This document shows, piece after piece, positions 1-64,000 of a stretch of 64,000 nt of DNA; within the stretch, counting starts at the first letter, position 1; every line of letters starts with the position of its first letter. The translations under genes and the position numbers were made by a program. The notes beneath the pieces are model-generated. The model was not told where the DNA came from. It saw nothing but the letters and a program-made list of their open reading frames with translations, and made no database searches. The DNA lies in assembly GCA_021513715.1 (NCBI GenBank), contig CP084167.1, positions 2,112,001 through 2,176,000 of the forward strand, written 5' to 3'. Source of the stretch: Candidatus Heimdallarchaeum endolithica (GTDB taxonomy: Archaea; Asgardarchaeota; Heimdallarchaeia; Heimdallarchaeales; Heimdallarchaeaceae).

Positions 1-988
1 AAATTACCTTTCGTCCTGACTTTTTGGCCCATAATAAAGCAAATTCTGTTTTACCAGACCCTGTAGGAGCAACTAAGACTATGTTTTTTTTAGAATGGTC
101 TATTTTTGCAATGATCTCTTTTTGCCATATTTTTTCTTTGTTTGTTATTAATTTAATGGCTTTTGATATTTCCACCTCTAACTGCTGGAAAACGGTTTCT
201 ATACTTGATATCTCTTCCACGTTTATCTGACCACTGGCCCCATAATCACATCGTCTTAAACACCCTAGAAAAACAAAAAAGGAGTAATCGGGCTTTTCAT
301 TGTCAATTTCATATAATTTTAATTCTGTTGTTAAACCATACCCTTTCTTGATTTTTTGCAACAATTTCGTCAATCTTATAAATCCTGGTTCTATCTCGTT
401 TAGTAAAGCATTACTTATGTGTTCACCTAACAATTCTTTTTGTTTTTCTATAAGTGCAATTAACAGCGATTTGATTTGATTGTTGTTTTTAATAATAAAT
501 TCTATGAATTTCTCTATTTCTGGATAATTATCAATTATATAACGTATATTCTTTTCTTGTTTAACATAAAAATCATTGTAGTGATGAAGTAAAATGGCTG
601 TTCGAATTTTTTGATTTCTTTCATCATTATTTAAAAAAATAAGAGAAAAAATCACAGAAAGAATTTCATGATCCTTTACTTTTTGATCAGTTAGTTCTTT
701 AAAGAATTTCTTGACACTTAGCCATTCTTTTTCTTTTTTTTCTGCGTATTTAAAGACCAATCCTTGAAAATAGGGATTGATTTTGCCAAGATCATGAATA
801 AAAGCAGCTTTTACTAAATCTTCGAGGAAAAAATCACTTTTTATTTCTTTGAAATCTATTACATTTTCATTTGCTTTGATAAACTCATGTAATTTTTTTA
901 CTTGATATATAATATCTTGTGTGTGTTCCCATAAAAGATATCTTTTTTGATCTTTTGATTTTGCTCTTAAAACTTCTATTAATTCCAA
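1..988 (-). CDS. cas3: CRISPR-associated helicase/nuclease Cas3 (N-terminal HD domain plus start of the SF2 helicase; runs off the window edge)
   Basis: Hand translation from TTG at 986-988 gives MELIEVLRAKSK...WEHTQD...AAFIHDLGKINPYFQ, and Walker A APTGSGKTE near position 60. Directly downstream of cas5. Absent from the ORF track because it has no stop inside the window. Confidence 0.92.
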   Translation of the reverse strand, partial: MELIEVLRAKSKDQKRYLLWEHTQDIIYQVKKLHEFIKANENVIDFKEIKSDFFLEDLVKAAFIHDLGKINPYFQGLVFKYAEKKEKEWLSVKKFFKELTDQKVKDHEILSVIFSLIFLNNDERNQKIRTAILLHHYNDFYVKQEKNIRYIIDNYPEIEKFIEFIIKNNNQIKSLLIALIEKQKELLGEHISNALLNEIEPGFIRLTKLLQKIKKGYGLTTELKLYEIDNEKPDYSFFVFLGCLRRCDYGASGQINVEEISSIETVFQQLEVEISKAIKLITNKEKIWQKEIIAKIDHSKKNIVLVAPTGSGKTEFALLWAKKSGRKVI

Positions 989-990
989 TT

Positions 991-1854
991 TTATAACCAC
1001 CCAAAGTCATTTACTATTGGAAAAGTTTCTAATTTTTTATCCAAATTAATGTCACAAAATTCTACCTCTATAGGACTTTGTAAAATAAGACTATGATCAG
1101 GACTGATGTATATAACTTCTTTAAACTCTGCACGCCTGTAAGTTTCCTTAGTTATTTGCTTTTTAGATTCAACTGGTTGTCCATTATTTTCAAAAATTAC
1201 CTTAGTTGGTACAAAAAATACAGGAAATTTCAGATTTTTGATAGGAAAATTTGTTCTAGTTATAAAAGTAGGATAATGTAATTTAATATCACCTTCAATT
1301 ATCTCTTTTTCAACAGATTCAACAAAATTAACAGATCTGATGTAAGCAATATCTTCTCCCCGGCCTAGACTTAATACCTTTTTTGTTTTTTCCAGTGATT
1401 CAGCAATTTCCTTTATCAGCATAAGTTGCTCTCTTTTTCCTTTTTTTCCTGCTTTTATAAAAATAAATAGATGACCATTAAATAGTTCTTGTACATAGAT
1501 TGGTGTTCTTTGAGCTGTTTGACCATATCCATAAAGAGGTATAGGTTTGTTCTTACTTGCTTGCTTGTTTACTAGCATATTCCGTTCCTTATCAATATAC
1601 ACTTCACCTCTGATGCTATGCTGATAATTCCAAAAAGAGCTCTCAAAACCGCCAAAAATTGCAATTTTTAACTCCCACCAAGTTTCAATTCCTTGAATAT
1701 GCCCGTACCAATCATTACAAGCATTTTGTAACATACCAATAATCGCTGACTTAGGGGGTAAGGGAAAGCTTTGCGCATAATAAAAAGTAAAGGGATTTCT
1801 ATAGAGCGCAAAGGGTTGAAATATTTCAATGAATAATATTGCTTCTTCTGTCAT
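991..1854 (-). CDS. cas5: Type I Cas5
   Basis: N-terminal FALYRNPFTFYYAQSFPLPPKSAIIGML Cas5 signature and LSLGRGED; lies between cas7 and cas3. Confidence 0.9.
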   Translation of the reverse strand: MTEEAILFIEIFQPFALYRNPFTFYYAQSFPLPPKSAIIGMLQNACNDWYGHIQGIETWWELKIAIFGGFESSFWNYQHSIRGEVYIDKERNMLVNKQASKNKPIPLYGYGQTAQRTPIYVQELFNGHLFIFIKAGKKGKREQLMLIKEIAESLEKTKKVLSLGRGEDIAYIRSVNFVESVEKEIIEGDIKLHYPTFITRTNFPIKNLKFPVFFVPTKVIFENNGQPVESKKQITKETYRRAEFKEVIYISPDHSLILQSPIEVEFCDINLDKKLETFPIVNDFGWL

Positions 1855-1892
1855 ATAATCCCTTTTTTTATTTTTAAAGCAAAATGAGGATG

Positions 1893-2924
1893 CTAATTCC
1901 TATTTTTTGCTTCATGTTCTTCAGCAACAAATTCAGGTTCTACTTCTACTGAACTTCTTTTGTATCCATATAATTGAGAAATATTTTGTGGTACAGTTGT
2001 GTCATCTTCTAAAAATTCCTCTACTTTGTTCAATATATCGTCAAATTGTGCGTTAATAATCTGTTTATTACGATCAATATCAACAATAAATTTTGGAGCT
2101 TCTTTCTCAATAATTTGATGTTCAATCTCATTCATAATAGTACCATCCTCTTTTTCGATTTTTCTTTCATTTGTAATTACTTTATATACATTTGATTTAC
2201 TTATTTCAATCTTATCCATATAAGTTTCATACCTTGCATCGTTATAAAGCCCCACAATCATCAGCCAGGGTGAAAGATTTTCCATGCGCCCTTTAATTTC
2301 CCTTTTAAGTGTAAATATTGTTTCTAATAATTGTTTAATTCTTTCATTTTTTTCTTGTTCATCAATCCTGAATTGATCTCCATCTTCGTCTAAGATTCCT
2401 ATTCTATTTACATCTATAACTAAATTATATACATAGAAATCCTTTTTTTCTTCGGAAGTGAAAGGATTACTACCTTCGCCTCCAGCTCGTTTCATAACGT
2501 CTAGATTTGCCAAAAATTGTGTATCAAAGTTGAATGGTGTCATAGAAATAGCATGTGAAATTTTAACAGGAGATACACGAGTAGTTGCACCTTCAGAACT
2601 ACCTTTTTTGGCAATCATAAAACCAAATAAATCAAATTCTGGGAAGCCTAGGATTTCTGAATCCTTAAGTAGTTGATTATTAGGACAAACTACACCTCCT
2701 TTAGTATTAGTTAATTGATCTGGTCCGGCTAATTTCCACTTATTTGGAAAAAGCTTGTTTCCATGGTGTAAGATACTGTACCGAAGAGCATAACGGCTAA
2801 CCAATACATATTGGCGACCATCCCATTTTGTTATTTTTTTTAGTTCTTGATAATTTCCTGAGCCTTGGTCATAATTCAAGGAATTACCATAGAATACTAT
2901 ATCTACTACAATATATTTACTCAT
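1893..2924 (-). CDS. cas7: Type I-B Cas7 (Cst2/DevR family)
   Basis: SLNYDQGSGNYQELKK, VSRYALRY, EFDLFGFM and TRVSPVKISHAIS motifs typical of Cst2/DevR. Confidence 0.92.
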   Translation of the reverse strand: MSKYIVVDIVFYGNSLNYDQGSGNYQELKKITKWDGRQYVLVSRYALRYSILHHGNKLFPNKWKLAGPDQLTNTKGGVVCPNNQLLKDSEILGFPEFDLFGFMIAKKGSSEGATTRVSPVKISHAISMTPFNFDTQFLANLDVMKRAGGEGSNPFTSEEKKDFYVYNLVIDVNRIGILDEDGDQFRIDEQEKNERIKQLLETIFTLKREIKGRMENLSPWLMIVGLYNDARYETYMDKIEISKSNVYKVITNERKIEKEDGTIMNEIEHQIIEKEAPKFIVDIDRNKQIINAQFDDILNKVEEFLEDDTTVPQNISQLYGYKRSSVEVEPEFVAEEHEAKNRN

Positions 2925-3207
2925 CTTTTTCTTTCTCCTTTAAATTTTTACTGTTTGTGTTATATGTATTCATTATTCCGATGATTATTGAATAAGCGTA
3001 ATTGGGAAAAACCTCTTTTGGCATTAAATCATAAGTTGAATTTAGTTGTTCAATCAGTTTACTAAGTTCTTTTTTTGGCTGGTTAATTGCTTTTAAAAGA
3101 ACATAAAAGAATCGTGTTTGGTCATTTGCCTTCACAGTATCCAGAAGAGTGTAAACTAATTTTTGCTTATAGTTGTCTGAAACATCCGTAAAAGATTTTT
3201 CAGTCAT
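2917..3207 (-). CDS. Small helical subunit, Cas11-like (start may lie upstream at an ATT codon, 3268-3270)
   Basis: 96-aa helical protein between cas8 and cas7. KLVYTLLD...FFYVLLKAIN...YAYSIIIGIM resembles the cas8 C-terminal segment LSTDLIHILL...FLNYLLKKLN...YALIIILQL. Confidence 0.65.
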   Translation of the reverse strand: MTEKSFTDVSDNYKQKLVYTLLDTVKANDQTRFFYVLLKAINQPKKELSKLIEQLNSTYDLMPKEVFPNYAYSIIIGIMNTYNTNSKNLKEKEKDE

Positions 3208-3299
3208 TGTTCTTAACTTACGTAATTCAATTTTTGTTTTTTTATTACCATAAACTTTTTGCCAGTAAATTTTTTTAACCTCCTTCTCACTATTTTTTA

Positions 3300-4937
3300 T
3301 TATTTAATTAATTGTAATATAATAATCAAAGCATATTCTTGCCAAGAGTGCTCATTCAGCACTACTTTGTCAAATAGCCATTTGTTTATTTTTTTCAACA
3401 ATTTTTTTGAATCTTTTTTGTTACATTCGTTTAATTTTTTTAGCAAATAATTTAAAAAGTAGATTTTTTGCTTTTTCAGTAAGATATGGATTAAATCCGT
3501 AGAAAGTTTCAATTTCTCATCTTTTGGGATCAAAGAAAGTATCAAACTAGAATAATAAGAAGAATTTCTGATTTCTTCGTTTATGTCTCTTACCAAGAAA
3601 TTATAATCGCTAAAAAAATCTTTTGAGAATAAACGTTTTTCATTTTTTAATTCACGAATTATTGCTTCGATTATTAAAGAATAAAGAGATGAACTAAATC
3701 GAAAAATTTTATTTGAAGAATCAGTGATGCACAAGAGACAATGTTGTAAAATTAGCGGATAAAGAGGTCTTCCACTAATAAATTCTCTTAAAAGCCATTT
3801 TTGTTTGTATTTTTTCTTGATTTTTTGATACTTTAAATAAATATTGATGTTTGATCTTATTTTATTATCTAACAATATACTTGCATGAAGCTTTGAAATT
3901 CCAATATAGTTTACGGATTGTATGTTTTGCTGATTGTCGACGCCGTCATGTTCTATGACATACATATTTTCTAATGAAAAAATACTTTTTTGTTCAAACA
4001 TGTAATCTAAAATACTGTTCCATGTCACTTTAAGAACGTCCTTATTACGATCCTTTTTTTCCAGTCTATTTAGCGATAGCCGAATACTTTTGTTAATATG
4101 GTAACTACTGTGTAGGTTGTTTGTATAAAATAATATAAATTTAGGTTCAAAAAAACTGGTAAAGGCAATAGGAAAACAAAGTAAATAAATAATCACAGAT
4201 TGTTCAAACAGTTCATTAAAATCATCTAGCGTTTGTATTTTACAATATAGAATATTCAAAGCTTCGCTTTCTGCAAACATAAACTTTGAAATAGTTTTAT
4301 CTAAAGCATTAGGGGTATCACTACCTTTAATTTTAGTTCTATAAAGCATATCTTCAAAGGCGAGAAAGACATCACTTTCTTTCCCTTTTTTGTTCTTTGA
4401 AGGGTTACAGAAAGGTAAATTTAAAAAAAATGGTTCTGTAAAGATTATACCAACATTTTCTATTTTTTTCAATACATTAGGACTTGTTTTAGAGCCAAAA
4501 GAATTTTTAAGATCACATTCAAATTCAGAAAAACTTTCTTTGATTTCGTCTTTAAAGTGATTATTAATATCAATAATAGCTTGTCGAACTTCATTTGGCG
4601 ATTGAAAAGAAGAGGGGACATTTTTATAACTTAACAATTCCTTTTGTAAATTCCTTTTCATCTCTTCAAAATGTTTCTTTTTTGTTTTACTTTTACTAGC
4701 TAAATCTTGCTTATTTATCCATTTTATTGCGGTTTCCTTAATATAATATAAAAAATAAGCATAATAGAATTTCTCTTTATAAAGTGGTTGACTAATTATT
4801 TTGTCAAAGCTTTCACCATAAACATCTTCAATTAAAAAGATATATCCTAAGATCCCTGCGTCTATATACCAATTACCAGTAAAAGATATTTGTTCAGTAG
4901 AATTATTTTTCTTTTCATCATGAATGATAACTGTCAT
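3300..4937 (-). CDS. cas8: Type I-B large subunit Cas8b (Cst1-like)
   Basis: N-terminal FTGNWYIDAGILG motif; 545 aa; lies between cas6 and cas7. Confidence 0.8.
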   Translation of the reverse strand: MTVIIHDEKKNNSTEQISFTGNWYIDAGILGYIFLIEDVYGESFDKIISQPLYKEKFYYAYFLYYIKETAIKWINKQDLASKSKTKKKHFEEMKRNLQKELLSYKNVPSSFQSPNEVRQAIIDINNHFKDEIKESFSEFECDLKNSFGSKTSPNVLKKIENVGIIFTEPFFLNLPFCNPSKNKKGKESDVFLAFEDMLYRTKIKGSDTPNALDKTISKFMFAESEALNILYCKIQTLDDFNELFEQSVIIYLLCFPIAFTSFFEPKFILFYTNNLHSSYHINKSIRLSLNRLEKKDRNKDVLKVTWNSILDYMFEQKSIFSLENMYVIEHDGVDNQQNIQSVNYIGISKLHASILLDNKIRSNINIYLKYQKIKKKYKQKWLLREFISGRPLYPLILQHCLLCITDSSNKIFRFSSSLYSLIIEAIIRELKNEKRLFSKDFFSDYNFLVRDINEEIRNSSYYSSLILSLIPKDEKLKLSTDLIHILLKKQKIYFLNYLLKKLNECNKKDSKKLLKKINKWLFDKVVLNEHSWQEYALIIILQLIK

Positions 4938-5124
4938 TAGACAACCAAAAATAAATAAAGAGATAATTATTTAAACTTACCTTATTTAAAATAAAGGTAG
5001 GGTCTAGTTTTCCTTCCTGTTGTACGTAAAAAAGAGGTAATTAGGCGGAGACTCTTAATTATTTATTTTGTAGAAAATTAAAGCCCACTTTAAAATGCAA
5101 TTATACCGATTTATTAAATTTAAA

Positions 5125-5862
5125 CTATTTTTTTAAATTAACAAAACCAAAACCCATAGTATTTCGTTCTCCAAAACCCGTATCAAGGCCAAATTTGATT
5201 AATTTATATTGAAAATCATCTACATAGCTCCACTCAAATTCCCACATAGTTGCAGCAAATTTATGTCCTTCACCATGTATGAATAGTTTATTATAAACAG
5301 TTTTTTTATAAGAAAATTGCTCAAAAATATCAATATTTTGGATATAGGTTTTATAAAAATGATTATATTTTTTAATAAGATTTTCTGAGAGTTGTTTAAG
5401 AAAAGCGTGAAAAGGGTAGTGTGGTCTCCAATAAACATATCTCCTTTTTCTTTCTTTTTCGGGAATTTGATACTCGTCATATTTCTGTTCAGGTATTCGT
5501 ATTATTATGGGGGTTGATGAAACAATGTGGATATTTCGTCTTGGTAGAACAATGTCAATAGGCTGAACATCAGTAATTCTAAATTGCATCTCACCAATGT
5601 TGATTACATCTTCGTGTTTCTTTTTCAACATTAGCTGCTCGTATAGAGAATTAATTATTTTCTTCAGAGGTGAAGAAATAATTAAATACTTTTGAGAATC
5701 ACCAAAAATATTAGAAAAACAAAAAAATTTGTAGTCATCCTTTTTATCATGTAAGGAAGAAAAGTCTTTCTTGAGTAGAGAATAAATAAAACCACTAAGT
5801 TTGTTATAAGCATAATCAATATATTGCTTTTTTACATCGTCCATTTTAATAAGTAATCTCAT
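5125..5862 (-). CDS. cas6: CRISPR endoribonuclease Cas6
   Basis: KFFCFSNI, SSTPIII and C-terminal G-rich loop GFGERNTMGFG. Confidence 0.95.
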   Translation of the reverse strand: MRLLIKMDDVKKQYIDYAYNKLSGFIYSLLKKDFSSLHDKKDDYKFFCFSNIFGDSQKYLIISSPLKKIINSLYEQLMLKKKHEDVINIGEMQFRITDVQPIDIVLPRRNIHIVSSTPIIIRIPEQKYDEYQIPEKERKRRYVYWRPHYPFHAFLKQLSENLIKKYNHFYKTYIQNIDIFEQFSYKKTVYNKLFIHGEGHKFAATMWEFEWSYVDDFQYKLIKFGLDTGFGERNTMGFGFVNLKK

Positions 5863-5902
5863 CCAAGATTACCTGAATAGTTATAACTATAAATATTTAT
5901 AT

Positions 5903-6062
5903 CAATTCAACCTATAAATCAAATTTAAACTACTCGTCACAAGTCTCTTCTTACTCATCTTTTCTAACTTCAATCCTATATTAGTCCAATTTAAATGATA
6001 GCAGAGTAATTATGTGGCGGTCTGCAAAACCGATTTCAATCCTATATTAGTCCAATTTTAAC
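5903..6062 (-). CRISPR. CRISPR mini-array: two 30-bp repeats, one degenerate trailer repeat and two 36-bp spacers
   Basis: Repeats at 6033-6062 (minus strand GTTAAAATTGGACTAATATAGGATTGAAAT), 5967-5996 (3 differences) and a degenerate copy at about 5903-5930. Spacers at 5997-6032 and 5931-5966 are both 36 bp. The ATTGAAAN 3' end implies minus-strand transcription. Confidence 0.9.
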
Positions 6063-6160
6063 CTTATTTTATTCTTCAGTCTACATTTTTCACTTATCTT
6101 CTTAATTTGTTTCCTTGGGATCGTACATAGTGTTATTCCTTTATAAACATCATTGATATT
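6063..6160 (-). promoter_or_regulatory. Putative CRISPR leader with TATA box
   Basis: AT-rich stretch with TTTATAAA at about 6140-6147, roughly 80 bp upstream of the intact repeat and on the side opposite the degenerate repeat. Confidence 0.55.
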
Positions 6161-6221
6161 CGTAGATTAAACATTAATATTAGATAATTTAATCTATAAT
6201 ATTCAGATTAAGAAACGTTTT

Positions 6222-6297
6222 TGGAGCAGGGCAAGGGATTTGCACCCCTGTAAAATGGTTTTGCAGACCATCGCATCAACTACTCTGCCAGCCCTGC
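6222..6297 (-). tRNA. tRNA-Cys(GCA), CCA encoded
   Basis: GCAGGGC TG GCAGAGTAGTTGATGC G ATGGT CTGCAAA ACCAT TTTAC AGGGG TGCAAAT CCCTT GCCCTGC T CCA folds as a cloverleaf with U73 discriminator. The D-loop lacks the usual GG. Confidence 0.93.
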
Positions 6298-6519
6298 TTT
6301 CTTCTTTTTCCATGGAGTTTTAATTTACGATAATTCTTTTTTTTTGTACCTAAAAAAGCTTTTCTATTGTTATCTTCTTCTTTTAAAGCTTCAAACTTTA
6401 TTTTTTAGTTTACTATTTTTTCTCAAAATATTGTTCTTAAAAAAAATAAATAATTAAAAAGAGAATAAAGAAAAGAAAAGAAAAAATTTTCTTCAGAAGA
6501 CTTTGGTCTTTATTTTGCT

Positions 6520-6822
6520 TTATCCGAATAAAGCTCCAAGACCTAGATCTTCTTCTTCTTCCTCTTCTTCAGGTTCTTCTTTTTTCTCTTCAGCTTTTTC
6601 TTCTGCACCACCTGCTGAAGCTGGAGCTGAAGGAGCTGCGGCAGCCATTACTGCTGTTTCTAGAGCTTGTTCGATGTCTACTTCTTCAAGAGCTGCTACT
6701 AGAGCTTTTACTCTTGACTCATCTACTGAAGCTCCTGCTGCTTCAAGAACCTTTTTTACTGCTTGTTCATTTATTTCTTTTCCTAATTCATGTAGGATCA
6801 TTGCTGCATATACATATTCCAT
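6520..6822 (-). CDS. rpl12p: Ribosomal stalk protein P1 (L12p)
   Basis: [11 protein letters not shown] start, Ala-rich hinge, acidic tail ending GLGALFG. Confidence 0.96.
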
Positions 6823-6833
6823 TTTTTTTTCAC

Positions 6834-7850
6834 CTATCCAAATAGTGCGCCTAATCCGAGGTCTTCTTCCTCTTCTTCTGGCTCTTCTTCTTTTTCTTCT
6901 TGTTTTTGTTTATTGTCCGTGCTTACAGTGGTTTTTTGTGCCACCGAAGCCGTTTTTGCTGCTTCTAGCGCTTTAGCAGAAACAGCACTACTATCTATTT
7001 CACCTATTATTCTAGTCAACGCTAATGCTTGGCTTCTTACTTTTGCGAGTAACATAGGTAATGTTCGTGTTGTTGCTATTCCAGCATTAACAGTCAAGTT
7101 TATTGCTTGTTGATAGACTTTTTGTATCAAAATAGGTAAGCTTCTTTTTGTTACTATTCCTGCATTAACTGCTAAGTTCAAAGCTCTACTATGGGCATAT
7201 TGTAAGTTATTGAGATATTGTTCATAGTCTACTATCAAATCTTTTCCGTGTAATAGTGTTCCATCTTGTAGAGCTACTGTCATGCTTAATCCCACGAAGA
7301 AAGGCTCAATGTTCAATCTTCGTAGTAATAAAGCGACAGAACGAGTTACTTTTTCTCCTTCTTTTGTAACGACGGAGGGTTCAGCTATTTTTATCTGTCC
7401 TCCTTCAATTCTAGTTTTCAGTCCGAGTGATTGCAATTCAGATATTACGGGTCCTGGAGGGATACCTGTATTCATTGCAGGAACAACTATATCATTTGAA
7501 GCTATTTGTCCTGGTTTTGCTGGGGCAGGAACTTTGTTTGTGTTCATGTATGTTGCTAGTTTGAAAGGATTAGTTTTTGTTAATAAAAATGCACAAGGTC
7601 CTTTAATGTATTCTTTTAGTTGTTCTATCCCCTTTACTTTATCTTTCACTTGATCTATTGCTCGTTTCATTAAATTGTTCTTTGCCATTACTATTTTAGC
7701 TTCTTTTCTAAGTTCTGATCTCATCTTCTGTACTACACGTGCATTAATGTTCTCAATTTTTACGAGACCGATAATAGGATAGGAAAGCAATTCTGATTTG
7801 AGTTTCTCTACTGTTTGTATTTTTGCTTCTGAAATTCTTACTGACGACAT
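6834..7850 (-). CDS. rplP0: Ribosomal protein uL10 (P0)
   Basis: [20 protein letters not shown], and the same acidic GLGALFG tail as P1. Confidence 0.96.
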
Positions 7851-7859
7851 TTATGTCAC

Positions 7860-8501
7860 CTATTCTACTTTTACTGAAGGACCCATAGTCGATTTAAGAT
7901 AAATTGATTTTATGTTACTTGCTCCTCTTTCGAGTTTTCCCTCTACAGCACGAAGTACAGCCATTGCATTTTCTGCTAAGTATTGTGTTTCCATGTTTAT
8001 TGTTCCAATTCGTGAATGTACGACAGGATTTTGCCTCAGACGTAATTTAACGGTTCGACTATAGTTTTTCACTAGGGGTTCTAGTTGTTCGGTTGGCGGG
8101 ACGGGTCTAGGCATTTTTCCTCTAGGCCCTAAATATCGCCCTAATGTTTTACCGATAACAGGCATAAGTTGTGCGCTGGAAATGAAGAAATCATAACTCT
8201 GTGCAATCTTCTTTGCTAACTTAGGATCACGAGATATGTTTTCCAACTCTTTTCTATCAATTATTTTTGATATTTTGAGTTCTTGTGCTTCAATTAGATG
8301 AGAACCTTCACCGAAGAGACAGATTTTTATTTCTTTTTCTATCTCGTGGGGAAGAATAACATCTATCTGAAACCTCTTAGATGGGTCTTTGAGATTTACA
8401 TCCTTAAGATTTATAGCCATATCAATCGATTCAACGAACTTTCTTTTGGGCGATTTTTCTTTTACAGCTTCAATAGCTTTACTAAATTGTTGTTCATTCA
8501 T
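7860..8501 (-). CDS. rpl1: Ribosomal protein uL1
   Basis: RKFVESID, LGRYLGPRGKMPRP, KSTMGP. ATG at 8499-8501 is preferred to the track's start at 8540 because GAGGT lies upstream and the product is 213 aa. Confidence 0.96.
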   Translation of the reverse strand: MNEQQFSKAIEAVKEKSPKRKFVESIDMAINLKDVNLKDPSKRFQIDVILPHEIEKEIKICLFGEGSHLIEAQELKISKIIDRKELENISRDPKLAKKIAQSYDFFISSAQLMPVIGKTLGRYLGPRGKMPRPVPPTEQLEPLVKNYSRTVKLRLRQNPVVHSRIGTINMETQYLAENAMAVLRAVEGKLERGASNIKSIYLKSTMGPSVKVE

Positions 8502-8511
8502 AATATCAACC

Positions 8512-8558
8512 TCTACCGCTTCCGTTTGGGATATAACCAACGGTCAAGCGCGGTTAGA
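8512..8558 (-). promoter_or_regulatory. Structured 5' leader of the uL1 operon (candidate uL1 autoregulatory site)
   Basis: GC-rich hairpin ACCGC-GCTTGA-CCGTT...AACGG-AA-GCGGT overlapping the ribosome-binding site. Confidence 0.5.
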
Positions 8559-8766
8559 ACCTAATATCACCACTTCCATTTTCTTTTTAAAGTTTTTTAA
8601 CTTCGAGAAAATGAGTTGCTCAATCGAATCTTTCAAGATATCAGTAAAAAGATGCAATTTGTATTTTATAGGCTACAGAAAGTTGTTAAACAAAGTTTTT
8701 CTTTTGGATAAACTCCTTTTTTAGAGAAAGAACAAAAATCATTATTAAAACAAAAAACTTATTATT

Positions 8767-8988
8767 TTGCAAAAAAGAATTGGCATGATTTATTTGGAAA
8801 AAAGTGATATCACAAGAAAAAAATTTCCCTTTTCATTAACAATAGATGACATTTTTATCTTATTTGGTATTTTAATGAATGGGATAAGTATAGTTATTGG
8901 TTTTATCCTTGGATTTACAATTGCAAGCCTGTTTCTTCTCCTATGCGAAATAATTTTAGTGGGAATGTATATTTTGAAAATGGTATGA
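8767..8988 (+). CDS. Small membrane protein, hypothetical
   Basis: Two hydrophobic segments; directly upstream of the HerA-like gene. Confidence 0.45.
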   Translation: MQKRIGMIYLEKSDITRKKFPFSLTIDDIFILFGILMNGISIVIGFILGFTIASLFLLLCEIILVGMYILKMV

Positions 8989-9097
8989 CCTAGAGACCTC
9001 TTTCAGTTAATCTAGACTCTATTTTCTCTTTTTTTATCAAACTTTGTGTTTTTATAGGCTATTTAGGTTAACAAATTAAATCGCTAAAAGTGGTTTA

Positions 9098-11857
9098 ATG
9101 TTTAAAAAGCGATATTCTAATTACTCTCAAAATAAAAAAGTTATTCATAAGAAAAAACTTTTTCACCGTAAAATTCTTCGATATCTCATTATTATTATTA
9201 TATCTTTTTTTTCATTTCTATGTATTTTTCATGATCTTCCTGTAAATAGCAAACTAATATTGAGTATCAGGTCACTCTTTGATATAGAAATTAATTTTAG
9301 ATTTTTAGATATTATTAGTTTTTTTTCTACTATGATCATTAAAACAAAGAAAATTCTTTGGAGAATTTTATATACCACTTTAGCACTCTGTATATTTTTA
9401 ATGATAATAAAATTCCTTCCTTTTTCTGAAATAGAAAATGACTCATTCTTTATTGAGAAAAAGTTCGCTTTACCTTATTACAGAATATCGACTATTGCTA
9501 CTGTTCAAAAAAATACGGCTTTATTTCTTCAAAAAAAGTTTTTTGCAGAAAAACACCATCAAGATTTTGTAGAGGATATTTTTAGCTCCTACTTCAGGTT
9601 TAAAATACTGTTGATAAAAGAAGTAAATAACATAATATTTTCATTTGTATTTGCCGAAAAAGGCTTCAATCCAAAGAAAATAGAAAAAAGTATCAAAAAC
9701 AAACTTCTATACATTGAAAACTCATTATTACTCCATTACAATCTTGAAACAAGAGTTTTATCGAAAAAGCAGATAAAACATCTTCGTTTTCTCATAAACC
9801 ACCAGAAGAAGAGATATAGGCTAAACAAAACAAATCTAGAAAAACAAAAAACAAATTTAATGGATAAATTCTATCAAGTTTTTATTAATCCAGAAATAAA
9901 GAGTTCCACATTATATATTAATATGTTTAAACATAAAAAGAAAACGAAATATTCTTGTGATTATTATGTTTCTACAAATACAAATTTGGAAAAAAAAATT
10001 ATCGAAAATTCTTTACATGTTAAATTAAAAAGACTTATTTTTTCTTCCTCTATTTGGCATGTTATTTTTTCAAAAAAACAAGTTAAAAGTTGCAAAGTAA
10101 TTAATAATACTAATGTCTTTTCTTTTTTTCATGTTCCAGATGGAATTACAAGTGGATCAATTTCAGCAATTAGAGAAAAAAATCTAGACTTCAAAAAAAA
10201 AGATAAAATTGACAAAGTTATAGAAGTTGGCTCAATTTTAGAGGGTAATAACAACTTTGAGGAATGTAGGATTAATATTGAAGACATATTGTATAATATT
10301 GAAGTTTATGGAATGGTTGGACAGGGAAAAACAAGTTTTGTGACAAATATTATTTCTCATTTATTGAAAGCAAATATTAATTGTTTAATTTTTGATGTTA
10401 AAGGCGAGTATGCTGCTTCATTTGTTACAAATGAGAATGTAGAGATTTATACAATAGGTAAACCTAATCCGCTCTGTATTAATCTATTTAAAAACACAGA
10501 TGAAGAAGATCTGAAATCAACTATTTTAATAATTGAAGAAATGATGGAGTCATCCAAACAAGAATTTAGCCCTGCAATGAAAAATTTATTTGAAAATACC
10601 CTTTTTTTAACACATAAATCGAACAATCCAAACCTTAGTACTTTTGTAGAAAAATTGTTTGAACTTTCAGAAAAGATTAAAGAGAGGATAAACACTTCTT
10701 ACATTCAACAAACATTAGACGCAGTTCTAAATAGATTAAACTATATTTTTAACCCTACAAATTTTGAGATTTTGGGAGTAAATACTACAACACTAGATTT
10801 TTCTATTCTTGATAGAGGAAAGAGCATAATTTTGGATCTCAGTGAGCTTCAAAAGCGTGCGGCAAGACCATCTGATATTTTTTTAATTACAAATCTTATA
10901 CTGAAAATGTTCTATAAATATGCCTCTTTAAAGGGAACAAGTGATTCTTTACGCTATGTTGTTGTTTTAGAAGAAGCAGTAAACATTATTCCTAAAATAT
11001 ATAACTCAGACAGTTCTGCATCACTAATAACGGCAGAAAACAATTTTCTACTTGGAAGAAATTTAGGGATAGGACATATTACTGTATCTCAACTTTGGGA
11101 AAGTGTAAGTAGTATTGTTCATGGAAATTCAGCAACAAAAGTAATTTTTAGAACAAGTGAAAAGTCTGAATATATCGCTTCAACACTAAACTTACCAGAA
11201 GCAGCTATTAAAAGAATTCACACACTTCCTACTAGACATTGCTTAATACTAAGCAAAAACGATATAAAAGCACAAGAAATAAAAACAAAAGATTGCGAAT
11301 TCAAACCTGTTTCTCAAATAAAATATAGATCAATTCTTAATCAACGATATAAGAACATTCGATACCCATTATTATATAGGAACTTTATTGAAATGCGAAA
11401 TATAATTAACCAGAACATATTCTTCACCAATGAAAATGACATAGAAGTTGAAACAGGAAATAATAACTTACAAAGTGCAAAAAAACTTATGGAATTCAAA
11501 AAACAAACGAAAGTTGAAAGAAAAAGTTCATTACTTTCTAGTATGATTTCTAAAAAAACAGAAAACAACGCATTTGAAATTAGCGACAATATTTTTGAAA
11601 AAGAAAATTTGATTGATTGCGTAGAATGTAAGCATTATAACGATAATAATGCTTGTAAAATAAATGAATACTCTGCAAAATTGATTGTTGAGATATTATT
11701 CTCTCAAATTTCTTCAGATAAAATAACGCAATTAAAACTTTCTCAACTAAAAAAATTAATTCATGTAATATCTAAATCGAAGAAAATAGAACTAACAAAA
11801 AGTTTAGAGTATTGTATTATGATTCAAATAAAGAATATATTACAAATAAAACATTAA
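9098..11857 (+). CDS. Membrane-anchored HerA/VirB4/FtsK-family ATPase (DUF87-like)
   Basis: Walker A VYGMVGQGKTS, LIFDVKGEY, Walker B VVVLEEA, GRNLGIG and TVSQ motifs; N-terminal hydrophobic helices. Start uncertain. Confidence 0.75.
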   Translation: MFKKRYSNYSQNKKVIHKKKLFHRKILRYLIIIIISFFSFLCIFHDLPVNSKLILSIRSLFDIEINFRFLDIISFFSTMIIKTKKILWRILYTTLALCIFLMIIKFLPFSEIENDSFFIEKKFALPYYRISTIATVQKNTALFLQKKFFAEKHHQDFVEDIFSSYFRFKILLIKEVNNIIFSFVFAEKGFNPKKIEKSIKNKLLYIENSLLLHYNLETRVLSKKQIKHLRFLINHQKKRYRLNKTNLEKQKTNLMDKFYQVFINPEIKSSTLYINMFKHKKKTKYSCDYYVSTNTNLEKKIIENSLHVKLKRLIFSSSIWHVIFSKKQVKSCKVINNTNVFSFFHVPDGITSGSISAIREKNLDFKKKDKIDKVIEVGSILEGNNNFEECRINIEDILYNIEVYGMVGQGKTSFVTNIISHLLKANINCLIFDVKGEYAASFVTNENVEIYTIGKPNPLCINLFKNTDEEDLKSTILIIEEMMESSKQEFSPAMKNLFENTLFLTHKSNNPNLSTFVEKLFELSEKIKERINTSYIQQTLDAVLNRLNYIFNPTNFEILGVNTTTLDFSILDRGKSIILDLSELQKRAARPSDIFLITNLILKMFYKYASLKGTSDSLRYVVVLEEAVNIIPKIYNSDSSASLITAENNFLLGRNLGIGHITVSQLWESVSSIVHGNSATKVIFRTSEKSEYIASTLNLPEAAIKRIHTLPTRHCLILSKNDIKAQEIKTKDCEFKPVSQIKYRSILNQRYKNIRYPLLYRNFIEMRNIINQNIFFTNENDIEVETGNNNLQSAKKLMEFKKQTKVERKSSLLSSMISKKTENNAFEISDNIFEKENLIDCVECKHYNDNNACKINEYSAKLIVEILFSQISSDKITQLKLSQLKKLIHVISKSKKIELTKSLEYCIMIQIKNILQIKH

Positions 11858-11882
11858 TAAGTTGCCTTTTTTGTTAGTTTAA

Positions 11883-12886
11883 AAGCATGTCCAAAAATTA
11901 ATTTTTATTAATGTGGGGGTTTATGTCGGAATTATGACTTACTTTCAGATCATAGACCCCCACAAAGTAAGAGAATTCATAATCATTAATGAACCTTTCC
12001 TTAAGAAACTGGTGAAAGAGGAACCGAGAGAAAGTAAGAGAGGGAGAAAAAGAATAGCAGAAAGGTGGGTGATACTGGCTTTAGCAATTATTGCGAGAAT
12101 AGAAGGAATAGCTTGGAGGAAGTTAGAGGAAAAGTTGTCTTTATGCGATTTTTTGATAGAAGAGGGGTGGATGAAGAAGATTCCTTCCAAATCTACTTTT
12201 CATGCAGTGTGGAGAGCGACAGAAAGTAAGTTGCTGGAGCGGTGGATAATAGATTTAGGTAGGGAAATAGTGAGGAAAAAAGGCTTGAAAGCTATGGCAG
12301 TGGATAGTTCAGGGTTTAAAATTCGTCAGGCTTCTGTTTGGCGTTTTCTCAAGTGGGCAAGAGGAGGACTAAAGAAAACCTCTAAACTTTTCTGGAAGAT
12401 ACACCTTATAGTTGGTTTACCCTCTCGAGCTATAGTCTCTCTTGCTCATTCTGCTAGTAACACTCACGATAGTAAAGTCTTCGGTTTGCTCTGGCAGAAA
12501 CTTCCTTCTGCACTCTTGAGACCTTTCCTGCGATTCTATGGAGACTGTGCCTACTGGACAGAAAATATCGTGGGACTTCTTAGCCAACATTCCTTTTTCC
12601 CTGTTATTCCCCCAAAAAGTAATGTTCGTTATCCCTCTCCTCCTCCCCTCGGACCAATAGTTCAAGCTCATCGTCTCTACCCTGGTCTGTATCGTCATAA
12701 TCATCATCCCGAGTATCGTAGTAGTATTGAACACGTCTTTGGTCTCCTCAAACTCTCTCTTCCCCCAATCCTTGATCGTTTACCCTCCACCATCCTCTCT
12801 ACCTTGTACAGTTCTCTCCTCTGTTACAACTACCTTTTACTCCTTCGGACCGTTTAGTTGGTGAAAAAGAATTTTTGGACATGCTT
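11883..12886 (+). mobile_element. Complete IS5-family insertion sequence (about 1004 bp)
   Basis: 17-bp terminal inverted repeats AAGCATGTCCAAAAATT (11883-11899, 12870-12886) and direct repeat TTAGTTTAA (11874-11882, 12887-12895). The boundary could shift 1-2 bp, giving a 7- or 5-bp target duplication. Confidence 0.9.
11913..12857 (+). CDS. IS5-family DDE transposase
   Basis: AVDSSG, FWKIHL, HD, FYGDCAY and YRSSIEHVFGLLK DDE motifs. Confidence 0.9.
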   Translation: MGVYVGIMTYFQIIDPHKVREFIIINEPFLKKLVKEEPRESKRGRKRIAERWVILALAIIARIEGIAWRKLEEKLSLCDFLIEEGWMKKIPSKSTFHAVWRATESKLLERWIIDLGREIVRKKGLKAMAVDSSGFKIRQASVWRFLKWARGGLKKTSKLFWKIHLIVGLPSRAIVSLAHSASNTHDSKVFGLLWQKLPSALLRPFLRFYGDCAYWTENIVGLLSQHSFFPVIPPKSNVRYPSPPPLGPIVQAHRLYPGLYRHNHHPEYRSSIEHVFGLLKLSLPPILDRLPSTILSTLYSSLLCYNYLLLLRTV

Positions 12887-13020
12887 TTAGTTTAAAATAA
12901 AAATTTACTATCAAATATTTTTTTCAAAGATATGAAGAACAAAGTTCTAACTATTCACCTACTAAAAATTTGCAAAAACTGGTAATATTTATATTCAATA
13001 AAAATAAGGTTGTATCAGAG

Positions 13021-13695
13021 ATGCAAAAAAAACAAAAGGAATCTGAAACAAAAAAGGGTATAACTCTATTTCAAGAAAATATGCCAAAATCCTCAAAAGA
13101 AGTAAATAAACGTAAGAACATGGTGGAAAAAAAAACAGATAAAGAGAAAAAATCCTTCATGATCAAACTTGTTTTAATTGGAGATGGGGCGGTAGGTAAA
13201 ACTTCGATAAGGAGAAAATATCTAGGAGAAGGATTTGTAAAAGAACACCTCGCCACTCTAGGTGCAGACTTTGCTGTAAAAGAAACAACAATAGATGGAG
13301 ATAGTATCAAATTCCAAATTTGGGACATTGCAGGCCAGGAATTCTTTAAAAGAGTAAGAAGTCGTTTTTATCGTGGTTGTTTTGGTGCCTTAGCTATTTT
13401 TGATTTAACAAGAAGAGAAACTTTTACAAACCTTTCTACATGGTTAGAAGAACTTTACCAAAATAATGGTAGAGGAGTAATACCCGTTATTATTTTAGGA
13501 AATAAGAGTGACCTTCCAAATCAAGAAGTTAGCGAAGAGGAGATAGCAAAGTTTGTAGATGATTTGAATAAAAAAACAAAAGAGAAGGGAGTTGAAAACT
13601 TTTTCCTAAAAACATCTGCAAAAACAGGCGTAAATATCGATAAAGCTTTTGCTATTATTGGAAATTATATTGTAAAAAAATTTGAAGATGAATAA
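13021..13695 (+). CDS. Rab-like small GTPase (Ras superfamily)
   Basis: GDGAVGKTS, TLGADF, QIWDIAGQE, GNKSD and TSAK (G1-G5). No C-terminal Cys motif. Start may be 13120. Confidence 0.92.
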   Translation: MQKKQKESETKKGITLFQENMPKSSKEVNKRKNMVEKKTDKEKKSFMIKLVLIGDGAVGKTSIRRKYLGEGFVKEHLATLGADFAVKETTIDGDSIKFQIWDIAGQEFFKRVRSRFYRGCFGALAIFDLTRRETFTNLSTWLEELYQNNGRGVIPVIILGNKSDLPNQEVSEEEIAKFVDDLNKKTKEKGVENFFLKTSAKTGVNIDKAFAIIGNYIVKKFEDE

Positions 13696-13924
13696 TACTT
13701 TGAAATAAAATTCACAACAGAATTAGTTTACACATAAAGAGGAACATAAAATATCTACAATAATTTAATATTTAGACTGAATTTTTTTAGACTAAATTTT
13801 TTTCCAAAAAACGAAATAATTCTAGCTATCAAAGCAATATTTTTAAAACAACTTACAAACAGAAAAATCGGAAAAAGCAAAGTTAAGCTTTCTCGCAAAA
13901 AAAATGTAATGAGTGAAATAATAA

Positions 13925-14389
13925 ATGCCAAGCGCGTATGATGTTCCTGCAGATAAATTGATATTACGAATTGCTGAAGAATTAAAGAATAACCCCAATA
14001 TTCAACCACCAGAATGGGCATTATATTCTAAGACAGGTGTTCATAAAGAAAATATTCCTGTTCAAAAGGATTGGTGGTACATTAGAGCAGCTTCTATCCT
14101 CAGAAAGATATACTTAAAAGGACCAATAGGTGTTTCAAGACTCCGTGTAATTTATGGTGGGAAACATCGTAGAGGTGTAAGAAGAGAACATTTCGCAAAA
14201 GGAAGTGGCTCTATTATCAGAAAGATTATTCAGCAATTAGAAAAAGCAAATTATATTCAAAAGAAAACTGATCATCTTAAAAAAGGAAAGGCTATCTATG
14301 GACGAATAATTAGCCCAGAAGGGCAATCCTTTGTTGATCGAATTTCGGCTGAAATAAAGCGAGAAATTCCTGCTTTAGAGAGATATTAA
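13925..14389 (+). CDS. rps19e: Ribosomal protein eS19
   Basis: PPEWALYSKTG, DWWYIRAASILRKIY, GSGSIIRKIIQQLE. Confidence 0.96.
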   Translation: MPSAYDVPADKLILRIAEELKNNPNIQPPEWALYSKTGVHKENIPVQKDWWYIRAASILRKIYLKGPIGVSRLRVIYGGKHRRGVRREHFAKGSGSIIRKIIQQLEKANYIQKKTDHLKKGKAIYGRIISPEGQSFVDRISAEIKREIPALERY

Positions 14390-14414
14390 GTAATAGAAAA
14401 TTTGTCCTAATAAG

Positions 14415-14765
14415 TTGGTGAGAAAGTTGGGTTATGATGAAGAATTAGAAGAAATTCGACGTCGAAAACTAGCTCAATTACAACAAAATGAAGCAGTACG
14501 ACAGATGCAAAAGGAACAAGAAGCAAATATTGAAGCTCAAAAACAAACTATCCTACGTCAAATTCTCACAGAAGATGCTAGACAAAGGTTAGCAAATGTA
14601 AAATTAGTAAGACCACAATTAGCAGAATCTGTTGAACTTCAACTGATTCAACTTGCCCAACAAGGTGCTCTCAGGAGCAAAGTCAATGATGCTCAACTTA
14701 AAGAACTCTTAAAAAAACTACAAGGACAAAATAGAGAAACAAAAATTGATATAAGGCGAATATAA
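14415..14765 (+). CDS. PDCD5/TFAR19-family DNA-binding protein
   Basis: DEELEEIRRRKLAQLQ and ILTEDARQRLANVKLVRP; conserved position after eS19. Confidence 0.92.
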   Translation: MVRKLGYDEELEEIRRRKLAQLQQNEAVRQMQKEQEANIEAQKQTILRQILTEDARQRLANVKLVRPQLAESVELQLIQLAQQGALRSKVNDAQLKELLKKLQGQNRETKIDIRRI

Positions 14766-14920
14766 TGGCGAGAAATAAAGTATTATCCAGAAAACTGCGA
14801 TATGCAAAAAGTATGAAGACAAACAGTTCAGTTCCAAGCTGGATTGTTGTACGAACTAATCGTAGAGTAAGAACTCATCCAAAAAGAAGAAGCTGGAGAC
14901 AAGTAAGGGTTAAAAAATAG
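14765..14920 (+). CDS. rpl39e: Ribosomal protein eL39 (51 aa, below the ORF-track cut-off)
   Basis: MARNKVLSRKLRYAKSMKTNSSVPSWIVVRTNRRVRTHPKRRSWRQVRVKK. Confidence 0.95.
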   Translation: MARNKVLSRKLRYAKSMKTNSSVPSWIVVRTNRRVRTHPKRRSWRQVRVKK

Positions 14921-14927
14921 GAGTTGA

Positions 14928-15335
14928 ATGAAAATGTCACAAGAACCTCTCGAAATAATTTATACTATTCCTTTCTTCCCAAAATTAAATAAGACTCCAA
15001 GATATAAAAGAGCTCCAAGAGCTATAAGATTGTTAAAAGAGTATATCCTTAAACATACAAAAGCAGATATTGTTGTGATTGATAATAAATTAAATGAATA
15101 TATCTGGGAAAGAGGAATCGAAAAACCACCTAGAAAAGTAAAAGTTCGCACTTTAGTTGAAATAGAGGAAGAACTTAAAGTTGCAACAGTAAAACTAGTA
15201 ACAGAAAAAGTAGAAGTTGAAGCTCGCCCAGAATTAGAAGGAATCACAGTTCCAACTGAATTAGAGGAAGAGGAAGAAGAGGAAGAAGAAGAAGACACTC
15301 CAGAAGAATCTTCAGAAGAAGAACCCTCTTCCTAA
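14928..15335 (+). CDS. rpl31e: Ribosomal protein eL31 with acidic C-terminal tail
   Basis: PRYKRAPRAI and LNEYIWERGIEKPPRKVKV. Confidence 0.94.
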   Translation: MKMSQEPLEIIYTIPFFPKLNKTPRYKRAPRAIRLLKEYILKHTKADIVVIDNKLNEYIWERGIEKPPRKVKVRTLVEIEEELKVATVKLVTEKVEVEARPELEGITVPTELEEEEEEEEEEDTPEESSEEEPSS

Positions 15336-15370
15336 AACTTTTATCTTTTTTTAAAAACAAGGCGATTAAA

Positions 15371-16048
15371 TTGGAAATTTCAAAAGGAACCATTTTAGGC
15401 AATTCAGGGATAGGAATATTTGGATTAGCAACAGACAAGTATGCCATAGTTCCTTTTGGGATCAAAGAAACAACAAAAGAGCTGATTGAAAAGACACTAG
15501 AGTGTAAAATAATTCAAAATTCTGTTGCCAACACTGTTTTACTTGGAACAATGTTAGCTGGTAACTCGAAAACACTCCTAATTCCACCAAATATGACGGA
15601 AACAGAATACAATAACTTTTCTCAATTAGAGGAACTTGATGTCGAGATTGTAGAAATTAAAAGTAAATATACAGCTCTAGGAAATCTCATACTTTTAAAT
15701 GATAAAGGGGCAGTAATAAGTGAAATATTCGAGAAAAAAGCTCAGAAACAAATTGAAGACGCTCTTGGAATTGAAACTACAGTAGGTAATATCTTATCTT
15801 CTCCCTTAGTGGGGACAACAGGATTAGCAACAAATAGAGGCTGTTTAGTTCACCCACTAACAACAGAAGAAGAAAAAAGAGAACTCGCTTCTCTGTTGAA
15901 AGTTAAAGTAGACTTGACAACAGTAAATAGAGGAGTTCCTTACCCAAAAATAGGAATAATAGCAAATTCTACTGGAGCTTTTGTCGGAGAAGATACAACA
16001 GGTCCTGAAAGCATGAGAATTTTTGAATTGCTTCTAAGTTCGCTATAA
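15371..16048 (+). CDS. eif6: Translation initiation factor 6 (aIF6)
   Basis: ALGNLILLND, ATNRGCLVHP, TVNRG, GEDTTGPE. Confidence 0.94.
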   Translation: MEISKGTILGNSGIGIFGLATDKYAIVPFGIKETTKELIEKTLECKIIQNSVANTVLLGTMLAGNSKTLLIPPNMTETEYNNFSQLEELDVEIVEIKSKYTALGNLILLNDKGAVISEIFEKKAQKQIEDALGIETTVGNILSSPLVGTTGLATNRGCLVHPLTTEEEKRELASLLKVKVDLTTVNRGVPYPKIGIIANSTGAFVGEDTTGPESMRIFELLLSSL

Positions 16049-16058
16049 AAAAATAAGT

Positions 16059-16304
16059 TTAAATTTTTAATAAGATAAATGTTTTCCCTCTAATTTCGAC
16101 CAATTTACTATTAGTTAATTTAGCTATATTTTTTGCAATAGGTTCAATAGATTCATTTGGAATAATCTTCAAACACTTGATTTTAACAGCTGAATCTCTT
16201 TTTAAAAGATTCTCAACTTCTTCAATAATAGTTTCTGTAACACCTTTTTTTCCTATTCTAAGTTTTGCTGGTTCTTGTTTAACATGAGATAGTAATTCCT
16301 TCAT
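16059..16304 (-). CDS. YhbY/CRM-domain RNA-binding protein
   Basis: LRIGKKGVTE...VKIK...VEIRGKTFIL; downstream of rpp21. Confidence 0.85.
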   Translation of the reverse strand: MKELLSHVKQEPAKLRIGKKGVTETIIEEVENLLKRDSAVKIKCLKIIPNESIEPIAKNIAKLTNSKLVEIRGKTFILLKI

Positions 16305-16311
16305 TGTACAT

Positions 16312-16683
16312 TTACCTTTTTTTGTGTTTATAATATGGGAATCTATTGTATTGACCACAAATATTACACTTAATTGATACAACTCGATTAGTGGATGACA
16401 AACGAACTTTACAGTTTACTCCTGGTTTTAAGAGCGTTTTACAATGGCGACAAATTCTTTTTTTCCAATAATTGGGAAGACTAACACGGGTTCGCATTTG
16501 AATCTTTCTAGCTTGTTCGACATATTTTTGTGCGAGTTTAAAATCAGTTTTAATCAAATGGTCAGCTTTAGTGAGTAAATTGTTAATTTGCTCTATAGCA
16601 ACCTCCCGTAAGATTTTCTTTCTCATTTGTTTTGGTTTAGGTCTTTTTCGAAAGTAAGAATACTTTTTTTCCCAGTTAGTCAT
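16312..16683 (-). CDS. rnp4: RNase P protein Rpp21
   Basis: KRICRHCKTLLKPG and CNICG zinc ribbon. Confidence 0.9.
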   Translation of the reverse strand: MTNWEKKYSYFRKRPKPKQMRKKILREVAIEQINNLLTKADHLIKTDFKLAQKYVEQARKIQMRTRVSLPNYWKKRICRHCKTLLKPGVNCKVRLSSTNRVVSIKCNICGQYNRFPYYKHKKR

Positions 16684-16708
16684 TAAAAACAAAATCTTAA
16701 CAATTTTT

Positions 16709-17542
16709 TTAACTATTTGGTAGAGTAGAAAAACCAACCCTCTTTTTAATAGTGTTAGATAAACTGTTCTGAATCATTTTACAAAGCAAATCGTTGTCAA
16801 AATGACTTTCAATTGCAGGATAACCTAAAGCAAAGAAAATTTTATTTTGTTCAATTTCTTTTGCTGAAAAAAATCTAACCAATATAGTACAATCAGGATC
16901 GTGAATGTCCAGAAGTTCATTAAACTGATTAAAAAAAATATCTTTTTTCTTTTCGTCTCCTAATTCCTTTGAGATAATGATACCTTGAAGATAGCTATAA
17001 TCTGAATTTTTTACTTTTTTGAATCTATTACTGAGAACAACTTTACACTTATATTGCTTAACTAAACGTTGTAAGATAGGAGTTATCCTCTCATTTTTGT
17101 TAGAAATGGGAATAAATGTGAAAAAAGTAAATAAGGAATCGCCTAATTGAAAAGTTTTTTCACAAATGGTCTTATTTACAGAGCGAAAATAAAACCTTGA
17201 AATCTTATGAGATATCTCCTTATGATTAAGAGGAGAGAGAAATAATCGACTATTGTCTGACAGAAGACTTATCCTTGATTCTAGTTTAACAACAGAGTTT
17301 AAGATATCTGTAGTTTTACTACTACTAATTAAGAAAAAGATCTTTACTGCTTTTTCTTCAAAATGGAAAGTAAAGGAAAGATTTAGCTCAATAATAAGTT
17401 TGACAAGATCTTTTACTGCTTTATTTTTTTCTTCGAAGGAACAGTCTATACAGATAATTGCATAACCAACAATACCAACAAATGTTTTTCCTGATTGAAG
17501 TAATATAAGATTATCAGTGGCTACAATGTCAAATTTATTCAT
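16709..17542 (-). CDS. Hypothetical protein
   Basis: 277-aa ORF with no motif recognised. Confidence 0.6.
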   Translation of the reverse strand: MNKFDIVATDNLILLQSGKTFVGIVGYAIICIDCSFEEKNKAVKDLVKLIIELNLSFTFHFEEKAVKIFFLISSSKTTDILNSVVKLESRISLLSDNSRLFLSPLNHKEISHKISRFYFRSVNKTICEKTFQLGDSLFTFFTFIPISNKNERITPILQRLVKQYKCKVVLSNRFKKVKNSDYSYLQGIIISKELGDEKKKDIFFNQFNELLDIHDPDCTILVRFFSAKEIEQNKIFFALGYPAIESHFDNDLLCKMIQNSLSNTIKKRVGFSTLPNS

Positions 17543-17731
17543 TTTTCTTTCAATTAATATAATAATTAGAAAGATAAAAAGACCACAAAATTCTTAGATT
17601 ATCAACTTTAAAAAAAGTGCTCTTGGACAACAAGTTAAAATTTAATATTCCACCTTTAAAACAAACAAAGTCAAGTAAACAAAAAAACTAACTAAAATTG
17701 AAAAAACAAACAAAAAAAGTAAATGATGTAG

Positions 17732-18913
17732 CTAGTTATACCATAAGTCCTCAATAGTTGTTTCGTCTTCTTCAAGTTCAAGATAAGGAGAATCAACTTC
17801 AGCGATAACAACAGTAACAAACAATTCATCATCAGCCATAGTATCATCAATACTCAGACCCCAAATGAATAAAGCGTCAGGGGCGATACGAGAAGTTATT
17901 TCATTGGTGATAGCTTCAAGCTCCATTGTGGTAATCTTCTTATTAGCTTTAATATTAACAAGAGCACCAGTAGACTTAGAAATATCTGCCTCTAGCATAC
18001 TGTTGGTTAATACAGCATTAACTGCGTCAAGAGCACGATTCTCTCCTTTTCCTTTACCAATACTAATAACAGCAGGGCCACTATTACGCAAAATTTTCTT
18101 AGTGTCAGCAAGATCAACATTAATCTTAGCAGTTTCAACAATAACATCGGTTAAACCAACAACAGCATTAATCAAAACTTCATCAGCCATTTCAAAAGCA
18201 TCTAATACTGAAAAATCAGCAGCTTCCAATACTAACTTCTCATTAGGAACAATAATAATAGTATTAGAGTGGCGGTTCAACTCTTGTAAACCACGTAAAG
18301 CAGTACGCATCTTACTTTCTCCTTCAGAAGCAAAAGGGAGAGTACAAACACTAATAACCAAACAACCTTCTTCTTGAGCTATCTTTGCAATATAGGGAGC
18401 AGCGCCAGTACCTGTACCTTTTCCAAGTCCACAAGCAATAAAAACTAAATCAGTTCCACGAACAAGTTCACGTATCTCTTCCTCGTTCTCAACTGCAGCA
18501 GCATGACCAATATTAGGATCATTACCTGCACCAGTACCACGAGTTAATTCCTTACCAATAAGAAGCTTTTTCTCAGCCTTGGTATTTAAAAGATGACGAG
18601 CATCAGTATTAATAGCAATTGTAGTAGCACCACCAATACCACCACGCTCAATGATATTATTAATGGCGTTACTACCAGCTCCACCAACACCAATGGCTAA
18701 AATACGATCATCTCGAACATATTCAAGAATCTCAGCATTAGCGTTATTAGTATCATATTTAGAAGTACGAGAAGAACTAGTCTGAAGAAGAGACAATAAC
18801 TCTTCATCAGAAGTACCGACATCAGGACTTAAAGGACGACTAAGAGAAGAAGAATCAACCTGAGAAACATCATTGTTAAGGTGAATAGGATTAAGATTAC
18901 TATTATCACTCAT
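17732..18913 (-). CDS. ftsZ: Cell division protein FtsZ
   Basis: IGVGGAGSNAI, AINTD, GTGAGNDP, GLGKGTGTG, T7 loop INVDLAD; about 65-aa low-complexity N-terminal extension. Confidence 0.95.
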   Translation of the reverse strand: MSDNSNLNPIHLNNDVSQVDSSSLSRPLSPDVGTSDEELLSLLQTSSSRTSKYDTNNANAEILEYVRDDRILAIGVGGAGSNAINNIIERGGIGGATTIAINTDARHLLNTKAEKKLLIGKELTRGTGAGNDPNIGHAAAVENEEEIRELVRGTDLVFIACGLGKGTGTGAAPYIAKIAQEEGCLVISVCTLPFASEGESKMRTALRGLQELNRHSNTIIIVPNEKLVLEAADFSVLDAFEMADEVLINAVVGLTDVIVETAKINVDLADTKKILRNSGPAVISIGKGKGENRALDAVNAVLTNSMLEADISKSTGALVNIKANKKITTMELEAITNEITSRIAPDALFIWGLSIDDTMADDELFVTVVIAEVDSPYLELEEDETTIEDLWYN

Positions 18914-18990
18914 AGTTGCTCAAGGAGTAGCAATAAAAAATAAAATAGAAATACAAATATCATTGTCAAAATATCAAGGTATTACAAAAA

Positions 18991-19260
18991 AAGAGAAGAG
19001 AAGAGAAGAGAAGAGAAGAGAAGAGAAGAGAAGAGAAGAGAAGAGAAGAGAAGAGAAGAGAAGAGAAGAGAAGAGAAGAGAAGAGAAGAGAAGAGAAGAG
19101 AAGAGAAGAGAAGAGAAGAGAAGAGAAGAGAAGAGAAGAGAAGAGAAGAGAAGAGAAGAGAAGAGAAGAGAAGAGAAGAGAAGAGAAGAGAAGAGAAGAG
19201 AAGAGAAGAGAAGAGAAGAGAAGAGAAGAGAAGAGAAGAGAAGAGAAGAGAAGAGAAGAG
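18991..19260. repeat. Perfect pentanucleotide microsatellite (AAGAG)54
   Basis: 270 bp of uninterrupted AAGAG between the 23S 3' end and ftsZ. Confidence 0.98.
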
Positions 19261-19915
19261 AAAGGAAAAAAGAATAAAGAAATCTAACACAGAAAGAAGA
19301 AATTTTCAAAAATAAAGATACAAAGGAAGTAAAAATACAAGAAAAAAGGAAAATAAGAAAGAAAAAAAGACAAAAAAAAAAGTCAGCTGACAAGAACTCT
19401 CCAAGTATCTGACGAACTGATACCTATTTGGTCGAACTAAGCTTGAGCGATTAGTAGCAGTGGGCTAAACATCTCGCCGAAGCTCGACGCGCACACCCCT
19501 GCTCTATCTACCGGATCTTCTTTCCGTGCTCTCGTCTATACCAGTGGTTGCTGTCACCAGCCCCCATGAGGTACAGAATGGGAGACTCGTTTCGAGAGAC
19601 GCTTCGAGCATAGATGCTTTCCGCTCTTATCGTCAAGGGCTTAGCTACTCGGCGATGCCCTGGAGGACAACCGATACACCAGAGGCCCCAACTAGATGTT
19701 CCTCTCGTACTAATCGAATTTTACTCTCAATCTCCCGCCAGCACCATCAGATAGAATCCAACCTGTCTCACAACGGTCTAAACCCAGCTCACGTTCCCTT
19801 TTAATGGGCGAACAACCCCACTCTTGGAAGCTGAATCACCTCCAAGCTAGGAAGAGCCGACATCGAGGTAGCAAGCCGTGAGGTCGATGTGAACTCTTAC
19901 CCACGACAACTCTGT

Positions 19916-20338
19916 TCAGGGCTACACTAGTCTTTTTTTTCGACTTTGGCTATTAGATTAGTTGTCAGCCTCGGCTTAAGGCAAGTTACCGATCTAATAA
20001 CCTCTTGACCTCACACTTTCAAAATGGCTCTTCATCTTTTCCAAGGGTCTTTTTTCTTGATGGTTAAGGCAGATGTTGGATCCGTTTCTATCTAATCCGC
20101 TCAAGTTTTCCTTTTTTTTGACCATTAGGCGAAAACTTGTAATTAAGTAATCCTCAATCGATAACTTTTTTTTGCGGTATATTATTCATTCGGGTAAAAT
20201 TTGACCCACCTTAGCTTTATTCTTTAAATCAGTTTCATTTTTTCGTGCCCTTGAAAAGATAAAGTTTGTGCAATTCTTTGCAGGAAAAGTTCCTTTCTTT
20301 TGTCTAGCCACTTTGATAGTGTGCCATCAAAGTGTAGT
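19916..20338 (-). other. ORF-less BHB-type intron (423 nt) in 23S rRNA at about E. coli 2450/2451
   Basis: Removal restores GGGGTA|ACAGAG. GGGG/CCCU helix with UAA and GAA bulges; intron stem CUACACU/AGUGUAG. Confidence 0.85.
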
Positions 20339-20983
20339 TACCCCTGAGGTAACTTTTCCGCCACCTCCGCCGCCTACTATGGGCAATGCGAAGGATCGCT
20401 AGGCCCTGCGTTAACATCTGCGAACCTTCTCTATCAGTTCACAGTCAACCAAGCTTTTGCCCTTGCACTCTACACCGGATTTCTGTCCCGGTTGAGCTTG
20501 GCTTTGGGCCCTCTTGATATCTTTTCAAGAGGCTACCGCCCCAGTGAAACTGCCAGGCAGAGGGTGTCCCCCTCGCAAGAGGTGAGTCGTACCAATGCTC
20601 AAAGTCAGTATTTCACTTTCGGCTCCCCTACATCCCGGAGAATGTAGGATCGACGCCTCCTGACTATTCTATGTATGAACACCAATACAACAGCCTCTGA
20701 CAGCAGTAAAGCTCTACAGGGTCTTCTCTTCCCGATGGTGCATTCCAGACTGTTCGCTGGACTGTGGGTTCAGTAGGATTCAGGTGGAGACAGTGGGCAC
20801 CTCGTTGGTCCCTTCATGGACGTCTGTAATTAGCAGACAAGGCATTTGCCTACCTTAAGAAGCTCATAGTTAGCTCCGGCGTTTACTGGGTCTTAGCCTG
20901 GTTGTACCCAGGTTTCAATCACCAGCACCGGCCAGGATTCACAAACTGTACACAGGTTTTCACCCTTGCAGTTTGCTATGTTT

Positions 20984-21661
20984 TTTAACTAGAGGGAACG
21001 CGCCTCCAAACGATCAATTTTCTTTCAAAACCTTCTTTTTAAACTTTATACTCATCATTTTTTGCTTTATTAGTGCATTAATGCTTTTTTTACTATAAAT
21101 CTGAAGCCCTGATATGCTTCCAAATTTGTAGACATTACCAACAACTTCATAATTTTTCAAGAATTGCTCAAATCTCTTCAACAGATTTTCATTTGATGCG
21201 TATATCACAATTCTATCTGTTATTGTCCCATCAGCATCTAATAATCCTGAAATAAAGTTTATTTTTTCCTCTTTACTCAAACGATTAAAGAATTTGATGG
21301 GTTCTTCTCTTAATTTTTTGAATTGTATAAACAAATTTTTGTTATGCACTAATATTCTTGTTTTTAGTCCACCTGGACTTTTGTATTGGTATTCATGTAC
21401 TTTACTAAACCGCCCTAGGTATCCTCTGGCATATTTTAGTAAGTATGTGTTGCTTTCGATTTGGTCTATCCATACAGAGTATGATCTATTAGCTGGATTA
21501 TGATAACATGTTCCATCACCATATAGAAATCCTGCCAGATAGCCAAGCTTTTCTAGTTTTGTTGCTTCATACATGTTTCATTATTCTTATGTTATTGGAA
21601 TATTTAAAGTCCTTTGAAAGAAAACTGATCATTTGTAGGTTTGTTCGCCGCTCCCAACTAT
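20984..21661 (-). mobile_element. BHB-type intron (678 nt) in 23S rRNA at about E. coli 1784, carrying a homing endonuclease
   Basis: Removal restores CTGTTTAATAA|AAACATAGC. Canonical BHB (UAAU/GUUA helix, two AAA bulges) and long terminal stem. Confidence 0.9.
21014..21574 (-). CDS. Intron-encoded double-motif LAGLIDADG homing endonuclease
   Basis: YLAGFLYGDG and FISGLLDADG motifs, inside the intron. Confidence 0.92.
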   Translation of the reverse strand: MYEATKLEKLGYLAGFLYGDGTCYHNPANRSYSVWIDQIESNTYLLKYARGYLGRFSKVHEYQYKSPGGLKTRILVHNKNLFIQFKKLREEPIKFFNRLSKEEKINFISGLLDADGTITDRIVIYASNENLLKRFEQFLKNYEVVGNVYKFGSISGLQIYSKKSINALIKQKMMSIKFKKKVLKEN

Positions 21662-23699
21662 TTATTAAACAGTCGGGTGCCCCTTGTCACTGCGACCTGG
21701 GAAGGCATACACCTTTCCAGGCACCCCTTATACCCAAGATACGGGGCTAATTTGCCGAATTCCTTCACCTGATTTCTCCTAACACGCCTTAGCCTTCTCA
21801 GCTAGCCACACCTGTCACGGTTCTGGGTACGGTCGCGCATAATCGTTCTTCTTGCATTTTCATGGACTGTTGGGATTGATGGCAGCCAGCAACCGATGGC
21901 CAGCCTATTCATCCATTCTTCTGGTTCTCACCATAACGGTTCTCCCCAGAATTCGGGATTTAACTAGGATACGCTCCTAGGCCACCTACCCACCAGTGTC
22001 TGCTCAAAGCTTGTGTCACCACACCTATATGCGCGGTACAGGAATATGAACCTGTTTCCCTTTCGAGTGATTCGTATTAAGATCACCCTTAGGACCGACT
22101 AACCCTTGGCTGACGAACAGTGCCAAGGAACCCTTGGGCTTTCGGCGATGAGGATTCTCACCTCACTATGCTCCTACTACCGCCGAGATCTGCAAATCAA
22201 GCCGGTCCACTGGGAGTCACCCCCCAGCTTCAGCCCAACCTGATCGCCCGCCTACCCAAAACTCTTTTGAAGTTCGGGTTGGTATCGGGACCTGGTTTAG
22301 CCCCGTCCATTTTCTGAGCCCAACAACTCGATGAGTAAGCTGTTACGCTTTTTTTAACGGATAGCTGCTTCTAAGCTTACCGCCTCATTGTCTAAGCCGT
22401 TGGACGTCATTCAGTTTAACATTTAACCAGGATTTAGGGCCCTTAACCAACCTCTGGGTTGAACCCCTCGCGGCCATATCCCTTGCGGATACACGCCCGT
22501 CTGCCACCATCTACGGCGCATGCAAGTTCGGAGTTGGAAGGATTGGCGAGGATTTCACTCCCCGGGACAACCCGTCCGTAGCTCTACCTCACATGCAACC
22601 TCCGGTGACGCTATACTGTGGTTATACTTCGGCGGGAACAAGCTATCAGGAGTCTAGATTGGTCTTTTGCCACTACCCCCAGTTCAGAGGAACAAATTGC
22701 ATATTAGAAACCCTTCAGGCCTCCACGCTCCTTTCGAAGCGCTTCACCTTAACCAGGGGTAGATCGACTCCTTTCGTGTCTCAGACCCGTGACTTCACGC
22801 ACTTATCGTACGTCGCACCTGGCACATAAGTGCTGCGTGCAGGTCGCTTTCGCTACGCCACCACATACGTTTAGGCTCGCCACGAATCTGAACTCCTCGG
22901 CCCGTGTTTCTAGACGGAACGGATGACCCCGCTCCTCTCAACTCGTACTAACACCTCACGGTGAGTTCCTTCGCTGAGAATCTACGCTTTCGAGCCATCC
23001 ACGTCTGTTACCAAGCTGTTTCAGGGTCTTTTCACTCCCATATTTTGGATACTTTTCAACTTTTGCTCACGCTACTAGTGCGCTATCGGTCTGGGGGAAT
23101 ATTTAGGTTTGGGACATAGTTTTCCCATATTTGCGCGACAAATCCAAGCCACGCTAGTCTTGATACTGCAAGGCCGAGCGCTTACGTCTACGGGGCTTTT
23201 ACCCTCTATAGCGCAATGTTCCACATTGTCTTCGACTTAACGCTGACGGTCCAGAACGCAGTCAAAAACACCACATATACCCTAATCTTTCGAAAAGGGA
23301 ATTCGGTTTGACCTGTTCCGCTTTCACTCGCCGTTACTAACGGAATCACAATTGTTTTCTTTTCCTGTGGGTACTTGGATGTTTCGGTTCCCCACGTTCC
23401 CCACCATTACTGGTTGACACAACTTATTAGACTGTGTCAGGATACCCATTCGGTGACCCTCGGATCGTAGACTGTTTGCGTCTCCCCGAGGACTTTCGCG
23501 GCTTACCACGACCTTCATCGGTTCCCCAGCCAAGTCATCCACAGCTTGGCGTAGGCATAGTTCGATTACTTTAGATATCAGTTTTCGCCTATTTGGAGAG
23601 TTCTTGTCAGCTGACTGGTTTTTTACTTAACTTACCAGTTCTTGGAGTTGATAATCATCATGTTTTTCATGATTTTTTAGTGTTTTTTCTTGACTTTCT

Positions 23700-23716
23700 T
23701 CCCTTTATATAATTAT
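23700..23716 (-). promoter_or_regulatory. Putative 23S rRNA promoter TATA box
   Basis: TTATATAAA on the minus strand about 90 bp upstream of the processing stem. Confidence 0.45.
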
Positions 23717-23903
23717 CGTTCACTCACATTTTCTATTTTTGTGAGTTGTTAAGAGAATGTTTTTTCAATAATAAAGCAGTTCTTGCTTTTCTTGCCGGTT
23801 AAGGCATTTCACAACAGTTTTCTGTGGATTTTTTCCACAATAACTACTTTTTTTGTCGTTAATAAAAACTTATTGATTATTGATTCAGTTTTATTTCCGA
23901 TAG

Positions 23904-24368
23904 AAAGAGAGTTCATATTTTCATGAAATAGAAAAACGAATACTTTCTGATTCAGAGCTCCATTATTTCACATATGCTGGCACCTATATAACGGATATAC
24001 TTGATACTTTTGTGGATTATGAATACAGTACCAATGACTGTCCAGATAATGGGGATGACCCTGAATGGGAACTTCATGTTAATCATCTAGATGATAACAT
24101 AAACTTTGAGCAGGAACACTATGTTACTTCATATTGGGATGGATTAACTGCATTGAGCGTGCGAACTTATTCAAATTCACATTAGTTTACTTCAGAAGTT
24201 GATGAACTTACTGGCAGTTTTTTGGATTACGACCATCTTTTACGCCAAACGTTTACCTTTACAATGACTCAAGGTTCATCTGGAGGAAGTGGAGGAAACG
24301 GGACGCTTTTAATACGTTCTCTAAATGTGCCTCTCTCCTTCCACAGTTCGTCAAATTGTCAACAATAG
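23904..24368 (+). pseudogene. Start-less, stop-interrupted remnant of an acidic, possibly secreted protein
   Basis: One frame reads ...HYFTYAGTYITDILDTFVDYEYSTNDCPDNGDDPEWELH...SNSH*FTSEVDEL...QGSSGGSGGNG, with in-frame TAG at 24183-24185. Confidence 0.45.
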
Positions 24369-24617
24369 AGTTACTTAGATTTAATGACAGATTAACCATA
24401 AAGCAGGTTTCTTCTACTCAATTCAAAATAATTAACAAATTTAAGTTCCTAGATATGCAGAATAGACAAAATTTTAATAAATAGTCCTACTCTCTTTTAA
24501 TGAAAAAAGTAAAACATAATACATTTAATTGTGCATCCATTTATGTAGAGAAATAGTTGATAATCCATGGCTACCGACCATATACTATAGTGTATTTAGG
24601 ATTTCTGGAGGTAAAAA

Positions 24618-25094
24618 ATGGATACGAAATACTTTAATAAAGCAAAACAGAACTTCAGCAAACAACACACTATCATTCAACATTTTAGATGGTTTGTTAT
24701 ATTTTTTGCCACAAGTTTTTGCTCATTATTACTCTTATTTATTCTATTTGCTAGCCTTGAAGAAGCATATGATTCCGTTGAAGATTTCTTCAAATATAAT
24801 TCTTGGATCTTTTGGCCATCTTTAATTGCATTTTCGCTTTTGACTGCAACGATAGTTATTCTGCTATTGTGGAAAGGATATCTGAACATGAAACACACCT
24901 TGATATTTGTCAGTGTTGGTCTATGTTATCTTCTTTTAGGTTTAATAATTTTCCTTATATTTGAAGGTAATTTGTTGCGCACGAATGCTCAAATAGAGAC
25001 TATCATACTTATAGTTATTGATTTGTGTTCAGTTATTCTTGCTTTCCTAACTACTTTTGCAATTCAATTTTTTGGGAGAAGAAACAAAAAATGA
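24618..25094 (+). CDS. Four-TM membrane protein, hypothetical
   Basis: GGAGGT ribosome-binding site upstream; four hydrophobic helices. Confidence 0.75.
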   Translation: MDTKYFNKAKQNFSKQHTIIQHFRWFVIFFATSFCSLLLLFILFASLEEAYDSVEDFFKYNSWIFWPSLIAFSLLTATIVILLLWKGYLNMKHTLIFVSVGLCYLLLGLIIFLIFEGNLLRTNAQIETIILIVIDLCSVILAFLTTFAIQFFGRRNKK

Positions 25095-25706
25095 TTTTTC
25101 TACTTTTTTCTAACCACTCTATTTTTCGCTTGATAAAATTGAATCTTCGATTTTTCAGCAAAAATTTAAACGTATGCCCTGTTTCTTTTATTTAATGCGA
25201 ATATGTACTCTTGGAGCGGGTTTTGTGATGCTTTTTTTATACTAAAATGTTCTAATATTACTATTTTATTGGCATTTAAGGTCAATCGAATACATTTCAA
25301 GTTGGATGATTTTAGATGTTAAACATCCATTACGAATTTCGTTCTGACCTAGTTAAGCTTTGTCAAGTGAAAACTGCTCGAAATCTTTGAATTTATCAAG
25401 AATCAAAGATTCTTTATTAAATCAGAGATATTAGAGCGTTTTAAATGAATAGAGCAACGTTAGACCTTCACCTTACATTACTAGAAAAACTAAACTAATC
25501 AAGATAATTAATGTAACCATTAACAATAGAAAATATGCTCTTGTTTTTCCTTCAGAAACTTCTCAATTGTGCTTGACCCACTCGAAACCACAAAAATGAT
25601 CAATTTTGTACCTTCACAAATCAACTTACTTATACATTTTTGGTCGCGATTTTGCTTCTCTGTTGCTTATGGTTATTCTTTTATACAATTATTCGTTCTT
25701 TTCTTT

Positions 25707-27299
25707 ATGCTTGAGATTCTTTCCTCTGATCTTCACTCCAGAATAACTTTTTTTGAAGTTAACAATAAGAAAATTTTAACTCCTACACTTGTTCCTGTCG
25801 TTGATCCCAGGGATAATATCATCACACCTCATGAAATGAAACACACATTTGGCTTTAATTTTCTTATTACTAGCTCTTATTTGTATTTGAAACGATACGG
25901 TATGCCCAACGTTCATTCCCCTCCGATTCATCAGACTTTGGACTTCGATGGCATTGTTATGATGGATAGTGGAGCATATCAAATTCTTGCTTATGGAGAC
26001 GTCTCTATTTCCCCTCTTCAATCTTTAGAGCTTCAATCATTAGTTCAAACAGATATTGGTGTTATACTTGATGTTCCCACTCCCCCCTCTGATAGTTTTG
26101 ATGAAGCCAAAAACAAAGTGGAACAAACAATTGAACGTATAGAATTGTCTTTAGATCATGTAAAAACACATGACAAAACTTTATGGACGCTCCCTATCCA
26201 AGGAGGAAAGAATGTGTCTCTTATTGATAATTATATTCAAAAAGTTAAGGAAAAGAATTATCTCGATTATTTCAGTTTTTATGCTCTAGGTAGTGTTGTT
26301 CCTATTATGGCTTCATATGATTACACTACTCTTTTCTCTATGATTCATCATGCACGAATTAACCTTCCTTATCACATTCCATTACACATTTTCGGTGCTG
26401 GTCATCCTATGATTTTCCCTTTTATTGTTGCTTTGGGAGGCGATACTTTTGATAGTGCAGCCTATATCCTCTTTGCTAAAGATAACCGTTACATGACTTC
26501 TACAGGTACACTTATTCTTGATAATATCCAAGAGTTTCCTTGTGATTGCGAGGTTTGTTCAAAATATACTCCTAAAGAATTAAGAGAGAGCCCACATAAT
26601 GAACGTATTCGTGCTCTTGCAGCTCACAATTTACATATTTCATCTACCGAAATCAAGTTAATTCGTGAAGCAATTCGTAATGGTAATTTATGGGAATTAC
26701 TTGAACAACGAGCTCTCAGCCATCCCAATCTTTACCAAGCTTTTCATGTTTTGACAGAACTTAGTAAAAAAGGTTTTTTTGATATCGGAACCCCTATCAC
26801 AAAAAGTGGAGGCTTAAAAATCTATAATCATCTTTCTTTTGCTCGACCTGAATTCAAAGTTATCAGAGAACGTATTCTAAAAAACCATCAGAAAAATAGT
26901 GAAAGCCTTTACATTTACTTACTTTCAGGAGAAAAAACACCTATTGAACTTTTTAATCTTAATCCAGAGCTAAAAGATAAACTAATTGAACATTTACCTT
27001 CTGCCGATGTATCTCTCTTTTTACCCTTTTTTGGTGTCTTTCCTTTTGAACTTCATGAAACTTACCCCTTCTCGCAATTTGTTTTTTCTAATGTCATTGA
27101 CTCTATCATCCTAGAAAAAGCCATAGAGATTACGACTAATTATATAATAAAAAAAGGATATAGTAAGATCATCATTCTTCCTGCAGAAAGAAAAGAAAAA
27201 CTCAATTTAATTAGGGATAAGCTTCAAGATAAATTACAAATGTTAGATAAAGTTGAACTAAACGTCTATACTTCTAATGAAAAAAGTGAGGAAGATTAA
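25707..27299 (+). CDS. tgtA: Archaeosine tRNA-guanine(15) transglycosylase (no C-terminal PUA domain evident)
   Basis: MMDSGAYQ, PIQGG, PLHIFGAGHP, DTFDSAAY, Zn site CDCEVC...HNL. Start moved to ATG 25707. Confidence 0.93.
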   Translation: MLEILSSDLHSRITFFEVNNKKILTPTLVPVVDPRDNIITPHEMKHTFGFNFLITSSYLYLKRYGMPNVHSPPIHQTLDFDGIVMMDSGAYQILAYGDVSISPLQSLELQSLVQTDIGVILDVPTPPSDSFDEAKNKVEQTIERIELSLDHVKTHDKTLWTLPIQGGKNVSLIDNYIQKVKEKNYLDYFSFYALGSVVPIMASYDYTTLFSMIHHARINLPYHIPLHIFGAGHPMIFPFIVALGGDTFDSAAYILFAKDNRYMTSTGTLILDNIQEFPCDCEVCSKYTPKELRESPHNERIRALAAHNLHISSTEIKLIREAIRNGNLWELLEQRALSHPNLYQAFHVLTELSKKGFFDIGTPITKSGGLKIYNHLSFARPEFKVIRERILKNHQKNSESLYIYLLSGEKTPIELFNLNPELKDKLIEHLPSADVSLFLPFFGVFPFELHETYPFSQFVFSNVIDSIILEKAIEITTNYIIKKGYSKIIILPAERKEKLNLIRDKLQDKLQMLDKVELNVYTSNEKSEED

Positions 27300-27851
27300 A
27301 TGATAGACAAAGTTAGAGAACTATTAAAGCAAATTGATAATTTAGTCACCTATGAACATAGTCGACTAGAAGATGAGATTGATTCATTAAAAAAACAACT
27401 GAGTGAAATAAACGAGTTTGACATTGAATATGACAACTTAAAAAAAGAAGCAAAAAAAATAGCTGACGAGAATAAAGAACTAAAAAACGATAATAAAAAA
27501 TTGGTTAATGAAGTTCAACAATTAAAAGATTTCAAAAACAAATATGAAAAATTAGAAGACGAATTTAAGAAAAAGACTATGCTTCTGTCTGGTTTGAAAT
27601 TCACCCTAAAAGTCATTACTACTTGGATTCCAAGTCAAAAAGAGAATATTTCTGTTCTTCTTGCTTTAGCTTCATCAGATAATTATTCTTCCAATTATGA
27701 TAAACTCAGTGAGAAAACTAAAATACCTGTTGTCACTTTGAAAAATCGTGTTGTTCCTCTTTTAAAAGAAAAAAATCTTGTAATTGAAACTCAAAACGTT
27801 ATTACTTTAAATTTAGACGCATTAGATGACGTTACAGAAGAGATTTTTTAG
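27300..27851 (+). CDS. Coiled-coil protein with possible C-terminal winged HTH
   Basis: Heptad-rich N-terminus; LSEKTKIPVVTLKNRVVPLLKEKNLV. Confidence 0.65.
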   Translation: MIDKVRELLKQIDNLVTYEHSRLEDEIDSLKKQLSEINEFDIEYDNLKKEAKKIADENKELKNDNKKLVNEVQQLKDFKNKYEKLEDEFKKKTMLLSGLKFTLKVITTWIPSQKENISVLLALASSDNYSSNYDKLSEKTKIPVVTLKNRVVPLLKEKNLVIETQNVITLNLDALDDVTEEIF

Positions 27852-27914
27852 TTAGCATTGAAATTTGCAATAATACAGTAGAAAATTTATTAATTCTCTT
27901 TTACAAATATCCTT

Positions 27915-28328
27915 ATGCGCGATACAGAAAAAAATATCCAAGAACTAATTATTAAAGCAAAAGAAGTTTCATTGCAAGCATATGCCCCTTATAGTAATTT
28001 TCGTGTAGGAGCAGCTTTACTTACAGCTTCAGGAAAAATATACACTGGTTGCAATGTTGAATTTTCTGACTATCTTGCTTTACATGCAGAGTTAAATGCG
28101 ATTGGAGCTGCTGTAAAAAATGGAGAAAGAAATTTTGATTCAATTTTAATTTATTCTTATTGTTCTCCTCCTGTCCTTCCTTGTGGCTCATGTAGACAAA
28201 AGCTTTTCGAATTTTCTCAACTCAATAAAAAAGATATTAAAATAATTGTTGTAAATGATAAAGGAGAAAAGAGTAAATATCTTTTAAGCGAATTACTTCC
28301 TTCAGGAAATATCCCTGTAGAAAAATGA
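27915..28328 (+). CDS. cdd: Cytidine deaminase
   Basis: AYAPYSNFRVGAALL, HAE, PCGSCRQ. Confidence 0.95.
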   Translation: MRDTEKNIQELIIKAKEVSLQAYAPYSNFRVGAALLTASGKIYTGCNVEFSDYLALHAELNAIGAAVKNGERNFDSILIYSYCSPPVLPCGSCRQKLFEFSQLNKKDIKIIVVNDKGEKSKYLLSELLPSGNIPVEK

Positions 28329-28387
28329 GGCTATTTTCCTCTATAGCTTAACTACAATATTTATTCTACCTTATTTCTAATTTTGAT

Positions 28388-28930
28388 CTATTGATTCTGA
28401 TTACCAAATAATTTATTATAAAGTCTCATGGAATTAGTTATGGTTTCAAAAGCTTCTTCTTTTGAACCCCAGCCTATAACTTCAGTATTTTTACCATATT
28501 CTAGACCTTTGTAGGTCCTAAAAAATTCTGCAATTTCAGCTAAGGTATGAGGATAGATATCTTTTAGTGTGTAAACATCATGATATAACGGGTCTCCACT
28601 TGCTACTGCTAGTATTTTATCATCTCTCCCTTTTTCATCACGCATCTTCAGAACACCTATGGGTCTAGCTGGAAGAACACACCCTGGGAAAGTAGGTTCT
28701 GTAATCAAAACCAAAATATCCAAAGCATCTCCATCTTCATAATACGTTCTAGGAATTAATCCATAGTCTCCTGGAAAATGTACAGATGAATGAAGAACAC
28801 GATCAAGCACTAGGTAACCTTCCTTTCTAAATTCATATTTATTTTTATTATTTTTTGGATTTTCTATAATGACGAATACCTCTTCTGGAGGATTCGGTCC
28901 AGTTTCTATTTTTTCCCATAAAGTTTTCAT
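28388..28930 (-). CDS. ppa: Inorganic pyrophosphatase (family I)
   Basis: LDRVL, YGLIPRT, DGDALD, DDKILAV. Confidence 0.96.
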   Translation of the reverse strand: MKTLWEKIETGPNPPEEVFVIIENPKNNKNKYEFRKEGYLVLDRVLHSSVHFPGDYGLIPRTYYEDGDALDILVLITEPTFPGCVLPARPIGVLKMRDEKGRDDKILAVASGDPLYHDVYTLKDIYPHTLAEIAEFFRTYKGLEYGKNTEVIGWGSKEEAFETITNSMRLYNKLFGNQNQ

Positions 28931-29055
28931 TAACCAAAAAGTATTAACTTACATTAAAAAATCTTTGATTTACACAATTTTTATTGATTCTTAAATCCCT
29001 AACAAAAAAATCTATTTAACTAGCTACAATTAGAAAGATAAAAATGGTAAGAAAA

Positions 29056-30951
29056 TTAGTTAAGAAAAGTAAAAGGGGATATAATACCAGTCTTGTGTTT
29101 TTCTTTTGCTTCTAAAAGTCGTTTTCGTTGATTATTAAGTTCGATAAAGAACTCCTCTGGCATCATTTTCTCTTCCTTAAATATCGCTTCTATTCTATCA
29201 AGTTTCTCCAAGAATTTATCAACTCTGATTGAAAACTCTGCTTCGTATCTTTCCTTTGAGTAATCAACATTAAATACTTCTTTGAATAATTTTACAAGAT
29301 CCTCATATTTTGGTATGTATCCTATTGGTGTTTCAATTGCTCCACATTCATTATGGACTCTACTTTCTGCCCAAAGCAACCATATTTTTTTATCCAGAAT
29401 TTCGTCATAATAACGATTATTTTCATCTTTTAGGAAGTAATTAGTTGAGAAAATTTTTGGTCGTTTATCATCTTCGACTTTTTTACCAAACTCATAATGG
29501 GCTTTAAGGTATTTACCTAATGGTACTACTATAAAATCTAAGTTAGCCATTGGTTGGTGCTTTCTTACGCCTGCTTTTCCAAGTGTTGCGGCAGTAGTTT
29601 CTGATTCTACAGAAGCTCCTATGAAAACTCCGTGATTCCAATTAAAAGATTCGTATACTGGAACTGAGGTATCACTATCTCTCCCACCATAAATAATCGC
29701 GGAAACTTTTACTCCTTCAGGGTTATTTAAAGCTTCATCACAGTTTTCCAGATCCTCTATTCTAATTGTATAACGAGCGTTAGGGTGAGAGAATTTTAAT
29801 TCGTTTCCTTCTTCATCTTTTTTTCCTTCTTCCCATTCTCCTAAAAGAGAACTAGTCCAATTCGTACCTTTTTTTGGTACCTCAATATCATTACCCATCC
29901 CTAACCAATAAGGCTTCCCATCTTTAACAAGCACATTAGAGAATATTGTTTCTCCAGGTGTAGTTAAAGCCTTAAAGATTTCAGGATCATCTCTTGGATT
30001 TACATCTCGAATAATTCCAAAAATTCCACTCTCAATATTAACAGCTCTTACTTCTCCGTCCTTATTAATTCGTAAATAAGCTATGTCATCACCGACAATG
30101 GAATTTCCAGGAATCATTGCAGTACTTGTTTTTCCACAAGCACTTGGAAATGCACCTAAGAAGTAAGTTTTTCTATTTTTCTTTGGGGGTATTACTGCAG
30201 AAATAAACATGTGCTCTGTTAACCAACCTTCATTGATTGCTTTATTGATTGCTAAACGAAGAGCAAGTTTTTTGAGGCCTAAACTATTACCTGCATATTG
30301 ATTATTTACTGATAAAACTCTATTTTCTTCTAAATCAATATAAATTCGTCTTTTATCAATGTTCTTGGTAACATTCTTTTCTGTTAAAGGTCCAGCTGAA
30401 TGAATAAAGTAAAAGAAATCATTAGGGTCCTTTAATCTCTTAAATTGTTCATATCCTGTCCTATAAAGAATATCTTCAGAATGAGCTACATAAGCTGAAT
30501 CAGTAATTTGTAAAGCAGAAATTGAAAAATCAGAGTTTGTAGGTCCAAGACAGAAAAAGCGGACAATAGCAAGTTTTCCTTCCATACATCCATCCATTAT
30601 AGACAGTATTTCTTTTAATCCTTCATCTCGATCTATTGTATTAATGTGTTTTCCATATTCATCTTTTTTTTCAGCAGGAACAAGTAAACGAGTATTAGCT
30701 TTATCTCGAGCTTGATCATAATAAGAATCAAAATGGATGGTATGTCCATCTAAATGTAGAGGTTTCTCTTCGCCAAGATCTAATGCTAGTTTTCTAACAT
30801 ATTCAATATCTTCATCAGAATCGTCAATAACCACTCCCTTTTCAGGTTTACACAACGAGAAAAATTCTTCAACCACTTGTATAACTTTTGGGTTGTTCAA
30901 AGCTTCAAGTTTCTTAATATCTTTTTCACTGAGCCATTTTTCTAGTGCCAT
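29056..30951 (-). CDS. pckG: GTP-dependent PEP carboxykinase
   Basis: GAFPSACGKTSTAM, VGDDIAY, HPNARY, IIYGGRD. Confidence 0.96.
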   Translation of the reverse strand: MALEKWLSEKDIKKLEALNNPKVIQVVEEFFSLCKPEKGVVIDDSDEDIEYVRKLALDLGEEKPLHLDGHTIHFDSYYDQARDKANTRLLVPAEKKDEYGKHINTIDRDEGLKEILSIMDGCMEGKLAIVRFFCLGPTNSDFSISALQITDSAYVAHSEDILYRTGYEQFKRLKDPNDFFYFIHSAGPLTEKNVTKNIDKRRIYIDLEENRVLSVNNQYAGNSLGLKKLALRLAINKAINEGWLTEHMFISAVIPPKKNRKTYFLGAFPSACGKTSTAMIPGNSIVGDDIAYLRINKDGEVRAVNIESGIFGIIRDVNPRDDPEIFKALTTPGETIFSNVLVKDGKPYWLGMGNDIEVPKKGTNWTSSLLGEWEEGKKDEEGNELKFSHPNARYTIRIEDLENCDEALNNPEGVKVSAIIYGGRDSDTSVPVYESFNWNHGVFIGASVESETTAATLGKAGVRKHQPMANLDFIVVPLGKYLKAHYEFGKKVEDDKRPKIFSTNYFLKDENNRYYDEILDKKIWLLWAESRVHNECGAIETPIGYIPKYEDLVKLFKEVFNVDYSKERYEAEFSIRVDKFLEKLDRIEAIFKEEKMMPEEFFIELNNQRKRLLEAKEKHKTGIISPFTFLN

Positions 30952-31086
30952 AAGCTTCTTGGAATCTCTCTAATTATTATATTTATTGCTACATATATAA
31001 AATTGATTAAAATCGATGAAGAGTATACTGAAAATTTTTATTAGATTGAAGTAATAATAATTTAGAGTTATAAGGAAGGAAAAGAA

Positions 31087-31233
31087 GTGTCTGATGAGGA
31101 AATAAAAGATTGTCCAAAATGTAATGGAAAAATGATAAAAAAATATGACTATCTACCAGATGATATGGAATTTAAAGAACCAAAACATTACTGGATTTGC
31201 CCATCTTGTATGTATTATGAAGTTATTGAATAA
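31087..31233 (+). CDS. 48-aa zinc-ribbon microprotein
   Basis: GTG start; MSDEEIKDCPKCNGKMIKKYDYLPDDMEFKEPKHYWICPSCMYYEVIE has two CPxC motifs. Confidence 0.7.
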   Translation: MSDEEIKDCPKCNGKMIKKYDYLPDDMEFKEPKHYWICPSCMYYEVIE

Positions 31234-31399
31234 AATCTTTTTTTGAAATAGTTTTTTCACAGATTCCTGCGATAAAGTTCTATCATTTAAACTTTTTCGG
31301 CTGTTAAGAGAGATATTTTCAAAGAATAATAATGCTAAACTACTGTTACTTTTGTTAAAATAGATAAAAATTAGATTTTTCTTTGGTTTGTAAAATAAA

Positions 31400-31477
31400 T
31401 GGCGAAGTTTCGAGAAGAATCTTTCATTCGAGGTAACATGTACCGTAAGTCTAGATTCACGGAGGAAAACTTCGCCA
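31400..31477 (-). ncRNA. Candidate K-loop hairpin small RNA (H/ACA-like architecture)
   Basis: 11-bp outer stem, internal pocket, GAAUCU/AGAUUC upper stem with AGA...UGA K-loop; TATA-like box upstream and U-rich tail. Confidence 0.55.
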
Positions 31478-31557
31478 ATGAATTTAAAGAAATTCGATTA
31501 TTAAAATAGTACCATTGTATATTTTTAGTTTAGTTAAAAAACAAAATGAAAAGAAGG

Positions 31558-32370
31558 CTAAATTACACTAAAGTTGATATCGACTGTGATAATATTCACA
31601 ACTAACGAAAAAGATGTAGAAGGAGCATAATCATAATCTAATTTTTGTAGATAATTTGAAGATTCAGCATTAATTGATAAATCAGTACTGAATGTTCCTA
31701 AACTATATGATTTGATGATTTGTGCTCTTTTAGACAACTCTAGTTTTGCTTCAGAGTTAATTAGTGGAAAATACTCTTTTTGGTAACTATCTACTTGAGT
31801 AGTGTTCAAATTTATAATAATGAAGTTAACTTCAACTTCATCAGTCTTTATATTTTCAATTGAAACAAAGATATCATAATATAATTTAAGCATTTTATAA
31901 TCATCAAAGGTTTGATAAATAATATTAGTTACATCTGCTGTTCTGTTAGGTGAATAAACTAGTAAATCAGGTGAACCTACATTATAAATTGAGCCACCAT
32001 TTCCTTTGTAGTGTCCATCTAACCGATAAGTCAATTGTCCAAGTAAGATTGAATAGTTAAATATTACAACTTTCTCCGATTCTATAGTGAGATTAATCGA
32101 ACGATCAAAAGACATATCTAAAATCCCTTTACCTATTTCATACCGAATGATCTCTGAAGCATTTTCAGGGGAATTAATCAATTTTTTAATTGAACCATCA
32201 ATATTCATAAATGTGTTTTCAGCTGCTACAAAATCAGAACTTGCTTGAAATTTTTCAACAGAAGGGATTACTTGTGAAAATGCTAAAGTTATTGCAGAAA
32301 GCATAACTACGAAGATTACAAGTGTTGCAATAATATTACTAGCACCACGTTTTTTCGTTTTTAATCTCAA
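31558..32370 (-). CDS. Type IV pilin-like protein (class III signal peptide)
   Basis: KKRG|ASNIIATLVIFVVMLSAITLAF cleavage and hydrophobic pattern. Confidence 0.7.
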   Translation of the reverse strand: MRLKTKKRGASNIIATLVIFVVMLSAITLAFSQVIPSVEKFQASSDFVAAENTFMNIDGSIKKLINSPENASEIIRYEIGKGILDMSFDRSINLTIESEKVVIFNYSILLGQLTYRLDGHYKGNGGSIYNVGSPDLLVYSPNRTADVTNIIYQTFDDYKMLKLYYDIFVSIENIKTDEVEVNFIIINLNTTQVDSYQKEYFPLINSEAKLELSKRAQIIKSYSLGTFSTDLSINAESSNYLQKLDYDYAPSTSFSLVVNIITVDINFSVI

Positions 32371-32506
32371 AAAGATTCACCTAATTCATTTCTTTTTTTA
32401 TAATATTTTAATTTTTGGTGTTTATAGTTTTTATTATACCCATTTAAGTTGGTAAAATTTAAATCTGCAAAAATACAGAAAATTCTGGATTTTAAATAAT
32501 ATAATA

Positions 32507-33454
32507 ATGTTAACAAAAATAATGAATAATAGTATTTACATTCCTAAAGGAACCTTTTTTGAACCAGGAAAAACAGTAAAGGAATTTGTTGGGGTAATAA
32601 GATCATTTACAATTCAAGAATGGGGAATTGAAGGAAAAGCAGTAAGAGATAACGAACATTACAAGTTTAGAATAAAAAGAAATGTAGACATTAAGGACTT
32701 TATTTGCTCTGGTCTGACAATCAAAATCATTAACGGTTTTTGTGTTAAAAATAGAAAGAGAGAACTAATAATTACAGATGGAAAATTTGGCGAAGTGATT
32801 CTTCTGTTTGATTTAGAAAATTATTTTTTTAGAGACTTAAATGAAAGAAAAACTGAAACAATTACAGGGATAATTAGAGATATAAAATATAGTAACAAAA
32901 ATAAGACAATAACTATTGAACATGGTCTTTTTAGAGATAAAAATTACATAATTGAGATTAATGAACAAATCAAATTATCTTTAGAAAAAAAATATTATCT
33001 AGGAAAAACAGTTAAAATTAAATTTATTAGGGAAAAATCAAAAAAAATTTGCACAAAACTTGAAATTCTCCAAAATGATGACATTTTTTACAAAATAATA
33101 AATGCAGACAAAAATCCAAGTGATCTCATATTTTTAATTCCGTTTATATCAAAGCAACAGGAGTTAATGAAAGATATAATAGGAGAACTTATTGGAGAAT
33201 TGGTGCTACTAAAAGGAACATTGTCTAGAATTAACAGACAAATATTTGAAGATATAATTTATGATAAAATCAACAATGGAAAATTAAAACCTCTCTGTGT
33301 GATGTTTCTACCTGATTATTTCTTTGTCAAATATTTCGAAAAAATGGTTAATTTCATTCGCAAGTTACGAGAAAATCATTCTATTTTTAACTCCATTGAA
33401 GATATATTAAATTTGATAAAATATTATTATCCACCTCTTGAGATAAATATCTAA
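32507..33454 (+). CDS. Hypothetical protein, possibly tandem OB folds
   Basis: Beta-rich segments such as TIKIINGFC...LIITDGKFGEV; weak assignment. Confidence 0.5.
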   Translation: MLTKIMNNSIYIPKGTFFEPGKTVKEFVGVIRSFTIQEWGIEGKAVRDNEHYKFRIKRNVDIKDFICSGLTIKIINGFCVKNRKRELIITDGKFGEVILLFDLENYFFRDLNERKTETITGIIRDIKYSNKNKTITIEHGLFRDKNYIIEINEQIKLSLEKKYYLGKTVKIKFIREKSKKICTKLEILQNDDIFYKIINADKNPSDLIFLIPFISKQQELMKDIIGELIGELVLLKGTLSRINRQIFEDIIYDKINNGKLKPLCVMFLPDYFFVKYFEKMVNFIRKLRENHSIFNSIEDILNLIKYYYPPLEINI

Positions 33455-33516
33455 TATTTAGATATTAGCTTGTCCAACAACAAAAACAAAATAAGATAAT
33501 AAAAAGCGCATTAAAT

Positions 33517-33831
33517 CTAACTGCGTTCAAGAGCAATTTCGATATGAACATCTTCAGGAACATGAATACGCATTAACAATCTCATACTTTTCTCTTCAGC
33601 ATCCATATCGATTATTCTCTTGTGTAACTTCAATTCAAAATGATCATATGTACTAGTTCCATTTCCACAAGGACTTTTTCTTACCGGTAAAACAATTCTT
33701 TTTGATGGTAAAGGAATCGGTCCTCTGATTCTTACACCTGTTCTTTCAGCAATTTTTTGAATTTGATTACATATTCTTTGAAGACTTTGTGGATTATTCC
33801 CTATTAAGCGAATTCTTGCTCTTTGTGTCAT
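33517..33831 (-). CDS. rpsJ: Ribosomal protein uS10
   Basis: GVRIRGPIPLP, RKSPCGNG, HKRIID. Confidence 0.96.
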   Translation of the reverse strand: MTQRARIRLIGNNPQSLQRICNQIQKIAERTGVRIRGPIPLPSKRIVLPVRKSPCGNGTSTYDHFELKLHKRIIDMDAEEKSMRLLMRIHVPEDVHIEIALERS

Positions 33832-33907
33832 TGCTACACCTTATCCATAGGAAAGAAAAAAGGAGGTTTTAAATAATTATCGTTATTTGTTTTATTACAT
33901 TAAACGA

Positions 33908-34306
33908 TTATGTACGGTGTTCGATTACTGATTCAAGTCTTTTTATTCGCTCTTCTAGGGTAGACAATTTATTTTTGATCTGTTCTAGAACTTGTTCAAC
34001 TTCGGAAAGCCCACTATCTTGCACAGGAGAGGAAGTTGATGAGGTTTCTTGTATAAGAATTCTCGCTTGATGAACTATGTCCTTTACTATTTGATCAACA
34101 AGAAAGTCTCCAAGATACAAGTCAACTTCAGACATAACCGTTCGAATATTATCACGAATTCCTCTTTCACTTAAATCTTTAACAACTGTCTGGGCTTCAA
34201 CAGTATCACCCAATCTCAATTGTACCATCCATTGCCCTTGGACGTTTGCTAATGCACAAACATATCTAGTAGTTGGAATTTTTGTTTCATAAGCCATTAT
34301 ACTCAA
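33908..34306 (-). CDS. Hypothetical protein with C-terminal coiled coil
   Basis: 132-aa ORF co-oriented upstream of uS10. Confidence 0.7.
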   Translation of the reverse strand: MSIMAYETKIPTTRYVCALANVQGQWMVQLRLGDTVEAQTVVKDLSERGIRDNIRTVMSEVDLYLGDFLVDQIVKDIVHQARILIQETSSTSSPVQDSGLSEVEQVLEQIKNKLSTLEERIKRLESVIEHRT

Positions 34307-34524
34307 CCCATAAATACTCTAAATTATAATAAACCTTACTAATTATTAATTGTTACCTAGTCGTTAGTTATTAATGTTTGCTTAAAGTCAACGCATTTAC
34401 AATAGTTTACTGTGTAAAGACGTGTTAAACGTTTAATTTCAACATTTTTTTAAAAAATGTACAATAACATTCGAGCTAACAAATGTAAACAAAAATTATA
34501 TTCATACATTATAAATTACTGACA

Positions 34525-35847
34525 ATGAGTGAAGTAGTTATTCAATGTAAATACATAATTTCTGGAGAAGAATGCAATAAAATAATAAAAAACGGATCTA
34601 TTATAATTGAGGACAACAAAATTATTAATGTAGGAAAAATTGATGAAATGAAGAAATATGTTACGGGGCATGACAAAATTGAAAGAATGAATCATGTTGC
34701 AATTCCTGCTTTTATCAACGCACATACTCACTTACCTGAAACTCTTCTTCGTGGAATTTGTGATAGCAGTAAACTAATAGAGTGGTTATATGATTATGTA
34801 TGGCCTTTTGAATCTCATATGACTGCAGAAGATGCATATTACGGAGCCAGCCTAGGAGCATTAGAATTAATTGAATCAGGTGTTGCAGGATTTATTGATC
34901 AATATTTTTTTGTTGAAAGTATTGAAAAAGTTGTAAAAGAATCTAAACTTCGGGCCTTATTATGTCCATCTCTCTTCGATGGAACTCCAGAAACAGGAAG
35001 CATCGAGGACACATGGAATCATATCAAAAAATTCTTGCATTCAAGAAATAATATCATAAAAGAAAAAGATTCGTTGTTAAAATATGGTATTGGCCCTCAT
35101 GCACCATACACTGTCCCCAAAGAGTATTTACTAAAAGTATCCGAAATTGCAGAAAAATATAACATTCCAATACACATACACATAAGTGAAACTGAAAAAG
35201 AAGTTTCTGATTTCAGAAAACAGCATCAACTAACACCACTTGAATATTTAGAAAATCTGAGTTTACTAAAAAATAAAATACTAGCTGCTCATTGTGTATA
35301 TCCATCAGGAAGAGATTATGAAATTATGAAAAAATATAAGGTTACAGTTCTCCATAATCCACAATCAAACCTGAAGTTATCTAGTGGTATCGCTCCAGTT
35401 TTTAAATACATAGAAAAAAACATTGATGTTGTGGTAGGTACTGATGGAAACGCATCAAATAACAATTTGGATGTTTTAGAGGAGGTAAGAACTGCAGCTT
35501 TATTACAAAAATTCTTAGCTAAAGATCCAACAGTTCTTCAGAATTATACAGCTCTTAAAATAGGAACAACAGCTGGATCAAAAATTTTTGGGTTAGAGAA
35601 AGCAGGTATAATCGAAAATGCAATCGCTGACATCACTTTATTTTCGCTTAGCGGTGCTCATTCTTGGCCTCAAAATGACATAATTTCAAACGTTCTTTAC
35701 TCTGCCTCTAGTGGAGATGTTAATGACCTTATTGTAAATGGTAAATTTCTTTATTTGAATCGTGAACACCAAACATTAAACAAAGAAAGAATTATTGAAA
35801 AAAGTACAAAAATAGCGGAAAGAATTCTATGTGAAATGAGAAAATAA
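34525..35847 (+). CDS. Amidohydrolase (MTA/SAH deaminase-like)
   Basis: INAHTH, PHAPYT, HIHISET, AAHCV, HNPQSNLKL, GTDG. Confidence 0.88.
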   Translation: MSEVVIQCKYIISGEECNKIIKNGSIIIEDNKIINVGKIDEMKKYVTGHDKIERMNHVAIPAFINAHTHLPETLLRGICDSSKLIEWLYDYVWPFESHMTAEDAYYGASLGALELIESGVAGFIDQYFFVESIEKVVKESKLRALLCPSLFDGTPETGSIEDTWNHIKKFLHSRNNIIKEKDSLLKYGIGPHAPYTVPKEYLLKVSEIAEKYNIPIHIHISETEKEVSDFRKQHQLTPLEYLENLSLLKNKILAAHCVYPSGRDYEIMKKYKVTVLHNPQSNLKLSSGIAPVFKYIEKNIDVVVGTDGNASNNNLDVLEEVRTAALLQKFLAKDPTVLQNYTALKIGTTAGSKIFGLEKAGIIENAIADITLFSLSGAHSWPQNDIISNVLYSASSGDVNDLIVNGKFLYLNREHQTLNKERIIEKSTKIAERILCEMRK

Positions 35848-35873
35848 AAAAATACTCTCATAAATTATTTAAT

Positions 35874-35934
35874 GTGGCTATGATGTATCTAGCCCTTGAC
35901 TGATTAGTGATGAGGATCTTGAGTGCTGAGCCAC
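35874..35934 (+). ncRNA. Box C/D guide sRNA
   Basis: Terminal stem GTGGCT/AGCCAC; boxes C ATGATGT, D' CTGA, C' GTGATGA, D CTGA; guides of 13 and 12 nt. Confidence 0.85.
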
Positions 35935-37928
35935 TATTCTTTTATTTTTCTATAGCCAGATACATCAAGTTGCCAAAATGCAAAGCCTTCAGAAGCTTTC
36001 CTTAATTCATTTGCCAATGAAAGAGAAGATCGCACAGTTATAACCCCATAAATGATCATTTTCGAAGAGATTTGCTCTGTTTTCTCCACTTCTCCACCAA
36101 ATTTCTGAAAAACAGAGAGCACAGCACCAAGATAGTCAAGTGGAGTCGTTATAGTGATCGTGTAGATTGGTTCATAAATAAAAATAGAATTAGATATGGC
36201 CTCATGTATTATTTTCTTAACTGCAGGAACAATAATTTCATATCGAAAAGCATCCTGTTCAAGTATATCTATTTTTTTGATTATAACAGTCAAATTTCTA
36301 ATAGGATTGGAAGATTTAACCCCTAATTTTATAGCATTTTTAAAACCAATAATTAATAGATCAATATGTTCGTTTTTTATTGATGTATCTTCAACAACCA
36401 AAAAATTATTTTTTTTGTCTTTAAATACAACAGTATCGCCAGATATTTTTACTTTATTTGTAGGAGAGCACTTTATACTTAATTCTACTTTACCTAACGA
36501 ATCAATTGACTTATGTTCAATTTTCTTATCTATTTGTTCTACTAATGCTACTTCTGGATTTGAAAGTTCTATATGCAAACCTGTCTTCATAATATCTTTA
36601 AGAATTATTTCTAATTGCAGCTCACCAATCCCATAAACTTTAATTTCTCCTGTATTTTCGTCTATAATATATGAGAAGTTGGGCTTGATTAAAGATAGAA
36701 TTTCAAGTTCTTCTTGCAATTTCGGAATATCACTAATATTCTTTGGTTCAATTCGTATTGTAATTACTGGTTCTTGTAAATAAGATATTTGTTTAAACTC
36801 AATCATTTGCTCGATATTTAAATCTTCAACCAACACATCGCCAATCTGTATTTCTTTCATTCCGATAAGTGTAGCTATGTTTCCTGCTTCAACTTCCTTC
36901 ACAGTAATAAGTGAAGGACCTTTATACAAACAAACTTGGTGTATTCGAACTTCTTTCTTGTTTCTAGTATTTATTAGAATCGAACCTTTTCTCAGAACGC
37001 CAGAAAATAATCTTCCAATTGCTATTATTCCTCTATTTTTATCATAGAGTAATTTACCTATACAAATGATTGTATTTCCATTATTATCACACTTTTCAAT
37101 TGAGGTCTTATCTTGATTTGATATAGATTCAATAATGTTCGTAATTCGAGCTTTTTGCGCAATAAGGGGAGAAGGAATAGAATTTACTATTGCAGGCATT
37201 AAAGCACTAATTAGTGAATTTTCTTTTTTTAATTTTTTCACATTATTTTCTTTATGCAAACTAATGATTGTAGAAAACTTTGGTATTTGTTCAGAGTACT
37301 TTGACAGAGCCCAACCATATAATGCAGAACCTATTATAACAGTCCCATCAGAAAAACTAACTTTTCTCTGAATATTATTGTTGTAAGAATATTGTAAAAT
37401 CAATTCATTAACAAACTGTATAATTGTATTTAATTTACTTTCAATAGTTTTTTCGTCAAGCTTAAGTTCATTTATCAATCTATCAACTTTATTTATAAAG
37501 AGAATTGGCTTTAATCCCTCTTCTATTGATTGTTTAATTACAGAATGTGTTTGTGCCATTACCCCTTCTACAGCATCAACAACAATAATTACTCCATCAA
37601 CTAGTCTTATTGCTTGAGCAACTAATCCTGAAAAATCGACATGACCAGGTGTATCAACAAGATTGATTAAATAATCTGTTTCTTTATGCTTATAAATGAA
37701 AGAAATATTAGCTGTTTTTATAGTAATTCCACGTTGTTGTTCTTCTTCAAGATAATCTAAAACACGTGCAGAACCAGCGAGAGATTGGGATATTAATCCT
37801 CCAGCTTGAAGAAGATAATCAGAAAGAGTGGTTTTACCATGATCTACATGACTTACGATACATATGTTCCGTATTAATTCTTTATTTTTCATGTGGTTAA
37901 CTATAGTAGCTGCGTAATCACTCATCAA
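35934..37928 (-). CDS. Elongation factor 2 paralog (aEF-2p), no diphthamide His
   Basis: SHVDHGKTT, RGITIK, DTPGHVDF, NKVD, GELQLEI; 664 aa; domain IV loop reads LEQDAFRYEIIVP. Confidence 0.88.
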   Translation of the reverse strand: MMSDYAATIVNHMKNKELIRNICIVSHVDHGKTTLSDYLLQAGGLISQSLAGSARVLDYLEEEQQRGITIKTANISFIYKHKETDYLINLVDTPGHVDFSGLVAQAIRLVDGVIIVVDAVEGVMAQTHSVIKQSIEEGLKPILFINKVDRLINELKLDEKTIESKLNTIIQFVNELILQYSYNNNIQRKVSFSDGTVIIGSALYGWALSKYSEQIPKFSTIISLHKENNVKKLKKENSLISALMPAIVNSIPSPLIAQKARITNIIESISNQDKTSIEKCDNNGNTIICIGKLLYDKNRGIIAIGRLFSGVLRKGSILINTRNKKEVRIHQVCLYKGPSLITVKEVEAGNIATLIGMKEIQIGDVLVEDLNIEQMIEFKQISYLQEPVITIRIEPKNISDIPKLQEELEILSLIKPNFSYIIDENTGEIKVYGIGELQLEIILKDIMKTGLHIELSNPEVALVEQIDKKIEHKSIDSLGKVELSIKCSPTNKVKISGDTVVFKDKKNNFLVVEDTSIKNEHIDLLIIGFKNAIKLGVKSSNPIRNLTVIIKKIDILEQDAFRYEIIVPAVKKIIHEAISNSIFIYEPIYTITITTPLDYLGAVLSVFQKFGGEVEKTEQISSKMIIYGVITVRSSLSLANELRKASEGFAFWQLDVSGYRKIKE

Positions 37929-38057
37929 TTATTGTTCTATACAATCTTTTTAAAGTTTAATAAAAGAGATTAGAAAGAGAGAAAAATAAAAGTCGAAGAA
38001 TCTATTAGTAGTTAATTAGAGGAGAAGAAGAAAGAAGGATGATAATTAAGAAAAAAA

Positions 38058-39275
38058 TCAAACTGAATTTTCCTCAAAAACTTTTGAAAGTCTAAAATCT
38101 TTTTCTAAAATCTCTTTGACTTGTGCCTTGGGAATAGTAAGATTAATTCTTTTTGAACGCCCATATCGACCTTTACTTATTACTCTAGCTGTCACAAGAC
38201 CTAGCATATCTAATTCATTAATTAAATCACTAACTCTTCTAGGAGTTAAACGATCTAAACGTATTAGTTTACAAATCGAAGAATAAATATCATAAACATC
38301 GCCTGTATTTAGTTCCTCACTTTTACTTTCACCTATAAATATAGCTTGTAAGACAGCTTTTGTCTGAATAGGTAATGAACTCAATACTTCAACAACTGTA
38401 TTTCTTTCTATAACTTGTTGAGCTTTTCTTACATGTAACTCTGTTACCTTTTCAGCTCCTTCTCGTTCAGCTAATTCTGCAGCAACACGTAGAAGATCTA
38501 TTGACCGTCTAGCATCTCCATGCTGTTGAGCTCCAATTGCAGCACATAAGTTCAAAACACCAAATTCTAAAGCGTCTTTGTTTAACGCTTTTTCTACTCT
38601 TTGATTCAAAATATCTTTTAATTGTTCAGCAGTATATGGTGAAAAAACGATTTCTTCTTCACTTAAACTGCTACGTATCCTAGGATCCAAAGTTTCTTTG
38701 AAATTCACATCGTTCGTGATACCTATTATCCCAATTTTTGATTGAACCAATTCACTATTTAATCTAGTAAGGATGTATAATGATTCAGTACTCTTTCTAT
38801 ACAAGGAATCAACTTCATCTAATACAATAATATGAAGAGTTTTTAATTCATCTAGCCCCTCTTTAAATTTTTGATAAACAATATCAAAATGAAGACCTGT
38901 AAATGGAACATCAACTGCTATATCATCACACAACTGAGCAAATACGCGATACTTTGTGTCAATATGTTGGCAATTAAAAAATGAAAAACTAAACTCTATT
39001 TCTCGTTCATCAGCCTTTTTTTTCAACTTTTTTAAAACATATTTCGTAACAGCTGTTTTTCCTGTTCCAGTTGTACCATAAATAAAGATATTAGAGGGTG
39101 AACCCCCTCTTAAAGCAGGTCCCAATATTTTTGCCATCTCTTCAAATTTATCTTCTCTATGCGGAAGATATTCAGGAACATAATTAGGACTAAGTATCTC
39201 ACGATTTATAAATATTGGATTATCTTCGTCTAAATATTTGTCAAATATACTGTCTATATTGGAATGCTCATCCAT
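38058..39275 (-). CDS. cdc6: Orc1/Cdc6 replication initiator
   Basis: LPHRE, GTTGTGKT, IVLDEVD, LDPRIRSSL, GDARRSIDLLR, wHTH SKGRYGR. Confidence 0.96.
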   Translation of the reverse strand: MDEHSNIDSIFDKYLDEDNPIFINREILSPNYVPEYLPHREDKFEEMAKILGPALRGGSPSNIFIYGTTGTGKTAVTKYVLKKLKKKADEREIEFSFSFFNCQHIDTKYRVFAQLCDDIAVDVPFTGLHFDIVYQKFKEGLDELKTLHIIVLDEVDSLYRKSTESLYILTRLNSELVQSKIGIIGITNDVNFKETLDPRIRSSLSEEEIVFSPYTAEQLKDILNQRVEKALNKDALEFGVLNLCAAIGAQQHGDARRSIDLLRVAAELAEREGAEKVTELHVRKAQQVIERNTVVEVLSSLPIQTKAVLQAIFIGESKSEELNTGDVYDIYSSICKLIRLDRLTPRRVSDLINELDMLGLVTARVISKGRYGRSKRINLTIPKAQVKEILEKDFRLSKVFEENSV

Positions 39276-39441
39276 TCTTTTTTCTCCTTAAATTAATAAC
39301 TAAAGTCTATACACTTTTATGAACTTCTTAGTATGTTACAACATTACGACTTTAACTTTGTCGATAATTAACGAATCGAACAAATTAGTAAATAGTGAAT
39401 ACTATTGTGAATATATTATATTAATTAATAATATCAAGATT

Positions 39442-39756
39442 TTATGCAAGTTTGAATAGAATTTTAGGTCTTCCTCTAGTTTTTCTTGGAACTGATTCTT
39501 TTTTGACATATCCTTCATCAATTAAGCGAGCTAGATTATCATAAAGTGTTGTCCTGGGAATATGTGTTAGTTCTACTAATTCGTCTCTTGTTAAAGGACC
39601 TTTTTCAGATAATATGTTAAGTATTAGATCATCTATGCTTATTTTTTTTCTATAATTTTCTGAGTAAACATATAGTCTTCTTCTTCCTACTACAATACCA
39701 TCAAAACTAGTTTTTTCTTTTATTTCTCTTTTTAGCAAACCTTTTTCTTCATTCAT
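39442..39756 (-). CDS. Winged-HTH transcription regulator (TrmB-like)
   Basis: LTRDELVELTHIPRTTLYDNLARL...RGRP. Confidence 0.8.
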   Translation of the reverse strand: MNEEKGLLKREIKEKTSFDGIVVGRRRLYVYSENYRKKISIDDLILNILSEKGPLTRDELVELTHIPRTTLYDNLARLIDEGYVKKESVPRKTRGRPKILFKLA

Positions 39757-39872
39757 AGCATCACTACTTTGAAATATTATATTTTCAATGAATATTTATA
39801 TATCGATAATATCCAGAAAGTATGTTAATATTATTAAGAGATTTTAAAGAATTTAATATTTAAAGCTAAATT

Positions 39873-40226
39873 ATGTCACCGATTGATAATATTCTAGAGC
39901 AGCTAATTGAGGAAAGTAGAGAGTTAGAGAAAAAAATTGCCACACTATCAAGAAAACCATATATTATAGGTTTTATATCTAAAAAATATATAAAATGTGG
40001 AAAAAAAAATTGTAAATGCCAAAAAAACAAAAATTACTACCACGGGCCATATTATTATTTACGTAAAGAACCAGATTACAAGTATAGAACTTATTTAGGA
40101 AAAACAATTCCAGAAAACATTGAAGAAGAGATAAAAACAGGTTTATTACTTAAAGAAGCAATAGAAAGAAAAAGAAAGATAGACCAAACAATAAAAAAGA
40201 TATCTAACCTCCTTGTTAAGAAATAA
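39873..40226 (+). CDS. Small Cys/His-motif protein (DUF6788-like)
   Basis: KCGKKNCKC...HGPYYY motif. Confidence 0.65.
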   Translation: MSPIDNILEQLIEESRELEKKIATLSRKPYIIGFISKKYIKCGKKNCKCQKNKNYYHGPYYYLRKEPDYKYRTYLGKTIPENIEEEIKTGLLLKEAIERKRKIDQTIKKISNLLVKK

Positions 40227-40294
40227 ATAGTTTTTTAACTACTTTGTTTATAACCATTTATAATCTGTTATTATTAACTGTAAATGTGTTATAA

Positions 40295-41158
40295 ATGAGC
40301 GATGTAATTATCAAATTAACTGAAGTTAAAAAAATATTCCAATTATTTTGGGAAGATCTAGTTGTTTTTGAAAATGTAAATTTGGAAATAAAAAGAGATG
40401 AAATTGTTTTATTCTACGGACCTAGTGGAAGCGGAAAAACAACATTATTAAACATAATAACAGGATTAATTGAACCAACTGAAGGAGATGTTGAAATTTG
40501 TGGATTATATTATGATCAAATGAATAAACAAGAGAAAAATGATTTTCGTGCAGAAAACTTTGGTATTGTTTTTCAAGATAATAATCTCATTTCAACATTA
40601 ACAGCCGAAGAAAATTTATTGTTTTTTCAAGAAATGTTAGGAGGAATAGAAAATTCAGATGAAAAAAGAATTGAAAATTGGTTAAAAAAATTTGGTTTAG
40701 AAAACAGGAGAAAAAGTTTTCCTGAACAACTAAGTGGTGGAGAAAAAAAGAGATTAGGAATAATTAGAGCTCTAATCAACAACCCACATATTTTAGTGTT
40801 GGACGAACCTACTGGTAACTTAGATGATGAGACAAGAGATCAAATTTGTGAAATTATTAAAGATATTTTCCAAAAAACAGATATTACAATTGTAATTTCA
40901 TCGCATGATCCTAAACTTAGAAATATTGCATCAAAGATATATAAAATTGAGAAAAAGAAAGTTTCATTAGAAATAGAGTTTCCTGAAAGGAAAAAAGAAG
41001 ATAAAATAATTTATAGACCAATTAAGAGCATAGAAAAATGGGAAAAAATAGAAATAGAAGAAGAATTAGAAAGATATGATATTTTTGAAGAGTTTTTTGA
41101 GCAGGGTATTTATGAAGATAAAGAAAATTATGAAAAAAGGAATGAAAAGACAAAATGA
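40295..41158 (+). CDS. ABC transporter ATP-binding protein (LolD/MacB-type)
   Basis: GPSGSGKTT, LSGGE, LDEPTGNLD, SH. Confidence 0.93.
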   Translation: MSDVIIKLTEVKKIFQLFWEDLVVFENVNLEIKRDEIVLFYGPSGSGKTTLLNIITGLIEPTEGDVEICGLYYDQMNKQEKNDFRAENFGIVFQDNNLISTLTAEENLLFFQEMLGGIENSDEKRIENWLKKFGLENRRKSFPEQLSGGEKKRLGIIRALINNPHILVLDEPTGNLDDETRDQICEIIKDIFQKTDITIVISSHDPKLRNIASKIYKIEKKKVSLEIEFPERKKEDKIIYRPIKSIEKWEKIEIEEELERYDIFEEFFEQGIYEDKENYEKRNEKTK

Positions 41159-42945
41159 TAGGTCAAGTAAAATACTCATGGATTAATTTTAGAAGATCTT
41201 TTACAACTTCATTAACCCAATATGCAAATTTAATTTTATCTTACATTTTAGTTGGAATAAGTATTAATTCTATTTCAATAACTAAAGCAATCTTCGAAGG
41301 AAACGTTTCGTACAGAATACAACAAAGCTACTTGATTTTTAGTATTGTATCTACAATTTTGTCATTATTTTTAGCGATTATAGTAACAAGGAAAACAGTT
41401 AGACAGATATTCAACCACCAAATAAAAGATATTGCATTAATGAAAAATGTAGGATCAAAAACTAAATGGATCTACAGCTATATTCTGTTTTACCATATAC
41501 TTGTTGGAGTAATTTCTTTTGTAATAGGGCTATTTTTAAGTGCTATAATTCTTCTAATCATATTATACATTTTTAAAATGGGTTCATATGGAAATCAGAT
41601 AAAGTTTTTACCTGCATTCTTAATTTGTGGTAGCATAATTTTGTTACACTATTTAGTAACACATAACGAGATACTTAGAATATTAAATGAAAATAATTTA
41701 GAAATTTCTTCAAAAGGATTAAAAAATTATAAAAGCATTTTTGAATTTGATGAATTATTCAAAAAAATAAAGCCTGCTAGAAAGTTTGGATTAAAAGCAT
41801 TTCTTCGTTCAGGAGAGATAAGATCAACTTTCTTTTTCATTTTTCTAATTTCAACAGCATCAATAATATTTCTTTTTTCTACGATAAATATTGGTAATAC
41901 ATTTATGTACAGTTACACAGAGCAATTTGGGAAATATGAATATTTAATCGGTAAAGAAAATGTAGTGAATTTTTTTGAAAATAATATAGGATATAGTGAA
42001 TATAATTATAGTGATTTATTCACAGAGAAAAGCAGTTTAAATTCTGATTTTATAAATAACCTTAAAGAAAATAATGTTGTTTATGATATAATATTTCTGA
42101 ACAAAAGAAAAGTTAGTGAAATTAATGTCACGATACCAGATACAGTAAATTTAGAACAGTATAAAACTGTAGGTAAAGAAAGGAGTCTAAATATTACCAT
42201 TATTGGATATATAAATGAAACAATATTCTTGGATCGATTAATCGAAGGTGTAAAGCCAAATATGGAAAAAAATGAGATAGTAATAAGTCAATCAGTAAAC
42301 AAAATGTTGTTAGATGATTATACTTTAGAGTTTTTACAGATAAGAGGGCTAAAAGAGAGATATAGGGTAACAGGAATTGTTAATGAAAATTTTGCTAATG
42401 GGTATACAATATATATTCCTATGAGAAAGTTAAGAGAAAATTTGTTAACAAGTAATGGAAATTGTATTCTTATTAAATCTGTGAAAAGTGATATTATTAG
42501 CAAAATATATACTAACGCTGATGAAAGTAATTACCGAGTAGCCGAGATCAAAAAAATCGTTGAGAAAAAGAAAAAAGAACTGTGGAATGTGATTAATTTA
42601 GTAAATTCAATTTATGGTGTTCTTTTTGTAATAACTTTAACAAGATTTTTAGCTTTTGGAATTCTATTGGTAAATGAAAATTCGGACGATATAAAACTAA
42701 TGTATAAGATAGGAATAAAGAAAAAAATACTACGGAATTGTATGTTAAATGATATGAGTCTAAATACTATTCCAGGATTTGTATTAAGCTTTTTATTTGG
42801 TTTAGTTATCATCAAATATTTTATTGTGGAAAATACAGTAACTAAATTATTAGGTATAAAAATCACATTATTGTGCTTGTCAAATTTCCTAATAACATTT
42901 TTAGGAATAATAATTGGTGTAAATGAAATAATAAAAAAACAATAA
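41155..42945 (+). CDS. FtsX/MacB-like ABC permease
   Basis: Multiple TM helices; KDIALMKNVG and DIKLMYKIG motifs; overlaps the ATPase stop. Confidence 0.8.
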   Translation: MIGQVKYSWINFRRSFTTSLTQYANLILSYILVGISINSISITKAIFEGNVSYRIQQSYLIFSIVSTILSLFLAIIVTRKTVRQIFNHQIKDIALMKNVGSKTKWIYSYILFYHILVGVISFVIGLFLSAIILLIILYIFKMGSYGNQIKFLPAFLICGSIILLHYLVTHNEILRILNENNLEISSKGLKNYKSIFEFDELFKKIKPARKFGLKAFLRSGEIRSTFFFIFLISTASIIFLFSTINIGNTFMYSYTEQFGKYEYLIGKENVVNFFENNIGYSEYNYSDLFTEKSSLNSDFINNLKENNVVYDIIFLNKRKVSEINVTIPDTVNLEQYKTVGKERSLNITIIGYINETIFLDRLIEGVKPNMEKNEIVISQSVNKMLLDDYTLEFLQIRGLKERYRVTGIVNENFANGYTIYIPMRKLRENLLTSNGNCILIKSVKSDIISKIYTNADESNYRVAEIKKIVEKKKKELWNVINLVNSIYGVLFVITLTRFLAFGILLVNENSDDIKLMYKIGIKKKILRNCMLNDMSLNTIPGFVLSFLFGLVIIKYFIVENTVTKLLGIKITLLCLSNFLITFLGIIIGVNEIIKKQ

Positions 42946-43224
42946 CTACTTGACGGGAATAAAATCTTTATCAATTATTTTCTTAATTTCATGTTCTGTA
43001 AAATGATTAGAACGAAGACCTTTAACAAAAAGATCTAAACAGGTTTTACAATAAACATGTTTAGTTTTTATGTTGTAAGCCAAAGGAGACATTAAATTAC
43101 TTTTTCCACAAAACGAACAACGATTCTTTATTCCTACATTCAATTCAGAGGCACAATCTTCACAGTATCCGGCTCTCTTAATAGGACGTCCGCATTTTTG
43201 ACAAAAATGAACTCTTGTAACCAT
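42946..43224 (-). CDS. Small zinc-finger protein
   Basis: Four CxxC pairs. Confidence 0.75.
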   Translation of the reverse strand: MVTRVHFCQKCGRPIKRAGYCEDCASELNVGIKNRCSFCGKSNLMSPLAYNIKTKHVYCKTCLDLFVKGLRSNHFTEHEIKKIIDKDFIPVK

Positions 43225-43732
43225 AATCGAAAATATTGATTTTTTTTATTAAACTTATTGGAAGAGCAAAGAAGTTATTTATTGGACAAAAACAATGATA
43301 AAATATAACTCTAAAGCCAAAGTATACAAATCTATAAAAATAGCTTTTAAAGAAGCACAGACTCCCGTACACGTCAACTGGAACTTTATATGAAGCATAC
43401 CTGATTTTATTTAACTATTATAATAAAGGTACATACCCTCCCACAATTTAGCAATATTCTATATATATAAACTTTTTGAAAATCATATTCTTACCTTTTG
43501 AATAAATTATTGATTTTCGAATAGAAATAAACGGGTATCTTTACATCTTTTAAAATATTTTATAAACTACTTAGTTTTTTTTAATCTTCATTGATCCTTG
43601 CTAATATCTTAACTTAAAAGTCGAAAATGACAATAATTCATTTTGTAATACCACACGAAGGTACTATTGGTAATATGTAGTTTTATAAATGAATATGTGC
43701 TATATAATAATAGAATTGCTAAGTGAGTTCTA

Positions 43733-44179
43733 ATGGGTAAGGAAATAACAATTAAACTTCCTGATGGTACTATTATTAGCGTACCAGAGGGATCCAGTAC
43801 TGAGACCATTAGAACTATTATTTCTTTAGTAACAGGAAAAGGTGAAACACTAGATATAGAAGAGGAAGTTACTAAAATAAATACGCAAAACGAACTTCTA
43901 AGTGCTTCAAAGAAAGAAAGAATAGCTTCAATTGTGAGGAATCACTACCCTGAAAATGATTGGTTTACATCTAACGATATTGAAATACTTTATTCAAAGA
44001 TCTTTAATGAAGGTATAAGGTTAAGTACTGTAAGTACTACTTTATCCAGAATGGCTGATGAAGGTTTACTTACAAGGCGTGGTAATGTTTCACAGCGTTA
44101 TTACGCTGTGACTAAAAAATTGTTAAATGCTTATGGAGAACTGGATATTCATTCAATTCCTGATTTAATTTCTAAGTAA
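43733..44179 (+). CDS. Winged-HTH protein
   Basis: WFTSNDI...LSTVSTTLSRMADEGLLTRRG. Confidence 0.75.
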   Translation: MGKEITIKLPDGTIISVPEGSSTETIRTIISLVTGKGETLDIEEEVTKINTQNELLSASKKERIASIVRNHYPENDWFTSNDIEILYSKIFNEGIRLSTVSTTLSRMADEGLLTRRGNVSQRYYAVTKKLLNAYGELDIHSIPDLISK

Positions 44180-44752
44180 AGTTTTAGTTTATTTATAATT
44201 TATTTTTAATATTTATCTACTTTTTCTCGCTGAAAACTCAATTTTTTGTTTATTATATCTTACCACATAAATAAATATTGTGTGGTAAGATAGTTCCTTT
44301 TTGTGATAGCAGCAAAAACACACTTTTATTTTTGTTTTATATTGATTCTATTTGTAGACCCTTTTGTTATTATCCTCTCTATCACTATCACTATCACTAT
44401 CACATTATGACTATCAAAAACAATTATTCTCAATTTTTTTATAGATCTATCCCAAGAGCAATATTAGATTACAAATTTTTTGTAAAAAAATCAAGTTAAT
44501 ACTCTTAGATTGATCATTTTTGTTTTAATGTTCTCTTTTATATGTTTGAATTCTATTTTTTTTATTAATTTTTCAGATGTTTATTTGTGTTCCTAAATTC
44601 AAATTTTGAACATTATCTAAAACTATATAAAATAAACATCAGACAGCAGTAACAATTATACTCTACAAAATATATGTAATAAATAAGCTGAATCTAAAAC
44701 TATATAAAACACAAAGTGGAGTATACTAAAATTATAGTTATTTAAAAGATAA

Positions 44753-45649
44753 GTGGTTAAAATGACTGCAAAAAGCGTTGCGAAACAAGAGAAGACAATT
44801 GATGAGATGATTAGCGAGATACAGGATAAATACAATATTGTTGGTCGTGAAAGAGAACTTAGAAAATGCTTAGCTGCTAAACTAGCTGAAAGACATATTT
44901 TGCTAGAAGGCGATGTAGGTGTAGGAAAAACTACATTAGCTCATGCTATTGCTTCCTATTTTTCACAAAATATTGAGAGAGTGGATGGTGATGAACGTTA
45001 TAGTAGTTCCAAACTAGTAGGCCACTTTGATCCTCCTATGGTAATAGAAAAAGGATATAGTTGGGAATCTTTTGTTACAGGAGCATTAACAAAAGCTATG
45101 CAAGATGGAGCTATACTTTTTCTTAACGAGCTTAATCGTATGCCTGAAGGCACTCAGAATGTTCTATTAGCTGCAATGGACGAGGGTACTATTATTTTAC
45201 CTAAATTAGGTGAAGTGAAAGCTAAAGATGGATTCTTTATAATAAGTGCTATGAATCCAGCAGAACTTGTAGCCACAACTCCATTAAGTGAGGCTTTAAG
45301 AGATAGATTTGTTTGGGTTCGTTTAAATTATCAATCAGAAGAAGAAGAAGAAAATATTGTTCGTGTAAAAACAGGAATAAAAGATGATAAAATTGTCAAA
45401 ATTGCGGTAAAAATTGTTAGAAAAACAAGAGATTGGCCTGACTTACGGAGAGGTTCCTCAATTCGTGGTGCAATAGATTTAGCTTCAATAATTAGATTCT
45501 TAGACCCTAATGATATTGATTCTTGGATTGATAGTAGTATTATGGCTTTAGCTACTAAAATAGAATTAGAAGATGGGGTAGAAAGTCAAGTAGAAGATGT
45601 AATAAAAGAAATTGTAAATAAGGTGTTTGAAGAAGAGGATTTTTTCTAA
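44753..45649 (+). CDS. MoxR-family AAA+ ATPase
   Basis: LLEGDVGVGKT, LFLNELNR, AMNP, LSEALRDRF. Confidence 0.92.
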   Translation: MVKMTAKSVAKQEKTIDEMISEIQDKYNIVGRERELRKCLAAKLAERHILLEGDVGVGKTTLAHAIASYFSQNIERVDGDERYSSSKLVGHFDPPMVIEKGYSWESFVTGALTKAMQDGAILFLNELNRMPEGTQNVLLAAMDEGTIILPKLGEVKAKDGFFIISAMNPAELVATTPLSEALRDRFVWVRLNYQSEEEEENIVRVKTGIKDDKIVKIAVKIVRKTRDWPDLRRGSSIRGAIDLASIIRFLDPNDIDSWIDSSIMALATKIELEDGVESQVEDVIKEIVNKVFEEEDFF

Positions 45650-45705
45650 CAGAGGGGAGGGACATAAGTTTTGATCTTCAAAAGCCTTACGTTTACAGAG
45701 GACGA

Positions 45706-46725
45706 ATGGACAAAAATAAACTACTTGAAGCAGAAATAGTCTCAGGAAAAAGAAATCCCTCTGTGTACTCTAGCCTTTCAGACGGTATGAGTTTCTATGA
45801 GATAAAAAAACAGACAGAGTTAGCTATTGATGTAAATAATATGCCTGCTATTCAAGGATTAGCTATATCAAACAAATTTGCTGTAGCAGAAGCTTTAAAC
45901 TCAAAAAAAGGTTACACCCTTTTAGCTCGAAGAGCAGCAAAAGGAGACAGTAGTGCTCCAGAATTGTTTTTTATGTTACGGACTGCAATAGACGATAAAA
46001 TGAGACCTATTTTCCGAAGATTGGCTAGACAAGTTATCTTGAAAACAGCCTATGGCATAACTGGTCAAGGTATCCGAGGTGAGGTTTTTGAACAAACAGA
46101 ATTTGAGCCAGGTTTAGACGAATTTGATATTGATGAAACCTTGGAGCGCTTTTTACAAAATCGAAGTAGAGTATTGCATAAGGAAGATATTGTAACTTTA
46201 GAACGCAAAGAACGGTTAAAAACAGCTGTATTGATTTTTGATACTTCTGGTTCTTTGTATGGAGAAAAGTTTACAACTGCAGCTCTTGCAGTAGCAGTTA
46301 TGGCTTATAACTTAGCAAGAGATAATTTTAGTGTAGTATTATTTAATACAAAAGCAACTGTTATTAAAAGAATGAAAGAAAGAGTAAGAACTGACGAATT
46401 GGTAAATAGAATATTAGAAAGTGAAAGTGCTGGATATACTAATATTGCTGAAGGTCTGAAATACGGCGGTCTCGAATTAGAGAAAATAAAAAGAAAAAAT
46501 AAATTTGGTATTTTGATAACTGATGGTGCATTTAATAGAGGAGGAGACCCACGAAAATATTTAATGTATTATCCTAAATTACATGTTATAGCACTTCCAT
46601 CAAAGCATGATTGGGGTACTAGGTTGTGTAAAGATCTTGCGAGGTTAGGACGAGGAAAATTTGCTGAAATAAAAAGTTATAATTCTTTACCTAGAGTATT
46701 GATGAGACTATTAAAACAGGTATAA
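45706..46725 (+). CDS. VWA (MIDAS) domain protein, CoxE-like partner of MoxR
   Basis: DIDETL, MIDAS DTSGS, TNIAEGL, LITDG. Confidence 0.88.
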   Translation: MDKNKLLEAEIVSGKRNPSVYSSLSDGMSFYEIKKQTELAIDVNNMPAIQGLAISNKFAVAEALNSKKGYTLLARRAAKGDSSAPELFFMLRTAIDDKMRPIFRRLARQVILKTAYGITGQGIRGEVFEQTEFEPGLDEFDIDETLERFLQNRSRVLHKEDIVTLERKERLKTAVLIFDTSGSLYGEKFTTAALAVAVMAYNLARDNFSVVLFNTKATVIKRMKERVRTDELVNRILESESAGYTNIAEGLKYGGLELEKIKRKNKFGILITDGAFNRGGDPRKYLMYYPKLHVIALPSKHDWGTRLCKDLARLGRGKFAEIKSYNSLPRVLMRLLKQV

Positions 46726-46729
46726 TGCG

Positions 46730-48733
46730 ATGCAAGAAAAGAAAAAACAAAAGAAAAAGAAAAATATTCCTTATTTAGGAAAAAATATTCTCTATTTTTG
46801 TGATGATTGTTGTTTACCTATTGTTAAATCTAACATTTGTCCGAGATGTGGAAAGAAAATAAAAAGAGTACCTATTACTCCTCCCTATGATGTTCGTCCT
46901 GCAACAAAGCAAGATATTAAAGAAATATTAAGATTAATAAAACAGAATTTTGGAGTAAGAAAAAAAATATTTTCCTTAAATGATGTTATGTTGCTTAACC
47001 ACGTAGGTTCAGAGGATCAAATGGATGAGATAGTTTATTATGGTAATATTATTGGTATACGAAGATATGATTTAGTTTATAGGCGTTGGACTATTAAATT
47101 AAATGCTTATGGGCTTTTATTGATCGAAAAGGAAATTAAAAAGAATTGGGTAATTGTTGATGATGGAGCAATTAAAAATATCTTAAATGGTTCGAATGCG
47201 CTTATTCCTGGGATTACTTGTGCAGATACTCGTATTAAGAAGGACAATTATATTGCAATATTGGATAAAAATAGAAAAGTAATTGCTGGAGGTATAGCCA
47301 AAATTGATGAAAAGGAAAGGAGAAAACAATTAAGAGGAACATATGCTAAAAATTATATTGCTGTAAAAAATAGAACCTTGAGAAAAATAAAGAAAACAAC
47401 TTGGGAAGAAGTAATTGAAGCAAATTCGAGTATAATTAACGATATTTCGAAAGAATCTATTCACTTTATCAGAAGAATTAAGGATGAATTAAAATTACCA
47501 GTTGCAGTAAGTTTTAGTGGTGGAAAGGATAGCTTGGTCACTTTAGACTTAGCTTTAAAGGCTTTACCTGAAGAAAATTTAAAAATATTTTTTATAGATA
47601 CCGGAATAGAATTTCCACAAACAGTCTCTTATGTTAAAAAATTAAGCAAAAAAATGAATTTTAAAGACAATTTAAAAGTAAAAAAAGTTAAAACAAGAAT
47701 ATTTTGGAATGCTTTTCAGAAATTTGGTCCCCCTGGAAGGGATTATAGGTATTGTTGTAAATTTGCAAAGTTAGCTCCTATTAGAGAGCTAATACTTCAG
47801 AATTATCCTGATGGAAAATGCATAAGTTTAGTTGGTCAACGACGTTATGAGTCTTATGCTCGAGCCACCGCTGATATTTGGCAGAATCATTATATTCCCA
47901 ATCAAATAAATGTCTCTCCCATTCAAAATTGGACTGCATTAGTTATTTGGTTGTATATTTTCCTGAATAAGTTACCTTATAATCCTCTATATGAAAAACA
48001 ATATGAACGAATAGGTTGTTGGGTCTGTCCTTCATCAAATCTTGCACAATTTGATTTATTAAAAAGCAATAACAGGAAATTATATAAAAAATTATCAAGA
48101 GAATTAGAAAAATGGAGGAAAAAAAAGCAATTACCCAAAGAATATATTTCTAGAGGTTTATGGCGTTTTAAACACATTCCCCAAAAAATCAGAAATGTTT
48201 TGACGCTTGACAAAACAGATATCTCTATAATTGAAAAAAGGAAACTGGCTATAGATTTAGAGGAAATTGATATAGAAAAATCAGACTGTCGTATACAACA
48301 AACAACTATACTTGGATCTTTTTCAAGAGTAACTAAGTTCGAAAATCTTCAAAATAATCTTTCAATGGTTGGCAAAGTTGTGAAAAATAATAGTCTAAAT
48401 TTCATACAAATAAAGAAAAGTGACTTTACAGTATTTCTCTATCTTGACGGGACTTTTAAGTTGCGATTAGGCAAGGATAATGAGAAAAAATTAAAAAATT
48501 TTGTAGAAAAATTTGTTTTTTCTGTATTACGAACTGAAGAATGCTTGAATTGTAAATTGTGTTTTGATGAATGCAAAACTCATTCACTATCATTTAATAA
48601 TAATGGTTTTATTGTTGATCCTAGTACTTGCATTCAATGTGGTAAATGTTTTGATGTATGTCCTATCTACACTATAACACATCAAAATACTAAGGAAAAA
48701 ATAAGAAATGTTGTGTCAAAGATTAATTTCTAA
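46730..48733 (+). CDS. PUA + PAPS-reductase-family + 4Fe-4S protein
   Basis: VDDGA PUA motif, SFSGGKDS, RYCC, RIGCWVCP, two C-terminal CxxCxxCxxxC motifs. Confidence 0.88.
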   Translation: MQEKKKQKKKKNIPYLGKNILYFCDDCCLPIVKSNICPRCGKKIKRVPITPPYDVRPATKQDIKEILRLIKQNFGVRKKIFSLNDVMLLNHVGSEDQMDEIVYYGNIIGIRRYDLVYRRWTIKLNAYGLLLIEKEIKKNWVIVDDGAIKNILNGSNALIPGITCADTRIKKDNYIAILDKNRKVIAGGIAKIDEKERRKQLRGTYAKNYIAVKNRTLRKIKKTTWEEVIEANSSIINDISKESIHFIRRIKDELKLPVAVSFSGGKDSLVTLDLALKALPEENLKIFFIDTGIEFPQTVSYVKKLSKKMNFKDNLKVKKVKTRIFWNAFQKFGPPGRDYRYCCKFAKLAPIRELILQNYPDGKCISLVGQRRYESYARATADIWQNHYIPNQINVSPIQNWTALVIWLYIFLNKLPYNPLYEKQYERIGCWVCPSSNLAQFDLLKSNNRKLYKKLSRELEKWRKKKQLPKEYISRGLWRFKHIPQKIRNVLTLDKTDISIIEKRKLAIDLEEIDIEKSDCRIQQTTILGSFSRVTKFENLQNNLSMVGKVVKNNSLNFIQIKKSDFTVFLYLDGTFKLRLGKDNEKKLKNFVEKFVFSVLRTEECLNCKLCFDECKTHSLSFNNNGFIVDPSTCIQCGKCFDVCPIYTITHQNTKEKIRNVVSKINF

Positions 48734-48796
48734 AATACTAAACGCTCAAAAATAACAACATTTTTTTAATAATAGAAAAATTGAACCTTGATAAAT

Positions 48797-49222
48797 ATGC
48801 CAGGTAATCCAAATCGAGAATTTCTGTTAGAATTAAGTGCACTTCTGAATAAACGTGTAAAAATAATTTTAGAATCAGGTAGAGTCTATACTGGAATATT
48901 ACGTGGAATCCAAGATCAATCTTTGAATCTTGTGTTAGGTGATGCTGAGTGTGATAATGTAAAAATATTTAGAGTTTTTATTGCAGGAAAGAGTATTTCA
49001 GAAATTACTTTAGCAGAAGAACCTTTTGATCTTACTGGTCTTGCAAAGGAATTATCCGTTATGTTTCAACCACAGAATGTGAAAGTTATTGAAGAAGCGG
49101 GAATTATTCAAGTATTAGATAGATTCACAGTTTCAGAGGAAGGCGTGAAAGGTACAGGTCCAATTGCAGAAAGAATAAGTAAAATATTAGAAAAATATAA
49201 AGCTGAAAAAAGTAATGTTTAA
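48797..49222 (+). CDS. Lsm/Sm-like protein with C-terminal domain (SmAP3 type)
   Basis: YTGILRG..SLNLVLGDA, VFIAG, EEPFDL. Confidence 0.85.
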   Translation: MPGNPNREFLLELSALLNKRVKIILESGRVYTGILRGIQDQSLNLVLGDAECDNVKIFRVFIAGKSISEITLAEEPFDLTGLAKELSVMFQPQNVKVIEEAGIIQVLDRFTVSEEGVKGTGPIAERISKILEKYKAEKSNV

Positions 49223-49517
49223 TTTTCTCTTTTTTTACAAAACATTTTTGCTTTTTTGTTAATTTTTCATTAGAATTGATAAGTGTAATACCCAGCAGAT
49301 ACAATGTTTTCAAAATTCACATTGATTAGTAGATGAGTGAACATGTATAACCGACAGAATACTTCATAAAGTCAGTATTTTGATTCACAGCCTTTGAGTT
49401 CAAAACATTCACCACTGTTCACAATGTGTGAATCTATCGACTTTTCTTAGACTGCTTGTAATAAAACAATATTTTACTATTATGTTCTATTAATAAATTC
49501 AATAACTGCTTAACTAA

Positions 49518-49538
49518 CCCCTTTATTTCCACTGGAAG
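49518..49538 (-). promoter_or_regulatory. Origin recognition box (ORB)
   Basis: CTTCCAGTGGAAATAAAGGGG matches the archaeal ORB consensus (TCCAGTGGAA dyad plus G-string). Confidence 0.75.
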
Positions 49539-49661
49539 ATGAATAACCCAGATTTTTCATTCACATGTTCACAACTATTCACAAAAAAAGTTGAATATTA
49601 AATTAAAAAAAAAATTTCCAATGAAAAAAACTAAAAGTCATTTACAAATAAACTATTTGTA

Positions 49662-52600
49662 ATGGAATTATCAGATGACGAGCTAATTTCCGTAAATGTC
49701 AAAGAATATTTTGAGGAAATTAATTCATTGATAGAACAAACTTATAAAATTGCCGAACAAGCAAGAAAAAAAGGTTATGATCCTTCTATTGAAGTTGAAA
49801 TACCTATTGCCAAAGATATTGCTGATCGAGTAGAAGGATTAATTGGACCTAAAGGAGTAGGTAAAAGAATTCGAGAACTTGAGAAAGAAGGATTGTCTCG
49901 AGAAAGTGTAGCGTTTAGAGTTGCTGAAGAAATTGCTGAAGGTAAATTTTTTTCTTCTGAAAAAGTAAATCTTGCTGAACAAGCTATCCGAACATCATTG
50001 GCGATAATAACTGAGAGCATAACAGCAGCTCCTCTTGAGGGTATTGCAAAAGTGAAAATTAAACAGAATGATGACGGGTCAGATTATTTAGCTGTTTATT
50101 ATGCTGGGCCAATACGTTCTGCTGGTGGTACAGCTGCAGGTATGAGTGTATTGCTTGCAGATCACATTCGGAGAGCATTAAAACTTGATAGATATAAACC
50201 CACAGAAAGAGAAATAGAGCGGATGGTAGAAGAAATAGATCTTTATAATAAAGTAATGCATTTACAACTTCCTACAACTAAAGAGGAGCAAAGATTTGCA
50301 GCAAGAAATCTTCCAATTGAAATCACTGGAGAACCCACTGAGCAAGTTGAAGTTTCTGGAAACAGAGATTTAAAACGTGTTGAAACAAATAGACTTAGAG
50401 GTGGTGCTTGCTTAGTTTTTAATGATGGGATTGTAGGTAGAGTAAAAAAACTTGAAAAAAGGGTGTCGAAACATAAATTAGAGGGATGGGATTGGTTTGC
50501 AGAATTAATACAAATACATGCAAGTCAGAATGTTGAGGATTCTGCAGAATCTGATAAAGAAAAGGGCTCAATTAAACAAGAAATTGAACAAGATAATTTA
50601 TTTATTAAACCAGATACAGGATATATTCAAGATGTAATTGGTGGAAGACCAGTTTTTAGTCATCCATCAGCGAAAGGTGGTTTTAGAATTAGATATGGTC
50701 GTTCTAGGACTACAGGACTAGCTGCAATGGGTGTTCATCCTGCACTTTTTGCAATCACAAATGATTTTTTGGTCTGCGGAACACATTTGCGAACAGAAAG
50801 ACCAGGAAAAGGAGCTATTGTCATGCCAGTGGATTCTATTCATCCACCTATTGTGCTTCTAAAAGACGGTACTGTTTGTAAAGTTAATTCCTATGAGGAA
50901 GGTATTAAATTAAAAGATCAAATAGAAAAAATCCTTTTTCTTGGAGATATGCTTTATGGGGTTGGTGAATTTAATCAGTTTAACCATGACCTTGTTCCTT
51001 CAGGATATTGTGAAGAGTGGTGGGCAAAAGAACTTGAAAAACAGTTAATGAATTTCTCTGAAAAAGAAATAAATCAATTTTTTAGAAATAAAAAACATAA
51101 ATTTGATAAATTCATAAAAGAACCATTAACCATTATTCCAACTGCTGAAGAAGCTATAGGATTGTCTCTTTTACTTGATATTCCTCTACATCCAGAATAT
51201 ACCTATCATTGGAATGATATTTCAATTTCTGCATATATTCAATTACGTGAATATATTTCGTTATATTACAATAATGCTGAAAATTTGGAGATACCAAATA
51301 ACGAAAAAATAAAGCATATTTTAGAAGAGATATGTATTCCTCACTCAATTAAAGAAGATAAAATTCTATTTGGAGAACATTCACAAACTTTGTTAATATC
51401 GTTAGGCTTTAAAAATGGAAATTTACTTCCAATAGAAAATAAAGCTAAAACAGTTGTAGAAGCAATCAATTTTTACAATTATATCCAAGTGAGAGATAAG
51501 TGTCCCTGTTACACTGGTGCGAGAATGGGTCGCCCTGAAAAGGCTAAAAGTAGAAAAATGAAACCTCCTGTACATCTTCTTTTTCCAATTGGCGAAGCAG
51601 GGGGTAATCAAAGAAATATTGTTTCAGCGAGTGAAAAAAACATTATTGAAATAGAATTAGTACAAAGAAAATGTCCAATATGTGGTTCTACTACTCATTT
51701 ATCTTTATGTTCGCGCTGTAATGTTGTAACAGAAATTGTTAAATTTTGCCCGAGATGTGGATTAGAATCTAATGATGATAAATGTAAAAGATGTGGAATA
51801 CCTTTAATTAGTTATAAAACTAAACCCTTTCCTATTAATGAAGAATTTAGAAAAATTGCAAGAGGATTCAACTCTGATTTACCTAAAAACGTAAAAGCAG
51901 TTAAAAAATTGATGAATAAACATCGTATTCCTGAATTCATAATTAAAGGAATATTACGTTCTATAAATAATGTATTTGTGTATCGTGATGGTACAATACG
52001 TTTTGATGCAACTGATGCTATAATTACTCATTTTAGACCAAGAGAAATTGGCGTTTCTGTTTCAAAACTTTATTCTATAGGCTATACTCATGATATTTAT
52101 GGTAATTTATTGGAAAATGAAGATCAATTATTAGAATTAAAAATTCAGGATGTAATTGTTAATAAGGAAGGTGGTAAATATCTTCTACAGGTATCTCATT
52201 TCATTGATGAGTTGTTAAAACGGTTATATGGGCTTCCTCCTTTTTACAACGCAAAAACAATGAATGATCTAGTTGGTCATTTAATTATTGGTTTAGCTCC
52301 TCATACTTCAGCAGGTATTGCCGGAAGATTAATTGGATTCACTGAAGCTAAAGTAATTTTAGCTCATCCATATTGGCACGCAGCAAAAAGAAGAAACTGT
52401 TTATTTCCAAGTGAACAATTACTTATTTGGGACGAAAAAAAGCAACAAGTTATTGTGAAAAGTATTGGAGAAATAGTTGAGGAAGAGTTAAAAGCAGGAG
52501 CTAAAAGTAAGCTGGTTGATGATTTTGGGACTTTTGTAATTGAGAATCTTCACAAAGAATGGAAAGTTGTTAGTCTGGATCAAAAGAGATCTTCACCTAT

Positions 52601-54836
52601 TTTACAACCCATCAAACATTGGATTAAAGGGAAAAGTGAAAAATGGCTACAAATAAAAACAAAAAGTGGAAGCGAAATAACAGTTACACCAGAGCATAAT
52701 ATGCTTGTTTTGAATGAACAAACAAATAATTTTGAGAAAGTAAAAGCAAGAATCTTACAGGTAGGAGAATATATTGCTGTTAAAACAAAGATTCCAGAGT
52801 TATGTATTCAACCTAAAAAAACAGTAAATATTCTAGAAGAGTTAGCAAAAAATTTACCTGATAGCAAGAATTTTGCTGAATTTAAACATGCAGTAAGACT
52901 TAGAAAAGCTGGAGGTTGGATACAAAACAAAATAGAACTTTTTTGTAGTAAGCTTTCTCAAGAAAATAAGATTAAAACTAATTCTTCTTCATGCACTAAA
53001 ATAATTCTAAATTATATCCTTTCAAAAGGAATTGATGTACCTCATCATACTTACTTGTTTTCTAATCATTGGTTTGATTCCATTCCTTTATCTCACTTAG
53101 AACTATTACAAAAAGAAGGAGTGTTCAAGTGGCATGAGGTTCCTTCTGATGCGAGATTAGGAATGGCTAGGGATGATTTTACCGTTGCGCCCTATTTTCC
53201 TTTTAATAAAGAATTAATGAAAATTCTAGGTTATTACATTTCTGAGGGGCATATTCGAGACAACAAGAACTGTTATCAAGTTAATTTTTCTGTTCCAGAC
53301 GAAAAAATTAGAGAACATTTGGTGAAAATAATAAAACGAAATCTAGGTATCACTCCCTATATCAGTGAAAAAAGAAATGTTATATGCTCAGGGAGAATAC
53401 TAGCCTACCTATTCGCATACGCATGGAATATGGGAAAAGGAGCTTACAGTAAGCGCTTACCAAACTTTCTCTATACATTACCAAATGACTATAAGTTTGC
53501 ATTTATCTCTGCCTATTTGGATGGAGATGGAACGCTTTCCAAAGATGTAGGTGAAATATCATTCTATTCTGTTTCAAATGAACTATTAAAAGATATAACC
53601 TATCTATTTTCCACAATTGGAGTATTTGTAAGGTCTAGGGTATCATCTCCTGAAGGACATTATGGTAAAAAAGTGCTGGCAAACTATAAAAAGTTAGGAA
53701 AAGAACCAAAAAAAACAGTTGTTCACAAAATATCTATTAGGGGGGCAGACCTATGGATAATGCCTCACCTAGATCTAATAAATCAAATTAAAAAAGAAAA
53801 ATTAAATCAATTTATCATAAAAGGCTTTCCTAAAAAGAGGAGGATAAAATACAATAATCAATATTATGAACTTAAAGAAGCACATAATACTATATGTGAT
53901 CAGATAGCAGAAATAAATAGTATTACAAAAGAAGAATCATCATATTGTTTGGAAGTTAAAACAATAAGAAATGACATAATGTTACATAATTTCCAAACAA
54001 CTAGTTGCATTACGATGAACTGCGATGGAGATGAGGACAGTATACTTCTAGCTCTTGATGCCTTTCTTAATTTCTCTAAATTCTTTTTACCAGAAGTTAG
54101 AGGAGGTCAAATGGATGCTCCACTAATTTTAGTTTCTACAATAGATCCTTTTGAGGTTGATGATGAGTCTCATAATGTTGATACAGGTAACTCTTATCCT
54201 TTGTCTTTTTATGAGTCTACACTTAACTCATTACCAGCAAAGAAAGTTCTCCCCTTAATTGACATTGTAAGCCACAGGTTAAGTACAAAAGCAGCTTATG
54301 AAGGTTTTTCTTACAGTCATGAGACCTCTTCAATTTTCGTTGGAGAAAAATCTTCTCTTTATACTCGTTTAGCTACGATGAAAGAAAAAGTAGATGCTCA
54401 ACTAGAACTTGCTACTAAAATCAGAGCTGTTGATGTTGATGATGTGGCTACAAGAGTTATTTTCAAACAATTTCTCCCAGATCTTATAGGCAATATGCGT
54501 AGATTTGGTAGTCAAAAAATACGTTGCACAAATTGTAATGCCACTTACCGTCGAATACCTCTAGCAGGATATTGTCCAAAATGTGGAGCAAGCAAACTAA
54601 ATCTTACTGTTTTTGAAAAGTCTGTAACCAAATATCTGAGTATTATCGATTATTTAGTATCAAAGTATTCGGTTTCAGAATATTTACGATCTAGGATAGA
54701 TGTACTAAAACAAAACATTTTAACAATGTTTCTCCCTGATGATGGGTCAACTGATAAGAAATCAAGACGCAAAACAAGAAAAACAGGGAAAAAGAAAACT
54801 TCTGTTAACTTATCAGATTTTCTCCTTGAACAGTAA
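49662..54836 (+). CDS. polC: DNA polymerase D large subunit DP2 with intein
   Basis: YAGPIRSAGGT, RYGRSRTTG, GARMGRPEKA, HAAKRRN|...|CDGDED, C-terminal Zn finger. Confidence 0.97.
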   Translation: MELSDDELISVNVKEYFEEINSLIEQTYKIAEQARKKGYDPSIEVEIPIAKDIADRVEGLIGPKGVGKRIRELEKEGLSRESVAFRVAEEIAEGKFFSSEKVNLAEQAIRTSLAIITESITAAPLEGIAKVKIKQNDDGSDYLAVYYAGPIRSAGGTAAGMSVLLADHIRRALKLDRYKPTEREIERMVEEIDLYNKVMHLQLPTTKEEQRFAARNLPIEITGEPTEQVEVSGNRDLKRVETNRLRGGACLVFNDGIVGRVKKLEKRVSKHKLEGWDWFAELIQIHASQNVEDSAESDKEKGSIKQEIEQDNLFIKPDTGYIQDVIGGRPVFSHPSAKGGFRIRYGRSRTTGLAAMGVHPALFAITNDFLVCGTHLRTERPGKGAIVMPVDSIHPPIVLLKDGTVCKVNSYEEGIKLKDQIEKILFLGDMLYGVGEFNQFNHDLVPSGYCEEWWAKELEKQLMNFSEKEINQFFRNKKHKFDKFIKEPLTIIPTAEEAIGLSLLLDIPLHPEYTYHWNDISISAYIQLREYISLYYNNAENLEIPNNEKIKHILEEICIPHSIKEDKILFGEHSQTLLISLGFKNGNLLPIENKAKTVVEAINFYNYIQVRDKCPCYTGARMGRPEKAKSRKMKPPVHLLFPIGEAGGNQRNIVSASEKNIIEIELVQRKCPICGSTTHLSLCSRCNVVTEIVKFCPRCGLESNDDKCKRCGIPLISYKTKPFPINEEFRKIARGFNSDLPKNVKAVKKLMNKHRIPEFIIKGILRSINNVFVYRDGTIRFDATDAIITHFRPREIGVSVSKLYSIGYTHDIYGNLLENEDQLLELKIQDVIVNKEGGKYLLQVSHFIDELLKRLYGLPPFYNAKTMNDLVGHLIIGLAPHTSAGIAGRLIGFTEAKVILAHPYWHAAKRRNCLFPSEQLLIWDEKKQQVIVKSIGEIVEEELKAGAKSKLVDDFGTFVIENLHKEWKVVSLDQKRSSPILQPIKHWIKGKSEKWLQIKTKSGSEITVTPEHNMLVLNEQTNNFEKVKARILQVGEYIAVKTKIPELCIQPKKTVNILEELAKNLPDSKNFAEFKHAVRLRKAGGWIQNKIELFCSKLSQENKIKTNSSSCTKIILNYILSKGIDVPHHTYLFSNHWFDSIPLSHLELLQKEGVFKWHEVPSDARLGMARDDFTVAPYFPFNKELMKILGYYISEGHIRDNKNCYQVNFSVPDEKIREHLVKIIKRNLGITPYISEKRNVICSGRILAYLFAYAWNMGKGAYSKRLPNFLYTLPNDYKFAFISAYLDGDGTLSKDVGEISFYSVSNELLKDITYLFSTIGVFVRSRVSSPEGHYGKKVLANYKKLGKEPKKTVVHKISIRGADLWIMPHLDLINQIKKEKLNQFIIKGFPKKRRIKYNNQYYELKEAHNTICDQIAEINSITKEESSYCLEVKTIRNDIMLHNFQTTSCITMNCDGDEDSILLALDAFLNFSKFFLPEVRGGQMDAPLILVSTIDPFEVDDESHNVDTGNSYPLSFYESTLNSLPAKKVLPLIDIVSHRLSTKAAYEGFSYSHETSSIFVGEKSSLYTRLATMKEKVDAQLELATKIRAVDVDDVATRVIFKQFLPDLIGNMRRFGSQKIRCTNCNATYRRIPLAGYCPKCGASKLNLTVFEKSVTKYLSIIDYLVSKYSVSEYLRSRIDVLKQNILTMFLPDDGSTDKKSRRKTRKTGKKKTSVNLSDFLLEQ
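52398..54020 (+). mobile_element. 541-aa intein with LAGLIDADG endonuclease in DP2
   Basis: Starts CLFPSE after KRRN; block B VTPEH; ILGYYISEG and FISAYLDGDG; ends ITMN before extein Cys (CDGDED). Confidence 0.92.
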
Positions 54837-54864
54837 TAAAAAATGGAATAAATTGAATTATTCT

Positions 54865-55917
54865 TTACTTAACTTTTATATTTATTTTCTTCTGTTTTTT
54901 GTAACTGTACAATAGTAAAGCAATAATGAATACTACTGCAGCGAACCCTAATGCTAACAGAACTAATGAGTAAAAAGGCATAGCAATAGGATTCTTTTCT
55001 TCGTAAGGAGTAATATGTAATAACCAGTTAATTAAGTTCAACCATAACTCTTTATTTTGATCTTCGTTAATAAACTTCTGATTTTCATTAATCAGGAGGT
55101 CACTGAACATGATAGTTGAACCAGAAAGAACAATTCGTGCATTTCCTATCTCTTTAGCAAATAGCCAAACAAGAAAACCATTTATCATATCTTGAACGAT
55201 TGAACCATCTTTCTCTAATGCATAACTAGTTATTTCTGTTCGACCTATAGCGTTTTCTTTTTCTGGTCTGTCAAAAGATATTGCAGTAGAATAAACTGTT
55301 AAATTCTCAACTTTACTTGTTTGTTCAAAAATCTTATTTTTTTCAAGAAACTCATTATCAGAGGTATTGTAATTGACTATTGAAAGAAAAGATTCATTAT
55401 TATATTTATTATGATAATCGTCCATTATAACTGTTGAACTTTTATCTAATCCTGTTCTGAATCTGGCTGAGGATAGTTTTGATAATCGTGCACTAAGTAT
55501 GTCATTGAAGGAAGAAACATGTCCTGTAATATTTGTATCAGAAGAAAGTGGATTAGCAAGTAGAAATAATGAACCTCCTGCTTCAACATAATCTTGAATA
55601 ACCTCAACCTCTTCAGAAGACAAATTGTAATTCTTGTATATTCCAGGATTTCCAATAATAACTAAATCAACGCCCTGAAGATTAGTAGAATTAAATTTCG
55701 ACTCATTGAAAAAGATAAATCTTACGTTTAAACTATCATTTATGGCACTTAAAGCACTTTTCATTAAAGTACTGTTAAAATATTGTCCATGTGATTCATC
55801 AAATAAGATCACATATTCTTTTTCTGTATTAGGTGCAGCTAAAATAAATTGTCCTTTTGTTGTCATAATAAAAGGTGTCATTATAAGAATTAAGAAAGCA
55901 AGAGTCTTAAATTTCAT
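54865..55917 (-). CDS. Membrane-anchored secreted protein (DUF4350/GldG-like fold)
   Basis: Signal peptide, ILFDESHGQ, YVEAGGSLFL, C-terminal TM helix. Confidence 0.7.
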   Translation of the reverse strand: MKFKTLAFLILIMTPFIMTTKGQFILAAPNTEKEYVILFDESHGQYFNSTLMKSALSAINDSLNVRFIFFNESKFNSTNLQGVDLVIIGNPGIYKNYNLSSEEVEVIQDYVEAGGSLFLLANPLSSDTNITGHVSSFNDILSARLSKLSSARFRTGLDKSSTVIMDDYHNKYNNESFLSIVNYNTSDNEFLEKNKIFEQTSKVENLTVYSTAISFDRPEKENAIGRTEITSYALEKDGSIVQDMINGFLVWLFAKEIGNARIVLSGSTIMFSDLLINENQKFINEDQNKELWLNLINWLLHITPYEEKNPIAMPFYSLVLLALGFAAVVFIIALLLYSYKKQKKINIKVK

Positions 55918-56075
55918 TAGAATCTCCTTTATACTTGTTTTGAGTGCAAATAAAAAGAAGTATATTTAGAGTTTTCGCCCTTTGAGGAAATTGGAATATT
56001 CTCAATCATAAGGTTTAAAAAATATTCAAGATGAAAATCCGTTAAGGATAATTTATCATAAGGAAACAACTACGA

Positions 56076-56182
56076 GCCTCGATAGCTCAGCTGGTAGAGC
56101 GTTACCTTGGTAAGGTAAAGGTCGGGGGTTCAAATAGCTCTTTGTTGTGAGCAAAAGCTTGAAATCCCCCCTCGGGGCTCCA
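56076..56182 (+). tRNA. tRNA-Thr(GGT) with a 31-nt intron at position 59/60 (56135-56165), CCA encoded
   Basis: Acceptor GCCTCGA/TCGGGGC, anticodon arm TTACC-TTGGTAA-GGTAA; perfect BHB in the T arm; spliced T loop TTCAAAC. Confidence 0.92.
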
Positions 56183-56202
56183 GATTTTCTTTATTGTCTA
56201 TT

Positions 56203-56835
56203 TTAATCTAAAACCTTTATTCCTTCTTCTGTGATTAAATATAAACTTCTAAAATTCTTATCACTATTTATTGACCATAATTTTTCATTTACTTGATTAA
56301 TTTCGAATGTTGTGTCAACATATTTTTCAAAGATTTTTTTACCCACTATCCCCATACTAGCTCCGAATTTATCCCTTTCTCCTTTCATTTGATTTGTTAC
56401 AATTACTGCTATTTTCATTTTTTTTGCGAATTCTTTTAGATATGCTACTTGAAGGGCTAAAATATTGTATTTGTTAGCTTTTCCTATTTTTGTTCCGTTA
56501 TTTCTGAAATGGTTTGTTATTCCATTTATTGCTATGAATTTTATTTTTCTACTACCTATCAAATTATGCAGGTTTAACACTATTTTGTGTTGTTCATAAC
56601 TATTTTTTGTATGTATTATTATTATTCTTTCTAGTTCCATTTCTTTGAATTTTGTTATTTCTATAAGTCTTTGAACACTCACACTTATTTCTGCATCAAT
56701 AATTATTGCTTTTTCTCCTTTCTGTACTTTTGATGCTAAATGGTATAATAGTGTATTTTTTCCTGATTTTGGTGGACCTACGATATGTGTTAATTTTCCT
56801 TTTTTCAAGCATTGCTTAATTATTTCTTCTAACAT
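56203..56835 (-). CDS. RadB/RecA-superfamily protein with divergent Walker motifs
   Basis: HIVGPPKSGKNT, IIDAE, VIVTNQ; Walker B reads IAING. Confidence 0.75.
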   Translation of the reverse strand: MLEEIIKQCLKKGKLTHIVGPPKSGKNTLLYHLASKVQKGEKAIIIDAEISVSVQRLIEITKFKEMELERIIIIHTKNSYEQHKIVLNLHNLIGSRKIKFIAINGITNHFRNNGTKIGKANKYNILALQVAYLKEFAKKMKIAVIVTNQMKGERDKFGASMGIVGKKIFEKYVDTTFEINQVNEKLWSINSDKNFRSLYLITEEGIKVLD

Positions 56836-56866
56836 TTTTTTTCCTTCTTTTATTTTTTTAAAGTTG

Positions 56867-58552
56867 TTACACTTCTTCGTATTTGTCATTATACCTATTT
56901 ACTATTGGCATTTTCCAACCTATCCCAAAAGCTCTTTTCGTTACTTTTATTGTAGGCGGAGCTTGCCATCTTTTATATTCTGCTTTTCTTATTCTTTCAT
57001 ACACGTTATCTATTTCTTTCCTAGGATAGCCCATTTCTTCTAATTCTGTTTTTGTTCTTCTGTTTTCAATTATTTCATCTACTAATGGACTTACTATATC
57101 AAAATTGAATGGATCATATTGATTTTCTTTTAGTTCTGCAGAAGGTTTTTTTCTGAATACATTTTCTGGTATAATCTCTTTCTTTTCTCTTATATTAACA
57201 TATTTTGCAAGTTTATATGCATCTAATTTATTTACATCTCCTATTACACTTAGTCCTCCTGTCATATCTCCATATATTGTGCAATATCCTAATGCTAGTT
57301 CTGTTTTATTTCCTGTGTTTAAAACGAGAATACCTAATTTTGATAATCTGTTTGAAAAATCCATTAAACAGTTTGCTCTTACTCTTGGCTGGATATTTTC
57401 ATCTGCTACGCTGTTGTCCTCTTCTTTTGACATTTTATAATATTCTCTTACTTTTTTTAATGGTTCTTCTAGAACTTTTGAATACATGTCAACAATGTCT
57501 TGGATTGAAAATTTAAGATATAACATACCTAAATTATTTGCAAGTTGCTCTGCGTCACTTTTACTGTGGTCACTAGAATATTTTGAAGGCATGGATACTC
57601 CTATTACATTGTTCTTTCCTAATGCGTCACATGCTAAACAAGCTACTAAAGAGGAATCAATTCCTCCACTTAATCCTAAAATTGCTTTTTTAAAGCCTGT
57701 TTTCCTAAAATAATCTCTTATTCCTAAAACTATGGCATTGTAAAACTCTTCCTCTCTGTTGTATAGAGGTCTTTCTTCTGGTTTTTCATTACCTCTTTCT
57801 AAATCTAATTCTATTATGGATAACTCTTCCTCAAACTTTTTTCCATAATAGATTGTTTGAGCATTTTTATTTACTATCAAACTTTGCCCATCGAATACTA
57901 GCTCATCTTGTCCTCCCACTAGGTTACAATAAACAAAAGGTGTGTTCGTTTTTCTTACTTTCTCTTTAATTAATTCTTCTCTTTCAATTCCTTTTCCTAC
58001 AAAATACGGTGAAGCAGAGATGTTTATTATTAGTTCAGCTCCTCTTTCAACAAGTAATTCTGTTACTTTGGTTTCATAATCATGATCCCATAGATCTTCA
58101 CAAATTTCAACCCCTAAATTAATCGTTTTCCCTCCAATTTCAACTTTTACAGGTTTTATCTCTTCTCTTTTTGCTGGAATAAAATATCTTAACTCATCAA
58201 AAACATCATATGTTGGAAGTAAAGTCTTTTTTATAGTTCCTATTATTTTTCCAGACTTATATATCGCTGCACAATTGTAGAGCTTGTATTCTTGGTTATA
58301 ATCAATAAACCCTACAATAGTAACAATATCTGGGCTTTCGTTTACAGCTTTCATCAGATAATTCTTGTTTTCTCTAATGAATGATTTTTCTAGCATTAAA
58401 TCATTGACTGGATAACCAGGTATAGATCCTTCTGGAAAAATAACTATGTCTGCACCATTTTCATAAGATTCTTTAGTATACTTGACAATTTTTTTGTAAT
58501 TTCCTTCTAAATCTCCAACTGTAGGGTTGATTTGTGCAATAGCTACTTTCAT
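56867..58552 (-). CDS. nadE: Glutamine-dependent NAD+ synthetase
   Basis: Nitrilase domain (FPE, K..LP.Y.VFDE, EICEDLW) plus LGLSGGIDS and PSAEL. Confidence 0.95.
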   Translation of the reverse strand: MKVAIAQINPTVGDLEGNYKKIVKYTKESYENGADIVIFPEGSIPGYPVNDLMLEKSFIRENKNYLMKAVNESPDIVTIVGFIDYNQEYKLYNCAAIYKSGKIIGTIKKTLLPTYDVFDELRYFIPAKREEIKPVKVEIGGKTINLGVEICEDLWDHDYETKVTELLVERGAELIINISASPYFVGKGIEREELIKEKVRKTNTPFVYCNLVGGQDELVFDGQSLIVNKNAQTIYYGKKFEEELSIIELDLERGNEKPEERPLYNREEEFYNAIVLGIRDYFRKTGFKKAILGLSGGIDSSLVACLACDALGKNNVIGVSMPSKYSSDHSKSDAEQLANNLGMLYLKFSIQDIVDMYSKVLEEPLKKVREYYKMSKEEDNSVADENIQPRVRANCLMDFSNRLSKLGILVLNTGNKTELALGYCTIYGDMTGGLSVIGDVNKLDAYKLAKYVNIREKKEIIPENVFRKKPSAELKENQYDPFNFDIVSPLVDEIIENRRTKTELEEMGYPRKEIDNVYERIRKAEYKRWQAPPTIKVTKRAFGIGWKMPIVNRYNDKYEEV

Positions 58553-58705
58553 GGATAAAAATTATTGATTGTATTATAAAGTCATTTGGTCTAATCTTTT
58601 TTGAACAGTTAGAATAAATTAAGTTAATAATAAATATCTTATTGAAAATAAACAGTGGAGCAATAAATAGTTAAATCTACTGTTTTCAACAGGAAAGAAA
58701 TTATT

Positions 58706-59764
58706 ATGACATTAGAAATAACAGAAATACAAAAAAAACTATTAAAAATGTATATTGGTGAATTAAAGGGAATAAAGGTAATTGGAAAAGAATTGAATAA
58801 AGATCCAAGAACAATAAAACCTCTTTTAACTTCAGTGGGTTTGAAAATACCTTTTCCTGGTTCACTTTGGACAAAAACTAGAAAACATATCAACAAGGAA
58901 TTTGCACATCTTATCCCTTTAGAGATACAAGAAATCATTGAAGGAATGATGCTGGGAGATGCAAATTTACGATTGCAAACAAAATTGCAAGTGAATAAGA
59001 AGCAACCTCTTTTATCAGAATATCTCCGTTTATTGAATAGAGCAGAAAAATTAAGAAAGAAAATAAATGAAGGAAAAACTATAACTAACAAAGATATCTC
59101 TAATTGGAATAGATGTGTATCTAAAATCTCAAAAGTAAATACTGCTGCATTAAGAGTCCACAAATCCATATTAGAGTTTCAGTGGATTAAAACTCTTATT
59201 CCTCTATTTAGTAGTTTTACGAAATTAAAGGTATTTGTTAAACCGAGTAATACAGAATCAATAAAATGGTCTTGTGGCTTTGATACTTCTTCCTCTGTAG
59301 AATTTTTTAGTTATTGGAAAAATTGGTATTCAAATAAATTAGGTAAAACAAAAAAGGTTTTGAAAAAAGATATTACTCTAACACCAACTGTTTTATTATT
59401 TTGGTATATTGACGACGGTTATTTTTCAGGTACTGATTTATCCTTATGTACAAATAACTTTGCATTTGAAGAACAAAAGTATCTGATAAAACTCTTATCA
59501 GAAGTTGGAATTAAAGCAAAAATAAGAAAAAAAGGTAACCACCACCAGATAGGCATTTCTTTGACAAATACAAACAAAAAAGATTTCTTTAGCTATATTG
59601 AGCAAGCACGCCTGTTTAAAATAGCTAATGAGTTGTTTCCATTCAAATTTTCTAATTCTATCTCTAAAAAAGAATGGAAAAACGAAATAAAAGAAAAATT
59701 TCCAGAATATTTTTCTGAAAAAACTGAAAATAGAAAAAAAATCCTTTTAAAACTCTTAAAATAA
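58706..59764 (+). CDS. Free-standing LAGLIDADG-family endonuclease-like protein with possible N-terminal HTH
   Basis: IIEGMMLGDA and LLFWYIDDG motifs, LCTNNF; not inside an intron or intein. Confidence 0.75.
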   Translation: MTLEITEIQKKLLKMYIGELKGIKVIGKELNKDPRTIKPLLTSVGLKIPFPGSLWTKTRKHINKEFAHLIPLEIQEIIEGMMLGDANLRLQTKLQVNKKQPLLSEYLRLLNRAEKLRKKINEGKTITNKDISNWNRCVSKISKVNTAALRVHKSILEFQWIKTLIPLFSSFTKLKVFVKPSNTESIKWSCGFDTSSSVEFFSYWKNWYSNKLGKTKKVLKKDITLTPTVLLFWYIDDGYFSGTDLSLCTNNFAFEEQKYLIKLLSEVGIKAKIRKKGNHHQIGISLTNTNKKDFFSYIEQARLFKIANELFPFKFSNSISKKEWKNEIKEKFPEYFSEKTENRKKILLKLLK

Positions 59765-59799
59765 AAAATTTACTCTAATAAAAAAGAAGAAAAAAGTGA

Positions 59800-62511
59800 T
59801 TATTTCTTTGTATCTTTTAATGCGGAATGAGCAGCAGCAAGTCTGGCTATTGGGACACGGTAAGGACTGCAAGAAACATAGTTTAATCCTATTTTGTGGC
59901 AGAATTCAATTGATTTTGGTTCACCACCTTGTTCCCCGCATATGCCTATTTCCAGATCTGGTTTTGTTAACCTTCCTTCACTTACACATAGTTGCATTAG
60001 TCTTCCTACGCCCACCTGATCTATTGTTACGAATGGGTCTGCTGGCATTATATCTAAACTTAGGTATTTGTTAATGAATGGCCCTGCATCATCTCTGCTA
60101 AATCCTAGTGTCATTTGATGTAGATCATTTGTTCCGAAGCTGAAGAATTCTGCTCCTTCTTCTCCTTTTGCTATATCTGCTGCTGTTATTGCTGCTCTTG
60201 GTACTTCTATCATTGTTCCTACTAGATATTTGAATTCTACTCCTTCTTCTTTCATTATCTCTTTAGCTATTCTATCGATTATTTTTCTTTGATGCTTAAA
60301 CTCTGTTTCAAATCCTACTAATGGTACCATTACTTCTGGCATCACTTCTATTCCTTTTTTCTTAACTTTTGCAGCTGCTCTGAATATTGCTCTACTTTGC
60401 ATTTCTGTAACTATAGGCATAGTTATTCCTAGTCTGCATCCTCTTAGTCCTAGCATTGGGTTTTGTTCTTTCATTAGACGTACGTGTTCTAGCATATTGT
60501 ATTGTTCTTTTAGATCTTCTTCTGTTTTTCCTGCTAATCTTGCTTCATAAATCTCTATTAGTAATTCTTCTTCACTTGGTAGAAATTCATGCAATGGTGG
60601 ATCAATTAATCTGATTATTACTGGTCTTCCTTCTGCTGCTTCGAATAATCCTTCGAAATCTTTTTCTTGGAATGGTTCTAGTTTATCTACTGCTATTTTT
60701 CTTTCCTCTTCAGAACGTGCTAATATCATTTCTCTTACTATGTCTAAGTGGTCAAAGAACATATGCTCTGTTCTGCATAACCCTATTCCTGTTGCTCCAA
60801 ATTCTATTGCTTTTCTGAATTGGTCTGGCTTATCTGCGTTTGCTCTTACTTTTAATTTTGCATATTCATCTGCCCATTCAAGTATTTTTTGCATTCCTTC
60901 TGGTAATTCTGCTGGAGTAGTTGGTAGTTTTCCTTGGTAGATTGCTCCATCTGTTCCATCAATTGTTATCCATTCTCCTTCTTTGACTACTAATCCATTT
61001 CCACGAACTTCTTTAGCTTCAAGATCAATAGTTATTCCTCCTCTTTCACTACCAACAATACATGCTTTTCCTATTTGTCTAGCTACTATTGCTGCGTGTG
61101 AAGTTAATCCTCCTTTCATTGTTAGAATTCCTTTTGATGCAGCCATACCATGAAAATCTTCTGGAGTTGTTTCTACTCTAACTAGTATTGTATCTTCTCC
61201 TCTGTCTGCAGCTTCTTTTGCCCCATCAGCTGTAAAATATGCAATTCCACAAGCAGCTGCAGCTCCAGCAGGTAATCCTTTTCCAAGTTGCTTTTTCTTT
61301 AATTCTGCTTTTATGCTTTTTATTGGAGCATTTGGATTTATTTGAGCCCAATTAATGCTAGGAAACAGACAATTGTCTACGTCACTTGCACTAATCCTCA
61401 ATATTGCTTCTTCCTTGGTTATTAATCCTTCTTGTACTAGATCATAAGCAATTTTTCCTGCGGCTATACCTGTTCTTTTTCCATTTCTTGTTTGTAGAAG
61501 ATATAGTTTTCCTTGTTGAATAGTAAACTCCATGTCTTGCATATCTCTATATCTATTTTCTAACAATTGAGCTAGTTCTATTAATTGATTGTAAACTTCT
61601 GGCATATGATCCTTTAAGTGGCTTATTGGTTCAGGAGTTCGGATTCCTGCAACTACATCTTCACCTTGAGCATTTACTAAATATTCACCATAAACTTGCT
61701 TATCTCCGGTAGAAGGATTTCTTGTAAATGCAACACCTGTTGCTGAGTCATCTCCCATATTTCCAAAAACCATAGTTTGGACATTTACTGCTGTTCCTAG
61801 ATCATGGCTAATTCCATGATAATTGCGGTAGTCAATAGCTCTTTTATTGTTCCAGCTATTAAATACTGCTCTTATTGCTTTATCTAACTGTTCTTTTGGA
61901 TCTTGTGGGAATGGTTCTCCTAGATGTTCTTCATATACTTTTTTGTTTATCTCAACTAGTTCTTTTAATGCTTCTGCACTAAGTTCTGAATCGAATTTTA
62001 CTCCTTGCTTTTCTTTCATTTTTTCTAATTCTTTTTCAAAATAATCTTTAGAGAGTCCCATTACAACATCTGCGAACATATAAATAAAACGTCTATATGC
62101 GTCGTAAGCAAAACGTGGATTACTAGTCTTTTTCGCTAGTCCTTCGACAGATACATCATTTAATCCTAGATTAAGTACAGTATCCATCATTCCAGGCATA
62201 GATATTGCAGCACCACTTCTTACGGAAACTAAAAGAGGATCTTTATTATCTCCCAACTTTTTACCATTAACTTGTTCTAGTTCAGTTAAGGCTTCCTCTA
62301 TTTGTTCACTTAACCCTTCAGGATACTCATTGTTATTAGCTAGAAAATGTAAACAAGCTTTTGTAGAAATTACAAAACCTGGAGGAACAGGTAGACCTAA
62401 GCTAGTCATTTGGGCTAGATTTGCTCCTTTACCACCCAACAAGTTTTTCATTTCTGCAGAACCTTCACATTTTTCCTTTGAAAAAAATCTATAGACGTAT
62501 TTTTCACTCAT
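59800..62511 (-). CDS. ppdK: Pyruvate, phosphate dikinase
   Basis: LLGGKGANL, SVRSGA, GLTSHAAIVAR, GLCRTEHM, FSFGTNDL. Confidence 0.97.
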   Translation of the reverse strand: MSEKYVYRFFSKEKCEGSAEMKNLLGGKGANLAQMTSLGLPVPPGFVISTKACLHFLANNNEYPEGLSEQIEEALTELEQVNGKKLGDNKDPLLVSVRSGAAISMPGMMDTVLNLGLNDVSVEGLAKKTSNPRFAYDAYRRFIYMFADVVMGLSKDYFEKELEKMKEKQGVKFDSELSAEALKELVEINKKVYEEHLGEPFPQDPKEQLDKAIRAVFNSWNNKRAIDYRNYHGISHDLGTAVNVQTMVFGNMGDDSATGVAFTRNPSTGDKQVYGEYLVNAQGEDVVAGIRTPEPISHLKDHMPEVYNQLIELAQLLENRYRDMQDMEFTIQQGKLYLLQTRNGKRTGIAAGKIAYDLVQEGLITKEEAILRISASDVDNCLFPSINWAQINPNAPIKSIKAELKKKQLGKGLPAGAAAACGIAYFTADGAKEAADRGEDTILVRVETTPEDFHGMAASKGILTMKGGLTSHAAIVARQIGKACIVGSERGGITIDLEAKEVRGNGLVVKEGEWITIDGTDGAIYQGKLPTTPAELPEGMQKILEWADEYAKLKVRANADKPDQFRKAIEFGATGIGLCRTEHMFFDHLDIVREMILARSEEERKIAVDKLEPFQEKDFEGLFEAAEGRPVIIRLIDPPLHEFLPSEEELLIEIYEARLAGKTEEDLKEQYNMLEHVRLMKEQNPMLGLRGCRLGITMPIVTEMQSRAIFRAAAKVKKKGIEVMPEVMVPLVGFETEFKHQRKIIDRIAKEIMKEEGVEFKYLVGTMIEVPRAAITAADIAKGEEGAEFFSFGTNDLHQMTLGFSRDDAGPFINKYLSLDIMPADPFVTIDQVGVGRLMQLCVSEGRLTKPDLEIGICGEQGGEPKSIEFCHKIGLNYVSCSPYRVPIARLAAAHSALKDTKK

Positions 62512-62625
62512 TCATTAAGCACCTTTTGTAAATGTAGTTTTTATATGGCTAATTGCACTCTCGAGTGCGGTCTTTTGAACATTTTGATTAATGAAAAAAT
62601 TAAACGAAAAAAAGTATGAAAAAAT

Positions 62626-63060
62626 TTATCCTCCAGTTTTTTTCTTATACAAGAGCACTATAACTACATACCAAATTAAAACAAATATTGAAGCTATTAC
62701 TTCAATTTTTTGTGCAGAATTTACATCAAAAGTAAATCTTGTTGCATAGTCAAATAAATACAAACTTAGAGCTGCAAAGGCAATTATAAAACCAGCTACT
62801 ATTCCTTCAATTAGAAATTGTGCTTGTGTTGCAGGGTAAACAAAAAGAGGTTGTCCTTGCGATCCACTTCCTAATGGAGCAATATAATCCTTATTTACAA
62901 TATCATAAGCTCCACCGCTGAAAATGTAAAATATTATTCCATATACTATAAAATACCAAACACTCTGTGGAATTTCAGTAGGTATTCGAAATGTTATTTG
63001 ATGAAGATTAAATTTAGGTCTTCTTATGCCTGGAAGTATCCACGGTAATCTTTTCGTCAT
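62626..63060 (-). CDS. Oligosaccharyltransferase OSTC/OST3-OST6-like membrane subunit
   Basis: FSGGAYDIVN...P...QFLIEGIVAGF; three TM helices. Confidence 0.7.
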   Translation of the reverse strand: MTKRLPWILPGIRRPKFNLHQITFRIPTEIPQSVWYFIVYGIIFYIFSGGAYDIVNKDYIAPLGSGSQGQPLFVYPATQAQFLIEGIVAGFIIAFAALSLYLFDYATRFTFDVNSAQKIEVIASIFVLIWYVVIVLLYKKKTGG

Positions 63061-63294
63061 AATATTCTCATTTTTTGAAAAACGTTGGTTCTTTTAAACA
63101 TTTCGCACTACGAGATAAACGTTTTTTATTGATTTTTTATTTAAATTTCTCGTATAAGTTTGTATCTTACTTTATTTGACTTTTTTTGGATAATCAAAGA
63201 ATAAATGAAAATTGTGTTTTATTATAATACATATTGCTTAAATTTTGTCATTATTAATAATATTTATAACTAAAAATCTAACAGTCCAATCAAG

Positions 63295-63603
63295 GTGAAT
63301 AATGAGATGGATTTAAACCGGAGTATTAGAATCGCCGTGGATACGGGTAAAGTCGATTTTGGTGCAAAATCAGCTATTAATGCACTATTGAACAATAAAG
63401 CTAAATTAGTTATTATTGCCGAAAATACACCAGAAAAAATAAAATTAGATATTGAATATTATGCTGAAATGTCAAATACACCCGTTTTAACATTTCCTAG
63501 TTCAACATTAGATCTTGGTGCTACTTGTGGAAGACCACATTTTGTTTCTGCTTTAACCATTTATGAAACAGGAGACAGTGACATATTAAATGCAGTACAA
63601 TAA
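63295..63603 (+). CDS. rpl30e: Ribosomal protein eL30
   Basis: AVDTGKV, AKLVIIA, LGATCGRPH, GDSDIL. Confidence 0.95.
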   Translation: MNNEMDLNRSIRIAVDTGKVDFGAKSAINALLNNKAKLVIIAENTPEKIKLDIEYYAEMSNTPVLTFPSSTLDLGATCGRPHFVSALTIYETGDSDILNAVQ

Positions 63604-63676
63604 ATGTACTGATTTTTTTCTGTATTTTTTGCTTTAATGTTATGAATTTAATTTAGATCGAATAAAAAATTAAAAA

Positions 63677-64000
63677 TTAGTAATGAGAAATTGAACCTTT
63701 TTTCTGAACGATTAAATAGACTTTCTTGTATAACCAACTGAATAGACATACTAATGCAAAAGAATAAAGCAATAATATAATAATTGCACTCCAAACTGTT
63801 GTATTTGACAGCACTGCTCCAGTAAACATTATCTCTCTGAAGGCTGATATGGCTTGTGTTAAGGGGGAAGCTAAAGCTATGACTTGAAGAAATTTTGGAA
63901 ATACTGATATTGGATATAAAATTCCTCCCAAAAAGTGTAGTAAACCTGAAATAGCTAGAGCAATTTCTCTTCCTCTTTTCAAAACTACAACTAATAGAGA
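63677..64000 (-). CDS. ABC-2-type permease, C-terminal part (starts beyond the window)
   Basis: FLGGILYPISVFPKFLQVIALASPLTQAISAFR. Confidence 0.85.
   Translation of the reverse strand, partial: SLLVVVLKRGREIALAISGLLHFLGGILYPISVFPKFLQVIALASPLTQAISAFREIMFTGAVLSNTTVWSAIIILLLYSFALVCLFSWLYKKVYLIVQKKGSISHY

Follow-up and report, generated by a model that had tools for sequence, protein, structure and literature searches.

The 64,000-nt window analyzed here, a stretch of the chromosome of Candidatus Heimdallarchaeum endolithica, begins within a cas operon that ends beside a tRNA-Cys gene, and between the two lies a CRISPR mini-array whose first spacer resembles that tRNA. Against which DNA is such a spacer directed, and why would a cas operon keep a guide so similar to the gene next to it? 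An initial annotation made from the sequence alone had aligned the spacer to the adjacent tRNA-Cys at 29/36 with one gap, including 13 contiguous nt at crRNA positions 2-14, and we reproduced this alignment. Its score was 48, compared to a mean of 25.8 and a maximum of 37 over 2000 shuffles, and the 13-mer common to the spacer and the host tRNA-Cys occurs only twice in the 3.33-Mb genome. The features of the locus within the window are as follows.

2-1000, minus strand: 5' part of cas3 (897 aa in full)
991-1854, minus strand: cas5b
1893-2924, minus strand: cas7b (Cst2/DevR type)
2917-3207, minus strand: cas11b small subunit
3300-4937, minus strand: cas8b (E 4.5e-79)
5125-5862, minus strand: cas6b
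5273-5311, plus strand: protospacer with CCA inside cas6, matched 32/36 by the spacer of a cas-less rival array at the same locus (L151, L185, L188)
about 5901-5930, minus strand: heavily decayed terminal repeat of the mini-array, placed in part by direct reading of the sequence
5931-5966, minus strand: second spacer, 36 nt
5967-5996, minus strand: second repeat of the mini-array, 3 mismatches
5997-6032, minus strand: anti-tRNA-Cys spacer, 36 nt, first spacer of the mini-array
6033-6062, minus strand: leader-proximal repeat, perfect, identical to the main-array consensus
6063-6151, minus strand: mini-array leader, homologous to the main-array leader
6222-6297, minus strand: tRNA-Cys(GCA), the foreign "recoded" allele accompanying the island and the sole tRNA-Cys found in the genome
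6253-6292, plus strand: escaped protospacer in the host tRNA-Cys (29/36, one gap, position 1 mismatched, AAA at the PAM position)
6298-6822, minus strand: conserved flank, comprising the 5' spacer of the tRNA and the ribosomal P1 gene, a homology arm common to island-free strains

The type I-B cas island and its mini-array

The island encodes a complete type I-B system, comprising cas6b, cas8b, cas11b, cas7b, cas5b, cas3, cas4, cas1, and cas2 along with a main array of 47 repeats. The cas6b, cas8b, cas7b, cas5b, cas3 (HD plus SF2 helicase), cas4, cas1, and cas2 genes form a single operon, and the array has a leader, 30-nt repeats with a ATTGAAAN handle, and a 5' PAM at its protospacers. The cas4, cas1, and cas2 genes, the main array, and the far island boundary lie upstream of the window, with the main array at genome positions 2105181-2108271, beyond cas3-cas4-cas1-cas2. 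The HD, Walker A, DExH-type, and VI motifs of Cas3 are intact. The island spans approximately 13 kb, all of its ORFs are cas genes, and it replaces approximately 130 bp found between tRNA-Cys and a P-loop ATPase gene in Ca. Heimdallarchaeum aukensis (CP084166).

The initial annotation had likened the position of the operon to that of an integrated island, and had argued from the presence of cas3 that the locus is not a standard CAST. Beyond cas3 we found neither an integrase, Tns proteins, nor a duplicated tRNA fragment. The sole PF00589 match lies at genome position 29.7 kb, no copy of the tRNA-Cys 3' end was detected within 23 kb, and no TnsB, TnsC, or TnsD gene linked to the cas genes was present among the island ORFs. 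TniQ had no match in the host or H. aukensis genome, in a search in which the control genomes were silent too. An integrase-type tRNA-integrating island was rejected for want of an integrase and of a tRNA 3' duplication at the far boundary. A CAST was rejected as well, there being no TniQ or Tns genes linked to cas and a full-length Cas3 with catalytic motifs, that is, an interference nuclease that has not been lost; on this point the initial annotation was right.

The mini-array itself is present as described, in the order repeat-spacer-repeat, and is followed by a second spacer and a decayed repeat. It is read from the minus strand, on which the repeat terminates in the ATTGAAAT handle, and the crRNA is therefore antisense to tRNA-Cys, as had been claimed. 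A TATA-like box at 6140-6147 in the leader lies 85 nt before the repeat, compared to 88 nt in the main leader; with the homology of the two leaders, this nearly equal distance makes transcription of the mini-array plausible. The tRNA, leader, repeat, and spacer were reproduced by the short-read Logan contigs L169 and L173-L175, and since these were obtained independently, the mini-array is not an assembly artefact. The target of the second spacer was not found in the sequences searched, including the 3.33-Mb host genome. With regard to a creT-type toxin, the ORF list contained no ORF of at least 80 aa between tRNA-Cys and cas6.

A second, cas-less mini-array with the same repeat is located in the host genome at 2085610-2085770 (L002:7610-7770), where it replaces about 2 kb of a cassette integrated at tRNA-Leu. 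Its spacer matches the missing part of the cassette in H. aukensis at 33/36 with CCA (L153:8863-10881 / L075:2333-2920), and the junction of its last repeat with native DNA falls immediately behind a CCA of the H. aukensis sequence, on the same strand, resembling a junction of the adaptation type. The 672-aa protein of the tRNA-Leu cassette belongs to no recognized family.

The spacer target and the recoded tRNA-Cys

The initial annotation had proposed that the spacer derives from a different, related tRNA-Cys, and comparison with relatives identified this tRNA as the chromosomal allele of island-free strains at the same locus. The spacer matches the tRNA-Cys of H. aukensis at 33/36, ungapped and with CCA on the 5' flank, and the same target (33/36, CCA) is present in a second island-free background, the metagenomic strain L166. 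The H. aukensis tRNA-Cys resembles the family pattern, and we term it the ancestral allele. At the PAM, the host allele has AAA where the ancestral allele has CCA, and seed position 1 is mismatched in the host.

The mismatches of the spacer to the ancestral allele fall at crRNA positions 18, 24, and 35. Type I Cascade leaves positions such as 18 and 24 of the crRNA unpaired, and two of the three mismatches coincide with these (chance 0.066). The G10-U25 pair, which the initial annotation took for a structure-compatible allele difference, is absent from the allele of the relatives and lies at crRNA position 18; it more likely represents drift of the spacer.

The motif CCW precedes five of the six protospacers found for this repeat family. 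CCA flanks those in the ancestral tRNA-Cys, in the H. aukensis cassette matched by the second mini-array, and in cas6, matched by the rival-strain spacer, and CCT flanks those of two main-array spacers from other strains that match giant genes of mobile elements. The single exception is a main-array spacer that matches a resident provirus region (host genome 3794-3827) with a CAT flank, which we read as escape. CCA occupies 1.05% of genome positions, and CCW is an experimentally tested I-B PAM in C. difficile (PMC4556805).

A search for a perfect protospacer with a PAM, also suggested by the initial annotation, yielded the PAM-flanked 33/36 chromosomal target, but no perfect or viral protospacer. 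The exact spacer was absent from JGI metagenomes, and neither a 21-nt part of the spacer nor the repeat end joined to the spacer start was found in IMG/VR; the best viral match had 6 mismatches and an AAA flank. The main-array spacers gave no useful protospacers among 47 order-level genomes. Neither spacer of the mini-array has a CCN-flanked match of at least 11 seed positions in the 3.33-Mb genome. Elsewhere, two spacers are common to the 37-nt-repeat array of the host (1050858, 1054034) and 29-nt-repeat arrays of H. aukensis (L109:2538-2573; L054:5896-5927) in opposite orientation, the same protospacer having been taken by two different systems.

The host tRNA-Cys differs from the H. aukensis allele at 15 sites (13 substitutions and 2 gaps), and the 600 nt upstream of the gene are 98% identical between the two genomes. 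Every altered stem pair still pairs, and 6 of the 15 changes fall outside the protospacer and PAM. The donor of the recoded tRNA was not found among 83 class-level genomes, where the sister allele was closest at 80%. Divergence of tRNAs between the host and H. aukensis is bimodal, with most orthologues differing at 0-4 sites, and approximately 10 of the 39 tRNAs compared differ strongly with no matching spacer known, so that tRNA replacement in the genus needs no such guide. The heavily replaced or intron-state-changed tRNAs are Lys, His, Cys, Gly-TCC, Ile, Ser-GCT, two Met, Asn, and Phe.

Several of the replaced tRNAs in the host genome have a small ORF without known function inserted alongside. 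Between two tRNA-Gly genes there is a PD-(D/E)XK nuclease gene, other genes, or nothing (L001:6264-7915; L151:2115-2288; L166:11834-14896); both tRNAs have introns when the nuclease gene is present and both are intron-less when nothing lies between them, and this neighbor is possibly a protein-based homing cassette. At 56076-56149 of the window is a weak second tRNA-Thr(GGT), scoring 35 bits with Rfam, whose 3' end has decayed and which may be a pseudogene or a remnant of an att site; a similar weak match occurs in H. aukensis. The window also contains a Pyrococcus-type C/D box small RNA match just above the Rfam threshold (35876-35932) and, adjoining the 23S rRNA gene, a long perfect five-base purine repeat (18991-19260).

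Haplotypes and recombination edges across Heimdallarchaeum

Haplotype contigs of the locus were retrieved through neighboring proteins, and four states were present among them. The empty site, with the ancestral tRNA-Cys and CCA, is found in H. aukensis (CP084166) and L166. The island, recoded tRNA, and intact spacer occur together in the host genome and L203. In a third state (L176, L177, L211, L208), an ancestral-type tRNA is accompanied by the same spacer shortened to 21 nt with its seed lost, followed by cas6 where the contig extends far enough; the PAM is CAA in L176, L177, and L211 and an intact CCA in L208. The fourth state is a cas-less array that lacks the anti-tRNA spacer and carries an anti-cas6 spacer, found in L185 and L188 (tRNA PAM CCA in both) and in L151 (tRNA PAM ACA).

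An intact spacer beside an ancestral-type tRNA-Cys was never seen among the Heimdallarchaeum contigs compared, an exclusion for which we claim no statistic, the haplotypes being close kin that represent perhaps 3-4 independent events. The linkage of array, spacer, and tRNA-Cys that the initial annotation thought might extend to relatives is accordingly seen for the intact spacer only beside the recoded tRNA, the spacer being seedless or absent beside ancestral-type alleles. L203 has none of 42 distinct main-array spacers in common with the host, yet its anti-tRNA spacer is retained at 35/36. This spacer is no better conserved than the neighboring DNA. Only three sites vary in the ancestral-type tRNA, and two of the three remove a C of the PAM; these sites sit in the variable loop of the tRNA, where constraint is loose in any case. 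The seedless spacer has the same drifted positions 18, 24, and 35 as the intact spacer, indicating that the drift preceded truncation, unless these bases were already present in the source allele.

The single change in the spacer of L203 (L203:492-527, position 17) equals a change in the ACA allele of L151/L214, which may reflect tracking of target by spacer or chance. In the cas-less array, the two repeats nearest the leader adjoin directly, without an intervening spacer (L151:748-807, also in L185, L188, and L210), and this junction is the place the anti-tRNA spacer would occupy.

Both edges of the island bear traces of recombination. On the side of the downstream gene, a diverged 5' end of approximately 110 nt in the host, and approximately 270 nt in L203 and the cas-less types, is followed by a sharp return to the empty-site sequence, and on the tRNA side the whole tRNA is diverged, starting at tRNA base 3. 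The island and recoded tRNA are found with two short 5' flank haplotypes, each of which is also found with the ancestral allele, and a crossover within approximately 20 nt of the PAM-distal end of the protospacer is therefore needed. The two intact islands, of the host and L203, are mosaics that are 88-99.7% identical by gene. In a JGI sample series, empty and island haplotypes co-occur on one background (L166, L170, L203), which is suggestive only, as assemblers merge strains.

Candidate homing of the island, its alternatives, and related systems

The target with its PAM, the resistant own copy, the intact machinery, the exclusion pattern, and the co-converted edges lead us to favor the view that the locus probably acts as a free-standing homing endonuclease would, but with an RNA guide, and spreads or protects its island by cutting the rival allele. 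The array would be expressed, the rival allele cut, and repair biased so that the island is copied or protected. Island-bearing and island-free copies of the region would meet in one cell after DNA transfer, and Cascade-Cas3 would destroy the island-free copy at the essential tRNA-Cys gene. Homologous recombination with the island-bearing copy as template would then repair the damage and install the island together with the recoded tRNA, and incoming empty-site DNA would be unable to displace an established island; spread and protection against displacement would be two faces of one activity. Plain deletion would be no viable escape, since the target is the only tRNA-Cys. A crossover placing an ancestral tRNA by the island would lead to self-targeting, from which a haplotype would escape by losing the seed of the spacer, mutating the PAM, or shedding its cas genes, and those cas-less arrays that carry an anti-cas6 spacer would oppose a renewed entry of the island. 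More tentatively, with somewhat less than even confidence, we propose that the locus could be a natural chromosomal CRISPR-Cas3 gene drive between Asgard strains or species, which would cut the recipient's only tRNA-Cys, supply a recoded copy, and have provoked alleles that resist it, by PAM mutations in the variable loop of the tRNA, and others that act as anti-drives, namely the anti-cas6 orphan arrays.

Among the roles considered by the initial annotation, homing of the cas island is thus the best supported, by way of homologous recombination and not of integration. Its proposal that the spacer guards the site stands with respect to a rival chromosomal allele, but not to attP or integrating elements, as no attP, att duplication, integrase, or viral protospacer was found. 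A precedent in favor of homing comes from Haloferax, where Cas3-dependent biased recombination between archaeal strains has been demonstrated, with gene flow from the cut genome into the cutting genome that reaches distant loci (PMC12814878). The direction of this flow and the distance of the loci imply that targeting need not copy the cas locus itself, which counts against homing, as does the lack of a tRNA-targeting spacer in the 38 homologous I-B loci from GTDB outside the genus.

The same haplotypes might instead be the scars of an autoimmune accident, in which array-adjacent DNA was captured as spacers, one of them against tRNA-Cys, and survivors exchanged the tRNA, truncated the spacer, acquired a PAM mutation, or shed cas genes, leaving the spacer as an inert passenger. 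That all three mini-array matches are to array-adjacent DNA (the tRNA, cas6, and the cassette at tRNA-Leu) agrees with such an origin, as do the frequency of tRNA swaps in the genus, the conservation of the spacer at the level of its flanking DNA, and a mini-array that has not grown, whose old spacers would simply not have been displaced. We nonetheless judge this, the main alternative, to be clearly less likely than homing: several different escapes have in common one already drifted spacer and a decayed second repeat, which would need long residence by a resistant allele and then new conflicts, and transfer of the cassette between backgrounds involved a crossover no more than approximately 20 nt from the protospacer end. 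Even with this origin, an expressed guide with a target and PAM in relatives would act on them. Ordinary defense against a virus or plasmid bearing an ancestral-like tRNA-Cys or an attP piece of it, with the host allele replaced so that the guide could stay, appears less probable again. A third allele could account for the three spacer positions at which all chromosomal alleles observed differ from the spacer, the viral contig L149 has a related tRNA-Cys, and other spacers of the repeat family match giant genes of mobile elements. Yet IMG/VR and the JGI metagenomes held no exact or near match, the best viral one having 6 mismatches and AAA; the spacer corresponds to the 5' half of the tRNA, while att duplications in the host genome use the 3' end (39 bp at tRNA-Leu); and two of three mismatches fall on the Cascade-unpaired positions 18 and 24 (chance 0.066).

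Least probable, in our estimation, is a regulatory guide, CreA/CreR-like or antisense, acting on the host tRNA-Cys gene or RNA without cutting, a role the initial annotation had also offered. The position upstream of cas6 and the decayed distal repeats do fit regulatory mini-arrays (bioRxiv 10.1101/2023.03.03.530964), 13 contiguous bases of the antisense crRNA pair with the anticodon arm, and the genome contains a Cas10-like gene at another locus, next to a repeat of a different kind. Against this, the host allele lacks the PAM (AAA) and is mismatched at seed position 1, no CCN-flanked seed match to either spacer was found in the genome, and the match to the foreign allele is far better than that to the host allele. 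The seed was moreover lost in strains with a near-perfect target, which points to lethality and not to regulation.

As a candidate homing system, the locus can be set beside several known ones. T-even phages have free-standing homing endonucleases, among them SegB, which cuts within tRNA genes, and these enzymes bring about intronless homing with co-conversion (PMC13565253). As in these, a nuclease module lies by a conserved gene whose sequence differences distinguish self from non-self, flanking markers are co-carried, and there is no integrase. From its sequence the target appears to lie in the neighboring conserved gene of element-free relatives, with a resistant own copy, and flanking markers are co-converted without a recombinase. 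The differences are that a crRNA and multi-subunit Cascade-Cas3 stand in for a single site-reading protein (GIY-YIG, HNH, LAGLIDADG, or PD-(D/E)XK), that the element is a 13-kb chromosomal immune locus of an archaeon, and that the target is a single-copy essential tRNA. Because its site is set by a crRNA, the locus would work like a homing endonuclease but is not a member of that class. RNA-guided homing and plasmid gene drive by TnpB/IscB (OMEGA) are described in PMC13565253, which cites Meers 2023 and Mears 2025. The locus would work like TnpB homing without being a member: both direct an RNA guide against the element-free form of their own site, which in the present locus would likewise promote retention or spread by recombination, but here there is no transposase or IS end, the guide is a true CRISPR spacer, and protection comes from a recoded essential gene and not from interruption of the target. 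CASTs of types I-F3 and V-K home by a delocalized crRNA (PMC11656645) and likewise target a tRNA gene at the site where the element resides, through a separate mini-array whose repeat has diverged; they differ in that the present locus has Cas3, Cas1, Cas2, and Cas4, lacks TniQ/Tns, and no longer matches its resident copy, whereas CASTs leave their target intact.

The location, size, and decayed distal repeat of the mini-array next to cas6 are shared with the type I-B CreA/CreR and crlRNA mini-arrays upstream of cas6 (bioRxiv 10.1101/2023.03.03.530964). In contrast to these, it retains a leader, and its spacer matches a foreign allele over almost the full length, not a cas promoter over a short PAM-flanked stretch; no partial CCN-flanked seed match of at least 11 positions to its own promoter was found. 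Virus-borne mini-arrays act in inter-element competition (PMC11656645), and the locus resembles these and Haloferax Cas3 recombination in that a mini-array is directed against a close relative and I-B cutting would stimulate inter-strain recombination (PMC11656645, PMC12814878), but differs in its chromosomal alleles, natural spacer, own cas genes, and linked resistant target.

On sequence grounds the rival haplotype would itself qualify as an orphan anti-cas array, that is, a cas-less array at the cas locus with a PAM-flanked anti-cas spacer. Orphan CRISPR4 arrays of E. coli with anti-cas spacers were reportedly described by Almendros in 2016. In both, an array without cas genes occupies the same locus and carries a PAM-flanked spacer directed at the cas operon that was lost; unlike E. 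coli, the system here is type I-B and archaeal, and the opposing island itself targets an essential gene of the recipient.

Beyond the genus, a search for Cas7 relatives in 400 Asgard genomes gave one other match, with no tRNA link. A homologous I-B locus of Aenigmarchaeota (L117:9080-9689) also ends at the 3' end of tRNA-Cys, and its spacers are unrelated, none matching a tRNA. The genome paper noted CRISPR loci adjoining tRNA genes (PMC8813620); its main text does not mention Cys, self-targeting, or this spacer, and the spacer was not found in the portion of the supplement available. Within literature of incomplete coverage, we found no report of a natural cas operon whose guide targets the allele that cas-free strains have of a linked essential gene.

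How CRISPR-Cas systems move between genomes without a transposase or integrase is an open question, for which this locus offers a concrete and testable route. Pairing a resistant copy of a linked essential gene with a guide that targets its cas-free allele is the design principle of engineered homing drives, and in Heimdallarchaeum a natural series would run from armed and disarmed to resistant and counter-attacking haplotypes. The finding suggests that "regulatory" mini-arrays upstream of cas6 with unexplained spacers are worth searching against the same locus in relatives. Conflicts of this kind may also be one cause of the rapid turnover of tRNAs in the archaea closest to eukaryotes.
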